A DNA stretch of 24,135 nt from Candidatus Micrarchaeota archaeon (GTDB lineage Archaea > Micrarchaeota > Micrarchaeia > Micrarchaeales > CABMGC01). The stretch spans positions 1 through 24,135 of the forward strand of contig JAJYFQ010000001.1 of NCBI GenBank assembly GCA_021785375.1, read 5' to 3'. The position numbers and the translations under genes are program-made. The notes beneath the pieces were generated by a model. That model was not told the origin of the DNA, searched no databases, and worked only from the letters and a program-made list of their open reading frames with translations. Shown here in pieces: positions 1-24,135 of this stretch. Numbering within the stretch: the stretch's first letter is position 1; the number at the start of each line of letters is the position of its first letter.

Positions 1-117
1 GAAGAAGATCAGGACCCTGTAGGTGATCATGTGGACGAGCGCCGCGTAGTCGAAACCGGCAAGCCTGAGGATGCTCCTCTGCCTTCCCCTTGCGTCGTAT
101 CCTTCCGTCGAGTCCAT
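1..117 (-). CDS. Probable succinate dehydrogenase/fumarate reductase membrane-anchor subunit (SdhC/D-like), 5' fragment running off the window
   Basis: Not in the ORF track. Its ATG (117-115) overlaps the sdhA stop (TGATG coupling). Translation MDSTEGYDARGRQRSILRLAGFDYAALVHMITYRVLIFF has a His followed by a hydrophobic run, loosely like the SdhC 'HRITG' helix. Only 39 aa are visible. Confidence 0.45.
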   Translation of the reverse strand, partial: MDSTEGYDARGRQRSILRLAGFDYAALVHMITYRVLIFF

Positions 118-1859
118 CAATACACCCTCTTCTCCGGCTTCCACATGCCTATCCTCACCGGGATGTAGCCGATCCTTGTTCCGCGAATGCCCTTCTGCGC
201 TATGGTGTGCTTCAGATATCTTTCATCGTTCCTCTCCGGATACTCAAGCACATAGTGGGATCCCCTGCTCTCCTTCCTTGCCGCTGCGCACTCGGCCACC
301 ACGCCCGCGAGTTCGAGCATGTTCCCTATCTCTATCGCGTCGCGAAGGTTCGTGTTGTAAGTGTCTCCCTTGTCCTTTATGTAGATGTCAACGTACCTCG
401 ACCGCAGCTTCTTCAGGTCTTTTATCGCCCTATTCATTCCCGCAACCGTCTTGTAGACATAGAGGTTCCTGTCGAGCGTGGCCTGCATCTCCCTCATTAT
501 CTCATAGGGGTCCTCGCTGCCCTTCCCATCAACCATCCCTGCGATCCTGTCCTCCTCTTCCGCGGAGAGCCTCCCTGCCGTGTCCGATGCCACCTTCCAT
601 GCCCCTCTTGCGTGCCTCGCCACAGAAGTGCCGACTATCCTTCCCCAGACTGCACACTGGCTCAGCGAGTTACTGCCAAGCCTGTTCGCCCCATGTACGC
701 TGACGCACGCGCACTCTCCGACAGCCCATATGCCGTCCGCAACCTTTCCCGAAGGGCCGAGCATCTCATCCCCATAGAGGTTTGTGTGTATGCCTCCCAT
801 TGTGAAGTGGCTCGCCGGCCTTATCGGTATCAGGTCCTTGCTCGGGTCTATGTGCAGCATCTTTGTGGTCAGGTCCCTCACCATTGGCAGCTTCTCGTCT
901 ATCCTCTTCGAGTCGAGGTGCGTGAGGTCGAGGTGCACGTACTCGAGACCCGATTCCTTGTTCCTCAGCCCCCGACCTGCCTCTATCTCGCTCATTATCG
1001 CCCTCGCAACTATGTCCCTGGGTGCGAGCTCCATCTTGCTCTTCGCGTACCTCTCCATGAAACGCTCGCCCCTGGAGTTCCTCAGGTAAGCCCCCTCCCC
1101 CCTCGCCGCTTCAGTTATGAGTATGCCACTCGGTATCAGGCCCGTCGGATGGAACTGGACGAACTCCATGTCCTTGAGGGGCAATCCGGCCCTGTACGCT
1201 AGTGCTATGCCGTCCCCTGTGCTTGCGTATGCCGTAGTGGCGAATCCGTAGATCCTTGCAAACCCTCCGGTCGCAATGACGCACGACTTGGCCCTGAAGA
1301 GGAAGTGCCTGCCATCCCGCAGTCTTATTGCATGAAGCCCGACGAACCTGCCCCTGTGCACGAGCAGCGCCGTGACTATGTGTTCATGGAAGATCTCTAT
1401 GCCCTTGTGGAGCGTGATCTCGTCGTAGAGGGCGCGCATCATGAAGAATCCCGTCTTGTCCGCCGCGAATGCCGTCCTGGGAACCGACATCCCTCCGAAG
1501 GGCCTCTCGTTTATCCTTCCGTTCTCCTCCCTGTTCCACGGAACGCCGAGGCGCTCGAAGAACTTTATCTCCTTGGGCGCACTCTCGGCGAGCATCTGCA
1601 CCGCATCCTGGTCGGCGAGATAATCGGATCCCTTCACGGTATCGTATCCGTGGAGCGATGCCGAGTCCTTGTTCTCCTTCGGATAGAGGACTCCGGAGAT
1701 GCCGCCCTCGGCAGAGACCGAGTGGCTCCTCATCGCATGGACCTTCGAGACCAGTGCGATCCTCAGTCTCTCCCCGGAGGCCAGCTCGGCATGTATCGCG
1801 GACGTCATTCCCGCTATCCCGCTCCCAAGTATGACGACGTCAAAATCGAGGGTCTCCAT
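117..1859 (-). CDS. sdhA: Succinate dehydrogenase/fumarate reductase flavoprotein subunit
   Basis: 580 aa. FAD-binding GSGIAG, flavinylation motif RSHSVSAEGG, and catalytic motifs QFHPTG, ITEAARGEG, ELAPRDIVAR, HFTMGGI and NRLGSNSL; C-terminal RKESRGSH. Confidence 0.97.
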   Translation of the reverse strand: METLDFDVVILGSGIAGMTSAIHAELASGERLRIALVSKVHAMRSHSVSAEGGISGVLYPKENKDSASLHGYDTVKGSDYLADQDAVQMLAESAPKEIKFFERLGVPWNREENGRINERPFGGMSVPRTAFAADKTGFFMMRALYDEITLHKGIEIFHEHIVTALLVHRGRFVGLHAIRLRDGRHFLFRAKSCVIATGGFARIYGFATTAYASTGDGIALAYRAGLPLKDMEFVQFHPTGLIPSGILITEAARGEGAYLRNSRGERFMERYAKSKMELAPRDIVARAIMSEIEAGRGLRNKESGLEYVHLDLTHLDSKRIDEKLPMVRDLTTKMLHIDPSKDLIPIRPASHFTMGGIHTNLYGDEMLGPSGKVADGIWAVGECACVSVHGANRLGSNSLSQCAVWGRIVGTSVARHARGAWKVASDTAGRLSAEEEDRIAGMVDGKGSEDPYEIMREMQATLDRNLYVYKTVAGMNRAIKDLKKLRSRYVDIYIKDKGDTYNTNLRDAIEIGNMLELAGVVAECAAARKESRGSHYVLEYPERNDERYLKHTIAQKGIRGTRIGYIPVRIGMWKPEKRVY

Positions 1860-1882
1860 CCAGTTCCATATCTAAAGAAAAA

Positions 1883-1890
1883 CTATTAAA
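1883..1890 (-). promoter_or_regulatory. TATA-like box for sdhA
   Basis: Minus strand reads TTTAATAG, 24-31 nt upstream of the sdhA ATG, consistent with a leaderless archaeal promoter. Confidence 0.5.
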
Positions 1891-1891
1891 C

Positions 1892-1906
1892 GTTCACTGC
1901 GTGAAC
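1892..1906. promoter_or_regulatory. Perfect inverted repeat GTTCAC-N3-GTGAAC, candidate operator in a divergent promoter
   Basis: Read directly. It lies between the two divergent TATA-like boxes and covers the expected BRE position of sdhA. Confidence 0.4.
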
Positions 1907-1923
1907 AGGGTTCCTGGTAACAG

Positions 1924-1932
1924 TTTATTAAA
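1924..1932 (+). promoter_or_regulatory. TATA-like box for the FMN split-barrel gene
   Basis: TTTATTAAA, 22-30 nt upstream of ATG 1954. Confidence 0.55.
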
Positions 1933-1953
1933 CCATGATATGCATATTCGATT

Positions 1954-2472
1954 ATGCCAAAGCAGTGCAAGTCGTTCGAGGAGAAGGCCGGTTCGATAAT
2001 AAAAGGGAACAATTACCTTGTTACCGCAACGAGCGACAAGAAGGGCAGCGTGTGGGCTGCCACGGTATCGTACGTCACCGACAGTGACTACAACTTCTAT
2101 TTCCTCTCCGCGGTTGACTCGCGCCACGCCGAAAATATATCTGTCAACCCTAAGGTCGCGTTCGAGGTATTCGACTCGAGGCAGCAAATAGGCAGCTCGG
2201 ACGGGGTACAGGCCGAGGGAACCGCAGAGCTTGTGGGCGATAAAGATCTTCCCAAAGTGATAGGTCTCTACTCAAACAAGTTCTTCCCCGGGTCGAAGGT
2301 CACTCCATTGGAGAGATACCCTCCTGAGAACTACAGCGGCGCCTCTGAGTTCAGGTTCTTCAAGATAACTATATCTGTGCTCTATGTCACCGGAGGCGGC
2401 ACCGCCCAGGGGGCGTACGAGCCTAACAACGAGAGGAGAGTGGAGATCGATCTCAAGCGCCTGCCCAAGTAG
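1954..2472 (+). CDS. Pyridoxamine 5'-phosphate oxidase-like FMN-binding split-barrel protein
   Basis: 172 aa. The pattern LVTAT..WAATVSYV.D...FYFLS...SRHAENI..NPKVAF...G.Q..G.A is typical of this family. Confidence 0.8.
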   Translation: MPKQCKSFEEKAGSIIKGNNYLVTATSDKKGSVWAATVSYVTDSDYNFYFLSAVDSRHAENISVNPKVAFEVFDSRQQIGSSDGVQAEGTAELVGDKDLPKVIGLYSNKFFPGSKVTPLERYPPENYSGASEFRFFKITISVLYVTGGGTAQGAYEPNNERRVEIDLKRLPK

Positions 2473-2561
2473 CTCCTCCAAATAAGGGCAGTGAGCACGC
2501 TGGACGGGCTACGGCGATTGTAATTAAAGCCTTTCTATCTGAATATAAATCGGCAGTGACC

Positions 2562-3875
2562 ATGAAGGATGAGGACTTTTACGAACTGGAACTGAGCGTA
2601 TTCAGCGCACTCGAGGGCAAACTCGCTAACATGACCTCCCAGGGCGAGATAGATCAGTACGTGGAGCGGATCGTCAGATCTATCCATCCGACCATAGCGA
2701 AGGAGGAGCTCGACAGGATAGTAAGCGACGCAAAGACATTTGCCCCGATAGACAACTACCTGTCCGATGAGAAGATCGAGGACATAATGGTGAACAACAC
2801 CACCAACATATTCGTATACAACACCGACCTCGGAGACGTGAAGGTGCCGGAGGCTATAAAGGACAAGAAGGGGCTCGCGCTCTTCGTGGCAAAGATGAAG
2901 ATGTACAACACCACCTCTGCGGCAAACAGAAACATATTCGATGTCCATCTTCCAAACGGATCAAGGTCCAACATAGTTGATTCGCCACTGGGGCCGGACA
3001 TAACGATCAGGAACTTCAAGAACAGGGCGCTCAGCATAATAGACCTTATCAACGTAGGGGAGATGAGCTACAACCTCGCCGGAAGACTGTGGCTATACGC
3101 CGAGGGCCTGAGAGTAAGGCCGGCCAACCTGATGTTCGGTGGCATGCCCGCATCAGGGAAGACGACGCTGCTCAATGCGATGTTCAGCTTCTTCCGGCCG
3201 GAGACGAGGGTCGTGGTCATAGAAGACACGTACGAGCTTAACACCACGACGCAGGAGAACTGCGTGAGGCTCGAGACCAGCATAGACGTTACCATGGCCG
3301 ATCTGGTAAAGAACTCCCTGAGGATGAGGCCGGACATGATAATGGTGGGGGAGGTCAGGGGCGCCGAGGCGCAGGACATGATGACCGCGATGAACATCGG
3401 CAAGGTCGGCATGTGCACGCTTCATGCGAGCACCAGCAGGGACGTCGTCACGAGGCTCGAGTACGCGCCCATGAACATAGACAAGGAGATAATACCGCTA
3501 ATAGATGCCATAATAGTCGTGTCAAGGGTCAGCGAGGACAACAAGTATGCGAGGAGGATAACACAGGTCTCGGAGATATCCGGAATAGAGACCCAGGTCC
3601 TCCTCTCCGACCTCTTCACCTACGATTACAAGACGCACAAGGGCTCTGACATCCTACCCAGCATAACGTACAGGGACACGCTCTCGGCGCTCACCGGATT
3701 CCCTCCAAACCAGATCATACTTGAGGAGAGGCGGAGGGCTAAGATCCTGGAGAAGCTAAACGAGCTGGGGGTGAGGGATCTCGCCGCGATAAACGAGTAC
3801 TGCAAGGAGTACTATGACAATCCTGCTAAGGCGCTTGCGAAGATCGACCTCAAGAGCCTTGGAACCCTGGAGTGA
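2562..3875 (+). CDS. Type IV pilus/secretion assembly ATPase (TadA/CpaF/VirB11/FlaI-like)
   Basis: Walker A GMPASGKTT, Asp box VVVIEDTYEL, Walker B LRMRPDMIMVGEVRG, His box CTLHA, and N-terminal EDIMVN motif. ATG 2562 is preferred over GTG 2556. Confidence 0.93.
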   Translation: MKDEDFYELELSVFSALEGKLANMTSQGEIDQYVERIVRSIHPTIAKEELDRIVSDAKTFAPIDNYLSDEKIEDIMVNNTTNIFVYNTDLGDVKVPEAIKDKKGLALFVAKMKMYNTTSAANRNIFDVHLPNGSRSNIVDSPLGPDITIRNFKNRALSIIDLINVGEMSYNLAGRLWLYAEGLRVRPANLMFGGMPASGKTTLLNAMFSFFRPETRVVVIEDTYELNTTTQENCVRLETSIDVTMADLVKNSLRMRPDMIMVGEVRGAEAQDMMTAMNIGKVGMCTLHASTSRDVVTRLEYAPMNIDKEIIPLIDAIIVVSRVSEDNKYARRITQVSEISGIETQVLLSDLFTYDYKTHKGSDILPSITYRDTLSALTGFPPNQIILEERRRAKILEKLNELGVRDLAAINEYCKEYYDNPAKALAKIDLKSLGTLE

Positions 3876-3887
3876 CAGGCGAGTAAG

Positions 3888-4877
3888 ATGGAACGTGCGA
3901 TATCTACGTCCGGGAACAAAGCACATCGCATAACGGAATGGCAGTCCGCAACGAGGCACCGGAACCTTTTGGGAAAAGGTTCATCAAAACAGCAGTCTGC
4001 AATGGAGTACCGGAACCTTTTGGGAAAAGGTTCATCAAAACTGCAGAGCGCAATGGAGTACCTGATGACCTATGGATGGGCCATTCTCATTATCGCGGTG
4101 GTCCTCGGGGTCCTCTACTACCTCGGCATATTCAATGGACAGAGTCTCACCCCGCGACTTCAGCCAGGTTCATGCCATGTCGCAAGGACAAGTGCGGGAG
4201 TGGAGAACTTCGGCGTATGCGCGGGCCTTCCGGAGTTCGTGGCGCAGTTCAATGGGGCGAGCAGCTACATAAATACTGGGACTTCATCTTTAGGGAGTGG
4301 AGCAGTCACAATATCGGAATGGATAAATGCGGCATCAGTCCAACAATCTGGAGGGGCAATGATAACAGACTCATTATATGGCGTAGGAACAGTTACATTT
4401 TGGTATAGTTCAGCAGTTGTAATGGGGTTTCGTGGGATCGCCCAATGGCAGACTCCGGCCCAGTCTATTAATGCAAATACATGGTACAATGTAGTTTTTG
4501 TTTATAATGGACAGGGTGCAGGCAGCGCTTCGAATATTCAAATATATATAAATGGCATTTCCCAAACCCTTTCAAATATAGGATCAGCAGGAGGAGCAAC
4601 ATATGATAATTATATTGGAAAAGATAGCAATACCGGTACACATTGGTTTTCAGGCTCTATAGCAAACGTCCAGATATACAACGCCTCCTTATCAGCCGCT
4701 GAGGCAAAGGCACTCTACATGGAGGGAATCGGCGGCGCACCCATAAAACCTGCCAATGTAGTGGGATGGTGGCCCCTCAACGGCAACGCCAACGACTATT
4801 CTGGAAACAACAACAACGGCCAGTCCGTGAATGTGCAGTACACGAACACCTGGCTCAGCAGCTACAGCGCGCCGTGA
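3888..4877 (+). CDS. Class III signal-peptide (pilin-like) protein with LamG/concanavalin A-like domain
   Basis: K-L/QSAMEYLMTYGWAILIIAVVLGVLYYLG has Gln at +1, Glu at +5 and a hydrophobic helix. LamG hallmarks are TISEWIN, WYNVVFVYNG, IYING, IG...FSGSIANVQIYN and VVGWWPLNGNANDYSG. The start is uncertain; in-frame ATG 4002 gives a normal short leader. Confidence 0.88.
   Translation: MERAISTSGNKAHRITEWQSATRHRNLLGKGSSKQQSAMEYRNLLGKGSSKLQSAMEYLMTYGWAILIIAVVLGVLYYLGIFNGQSLTPRLQPGSCHVARTSAGVENFGVCAGLPEFVAQFNGASSYINTGTSSLGSGAVTISEWINAASVQQSGGAMITDSLYGVGTVTFWYSSAVVMGFRGIAQWQTPAQSINANTWYNVVFVYNGQGAGSASNIQIYINGISQTLSNIGSAGGATYDNYIGKDSNTGTHWFSGSIANVQIYNASLSAAEAKALYMEGIGGAPIKPANVVGWWPLNGNANDYSGNNNNGQSVNVQYTNTWLSSYSAP
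3940..4062 (+). repeat. In-frame 51-nt tandem repeat: 30-nt hairpin element x2 alternating with 21-nt QSAMEY-coding blocks x3
   Basis: GGAACCTTTTGGGAAAAGGTTCATCAAAAC is identical at 3961-3990 and 4012-4041; each copy has a perfect 9-bp stem GAACCTTTT/AAAAGGTTC with a GGG loop. Flanking blocks lie at 3940-3960, 3991-4011 and 4042-4062. Confidence 0.95.
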
Positions 4878-4895
4878 TGCGCTGGCACAGGCCGG

Positions 4896-6317
4896 TCAGG
4901 GTAACAGCGCCTTTTCTATTGCGTCAAGGTCAAACAGCATCACGCCCTCTGCCCTGGCCAGGTCCCTCATTCCGCTTGTGAATCCCGACCTGGAAAAGAG
5001 CGCATAGTGCTCCGTCCTCCTTCCGGCATGCCATTCCACGATTGCCGCCTTCCTCTTGAGATCGGCGTACACTGGCGTTCCAACCGCTTGCGTGCTCCAC
5101 TTGCACTCGCCGAAGAGTATGTCATCGGTCTTCTCGCCTATGGCAACTATGTCTATCTCCTCCTCGTCATCGCCGCCCTGTTTTGCGGGGTTCTTCCCCC
5201 ACCAACTTCCCACCGCGCGGGCAGCAAACGGGCAGGCGGCCCGAACCGCCTCCCTGCACAGCTTCTCAAATGAGTACGATACGATGCTGTTGAAGTCCGG
5301 CCTGACGAACTCGTCGTACACGAAGCCTTCCCTTCCCTCCTCAAGATAGGAGAGGTTGCCGTCGCACGAGCGGAACCAGAACCTGAAGAGGTTGTCCTCT
5401 ATCATGTAACGCACCTTCTTCGACTTCTTGAGGGTTGCAGGCATCTCCTTCGATACGAGGCGCAGGGACATCAGCGTCTTCAGGTACTTCGGCATGTCCT
5501 TCGCCGGTATGCCTGCCTTGCTTGCTATCTCGCTGAGCCTGGTTGACCGCGCCATTGCCTGCAGTATCCCCCTGTATGTGGAGATGTCTCTCAGCTCCTC
5601 GCGCAGGAGATACTCCGGCTCCATGTAGAGCCTGGAGCCCTTGGACATCACCTTGTCCAGGAGCTCCCTCTCCACGCTCCTTTCCCTGTCGACTGCAGTA
5701 AAGTATGCGGGCACGTTGCCGAAGAACGCATAGAGTTCCACGGCCTTGTGCATCGGCATGGGCTTCAGGTAGCCGTACACGTCCGCGAACCTCATCGGCA
5801 TGACCTCGAACTCGCCCGCCCTTCTGCCGTAGAGCGGCGCCCTGTAGCTGAGGGCTACCTCCTCCATCATGCTTATGCTCGAGCCGCAGAGCACAAGGAG
5901 CACATCCGCACCGGCAAGGGTCTCGTCAACGACCTTCTGGAAGACCGAAGGGATCGAATCATCCTTCTCTACGAGATAGGGGAATTCGTCTATCGCCACG
6001 ATCAGCTTTCCCTTCCCCTTCTCCCTCCATCTTGCGGATATGTACCCGAAGAGCTCGTAGAACGCAGAGACGTCGGGGGGAATGTCCCCGAAGAAATTGG
6101 CGCAGATCCTGGCCATCTCCTTTACGTTGGAAACGGTGCCCCGCTTGTCGCAAAGGTAGTATATGTGGGGCTTGTCCTGTGAGAACTGTTTTATGAGTTC
6201 GCTCTTTCCGACGCGCCTTCTCCCGTAGAGCAGCAGCATCTCAAGGCCCTCCCTGGCATATCCTGCATCCATGAACTGCAGCTCCTTTTTCCTGTTCCAG
6301 AAGTTTATCTTCTTCAT
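4896..6317 (-). CDS. Archaeal ATPase (AAA/STAND-like ATPase_2) with winged helix and C-terminal DUF234/PD-(D/E)XK nuclease fold
   Basis: 473 aa. Walker A YGRRRVGKS, Walker B VAIDEFPY, LCGSS, PLYGRR, DNLFRFWFR, and C-terminal EIDIVA...FGECKW. Confidence 0.92.
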   Translation of the reverse strand: MKKINFWNRKKELQFMDAGYAREGLEMLLLYGRRRVGKSELIKQFSQDKPHIYYLCDKRGTVSNVKEMARICANFFGDIPPDVSAFYELFGYISARWREKGKGKLIVAIDEFPYLVEKDDSIPSVFQKVVDETLAGADVLLVLCGSSISMMEEVALSYRAPLYGRRAGEFEVMPMRFADVYGYLKPMPMHKAVELYAFFGNVPAYFTAVDRERSVERELLDKVMSKGSRLYMEPEYLLREELRDISTYRGILQAMARSTRLSEIASKAGIPAKDMPKYLKTLMSLRLVSKEMPATLKKSKKVRYMIEDNLFRFWFRSCDGNLSYLEEGREGFVYDEFVRPDFNSIVSYSFEKLCREAVRAACPFAARAVGSWWGKNPAKQGGDDEEEIDIVAIGEKTDDILFGECKWSTQAVGTPVYADLKRKAAIVEWHAGRRTEHYALFSRSGFTSGMRDLARAEGVMLFDLDAIEKALLP

Positions 6318-6338
6318 GATTATCTCTTATATCCGAAA

Positions 6339-6346
6339 TATATAAG
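6339..6346 (-). promoter_or_regulatory. TATA-like box for the ATPase-nuclease gene
   Basis: Minus strand reads CTTATATA, 22-29 nt upstream of ATG 6317. Confidence 0.5.
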
Positions 6347-6504
6347 AACCTATGGGACCAAAAGCCGGCGCATGCGCTTCGGGAAGGATCGCAAAAGTGC
6401 CCGGACAAGGCAAGCCACGAATCAGAGTGCAGCATCTCCGTGCCATCCGGTTTCTGCCACATCTGCCTCCGAACCGCATCTTTATTAATCTGTGCCGCGA
6501 AGTA

Positions 6505-7984
6505 GTAACAGTTCAAGATTTGTACGGTAACGACGAAACCTCGGATTTCAGGATGTTTGACAGGTTTTCCACATAATTCTGGCCCTGCAATCTGGATGTC
6601 ATGTACAACGACATCTGCATTGCGTAACTATCCATATTGTCCGCCCCTCTGCTCTGCTGACTTATCCTTCTCTTTATGACCAACGGCCTCAATGCACGTT
6701 CCGCCCTGTTGCTGGTGGGGTCAACATCCGTGTATTGGAGGAACGTGAACCACTCCCCATCGAACTTCATGATATAGTTCACTACACGTGCAATGTTCAT
6801 TCCCTCTCTGGGCGCCGACTTCAACAATGCCCATAATCTGTCGTCAAATCTCTTCCTCAGTCTCTCCGAGGCGCCGTGCATCTTCTTTGCCTCCTTTGCA
6901 CTATGGAATAGTCTCGCGAGGCGTTTTACCCATCTCTGATAGGCAGAATAATTCTCGACATCCCCGAAGTCGTATATGGGCTTCTTTGCCCTTCTCAGCA
7001 TGTGAGACCAATCTCTCTGCCTCTCGCACTGGAGTTTGTTGTATCCTGCGTATCCATCCATAATGTCTACTCCTTCTTGGCTTCCCAACTCAACTGCAAC
7101 TTTATGGCTGCGCCTTTCAGTTATCCTGTAATAGACCCAGTCCGTCGTCGCAATTACCCATGCCCAGAAGTTTTTGCCGCAATGTCTGTGTGAGGTCTCG
7201 TCCTTGTATCTTGCAGATGCGGACTTTGCCTTCGCAAGAAGTTCGCCGTAATATGGGCCGAGATACTCTTTCAGTCGTTTCATCGCGTTGGCTATACTCC
7301 CTTCTGAGGCGTTTACCCCGAATAGATGCAGAAGTGATCGTATGTCATCGATAGACATCTTTGAGGCATTGAATAAATATGAAATCAGGACTGTTGTCAT
7401 TATGTCGAACTTTGCCTTCGGGAGGGCGTTCGGAACTGGAGGAGAAAAGACTTTCCCACATCCTTCGCACTGATAGATGTCGCATACATGTTCCACAGTC
7501 TCTGCCTTAGGCAGTTGCACTTCTATCACAATGCGCTTTCTTGTAGAAGTGCCCCTCCTTCTTGCACGCCCTCCGCAATCAGGACAAACGGGCTTCTCCA
7601 ATGAATGGTGTTCGGTCCTGTCAACGTGGTCTGGCCTGGAGTTCCTCTCATTTTCCTTCGGCGGATCCTTCTCCTTGTCGTCATTTCCAGAATATCTATC
7701 GACTGTTTTCTCCAGCTTCTTCAGGTATGGAGGAATGGAGCCGGATGGTGTATTCTCGTTGACGTATTTGCGCAGTTCGTTGGTAAGTCTCCTGACCTCT
7801 TTCTCTAATGCGTCGATTCTCTTCTGTTGCGCTTCAATGATCTCCAATAGTTCCTCATATGTCTTCTTCGTCTGATCGCCAGACTCTATTCGACTATTGG
7901 TATTGAATATTCTGCTGAAAAACTGGTGTAGTGGACGTTTTACCTGTTTGGGGGGGGGTCAACGTAAGATTATTAAACTGTTAC
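6505..7984 (-). mobile_element. IS66-family insertion sequence, single-ORF (ISBst12-like) type, 1480 bp
   Basis: Terminal inverted repeats start with GTAA: GTAACAGTTCAAGATTTGTACG (6505-6526) versus the reverse complement of 7963-7984, GTAACAGTTTAATAATCTTACG, 17/22 identical. They enclose one IS66 transposase. There is no perfect target duplication (GCGAAGTA versus GCAAAATC). Confidence 0.9.
6513..7847 (-). CDS. IS66-family transposase (TnpC-like)
   Basis: 444 aa. N-terminal coiled coil, NTPSGSIPP motif, Zn finger CPDCG...CEGCG, DDE triad KDETSH / MDGYAGY / SNRAERALR. TTG start with GAGGA upstream; the stop lies inside the terminal repeat. Confidence 0.95.
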   Translation of the reverse strand: MEIIEAQQKRIDALEKEVRRLTNELRKYVNENTPSGSIPPYLKKLEKTVDRYSGNDDKEKDPPKENERNSRPDHVDRTEHHSLEKPVCPDCGGRARRRGTSTRKRIVIEVQLPKAETVEHVCDIYQCEGCGKVFSPPVPNALPKAKFDIMTTVLISYLFNASKMSIDDIRSLLHLFGVNASEGSIANAMKRLKEYLGPYYGELLAKAKSASARYKDETSHRHCGKNFWAWVIATTDWVYYRITERRSHKVAVELGSQEGVDIMDGYAGYNKLQCERQRDWSHMLRRAKKPIYDFGDVENYSAYQRWVKRLARLFHSAKEAKKMHGASERLRKRFDDRLWALLKSAPREGMNIARVVNYIMKFDGEWFTFLQYTDVDPTSNRAERALRPLVIKRRISQQSRGADNMDSYAMQMSLYMTSRLQGQNYVENLSNILKSEVSSLPYKS

Positions 7985-8008
7985 GCAAAATCTATTCTGG
8001 TTATTTGC

Positions 8009-9127
8009 ATGGCAGTCAGAAGAAGAAACGCTAGAATTAATACAAAGAATGGGGGATACGGCCCTGCGGTAGAGGCTGGAGCGCTTGTGCTGGCAGCGAT
8101 GGTGCTCGCCATAATCGCGCTCGCGATCGCATCATTTGCGGTCTACGCGACGCTGACAAGCCCGGCGCAGCAGCTCGGCACCCTGACATCGAACCAGATA
8201 AGGACCTTGGTCAATATATCCAAGGGCTACACCCCGGCAACGCTCACTACTAACACCTCTACCGGAAGCAGCAGCGGGTTCGGGCACACGACAAACGGGA
8301 TAAACGAGCCGCTCAACTCGAGTGAGCTCGCCGTGATAAACAACGCCCCCGACTCATACTTCCAGACGGCGGGGCTGATGTATCTAAACGGATCTATAAA
8401 GAACGAGGTCCTTCCGAACCACCAGGCGGTCAACGCGTTTGTTGTGAACAACAAGACATCCGTAGTGTACCTGGGCTCGATAACATGCATCTTCTGCGGA
8501 GAGAACAGGTGGGCAATGGCCCTCGCGCTCTCAAGGTTCGGCAGCTTCTCGCAACTCTATCAGGGATACAGTGCGTTCAGCGACTACGACGTGCCTACGC
8601 TCTACTGGAGCACTGCCAACTACACGCAGCCGGACGTGCTTGCCGTCGCACAACACGCAATCTCGATAGGATCGGATTACTCCAGCAGGTACATAAACTT
8701 CCTGCCCATCGAAGGCCAGGGCAACATAACCGGAGGCTTCTTCCTTCAGTCGCTTCCTGTCATAGGGGCGGAGGTCAACAGCACAGGCAATGCAACATAC
8801 AAGAGCGCCTTCAGTTACCTGTTGAGCCTGCAGGGAAGCAACAACACGGCCTTCAAGGGGACCCCTTATACAATCTGGGGCACGAGCCTCTTCGGAGGAG
8901 CCGATGCGGTCGACTTTGGAAACACCACCCCGCAGACGCAGAGCCTGCCTCTCACTTACATGACGCACGGGCAGGTCCTCTCGCAGTTCGCGAACCCGCA
9001 GGACCAGTTCGCATGGACCGAGTACGCGGCCGCGGACATATACGTTGCCGGGGTCTGCAGGTCCATCAACAACACGGCGCCTGTCTGCTCGCTCAGCGCG
9101 ATACAGAGGATAGAGGCCCTTAAGTAA
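8009..9127 (+). CDS. DUF929-family membrane-anchored extracellular protein with thioredoxin-like CxxC
   Basis: ATG 8009 is preferred because GTG 7931 lies inside the IS. Basic N-terminus, one TM helix, Thr/Ser linker, then VVYLGSITCIFCGENRWAMALALSRFGSF, matching the DUF929 pattern. About 12 N-x-S/T sequons. Confidence 0.75.
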   Translation: MAVRRRNARINTKNGGYGPAVEAGALVLAAMVLAIIALAIASFAVYATLTSPAQQLGTLTSNQIRTLVNISKGYTPATLTTNTSTGSSSGFGHTTNGINEPLNSSELAVINNAPDSYFQTAGLMYLNGSIKNEVLPNHQAVNAFVVNNKTSVVYLGSITCIFCGENRWAMALALSRFGSFSQLYQGYSAFSDYDVPTLYWSTANYTQPDVLAVAQHAISIGSDYSSRYINFLPIEGQGNITGGFFLQSLPVIGAEVNSTGNATYKSAFSYLLSLQGSNNTAFKGTPYTIWGTSLFGGADAVDFGNTTPQTQSLPLTYMTHGQVLSQFANPQDQFAWTEYAAADIYVAGVCRSINNTAPVCSLSAIQRIEALK

Positions 9128-9143
9128 AGAAAGCTGATGTGGC

Positions 9144-9638
9144 ATGGCTTCGGCATCGGGGCCCGGAAGGGCGCGCATCCTGTTCCGCCTGCTTACGTCG
9201 GAGGTGTACGTCGGCATAGCGCTCGCCGGGGCGCTTGCCTACTTCGCTGTCATAAGCTACCTGGTCTCGTCCTCCAACTACGGCATATTTCTCATCACCG
9301 TGCCCATATACATGGTCTACGCGATGGTCTCCACCGCCGGGATACTGCTCGCCATGGGAGTATACTCGATAAGGAGTGCACTGCTCAGCGCCAGGGCAGC
9401 CGCGGGAGAGGGAGCCCTCAGCGCCGTGCTCCCTGCCGTGGGCAGCATGGCGGTGACGTGCTCGTGCACGTACCCGTTCCTCGGATCCATCCTCATCTTC
9501 TTCGGCGCGAGCTCGCTCACGGTATCTGCTGTGATATCATACGTTGCGTCGTACCAGCTGTGGATACTTGCTGCGGTGATAGCCGTGAACCTCGCCCTGA
9601 TCTACTACTATCTCGGGAAGCTGGCGCGGGCCGAGTGA
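9144..9638 (+). CDS. Hypothetical multi-pass membrane protein with a CxC motif
   Basis: 164 aa with about 4 hydrophobic segments and VTCSCTYP; 16 nt downstream of DUF929 on the same strand; host-like codon usage. Confidence 0.7.
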   Translation: MASASGPGRARILFRLLTSEVYVGIALAGALAYFAVISYLVSSSNYGIFLITVPIYMVYAMVSTAGILLAMGVYSIRSALLSARAAAGEGALSAVLPAVGSMAVTCSCTYPFLGSILIFFGASSLTVSAVISYVASYQLWILAAVIAVNLALIYYYLGKLARAE

Positions 9639-9707
9639 AGGATATAGGAGGGAGAAGGAGACAATGTTAGTGGAATGAGCTCGAGGTTGCAGCGCTGACG
9701 ATGCAGC

Positions 9708-10454
9708 CTATAAGCTCTTGAATTTCTCTAGGATCTCTCTGGATACCTCAATAAAGGGATAGTCTTCCGGATTCTGAAGAAGGGGGTCGAGTTCCTTCCA
9801 CCTTCCACCGAGTCTCTTCACGGACTTCTCAAAGAGGCTGAATGAGTACTTCTTCGGGTTTTTGGATGAGAAACCCTTTGCACACTTCTCGTATACGTCC
9901 TTCAGGCTTATCGGGACACGCCGCACTATGGCAAGATGATAGAGATCGTAAAGGTCCCTGGCCTTTTCCCGTGTGATCACCGCCGATACTTTCTCCGCAA
10001 GGATCTCCTCAGCTCTCATCACCTTGACACCGATGATCGAGTCGTTATAGTTCAGCGCAAAACTCTCTGGCTGGTACTTTGGCATATCCATAATGCAATC
10101 TATCGTGAGGTTCACAATGGCATTGGTATCTGTAGAAGATACCTTCAGCACGTACCTCACGAAACCGCTGTGGAGTTGCCTCTCAGCATGCCAGTCGTTG
10201 AAGATCGCATACACTTTTTCCTCCTTAAGGCTTCCGATCGCAGCATTTATCTCGCCGAGCACATCCATGTTCATGCAATCAAAGTCAAGATCCTCAGAGA
10301 ACCTGCCCGAATTGTAAAATAGGTCAAGAGCGGTTCCCCCTTTGAATACAAACCCGTCTCCCCTCCTGAAGATGCGGCTAAGAAAGAGGAGCTGGAGCCT
10401 CCTCTGCAACTTCTGTTCCTCGGAAAACCACCTCTCCACATATGTGTTTCTCAT
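9708..10454 (-). CDS. abiEii: AbiEii-family nucleotidyltransferase toxin (type IV toxin-antitoxin)
   Basis: FVFKGGTAL..FY...RFSEDLDF and EEILAEK..A...R.KARDLYD motifs; GAGGTG RBS upstream. Confidence 0.92.
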   Translation of the reverse strand: MRNTYVERWFSEEQKLQRRLQLLFLSRIFRRGDGFVFKGGTALDLFYNSGRFSEDLDFDCMNMDVLGEINAAIGSLKEEKVYAIFNDWHAERQLHSGFVRYVLKVSSTDTNAIVNLTIDCIMDMPKYQPESFALNYNDSIIGVKVMRAEEILAEKVSAVITREKARDLYDLYHLAIVRRVPISLKDVYEKCAKGFSSKNPKKYSFSLFEKSVKRLGGRWKELDPLLQNPEDYPFIEVSREILEKFKSL

Positions 10455-10463
10455 GCATACACC

Positions 10464-11060
10464 TCATACATGAATGTTTACCTCTCTCAGTTTCCTACGC
10501 AGGATCCTCTCTGCCTCGGGCCTGGACAGCATCTTTATGTACGACTTCAACTTGGCCTTGTCTATCTTATGTCGCATGGCGGCCTCCTCCAGCTCCTCCG
10601 TATACCACAGGTCCTTGTGATAGTATACATCGTCTATGAATATCTTCTCCACATCCGAAACGTATGCACCGTTGTACTCGCCGTACCCATAGAGTATCCT
10701 CTTGTTCACTTTTATGAAGACTACTTTATATCCGCCTTTTATTGGCAAGGGCCGGTGGTAGGTAGGCGAGAATACAAGAATCGTGATCGGCAGCTGCGTT
10801 GTCAATCGATGGAACCTTGCCGCGCTGATCAGTGCGACGTAGGATCCCTTGGTTATCCTGGACGCGACTACGTACTCTGATGTCCCCACTAGGCAGTACT
10901 TCCCCCTCTCGACCTTCTCTATGGCCTTCCTTTTGACAAGCTTAGCAAGAAAGATCTTTGCATACTCCGGGCTCTTCCCCGTAAGGTTCGCCACATCCCC
11001 TGTGGTAAAGACGGGCATGTCAAGCTCCTTCAGCCTTCTTATCATCTCAGATGCCTGCAT
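10464..11060 (-). CDS. abiEi: AbiEi-family antitoxin/transcriptional regulator
   Basis: N-terminal winged helix (VFTTGDV...LAKLVKRKAIEKVERGKY), YVALISAARFH.LTTQLP and SDVEKIFID; directly upstream of abiEii; GGTGA RBS. Confidence 0.88.
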   Translation of the reverse strand: MQASEMIRRLKELDMPVFTTGDVANLTGKSPEYAKIFLAKLVKRKAIEKVERGKYCLVGTSEYVVASRITKGSYVALISAARFHRLTTQLPITILVFSPTYHRPLPIKGGYKVVFIKVNKRILYGYGEYNGAYVSDVEKIFIDDVYYHKDLWYTEELEEAAMRHKIDKAKLKSYIKMLSRPEAERILRRKLREVNIHV

Positions 11061-11096
11061 CTTCTCACCACATATACACTATTTACATAGGTAATA

Positions 11097-11104
11097 CATT
11101 TATA
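11097..11104 (-). promoter_or_regulatory. TATA box of the abiE operon
   Basis: Minus strand reads TTATAAAT, 37-44 nt upstream of ATG 11060, compatible with a leadered mRNA carrying the GGTGA RBS. Confidence 0.55.
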
Positions 11105-11349
11105 ACCTTTGTTAATAGGCATGACCAACAGCATTCGGGCATGAATTCATATGTGCATCGACAGGGCCTTTGATGTATAGTGTCAGCTATTAACTTTCGA
11201 CATACCATTATACCATAACAGGTACAACCGTATAACGAATTTACATGAACCGGCATTGCGCGCGTTGTTTATAATATGCAGCCATAATTGACAGACTGTA
11301 CATTATGATGCACAAAAATAAAGGTGTGCTCTAGCAAGCCTGATCGGCT

Positions 11350-11870
11350 ATTGGGCGGACTGTCTGGGGAAGGGACCCCTACGGCAGGGGCTCCATCGTC
11401 TCGCTCGGAGCCGTGGACTTCAACACGAGGGACGAGTTCTATGAGGAGTGCAGGGTCAGGAGGGCAGGGGCCACATCGACGAGGCGCTGAAGGTCAACGG
11501 CTTCACGAAGGAGTCAATATACGACAGGGGGAAGCAGAGCGCGTTTGACCTCATTCTCAAGTTCGAGGGCTTCTGCACCACCCACAGCTCCGGCATCTCG
11601 AAGGCGGCGCTCGGGCAGAAGAGGTCGGGGCTGAGCAACACCGCGGAGAAGCTCGGCATGCCGCCGGAGCAGCACCCGCACATCGGGATAAACGGAGCAG
11701 GGCTTGCAGTGGAGAACACGTCAGTAATGCTCTTCGGGAGGCACTACTATCCCGAGTATGAAAGGTTCAGTCTGCCGGCACCTGGTTCCGGTGCGTCCCT
11801 CCGAATGCAGATAGTGGATGCGAGAGGCGCAGGCCTCTGGCATGGTGATGCACATGGCGCTGCACACTGA
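11350..11870 (+). pseudogene. Decayed DEDDh 3'-5' exonuclease (DnaQ/epsilon-like)
   Basis: One frame gives DPYGRGSIVSLGAVDFNTRDEFYEECRVR (stop at 11488). After a shift near 11460 the next frame gives EG..HIDEALKVNGFTKESIYD..KQS...GMPPEQHPHIGINGA...LFGRHYYPEYERF. The ExoI DxE motif is damaged, the ExoII segment appears deleted near 11580-11590, and there is no clean start. Confidence 0.7.
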
Positions 11871-12012
11871 TGTCGGAGCGGAAGGATCACTTGGGGAATG
11901 CACCTGACGCCATCTTCTTTTCAATGGCGGCGCTTTTGTGGCTTCATCGGTCCCTCCTACCGCCTCATGGAAGGGGCGGATGCCTTATTAATCCATCGTG
12001 CGCGTTTATACT

Positions 12013-12540
12013 ATGCCCTTCACTTTTGAGAGAGACCTGATTCTCCCAAAGAGGCTCAGGAGGAGCCTGGGGAAGGTCTTCGGAAAGCTGATACAGACAA
12101 GGAACCTCGAGGAGAACATAGACGATGAGGACAGAATCTTCGCAATAGGCGACGTTGTGGTGGGAACCCTGCTCAGGGAGGGCTATGTCCCTTCGGTTGC
12201 CATATTTGACAACAGGACGGCGAGAGGCAGGGTGGTTGTGCCTGAGATCAGGAAGAGGTTCAGGAGGCCTCTCACGGCGAGGAATGAACCTGGGGAGATA
12301 CGCAGGGAGCTGTGGAGCGCTGTCAGTAAGGCGAGCAGATCGAGGAGGCCGGTAGGAATACGTGTCTATGGGGAGGAGGATCTTGCCTCTCTGGTCTGCA
12401 TACACTTCGCTCCGGTTGGAGCGGTAGTGATGTATGGCATCCGCGGGAAGGGGGTCGACATAATAAGGGTCGACCGGAACATAAAGAGGTTTGTGGATCG
12501 GGTTCTTGTGGAGATGAATAAGGAGGCCCTGAAGGCTTAG
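12013..12540 (+). CDS. GTP-dependent dephospho-CoA kinase (DUF359 family)
   Basis: IGDVV...L...G..P.VAIFD.RT.R, NEPGEI, V.GEEDLA and VVMYG motifs. ATG 12013 is preferred, with TTATTAAT at 11985-11992. Confidence 0.9.
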   Translation: MPFTFERDLILPKRLRRSLGKVFGKLIQTRNLEENIDDEDRIFAIGDVVVGTLLREGYVPSVAIFDNRTARGRVVVPEIRKRFRRPLTARNEPGEIRRELWSAVSKASRSRRPVGIRVYGEEDLASLVCIHFAPVGAVVMYGIRGKGVDIIRVDRNIKRFVDRVLVEMNKEALKA

Positions 12541-13439
12541 CCCTTCCTATTCTTCAGCAGCTCCTTCTCAATGCGCAGAAGCAGGTCCAGGATGAGCCCC
12601 CCGAGTATTGAGAGGAATCCCAGGACGATGAGCATGAATGAGACAAGGGCCCTTCCGATCTCGATCAGAGATCCAGTATAAAAGTAGTTGGTCAGTACAA
12701 ATGCCCCTATGATAAGTCCTATAAGTATAAGTCCTACGCCTATGCTCCCAAACATGAGCAGCGGGTTGTAGTCTCTCGCAAATCTTATCGTATGTCGGGC
12801 GATGTTCATTCCGTATATGGGTTTTGCTTTGGATATCTTTGACACGGAATCTACCCTTGGGTGATAGTTTATTGGTATATCAACCATATTAAATCCGCGC
12901 CTAGCGAGCTCTATCTCGAAGAAGAGCGTCCCTGCGCGATATGTCTCCTCGTCCCTTATCGATTCGAATGCCTTCCTTGTCATGGCGAACGAGCCGCTGA
13001 GACCGTCATGAATATCCTTCTTGTACAGGAACCGGAAGAGCCCTGTCAAAAACTTGTTTCCGATCGCTATAGAAGTGGTCATCGCACCTTTGTGTAGTTT
13101 GCCGAAGCGGTTTCCGCTTACGAAATCTGCCTGACCAGACTTTACCGTGTTTACCACATGCTTGAAATCCTCTACCGAGTATGTTCCGTCCGGATCTATA
13201 GTTGATATTATATTTCCTTTTGCGGCACGGAACCCGTCCATCAGGGCATTCTCATACCCTGTAGATCTCTGTACGATAACTTTCGCCCCGATATTTAGCA
13301 ATTTCTTTCTGTTAGCCTCACTGCTCTTGTCTACCACGATTATCTCTGCGCTCTTGCCGAATGAACGCACCAGTTCCCTTATAGTTTTTGGAGCAGCATG
13401 CTCGTTCATGGTTGGGGTGATGATGCTAAGTTTAGGCAT
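12537..13439 (-). CDS. GT2 glycosyltransferase, polyprenol/dolichol-phosphate glycosyltransferase-like, with two C-terminal TM helices
   Basis: LSIITPTMNE, VVDKS, GYENALMDG, TIDPDGTY, VSGNRF and PINYHPR...SK motifs; hydrophobic C-terminus. ATG 13439 is preferred. Confidence 0.9.
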   Translation of the reverse strand: MPKLSIITPTMNEHAAPKTIRELVRSFGKSAEIIVVDKSSEANRKKLLNIGAKVIVQRSTGYENALMDGFRAAKGNIISTIDPDGTYSVEDFKHVVNTVKSGQADFVSGNRFGKLHKGAMTTSIAIGNKFLTGLFRFLYKKDIHDGLSGSFAMTRKAFESIRDEETYRAGTLFFEIELARRGFNMVDIPINYHPRVDSVSKISKAKPIYGMNIARHTIRFARDYNPLLMFGSIGVGLILIGLIIGAFVLTNYFYTGSLIEIGRALVSFMLIVLGFLSILGGLILDLLLRIEKELLKNRKG

Positions 13440-13511
13440 GAAATACACGATATCAATAGTCAGAAAGATATAAAAGTCCTTTAGGCGTATAAATAATAGG
13501 GTAAATTTTTT

Positions 13512-14423
13512 ATGCCTGAGATAACGGGTAAGAAGATAATTGTCACTGGGGGGGCCGGATTCATAGGGAGCAATCTTGTTGAGAGGTTGGCGAAGGACAA
13601 CAAGGTTCTGGTAATCGACACACTTATGTCGGGATCTGAGGGCAACCTGAAAGAGGCAATGAAAACAGGGAATGTTACTTTCAAGAAGGACGATGCAAGG
13701 AACATATCAAAGCACGACTTCAAAGCCGATATAATATTCCACCTTGGAATGTACTCATCATCGCCCATGTATAAGGAGAAACCCACAAGGGTCGCAGAAG
13801 TGGTAGAGATCATGATAAACGTCCTTGAATACTCCAGAACGAATGGCTCGAAGCTCGTCTTCGCATCCACATCTTCTATTTACAATGGACTTTCCGCACC
13901 GCACACTGAAGATCTAGTGCCAAAGGTTTCTGATTATTACACCGAGGGCAGGATTTATGCCGAAAGGCTTTCTCAATTGTATAACAACATGTACGGGACA
14001 GACATTGCGGCGATGCGCTTCTTCTCTGTCTACGGCCCCCATGAGGAGGCAAAAGGGGGGTATGCAAACCTGGTCACTCAATTCATATGGGCGGTAAAGA
14101 AAGGGGAGGGACCGTTGATATACGGGGATGGAAAACAGAAAAGGGATTTCGTATTCGTAACAGACGTAGTAGAGGCCTTGACAAGGGCAGTATCAGTTAA
14201 GGGGTTCGACGTATTTAATGTTGGGACCGGAAAGAACTATGACCTTAACGAGATGGCCGAGAAAGTTAATCTGGCTTTAGGGAAGAATGTAAGACCAAGG
14301 TACATAGATATGCCTGTATCGAATTACGTGATGGAAACACTTGCAGATACACGAAAGTCTGAGGCTGTGTTAGGTTTCAAAGCCAAGGTATCCCTTGATG
14401 AAGGAATAAAGATGCTAGTATAG
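13512..14423 (+). CDS. NAD-dependent epimerase/dehydratase (extended SDR)
   Basis: TGGAGFIGS, FASTSSIY and RFFSVYGP motifs; catalytic motif reads YTEGR (YxxxR). Confidence 0.92.
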   Translation: MPEITGKKIIVTGGAGFIGSNLVERLAKDNKVLVIDTLMSGSEGNLKEAMKTGNVTFKKDDARNISKHDFKADIIFHLGMYSSSPMYKEKPTRVAEVVEIMINVLEYSRTNGSKLVFASTSSIYNGLSAPHTEDLVPKVSDYYTEGRIYAERLSQLYNNMYGTDIAAMRFFSVYGPHEEAKGGYANLVTQFIWAVKKGEGPLIYGDGKQKRDFVFVTDVVEALTRAVSVKGFDVFNVGTGKNYDLNEMAEKVNLALGKNVRPRYIDMPVSNYVMETLADTRKSEAVLGFKAKVSLDEGIKMLV

Positions 14424-14484
14424 TAAGTGCGGTTTGCCGCAAGAAAATAATATATGCTTGTTTATTAGGTATAGTGTGGATTTT

Positions 14485-15735
14485 ATGATATTGAAAACAG
14501 TGAAAAGATGCAGGGTTTGTGGATCGAGACACCTTATCCCGATACTCTCACTGGGAAACCAGTATGTCACAAACTTCCTTGACAGTCCGAAGGCAAAGTC
14601 TTACAAGGCACCGCTTGACCTTGTCTTATGTGACACCAAAAAAGGAGGATGCGGACTCCTCCAGTTGAAGCACACATTCAATCATGACATTCTTTATAGG
14701 AAGTACTGGTTCAGATCTGGCATAAGCACCACGCTGGTCAAGGCACTGGCAGATGTGGTCAACAAGGCAGAAAGAGTGGTCGACCTAGAGAGCGGTGACT
14801 TGGTGATTGACATAGGATCTAACGATGGCACACTACTTAAACAGTACAAGGGCAAAAACATCACTAGGGTGGGCTTTGAGCCATCGAACCTCTGGAAATT
14901 TGCGAGCGGGAGAAATCTTGTGTCGATACACGACTACTTCAACTACGGTTCTTTCAGTCGCAGGTTCAAGGGGCGGAAGGCGAAGATCATAACCAGTATA
15001 GCCATGTTCTACGACCTCGACGACCCGAACAAATTTGTAGAAGATATAACGAGATGCCTTGATGACAATGGCCTCTGGATAATCCAGATGAACTACCTCT
15101 ACCTTATGCTCAAGGACAATACGTTTGACAACATCAGCCACGAGCACTTGGAGTACTACTCACTGCTCTCGCTTGAGAAGCTGCTTGGCAGACATGGCCT
15201 TGAAGTTATGGATGTTGAGCTGAACGAGGTGAACGGAGGCAGCTTTAGGATATACATAAGGAAGAAAGGAGCTGATGTGAAGCCGCTTGTCGGTGCGGAG
15301 GGTAGAGTGCTACGATTGAAGGCTCTTGAGAAGAGAGCCGGAATGGACACGATAAGACCGTACCTCAGTTTTGCAAGAAGAATAAAGATGATCGGCACGT
15401 CGCTACACTCCTTCCTGGAGAAGCAAAAGCGTATGGGTAAGAGCGTTTTCATATACGGTGCATCGACCAGGGGGCTTGTTATATTGCAGTTTGCCAGGAT
15501 AACGAACCGGCTGATAATTGCTGCCACGGATAAGAATCCAGAGAAGTGGGGCAAGTACATAGTCGGAACAGGAATACCGATAATATCGATAGACGAATAC
15601 AGAAGAAGAAAGCCCGATTACTTATTCATACTGCCCTATCATCTGAACAAGGAGATACGAAGCCAGGAGAGCCGATTCCTTAACAAGAATGGAAAGATGA
15701 TAGTGCCAATACCAAAGTTTAAAATATACGGATAG
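14485..15735 (+). CDS. NDP-hexose C-methyltransferase (SAM-dependent, Zn-binding N-terminus)
   Basis: CRVCGS...LSLG.QY..NF...LC...CGLLQL Zn site, Y.FRSG, DIGSNDGTLL, HEHLEYYS, YGASTRG and PDYLFILPY motifs. ATG 14485 is preferred over 14434. Confidence 0.92.
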   Translation: MILKTVKRCRVCGSRHLIPILSLGNQYVTNFLDSPKAKSYKAPLDLVLCDTKKGGCGLLQLKHTFNHDILYRKYWFRSGISTTLVKALADVVNKAERVVDLESGDLVIDIGSNDGTLLKQYKGKNITRVGFEPSNLWKFASGRNLVSIHDYFNYGSFSRRFKGRKAKIITSIAMFYDLDDPNKFVEDITRCLDDNGLWIIQMNYLYLMLKDNTFDNISHEHLEYYSLLSLEKLLGRHGLEVMDVELNEVNGGSFRIYIRKKGADVKPLVGAEGRVLRLKALEKRAGMDTIRPYLSFARRIKMIGTSLHSFLEKQKRMGKSVFIYGASTRGLVILQFARITNRLIIAATDKNPEKWGKYIVGTGIPIISIDEYRRRKPDYLFILPYHLNKEIRSQESRFLNKNGKMIVPIPKFKIYG

Positions 15736-15754
15736 CGAAGTAGGTTATGATCTC

Positions 15755-16801
15755 ATGAGATGCCTAGTTACGGGGAACCATGGCTACATAGGGTACATCC
15801 TTGCTGATGAACTTGTCAAGGCAGGATATGAAGTAACCGGATATGACTATGATTACTTCTCTGATAACTCTTTTGGAAGGAAAGATGCGCTAAAGTCAAG
15901 CGGCAGGATAAAGCAGATATCAAAGGACCTTAGGGAGATAAAGGAATCCGATTTTGAGGGGATTGATGCCGTGATACATCTTGCCGCACTGCCAAATGAC
16001 CCAGCATGCGACCTTGCCCCCGAAGTGACTTATGACATAAACTATCTTGCAACATTGCAGGCGGCCATAGCAGCCAAGAGGGCAGGTGTAAAGAGATTCA
16101 TATATGCATCTTCATGCTCGGTTTTTGGAGTAAAGGGAGACGAGCTTATAAACGAAGGCGATAGACCTTCCCCAATAACCGCATACGGGCTCTCGAAGAT
16201 GTACGCTGAGAATGCCCTGCTCCAGATGAACTCGAGGGACTTCACCGTGACGTGCATGAGAAACGCAACCTGTTATGGTGTGTCTCCGAGGATGAGATTT
16301 GACATGGTCCTCAACAATCTGGTCGGTTATGCATATACGGAGGGAAGGATAAGGGTCCTCAGCGATGGAACCTCATGGAGGCCAATAGTCCACATAGAGG
16401 ATGTGGCAGGGGCATACATAGCAGCACTCAAAGCCCCTGAATCGGACATATCAGGGCAGATCTTTGCAGTAGGTTCGGAGAATTTCACAGTTAATGAGAT
16501 AGCCCAGATAGTGGCAGAGGTGGTACCGGGATCGGAGATAGCCCATAATCCAAATGCACAGAAGGATTGGCGCTCTTACAGGGTAAGCTTCAATAAGATG
16601 ATCAGGGTGCTCGGCTATAGGCCGAAATGGACTGCGAAGAAGGGCGCCGAGGAACTATACAAAGCCTACAAGGAATTTGGGCTGACAAAGGAGAACTTCC
16701 AGAATGAGCAGTTCTGGGCAGGGAAGCACTTCAAATCTATGGTGAATGAAAGAATCATAGACAAGGATTTTGAATTCACCAAAAAGCGCCCCAAGGGATG
16801 A
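15755..16801 (+). CDS. NAD-dependent epimerase/dehydratase/reductase (extended SDR)
   Basis: TGNHGYIG, HLAALPNDP, YASSCSVFG, YGLSK (YxxxK) and RNATCYG.SPRMRFD motifs. Confidence 0.92.
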   Translation: MRCLVTGNHGYIGYILADELVKAGYEVTGYDYDYFSDNSFGRKDALKSSGRIKQISKDLREIKESDFEGIDAVIHLAALPNDPACDLAPEVTYDINYLATLQAAIAAKRAGVKRFIYASSCSVFGVKGDELINEGDRPSPITAYGLSKMYAENALLQMNSRDFTVTCMRNATCYGVSPRMRFDMVLNNLVGYAYTEGRIRVLSDGTSWRPIVHIEDVAGAYIAALKAPESDISGQIFAVGSENFTVNEIAQIVAEVVPGSEIAHNPNAQKDWRSYRVSFNKMIRVLGYRPKWTAKKGAEELYKAYKEFGLTKENFQNEQFWAGKHFKSMVNERIIDKDFEFTKKRPKG

Positions 16802-16802
16802 T

Positions 16803-17510
16803 ATGCTGGAAACTGCAGTGGTAATTGCAGGGGGAGAAGGCTCGAGGCTTTATCCTCTGACGGCAGACAAGCCAAAAACCCTAGTTGAGGTTGCCCACAA
16901 GCCCCTGTTTTACTGGGTAGTTAGATGGCTTAAGGCCAACGGCATCAGGAAGCTTGTTGTTGGAGTCGCATATAAAAAGGAAAAGATGTATGAATACCTT
17001 AAAGAGAATGACAATTTCGGCCTTGAGGTCAAGGTAAGCGAACATACTGTAGAGGGGGGCACGGCCCAAGCTTTCAAACTTGCGATAAGCAGGCACGTAA
17101 AGGAGGATGACTTCATCGCAATGAATTCTGACGAGCTGACAAACATGAGGCTGTCTCACCTGGTCGACGTCCATCTCAAGTACAAACCAACTGCAACCCT
17201 CTGCCTCTCCAACTTCTATTGCAAGTTTAGTGTTGTCGAGACTGATAGGCTGAATTTTGCAAGCAGTTTCGTGTACGGTAAGAAGCTGCCGGACACGTAC
17301 ATCAGCAACGGCATATACGTGTTCAACAGAAGGATCCTTGATCATATACCGGACCGTGGATCAATGGAGGATGACGTTTTCAAAAAGCTGGTCACGAAAA
17401 ACCAGATCGCGACTTATAAAATGTCGGATCAGGAAGATTGGGTGAGCGTCAACAGCGTAAAGGACATAAAGGAGGCGAATCTGAAGCTCAAGGAATGGGG
17501 ATACGCGTAA
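16803..17510 (+). CDS. Sugar-1-phosphate nucleotidyltransferase (NTP_transferase family)
   Basis: VIAGGEGSRLYPLT..KPK.L, GGTA.A, MNSDEL and SNGIYVF motifs. ATG 16803 follows the upstream stop. Confidence 0.9.
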   Translation: MLETAVVIAGGEGSRLYPLTADKPKTLVEVAHKPLFYWVVRWLKANGIRKLVVGVAYKKEKMYEYLKENDNFGLEVKVSEHTVEGGTAQAFKLAISRHVKEDDFIAMNSDELTNMRLSHLVDVHLKYKPTATLCLSNFYCKFSVVETDRLNFASSFVYGKKLPDTYISNGIYVFNRRILDHIPDRGSMEDDVFKKLVTKNQIATYKMSDQEDWVSVNSVKDIKEANLKLKEWGYA

Positions 17511-17569
17511 CAAATCCCAGGGTAAGAAGGACTTATTAAGTGCTCTTGTGATATTGAATTGTGTTAGAT

Positions 17570-18571
17570 ATGCCACAGAAGAGTGTGGGCATAGTGTTGC
17601 TCACTTATAATGGAATGAGACTCCAATACAATGGGGAGGGGATAATCAACCGCTGCCTACGCTATCTTGCCAAGACAGACTATGACAACTTTCATGTTGT
17701 TGTCGTAGACAACGGATCGGAAGATAATTCCATAGAGATTATCAAGAAGTACAAAGTGGATCTCATCAGTATAAAGGAGAACCTCTACAACTTCTCTATA
17801 GTAAACAATCGTGGGATAAAATACCTGAAATCAAAATACAACCCGGATTACTACGTGCTTATCAGCAACGACGTGTTTACCACAGACAAAAACTGGCTTA
17901 AGGAGCTTGTAAAGGTGTCGGAATCCGACAAGAGAATAGGGGTTATAGGTCCAAAGCTGCTCTGGCCCAACAAAACGATACAGAGCGCGGGTGTTTATGG
18001 AGGCGCCGCAACTTTCAACAGGTGGAGGGGGGAGAAGGACAATAAAAAATATAACATTGTAGATGAGATGCCAGTGATACTCGGGGCATGCATCATGATA
18101 AGGAAGGAGGTCTTCGATAAGATAGGCCTTCTGGATGACAACTACGCCATGGGAAGTGAAGAGGTAGACCTATGCCTAAGGGCTGCGGCTGCAGACTTCA
18201 AGATAGTGTATGATGGAAATGCCCAGGCTATCCACCTAGAAAGGTTCACACAGAAAAGGCGCGGCAAGAGTGTGTCGTTCGACCTTAGGAGATTTTACTA
18301 CGCGAAGAGGAACTTCGTCTACCATACGAAAAAGCATTTCTGGTCCTATGGAGCCTCAGATAAGGCCAAGGCACTATTCGATACATACTTTGGTTCCTTC
18401 CTTACCATCGACCAGTCGAAAAGGGGCATGGCAAAATTGTTCTCAATAAGAAAGGATAAGCCAGTCTCGAATGCCATGCCACTCCTCAAGGCCACAGTAG
18501 ACGGTCTTCTGATGAATTCTAAGTTAAAGCCAGCCAAGAGAGTCAAGATTAGCGATAAGAACCTGTGGTAA
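17570..18571 (+). CDS. GT2 glycosyltransferase (rhamnosyltransferase-like)
   Basis: IVLLTYN, VVVDNGSED, NFSIVNNRG, LISNDV, GACIMIR...IGLLD and EEVDLCLR motifs. ATG 17570 is preferred; TTATTAAG at 17533-17540. Confidence 0.9.
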   Translation: MPQKSVGIVLLTYNGMRLQYNGEGIINRCLRYLAKTDYDNFHVVVVDNGSEDNSIEIIKKYKVDLISIKENLYNFSIVNNRGIKYLKSKYNPDYYVLISNDVFTTDKNWLKELVKVSESDKRIGVIGPKLLWPNKTIQSAGVYGGAATFNRWRGEKDNKKYNIVDEMPVILGACIMIRKEVFDKIGLLDDNYAMGSEEVDLCLRAAAADFKIVYDGNAQAIHLERFTQKRRGKSVSFDLRRFYYAKRNFVYHTKKHFWSYGASDKAKALFDTYFGSFLTIDQSKRGMAKLFSIRKDKPVSNAMPLLKATVDGLLMNSKLKPAKRVKISDKNLW

Positions 18572-18572
18572 A

Positions 18573-19664
18573 TTGAAGATAGCCTTTCTAATAGATTCAT
18601 TGGAGGCAAGAGGGGGCGGGGAGAAGGTAGCCTATTTCTTTGCCAAGAGGTACGATGTAGATATTTATACGGCACATGTTTCCTGGGACAAGATACTCCC
18701 GGAATTCAAAAGGTTCCGGGTGCATGAGCTTGGGCGCGGAACTTCTGCCCCTTTTTTACAGCAAGAACTCATGATGAGAAAGTTCAGGGGCCTTGATCTC
18801 TCAGAGTATGATGTGGTGGTGTGCCATGGACCAACGTATTCTACATACGCAGCGTTGAATAACCACCCTTCAGTCTTGATGGTAGCAGGCATAAGCCCTT
18901 TGTTCTATAAGACCGGGCCGGACAAGTATAGATACTGGCCATTGGGTAAGCCTTATCTGAGACCGGCAGTCAGACTCTGGGCGGCAAGGCTTAGAAGGCA
19001 GGATAAACAGCTCATAAGGCAGATAGACGCAATTGTCTGTATATCCGATTATACTAGAGGCATCATGAAGAAGTATTACGGAGTTGACTCGACAGTGATA
19101 CACCCTCCAATAGAGGCAAGGAGATATTACAATAGGAAAAACAAGGGTTACTACCTGACTGTTGACAGGCTTATACCGGAGAAGAGGGTGGATATGGTTG
19201 TCGAGGCATTTACCAGAATGCCAGATAAGAAACTTGTTGTTGAGGGAAGCGGGCCCGAAAAGGAGAGGCTTGAGATGATAGCCGGGGATGCCAAGAATAT
19301 AACTTTTGTGGGAAGAGTCGATTCGAAAAGGCTGCTTAATCTTTATGCCAACTGCATAGCACTTATAAACATGGGTTACTACCAGGATTGGAGCATGGTG
19401 ATGATTGAGGCTATGGCTTCAGGAAAGCCAGGCATAGGACCCAGGCACGGAGCCTACAACGAAATGATAGATGAGGGCAGGACAGGGACCCTGATTGATG
19501 AAACCGTGGACGGAATAATTGGCGGAGTCACCAGAATTACCCCAGAAGTCGCAGAGAAGATGAAACGGGCATGCACGCTTAAAGCTTCTAAGTGCGATGA
19601 GAAGATCTTCTACAGAAAGTGGGACAAGCTCCTGCACGGACTGATTGAAAAGAGGAGCAGGTAG
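18573..19664 (+). CDS. GT4 (GT-B) glycosyltransferase
   Basis: GGGEKV, ISDYT...VIHPP, DRLIPEKRVD, V.GSGP and IEAMASGKP motifs; TTG start 1 nt after the upstream stop. Confidence 0.9.
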   Translation: MKIAFLIDSLEARGGGEKVAYFFAKRYDVDIYTAHVSWDKILPEFKRFRVHELGRGTSAPFLQQELMMRKFRGLDLSEYDVVVCHGPTYSTYAALNNHPSVLMVAGISPLFYKTGPDKYRYWPLGKPYLRPAVRLWAARLRRQDKQLIRQIDAIVCISDYTRGIMKKYYGVDSTVIHPPIEARRYYNRKNKGYYLTVDRLIPEKRVDMVVEAFTRMPDKKLVVEGSGPEKERLEMIAGDAKNITFVGRVDSKRLLNLYANCIALINMGYYQDWSMVMIEAMASGKPGIGPRHGAYNEMIDEGRTGTLIDETVDGIIGGVTRITPEVAEKMKRACTLKASKCDEKIFYRKWDKLLHGLIEKRSR

Positions 19665-19666
19665 CA

Positions 19667-20395
19667 CTACTTTGTTATAGTCCCTACAACTATAGCATTT
19701 GAATTTGAATAAGGATACCCGCATTTTGACCGCTTTACGTTTTCCCATGTGGTTTCTATCCACATTTCCTTGGATATGCGCTTTAGGTAGTGCACTTCGG
19801 CAAAATCTATCTTTTTGTGAAAGAGCAGCCAGTCTATATCTTTGTTGTATCCTATGGGCACCGTAAATACTATCTTACCTTTCTTTGAAAGATTCTTCCT
19901 AAGGTTATCTATCGCCTTAACGAATTTCATGCGCTCCCTAGGGGTCTCATCCCAGCCGACATGCTCCAGGGTAGAGATACTGACGATTAGATCGTATGGC
20001 CTTTTTGTCTTAAAGTTTACGACATCCTCGTTTATGACACCATCTGCGACCTCGTATTTGTCAAGCACATCGTGGTGCACGTCAGCGTAGTTCGAGAGGA
20101 CGTTTCCCACCTCCAGTATCCTCTTCGACCTGGACTTCCTTACCTCCGCTAGTATCACTGGAACTTCGACCTGCCGCTCGCTCTCCCAAGTGAAGTTGCG
20201 TTTACTGTAAAGGTACCTGTATTTGGCCCCGCTAAACTCGAAATAGGTGTTTGGCCTTATAAAATAAAGCAACGAGGGGGGAGTAAGATGTAGTTTGAGT
20301 ATGAAAATCCCCCAATGTATCGCGTGCCTGAATCCGTGTTTCCTGACCGAATTCAGTGCTCTGGAAATTATGCCTGGTTCCTCTGAATTCTCCAA
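19667..20395 (-). CDS. Class I SAM-dependent methyltransferase-like protein
   Basis: ERQVEVP, ILEVGNVL, YDLIVSISTLEHVG and L...GKIVFTVP motifs. The track start (20638) overlaps the divergent gene at 20532, so TTG 20395 is a provisional start. Confidence 0.6.
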   Translation of the reverse strand: MENSEEPGIISRALNSVRKHGFRHAIHWGIFILKLHLTPPSLLYFIRPNTYFEFSGAKYRYLYSKRNFTWESERQVEVPVILAEVRKSRSKRILEVGNVLSNYADVHHDVLDKYEVADGVINEDVVNFKTKRPYDLIVSISTLEHVGWDETPRERMKFVKAIDNLRKNLSKKGKIVFTVPIGYNKDIDWLLFHKKIDFAEVHYLKRISKEMWIETTWENVKRSKCGYPYSNSNAIVVGTITK

Positions 20396-20531
20396 AAGAA
20401 TACCCTGAAGTGGTCTTATAGTGCCGGGAAGGCTTAAAATACCGCTCCTTGGTTGACCTGGCCAGCAGGCACAGGCTGCAAAACGAACATAAACATTGCC
20501 ATTTAATAGATAAACCTCAGAGAGTGAGTTT

Positions 20532-21335
20532 GTGGCTCTTTTTATATATGGTACTGTGTTCAATAACGCCAAGTGGCTGGAGAGGTCGATAGGTTCCATA
20601 AGGCCCCTCAAGCCAGCTGGCATATTCGTAGTAGACAACTTTTCAACGGACGGTACGTACGAGAAGCTCAGATCGATGAAGGGGGTCCAGGTTGTACAAA
20701 GGAGGTGTAGTCATGGGCAGGGTAGGCAGCTCTCCCTCGAAGAACTGTTAAAAAATGCGAAGGATGACGACTTCGCCATGTACATGGACTTCGACACCAT
20801 CTATAAACCAGCTTACATAAAATTAGTAAACGCCAGTATGCGCTCGCTCAAGGACAAGGAGGTATTTATTTTCGGCATGCTATCAAAAGTGAAGGCAAAT
20901 AGAAAGATCCCGTGGAGGGACATGTTGACTTCTGAGGATCTTGAGAGGCATGCCCATTTCAAGGCGAGCGGATACAGAATAGTAGGTACAAAGGATCAGT
21001 TCATGATGCTTTACGGAGGCACTGGATTGAAGAATCCATATTATGACAACGATATAGCCGTGGGAGAGAACTTTTATAAGCGGCATTCGAGATACAGGGG
21101 CTCTAACCTAAAGTTCATGGTACGCATGTTCAAGGTATTGATTGATAATGAGAGAGGGGTCGCGTTCAGATCTTTCTCGGACTTCTACTCAAAGTCGAGT
21201 AGGGGGGGCATCTTCTTGAAAGCGGCCTTTCTGTTTGCGTATGTGATAGCCAAGATACGTGGGGTTTACTCGTATAATGCATCAGTAAACAACCTTGAAT
21301 ATGTAATGGACAGGAACGAATCTGGGAGAAAGTAA
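20532..21335 (+). CDS. GT2 glycosyltransferase
   Basis: YGTVFNN, VVDNFSTDGT, SHGQGRQ, YMDFDTIY (DxD) and EDLE motifs. Confidence 0.85.
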   Translation: MALFIYGTVFNNAKWLERSIGSIRPLKPAGIFVVDNFSTDGTYEKLRSMKGVQVVQRRCSHGQGRQLSLEELLKNAKDDDFAMYMDFDTIYKPAYIKLVNASMRSLKDKEVFIFGMLSKVKANRKIPWRDMLTSEDLERHAHFKASGYRIVGTKDQFMMLYGGTGLKNPYYDNDIAVGENFYKRHSRYRGSNLKFMVRMFKVLIDNERGVAFRSFSDFYSKSSRGGIFLKAAFLFAYVIAKIRGVYSYNASVNNLEYVMDRNESGRK

Positions 21336-21362
21336 CAGTGACTTGATTACCAGGAATTGGCT

Positions 21363-22244
21363 TCAGCTTCTGAGCTTTGATGAAGGATAGTTAAGCCCGT
21401 CTTTGAATCCCTTTACGTACGCCTTATAAAGTTCGAGTTTTCCGGTTCCGGCTGAAGTAGGTATCTTGTAAAGCAGGTAGTATAGAGTGTTTACTGTCAA
21501 AAAGATAAGCACAAAAAGTATGAGCCTTCCTAATGGGGCGTACTTCCTTTCTATCATGATGTGACTCTTTATTGTGATGTATGCTCTGAGCACATTTAGG
21601 CGGGAAGCTGAGTTGCCCAGATCGTGCACAGTTTTGGCCTTTGTATAGATGAAATTCTTGTATCCGCTAAACTTAAGCCTTTGGGCAAGATCTACCTCCT
21701 CATGGTAAAGGAAGTCGGGGTCCTCCATGCCAATCTTGGAATAAAGAGCCCTTGAGATCATATACGCATTAGGTATCACGTCAGTCTCTATCAGTTCTCT
21801 TGTGAGTGCTTTCTCTGGCACCTTTTTAGCGTATGGATTTATCCATGTTTCCGTTGCGCCATAAAACCATAGGGAGCCATCAGCTTTGTACATTATAGGG
21901 CCGAGCAGTCCGGTGTGGCTTAGCGAATCGTATTTTCTCACCAGCCTTTCTATAGCATGTTTTTCCAGTATGTTGTCGTCGTCAACAAAGAACAGTATCC
22001 TGCCCCTGGCGAGTTTGGCTCCCTTGTTCCTGCATCTGGTCCAATACAACTCTCTTTTATTCTGGAAAAGCCTTATTTTGACCCCATTAAGCTGATGCCT
22101 CAGGTCTTCGTTTGGATTGTCATTTACCACTATGACTTCGGTTTTTTGGTAGGAGCTTTTGCGTATGCTCTCGAGACACTTGATTAACTTGTCAGTCCTT
22201 TTATAGGTAGGAATGATTATGGTAACTGTGGGTTTGACAGGCAC
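21363..22244 (-). CDS. GT2 glycosyltransferase
   Basis: IIIPTYKR, VVND, RNKGA.LARG.ILFFVDDDN and EEVDLAQR motifs; hydrophobic C-terminal segment; GTG start. Confidence 0.9.
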   Translation of the reverse strand: MPVKPTVTIIIPTYKRTDKLIKCLESIRKSSYQKTEVIVVNDNPNEDLRHQLNGVKIRLFQNKRELYWTRCRNKGAKLARGRILFFVDDDNILEKHAIERLVRKYDSLSHTGLLGPIMYKADGSLWFYGATETWINPYAKKVPEKALTRELIETDVIPNAYMISRALYSKIGMEDPDFLYHEEVDLAQRLKFSGYKNFIYTKAKTVHDLGNSASRLNVLRAYITIKSHIMIERKYAPLGRLILFVLIFLTVNTLYYLLYKIPTSAGTGKLELYKAYVKGFKDGLNYPSSKLRS

Positions 22245-22392
22245 TTTCTATCACTAAGATCCGGATATTTACAGTATGTTTTGATTATACACACGGGAGA
22301 GTATATTAAGGGAGTGTCCTATCATATTATTTATTATTATCTGCATAAGATAGTTACCGTCATAAGGGACAGGAAAATGAAGAACTGAGTTT

Positions 22393-23367
22393 ATGAAAAT
22401 ACTAATAACAGGAGTCAAAGGATTCATTGCAACCAATCTTGCCGAGTACTACCTGAGGAATAGCTCTGCAGACATCATAGGGGTCTCGACTGAGCCAAAA
22501 ACGCTGGTTGAGGCCAGAGTAATAAACGACCTGAAGACAAAGTCAAGCGGGAGGTTTAGTTTCAGGCACTGCAACCTGGTTTATGCTACGCAGCTCAAGA
22601 CGATTTTTGACAGCGAGATGCCAGACCTCATCATAAACGCCGCAGCAAGCACCAATGTGCCGAGAAGCTTCTCGTATCCACTCGAGTACTACAAGGACAA
22701 CCTTGAGGGGGTTGTGAACATTCTGGAGTGGATGCGGCTCTCGAGCCCTTCAACCAAGATGGTACACTTCAGCACCGAAGCGGTGCTTTCCATGAAAGAC
22801 CATGAAATAGGGAAACACGAACGGCTGACCCCGATAAATCCCTTCTCGGCAAGCAAGGCCGCAGCGGAGCAGTACATATATGCGTACAACAAATGCTTTG
22901 ATGAGAAAGTGCAGATAGTAAGGCCTCCAGTGAACTATGGGCCATATCAAGCGCACACGAAGGTAATAGCTAGGACCATATTAAGCTGCCTGAACAAGGA
23001 GAAGTTCAGGATATTTAATGAGGCCAAACCAGCCCCAAGGAGGTGGTGGGTCCACGTTCAGGACACCTGCAGGGCAGTAGACATGATAGTGAAGAAGGGG
23101 GGCGAGCATGAAATTTATGACATAGTAACCCCTGACAAGATGACAGTCAGTGAGGCGGTAAACAGGATACTGGAGCTTACAGGGAACCAAAATCTGTTTG
23201 ATGGTTACATGGAGGCTAGGTTGAACGACATTGAGAGTTACTCATTGGATGGAAGCGCCCTTAATGCACTTGGGTGGAAACCGGCCCACAGTTTCGATGA
23301 CGGGATAAGGAATACGATAGAGTGGTACTCCAAGAACGCAGGATGGTTCTGCGAGACAGTGATATGA
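22393..23367 (+). CDS. dTDP-glucose 4,6-dehydratase-like SDR with degenerate catalytic residues
   Basis: TGVKGFIA, AAAST.V.RSF and NYGPYQ motifs are present, but HFSTEAV replaces TDE and FSASK replaces YxxxK. Confidence 0.85.
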   Translation: MKILITGVKGFIATNLAEYYLRNSSADIIGVSTEPKTLVEARVINDLKTKSSGRFSFRHCNLVYATQLKTIFDSEMPDLIINAAASTNVPRSFSYPLEYYKDNLEGVVNILEWMRLSSPSTKMVHFSTEAVLSMKDHEIGKHERLTPINPFSASKAAAEQYIYAYNKCFDEKVQIVRPPVNYGPYQAHTKVIARTILSCLNKEKFRIFNEAKPAPRRWWVHVQDTCRAVDMIVKKGGEHEIYDIVTPDKMTVSEAVNRILELTGNQNLFDGYMEARLNDIESYSLDGSALNALGWKPAHSFDDGIRNTIEWYSKNAGWFCETVI

Positions 23368-23379
23368 AGGGGGGCATTA

Positions 23380-24135
23380 ATGAAGACTATTATAACTGGT
23401 GTAAATGGATTCATAGCCACAAACATGGTCTATTATTATCTACAGAACACGGATGATGAGATAGTGGGCCTGTCCAAATACACGCACGCATCATATGCGC
23501 ATGAAGAGATGCTGACCCTCGCCCAGAAGGAACCACGTTTCAAGTACATACAGTGTGACATACTTGATGGCAATAGGCTGTGGTACATACTCGACAAGGA
23601 AGATCCTGATCAGATATTGCATCTCGCGGCTGAAGCAGATGTTGGGAGAAGCTTCCATCATCCGTACGAGTATCTTAAGGTGAATCTTGAGGGGACGCTG
23701 AACTTCCTTGAATGGCTAAGGGTGAACAGCGAGGTGCCGATGGTGCATTTCAGCACTGATGAGGTCTTCAGCGAACCGGATCACAAGACCGATGAAGAGG
23801 AAAGGCTCCACCCGAAGAACCCCTACTCGGCAAGCAAGGCCGCAGCGGAGCAGTATGTGCACGCCTACAACACCTGCTTCGGAACAAAGATACAGATGGT
23901 AAGACCCTCTAACAATTATGGCCCTTATCAGGGAACCAACAGGCTCATAGCAAAGACTATAATCAGGTGCCTGGAGGATGAACCATTCTACTTGTTTGCA
24001 GAGACGCAGAAACACAAGAGGTGGTGGATATACGCCGAGGACACGTGCAGTGCAACACACCTGGTAACAAAGAAGGGGGATCCCCAGGGAACTTATAACA
24101 TAACTTCATCGATAGAGCTTGATGTAGAGGACACT
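23380..24135 (+). CDS. dTDP-glucose 4,6-dehydratase (RmlB/RfbB-like), 3' end outside the window
   Basis: Absent from the ORF track (no stop). Translated by hand from ATG 23380: MKTIITGVNGFIAT...HLAAEADVGRSF...HFSTDEV...NPYSASKAAAEQ...RPSNNYGPYQ; open for 252 codons to the window end. Confidence 0.9.
   Translation, partial: MKTIITGVNGFIATNMVYYYLQNTDDEIVGLSKYTHASYAHEEMLTLAQKEPRFKYIQCDILDGNRLWYILDKEDPDQILHLAAEADVGRSFHHPYEYLKVNLEGTLNFLEWLRVNSEVPMVHFSTDEVFSEPDHKTDEEERLHPKNPYSASKAAAEQYVHAYNTCFGTKIQMVRPSNNYGPYQGTNRLIAKTIIRCLEDEPFYLFAETQKHKRWWIYAEDTCSATHLVTKKGDPQGTYNITSSIELDVEDT

Follow-up and report, generated by a model that had tools for sequence, protein, structure and literature searches.

Identical hairpins in the leader of a micrarchaeal pilin-like gene belong to a family of short palindromic repeats also found in tRNA introns, TnpB genes and spacers

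The 5′ end of a pilin-like gene of Candidatus Micrarchaeota archaeon (contig JAJYFQ010000001.1) raises the question of why two identical hairpin-forming sequences (P) should alternate there with blocks (D) that resemble each other and have nevertheless diverged. We analyzed this array within a window of 24,135 nucleotides (the whole stretch of DNA under study), within its own genome (863 kb, 143 contigs, 72% complete) and in relatives. The array lies in a reading frame that is open from the ATG at 3888 to 4877 and begins 12 nt after an ATPase gene, by which the locus can be recognised as a type IV pilus-like system. In order, this reading frame encodes a long leader with the repeat array, a hydrophobic N-terminal helix (QSAMEYLMTYGWAILII...) and a LamG/ConA-like domain, and its N terminus reads MERAISTSGNKAHRITE-WQSATRH-R-NLLGKGSSK-Q-QSAMEY-R-NLLGKGSSK-L-QSAMEYLMTYGWAILII. 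The array has the order D0-P-D1-P-D2 and spans 3939-4063, in frame and with a period of 51 nt. The features are as follows (positions in the window):

2556-3875, forward strand: type II/IV secretion ATPase gene (PilB/FlaI-like; Pfam PF00437 T2SSE, E = 4.8e-33).
3888-4877, forward strand: pilin-like open reading frame of 329 amino acids, from the ORF listing (Pfam PF13385 Laminin_G_3, E = 6.7e-17).
3939-3959, forward strand: D0, a decayed block of the putative cleavage site (WQSATRH), identical to D1 at 14 of 21 positions, with seven differences that are all transitions.
3961-3990, forward strand: P copy 1, a hairpin (3962-3982) with the tail ATCAAAAC, read as (R)NLLGKGSSK; covariance model score 48.8 bits.
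3990-4010, forward strand: D1, the second putative cleavage-site block (QQSAMEY), identical to D2 at 17 of 21 positions.
4012-4041, forward strand: P copy 2, of the same sequence as copy 1, a hairpin (4013-4033) with the tail; covariance model score 48.4 bits.
4013-4063, forward strand: a 51-nt module of P and a D2-type block ending in ...GGAGTACCT, the same on contigs C65 and C115 and two bases off on C49.
4041-4140, forward strand: D2 (codon-aligned at 4041-4061, LQSAMEY) and the presumed mature start K-L|QSAMEYLMTYGWAILIIAVVLGVLYYLGIF, from the translation, with 90-100% protein identity among seven paralogs.

An earlier note on this DNA had described the same order of blocks with a 30-nt P identical in both copies, and our analysis bears this out at 3961-3990 and 4012-4041: in either copy, a perfect 9-bp stem (3962-3970 paired with 3974-3982, and 4013-4021 with 4025-4033) closes a GGG loop and is followed by the tail. 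The 51-nt period that keeps the frame also stands, as does the agreement of D1 and D2 at 17 of 21 positions, which includes a TCT versus AGC serine codon. D0 and D1 do differ by transitions only, but at seven positions rather than at the six (15 of 21 matching) given before, and the codon-aligned D0 begins at 3939, one base ahead of the start of 3940 given there.

Within the encoded leader, K-L|QSAMEYLMTYGWAILIIAVVLGVLYYLGIF is the presumed prepilin peptidase site, with a hydrophobic helix after it. The Pfam family for class III prepilin-type signal peptides (PF04021) gave no match in this reading frame or in any QSAMEY gene of the genome; we therefore infer from motif and context (a charged leader, glutamine at +1, the hydrophobic helix and the adjacent T2SSE ATPase) that the gene encodes a pilin and that its leader is probably cleaved at the last D. 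In pilins, P is not merely a passenger, since its tail encodes the lysine at -2 of the presumed cleavage site. The TTG inside P was considered as a start codon and rejected, since G075 and G078 have TTA there. A CRISPR-like array was likewise rejected: the 'spacers' are 21-23 nt long (at least 25 nt and unrelated sequences being the criterion), are copies of each other and lie inside a reading frame.

Two identical copies of P are not expected by chance (0 of 100 shuffles), and the two D-P units differ at seven positions, all of them in D and none in P. At an even rate, the probability of this outcome is (21/51)^7, about 0.002, and P has thus been protected relative to D, in agreement with the earlier remark that P is invariant while D differs. 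The arrangement is not an artefact of one assembly, the concern raised in that note, since a 62-nt contig from an independent public run of the same mine-drainage study covers 3980-4041 (P-D1-P) with no differences. In one metatranscriptome run of that study nothing mapped to the locus, and none of the three runs listed contained the stretch.

Searching the genome with the sequence pattern and a covariance model, we found six strong copies of P: two in the window, two at C49 and one each at C65 and C115. All six lie at pilin 5′ ends, directly ahead of a QSAMEY block, and share a common layout of a variable upstream cleavage-site block, P, the constant CTGCAGAGC-GCAATGGAGTACCT and the conserved N-terminal helix. 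Diverged P-like hairpins occupy the same place in three further genes (C3 and two on C50), and even older, decayed units lie further upstream at some loci. About 12 other pilin-like genes, including the close paralogs C115e and C8, are without P, and short unrelated leaders such as MRL|Q and MKGKA|Q occur among them. The P-bearing genes all belong to one family of LamG-pilin paralogs, whose seven full-length members are 90-100% identical over the first 60 amino acids, 65-91% over the last 60 and 14-29% in the core. Descent and homology-driven spread can therefore explain the pilin bias seen here, and mobility is not needed in this genome, as descent with recombination would do.

The DNA of these loci diverged unevenly. 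Identity between loci is 97% in P, 93% in the downstream D (D1), 80% in the upstream D (D0) and 81-87% in the next 120 nt. A sharp-edged 51-nt block is the same in three loci at which the flanking coding DNA differs by 13-20%, and this block is the exact difference between the adjacent paralogs C115a and C115e, with 29 of 29 positions the same in the stretch from ATG to D. The block is thus far more recent than the genes, or else its nucleotide sequence is under constraint; the empty and filled sites of the C115 pair can be read as an insertion or as a deletion.

Relatives carry the same element. With a degenerate search pattern in which two mid-stem positions were left free, we found matches in 45 of 248 genomes, representing 21 of the 60 genera of the order, and the reversed pattern, as a control, gave none. 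Members of the family are 28-30 nt long, with a 9-bp stem, a 3-nt loop and an AUCAAAA tail (a 21-nt hairpin and 7-8 nt of tail). Aligning 49 distinct copies, we found 96.6% of the cells paired and changes on both sides in four of the nine pairs (21 cells), values reached by 0 of 500 shuffles, so the compensatory stem changes that the earlier note had proposed to look for are present. The free pair at element positions 4/18 is AU in 31 copies, GC in 8 and CG in 6. In this alignment the element is conserved at its 3′ end, the tail A(U/G/C)CAAAA, and varies at the three positions ahead of the stem on the 5′ side. In one species of the same genus, the stem measures 10 bp owing to a paired insertion that shifts the local frame (KPFGKRFHPKA versus NLLGKGSSKL), with a third inserted base restoring it, and in G016, from another genus, consecutive hairpins within a single leader fall in different reading frames. 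What is conserved is therefore the hairpin at the nucleotide level and not the peptide.

Across all genomes scanned there were 135 matches, with complementary free stem positions in 128 of them. Among the 80 records listed of these 135 matches, 64 are archaeal, from Micrarchaeota, Iainarchaeota, Nanoarchaeota, Aenigmatarchaeota, ANME-1, Methanosarcinales, Methanobacteriota, Methanocaldococcus and Thermococci. No Rfam family matches P or the intergenic arrays, and our literature search found no published description of the family. A structured GC-rich RNA, itself without an Rfam match, adjoins some copies (G214, G227, G229), and a similar one is seen in a Methanocaldococcus record. An antisense C-box (UGAUGA) in the tail of P was considered and rejected, there being no D box and the strand being wrong.

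An automatic census of 66 distinct copies assigned 17 to pilin leaders, 14 to tRNA introns, 6 to TnpB genes and 29 to other places; corrected by eye, the figures are about 20 in pilins, 16-19 in tRNAs, 6 in TnpB and about 22 intergenic or other. The earlier note had proposed, as an alternative, a REP/PATE-like palindromic element that targets pilin leaders and had suggested searching the genome and relatives for it. With six strong copies in the genome itself, matches in 45 of 248 genomes and a covarying stem, the palindromic repeat is real, but the targeting of pilin leaders as such does not hold, as relatives have about a quarter of their copies in tRNA introns, some in TnpB and a third between genes. 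Genic copies are all in sense orientation; intergenic ones are mostly co-oriented with the upstream gene and often stand in tandem with other hairpins of the same tail type.

In full-length tRNA genes (Rfam tRNA scores of 50-60 bits), the 28-mer makes up the bulk of the intron. These inserts are 31-44 nt long and sit in the anticodon loop, in at least six isoacceptors, and a T-loop intron in tRNA-Arg(UCG), confirmed by in silico removal, carries the element as well. The 31-nt intron of tRNA-Ala(UGC), found in three genomes, is essentially the element alone. When this tRNA is paired by hand, the hairpin becomes the inner helix, the CAAA of the tail meets UUUG in the anticodon loop and the 3′ bulge consists of AC|A, so that on paper both the 4-bp helix and the bulge on the 3′ side of a splice motif can come from the element's tail; the hand-drawn motif was missed by a strict scanner and was not exactly reproduced in the minimum-energy fold. 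Other tRNAs have a second, tail-like adaptor that matches their own anticodon loop. The tRNA-Ile(UAU) genes of our genome and of G054 have the same exons and a different intron hairpin.

TnpB genes show clean empty and filled sites among homologues, the difference being exactly 30 nt and in frame, and in another lineage the same site holds a different double hairpin. The TnpB copies are internal insertions about 150 nt upstream of the putative right-end hairpin and are absent from most homologues, which does not fit the resemblance to IS200/IS605 right ends that the hairpin and tail had suggested. Elements of the IS200/IS605 or PATE type have subterminal hairpins, each beside a cleavage site, at both ends of a unit with present or former tnpA/tnpB, and no second, different end hairpin was found with P.

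Blocks that match in exact register upstream and downstream of P were seen in two genera of the family, the present one included, and three other genera have no matching blocks, P there coming straight after a Lys-rich start or a further hairpin. This makes the 51-nt module a lineage-specific elaboration. A two-module gene also occurs in G096; it shares 43% identity with the window gene and has no ATPase gene upstream, and is thus not its ortholog. Flanks of the element are repeated elsewhere too, as CAAAAGAGC ... CAAAAGC in TnpB and as GGGTTCGAA on both sides of the element near the 3′ end of tRNA-Asp. The flanking direct repeats measure 2-8 nt in TnpB, 9 nt near a tRNA T-arm and 14-23 nt in pilins, and such variable lengths do not fit a duplication made by a transposase and fit slippage, template switching or copying guided by homology. 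In the genome itself, none of the P copies has a recombinase nearby; tyrosine recombinases are on C59 and C100 and a Y1 transposase is on C132, so the co-occurring recombinase or Y1 gene that had been proposed as a check is not linked to P. An IS66 transposase gene lies 2.5 kb downstream, within the window. Genes for Y1 transposases (PF01797) are present in 127 of the 248 genomes (50-97% complete), including our own, where the gene is on a contig without P, and in about 60% of the repeat-bearing genomes against 51% overall, a poor correspondence with the repeat. Three DNA runs showed no population variation or alternative junctions, a weak negative given short contigs that break inside the repeat.

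We propose that P is probably a dispersed palindromic repeat, similar to REP elements or Rickettsia palindromic elements (RPE), that is tolerated in a disposable leader and whose copy number changes through recombination or slippage between D copies. We infer both that the element is tolerated rather than useful and that it moves in the following manner. The family would persist where an extra hairpin harms little, namely in tRNA introns, which are spliced out, in spacers, in a tolerant linker of TnpB and in pilin leaders. A pilin leader with P would be translated and then probably removed by prepilin peptidase, so that P, being read in frame in a segment probably lost from the protein, is likely to be nearly harmless. 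In two genera, the present one included, the hairpin would travel with a copy of the 23-nt cleavage-site block, giving a 51-nt in-frame module, and because a D copy lies on each side of P, recombination or replication slippage could delete the module, add one or transfer it to a paralog. A gene whose D copies recombine unequally or slip would end up with zero, one or two modules; the window gene has two. The upstream D copies may decay, since only the 3′-most D would have to stay intact as a working cleavage site before the hydrophobic helix. P, in turn, may be uniform because its copies arose recently or were homogenised, or because of a constraint on the hairpin itself, and its full identity in old, diverged paralogs could equally mean that the hairpin has a host function in pilin mRNA.

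Such a function is the core of one alternative, in which purifying selection keeps the hairpin as a cis-regulatory RNA structure of the host, located toward the 5′ end of the coding region in pilin mRNA. It might protect against 5′-3′ decay, govern how fast the message is translated or signal processing downstream of the ATPase gene transcribed with it, and the copies in tRNA introns and spacers would reflect a shared RNA-binding factor. P is invariant at synonymous sites while its flanks differ by 13-19%, compensatory changes keep the stems even in old, diverged tandem units of other species, the copies run in the direction of transcription (for intergenic ones, mostly that of the upstream gene), and in some pilins two or three hairpins right after the ATG make up nearly the whole leader. 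We still consider a regulatory role unlikely, given the dozen or so pilin-like genes, close paralogs among them, that do without P, the presence of the same 28-mer in tRNA introns and the TnpB linker, which have no common expression logic, and the lack of a match to any Rfam family. The earlier note had instead read the array as a scar of pilin cassette exchange. P would then be a programmed recombination site for pilin variation, the D-P-D array would be the scar or the engine of LamG-core exchange, and the conserved 5′ end (P, D and N-terminal helix) and 3′ end would serve as homology arms. The conserved ends and hypervariable core of the seven paralogs and the discrete 51-nt block common to several loci lend this claim a little support, and palindromes are known to provoke breaks and template switches. 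However, the conserved ends carry many synonymous differences (13-19% of bases) and thus have not been exchanged recently, and C115e has the same conserved-ends architecture without P. The majority of family members in relatives lie outside pilins, and neither a recombinase linked to any copy nor, in the three DNA runs with their short contigs, an alternative junction was found. We regard programmed exchange as improbable, and the array in the window is not evidence for a new pilin-switching system.

Two further alternatives concern how the module is processed and how it arose. In the first, the module would be a bulge-helix-bulge (BHB) intron of the pilin mRNA, cut out by the broad-specificity splicing endonuclease of Micrarchaeota, and the loss of 51 nt would restore a standard short leader; removing one module does leave exactly the sequence of the neighbouring 'empty' paralog. 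In tRNA genes of relatives, an identical hairpin with its tail can make up the intron side of the splice motif, and ARMAN-type endonucleases cut relaxed motifs (PMC3239211). In the window copies, however, we found neither two 3-nt bulges nor a 4-bp exon-intron helix between them: there is no exon partner for that helix, with nothing complementary to CAAA upstream of P in any pilin, and a motif scan of the pilins gave P-with-P pairings only, itself a weak negative since the scanner also missed the tRNA-Ala control. All of the roughly 20 pilin copies are in frame and stop-free, as expected if they are translated, and the tail encodes the -2 lysine. We consider splicing of the pilin mRNA very improbable. 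We give little credence to a related reading, in which the hairpin and tail would be the intron half of an archaeal splice motif turned into a free-moving module. This half would form the whole intron in tRNA-Ala(UGC) and elsewhere seed new introns by gaining a short adaptor, and a broad-specificity splicing endonuclease might still bind or nick pilin and TnpB transcripts; if true, DPANN archaea would process protein-coding transcripts at the RNA level, and intron gain would have a concrete route. Hardly credible is a plain tandem duplication of leader DNA, with the hairpin as a by-product of K/L/G/S-rich leader codons. The 51-nt period is in frame, and xLLGKxSSK(A/L)Q resembles K/L/S-rich archaeal pilin leaders such as MRLLKKLISEKGQ in a Methanocaldococcus genome, yet the nucleotide element also occurs outside coding DNA and in other frames, its stem positions covary, all of the differences between units avoid P, and the pilins without P in the same genome have unrelated short leaders. 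As for a possible deep homology, the K/L/S-rich pilin leaders of euryarchaea are AT-rich and short, and we saw no convincing hairpin in them.

If P is, as we prefer to think, a tolerated dispersed repeat, ultrasmall archaea would carry minimal palindromic repeats in 'disposable' parts of gene products (tRNA introns and prepilin leaders), and these would be a visible source of DNA from which archaeal tRNA introns are gained and grow. The family would also explain the odd, long and repetitive leaders of many DPANN pilins, which can mislead gene callers and signal-peptide predictors, and direct repeats around a hairpin would be able to build in-frame mini-arrays.

Among known systems, the Rickettsia palindromic elements, bacterial REP elements and the transposed tRNA introns of Thermoproteales are the closest parallels. 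RPEs and intragenic miniature elements (MITEs) are dispersed palindromes that often lie in frame within genes and are translated, and they occur in non-coding DNA as well (PMC10969869). The element is like them in being a dispersed palindrome with in-frame insertions into reading frames, a translated peptide segment and additional non-coding copies, and empty homologues exist for its in-frame insertions (30 nt in TnpB and 51 nt in pilins). Whereas RPEs are about 100-150 bp long and bacterial, the element is archaeal and consists of a single 21-nt hairpin with a tail of 7-8 nt; it fills tRNA introns too, and its pilin copies lie in a stretch of the protein that is probably removed by cleavage. 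Terminal inverted repeats and a target-site duplication of fixed length, as a DDE transposase makes in MITEs, were not found, the only inverted repeat being the hairpin itself. Bacterial REP, BIME and REPIN sequences are imperfect palindromes of 20-40 nt that are mobilised by RAYT (Y1) transposases, whose single-copy genes the repeats often flank. The element shares with them a short palindrome dispersed in many copies (28-30 nt, six in its own genome and in 45 of 248 genomes), tandem arrays between co-oriented genes and subfamilies with covarying stems. Unlike them, it lies inside genes and tRNA introns and has an archaeal host, and the alignment of 49 copies showed a variable 5′ flank and no GTAG/CGTC head; no linked RAYT-like gene was found.

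The 'transposed' tRNA introns of Thermoproteales (Fujishima et al. 2010, as cited in PMC3239211 and PMC4090602) are near-identical in different tRNAs, at canonical and non-canonical positions, which implies intron gain by sequence spread. The element differs in occurring also in protein-coding leaders, TnpB and spacers, and in a DPANN lineage rather than in Crenarchaeota. It thus departs from each parallel in a defining feature: from RPEs and MITEs in size, terminal inverted repeats and target-site duplication, from REP elements in the head motif and, apparently, a linked RAYT, and from introns in the splice motif at this locus. Hairpin inserts that are bypassed in translation are known from phage T4 gene 60 and from the mitochondrial 'byp' elements of Magnusiomyces. 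The array is similar in having a hairpin insert of about 50 nt in a coding region between matching sequences (here the D repeats, 51 nt apart), and it differs in that no stop codon follows a putative take-off site and the module is always in frame and open, so that bypassing is not needed.

The site in TnpB genes that carries the 30-nt hairpin element in some genomes is occupied elsewhere by an unlike insert, a double hairpin of 45 nt (loci L112 and L114, from related genomes G220 and G219, versus L113 and L115). The site is thus a hot spot for hairpin insertions, and it falls in a region of the gene with high conservation at the nucleotide level. We also found a short derivative (L072, on contig C50 of related genome G183) in which the element, together with the conserved 3' region, is joined to the first ~25 TnpB codons, and which looks like a MITE-like IS copy with an internal deletion.

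Nested copies were observed in methane-cycling archaea. In ANME-1, Methanosarcinales and Syntrophoarchaeum (L152, L159, L166, L191, L196-L198, L214 and L216), a recurring ACGCTTCGCAG lies 3' of the hairpin and tail, and this hairpin with its tail often sits in the loop of another hairpin, CTTTCTTT ... AAAGAAAG, which has an ACCAAAG tail of its own. Such nesting hints that hairpin loops are preferred targets. Several other copies (L075, L078 and L079, in related genomes G214, G227 and G229) are directly preceded by a GC-rich, apparently structured stretch ending in GGGCTCGGG(G)C, for which an Rfam search gave no identification; the same motif lies 5' of the element in a Methanocaldococcus MAG record (L138). 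Look-alikes of this pattern also occur in bacteria, with multiple copies in Komagataeibacter/Novacetimonas and in a Clostridia MAG (L143, L146, L163, L168, L192, L208 and L217; L175, L189, L211 and L212). At two loci they form inverted pairs with a spacing of 1.5-2.4 kb, resembling the ends of insertion sequences, and they probably represent an unrelated or convergent element.

Two further hairpin loci lie in the genome of the window itself (G000), and the window holds a transposase gene downstream of the pilin gene:

G000 contig C135, 2400-2681: tRNA-Ala(CGC) locus (L095), a complete tRNA with fragments and a variant hairpin
G000 contig C125, 200-420, minus strand: intergenic array of nested hairpins (L096)
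Window 6513-7847, minus strand: IS66-family transposase gene (PF03050, E 2.2e-31)

At the tRNA locus, the sequence after the complete tRNA-Ala(CGC) runs through an incomplete copy of the 3' half of a tRNA, then a variant hairpin with the tail AATCAGAAAG, then more T-arm-like fragments, an arrangement that looks like the leftovers of integration or of repeat-driven duplication. The hairpins of the intergenic array have tails of the types ATCAGAAAG and ACCAAGAAA; an Rfam search of this type of array returned no match, and a composite array resembling it is present in G166 (L052), from another family of the same order. The IS66-family gene lies 2.5 kb downstream from the pilin gene, and no connection between it and the hairpin repeat was seen.

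Seven LamG-pilin paralogs of this genome (window 4044-4877 and contigs C49, C50, C65 and C115) are almost identical over ~60 aa at the N-terminus and ~60 aa at the C-terminus, and their LamG core is hypervariable (14-29% identity). This pattern of conserved ends and a variable core suggests diversifying selection or core swapping. The pattern agrees with a low-GC core at window 4262-4665, spotted at the first reading of the sequence. In the decaying upstream copies of D, the 21-nt block encoding the presumed cleavage site (window 3939-3959; contigs C49 and C50), most differences from intact copies are transitions, predominantly A>G and T>C (5/7 in the window).
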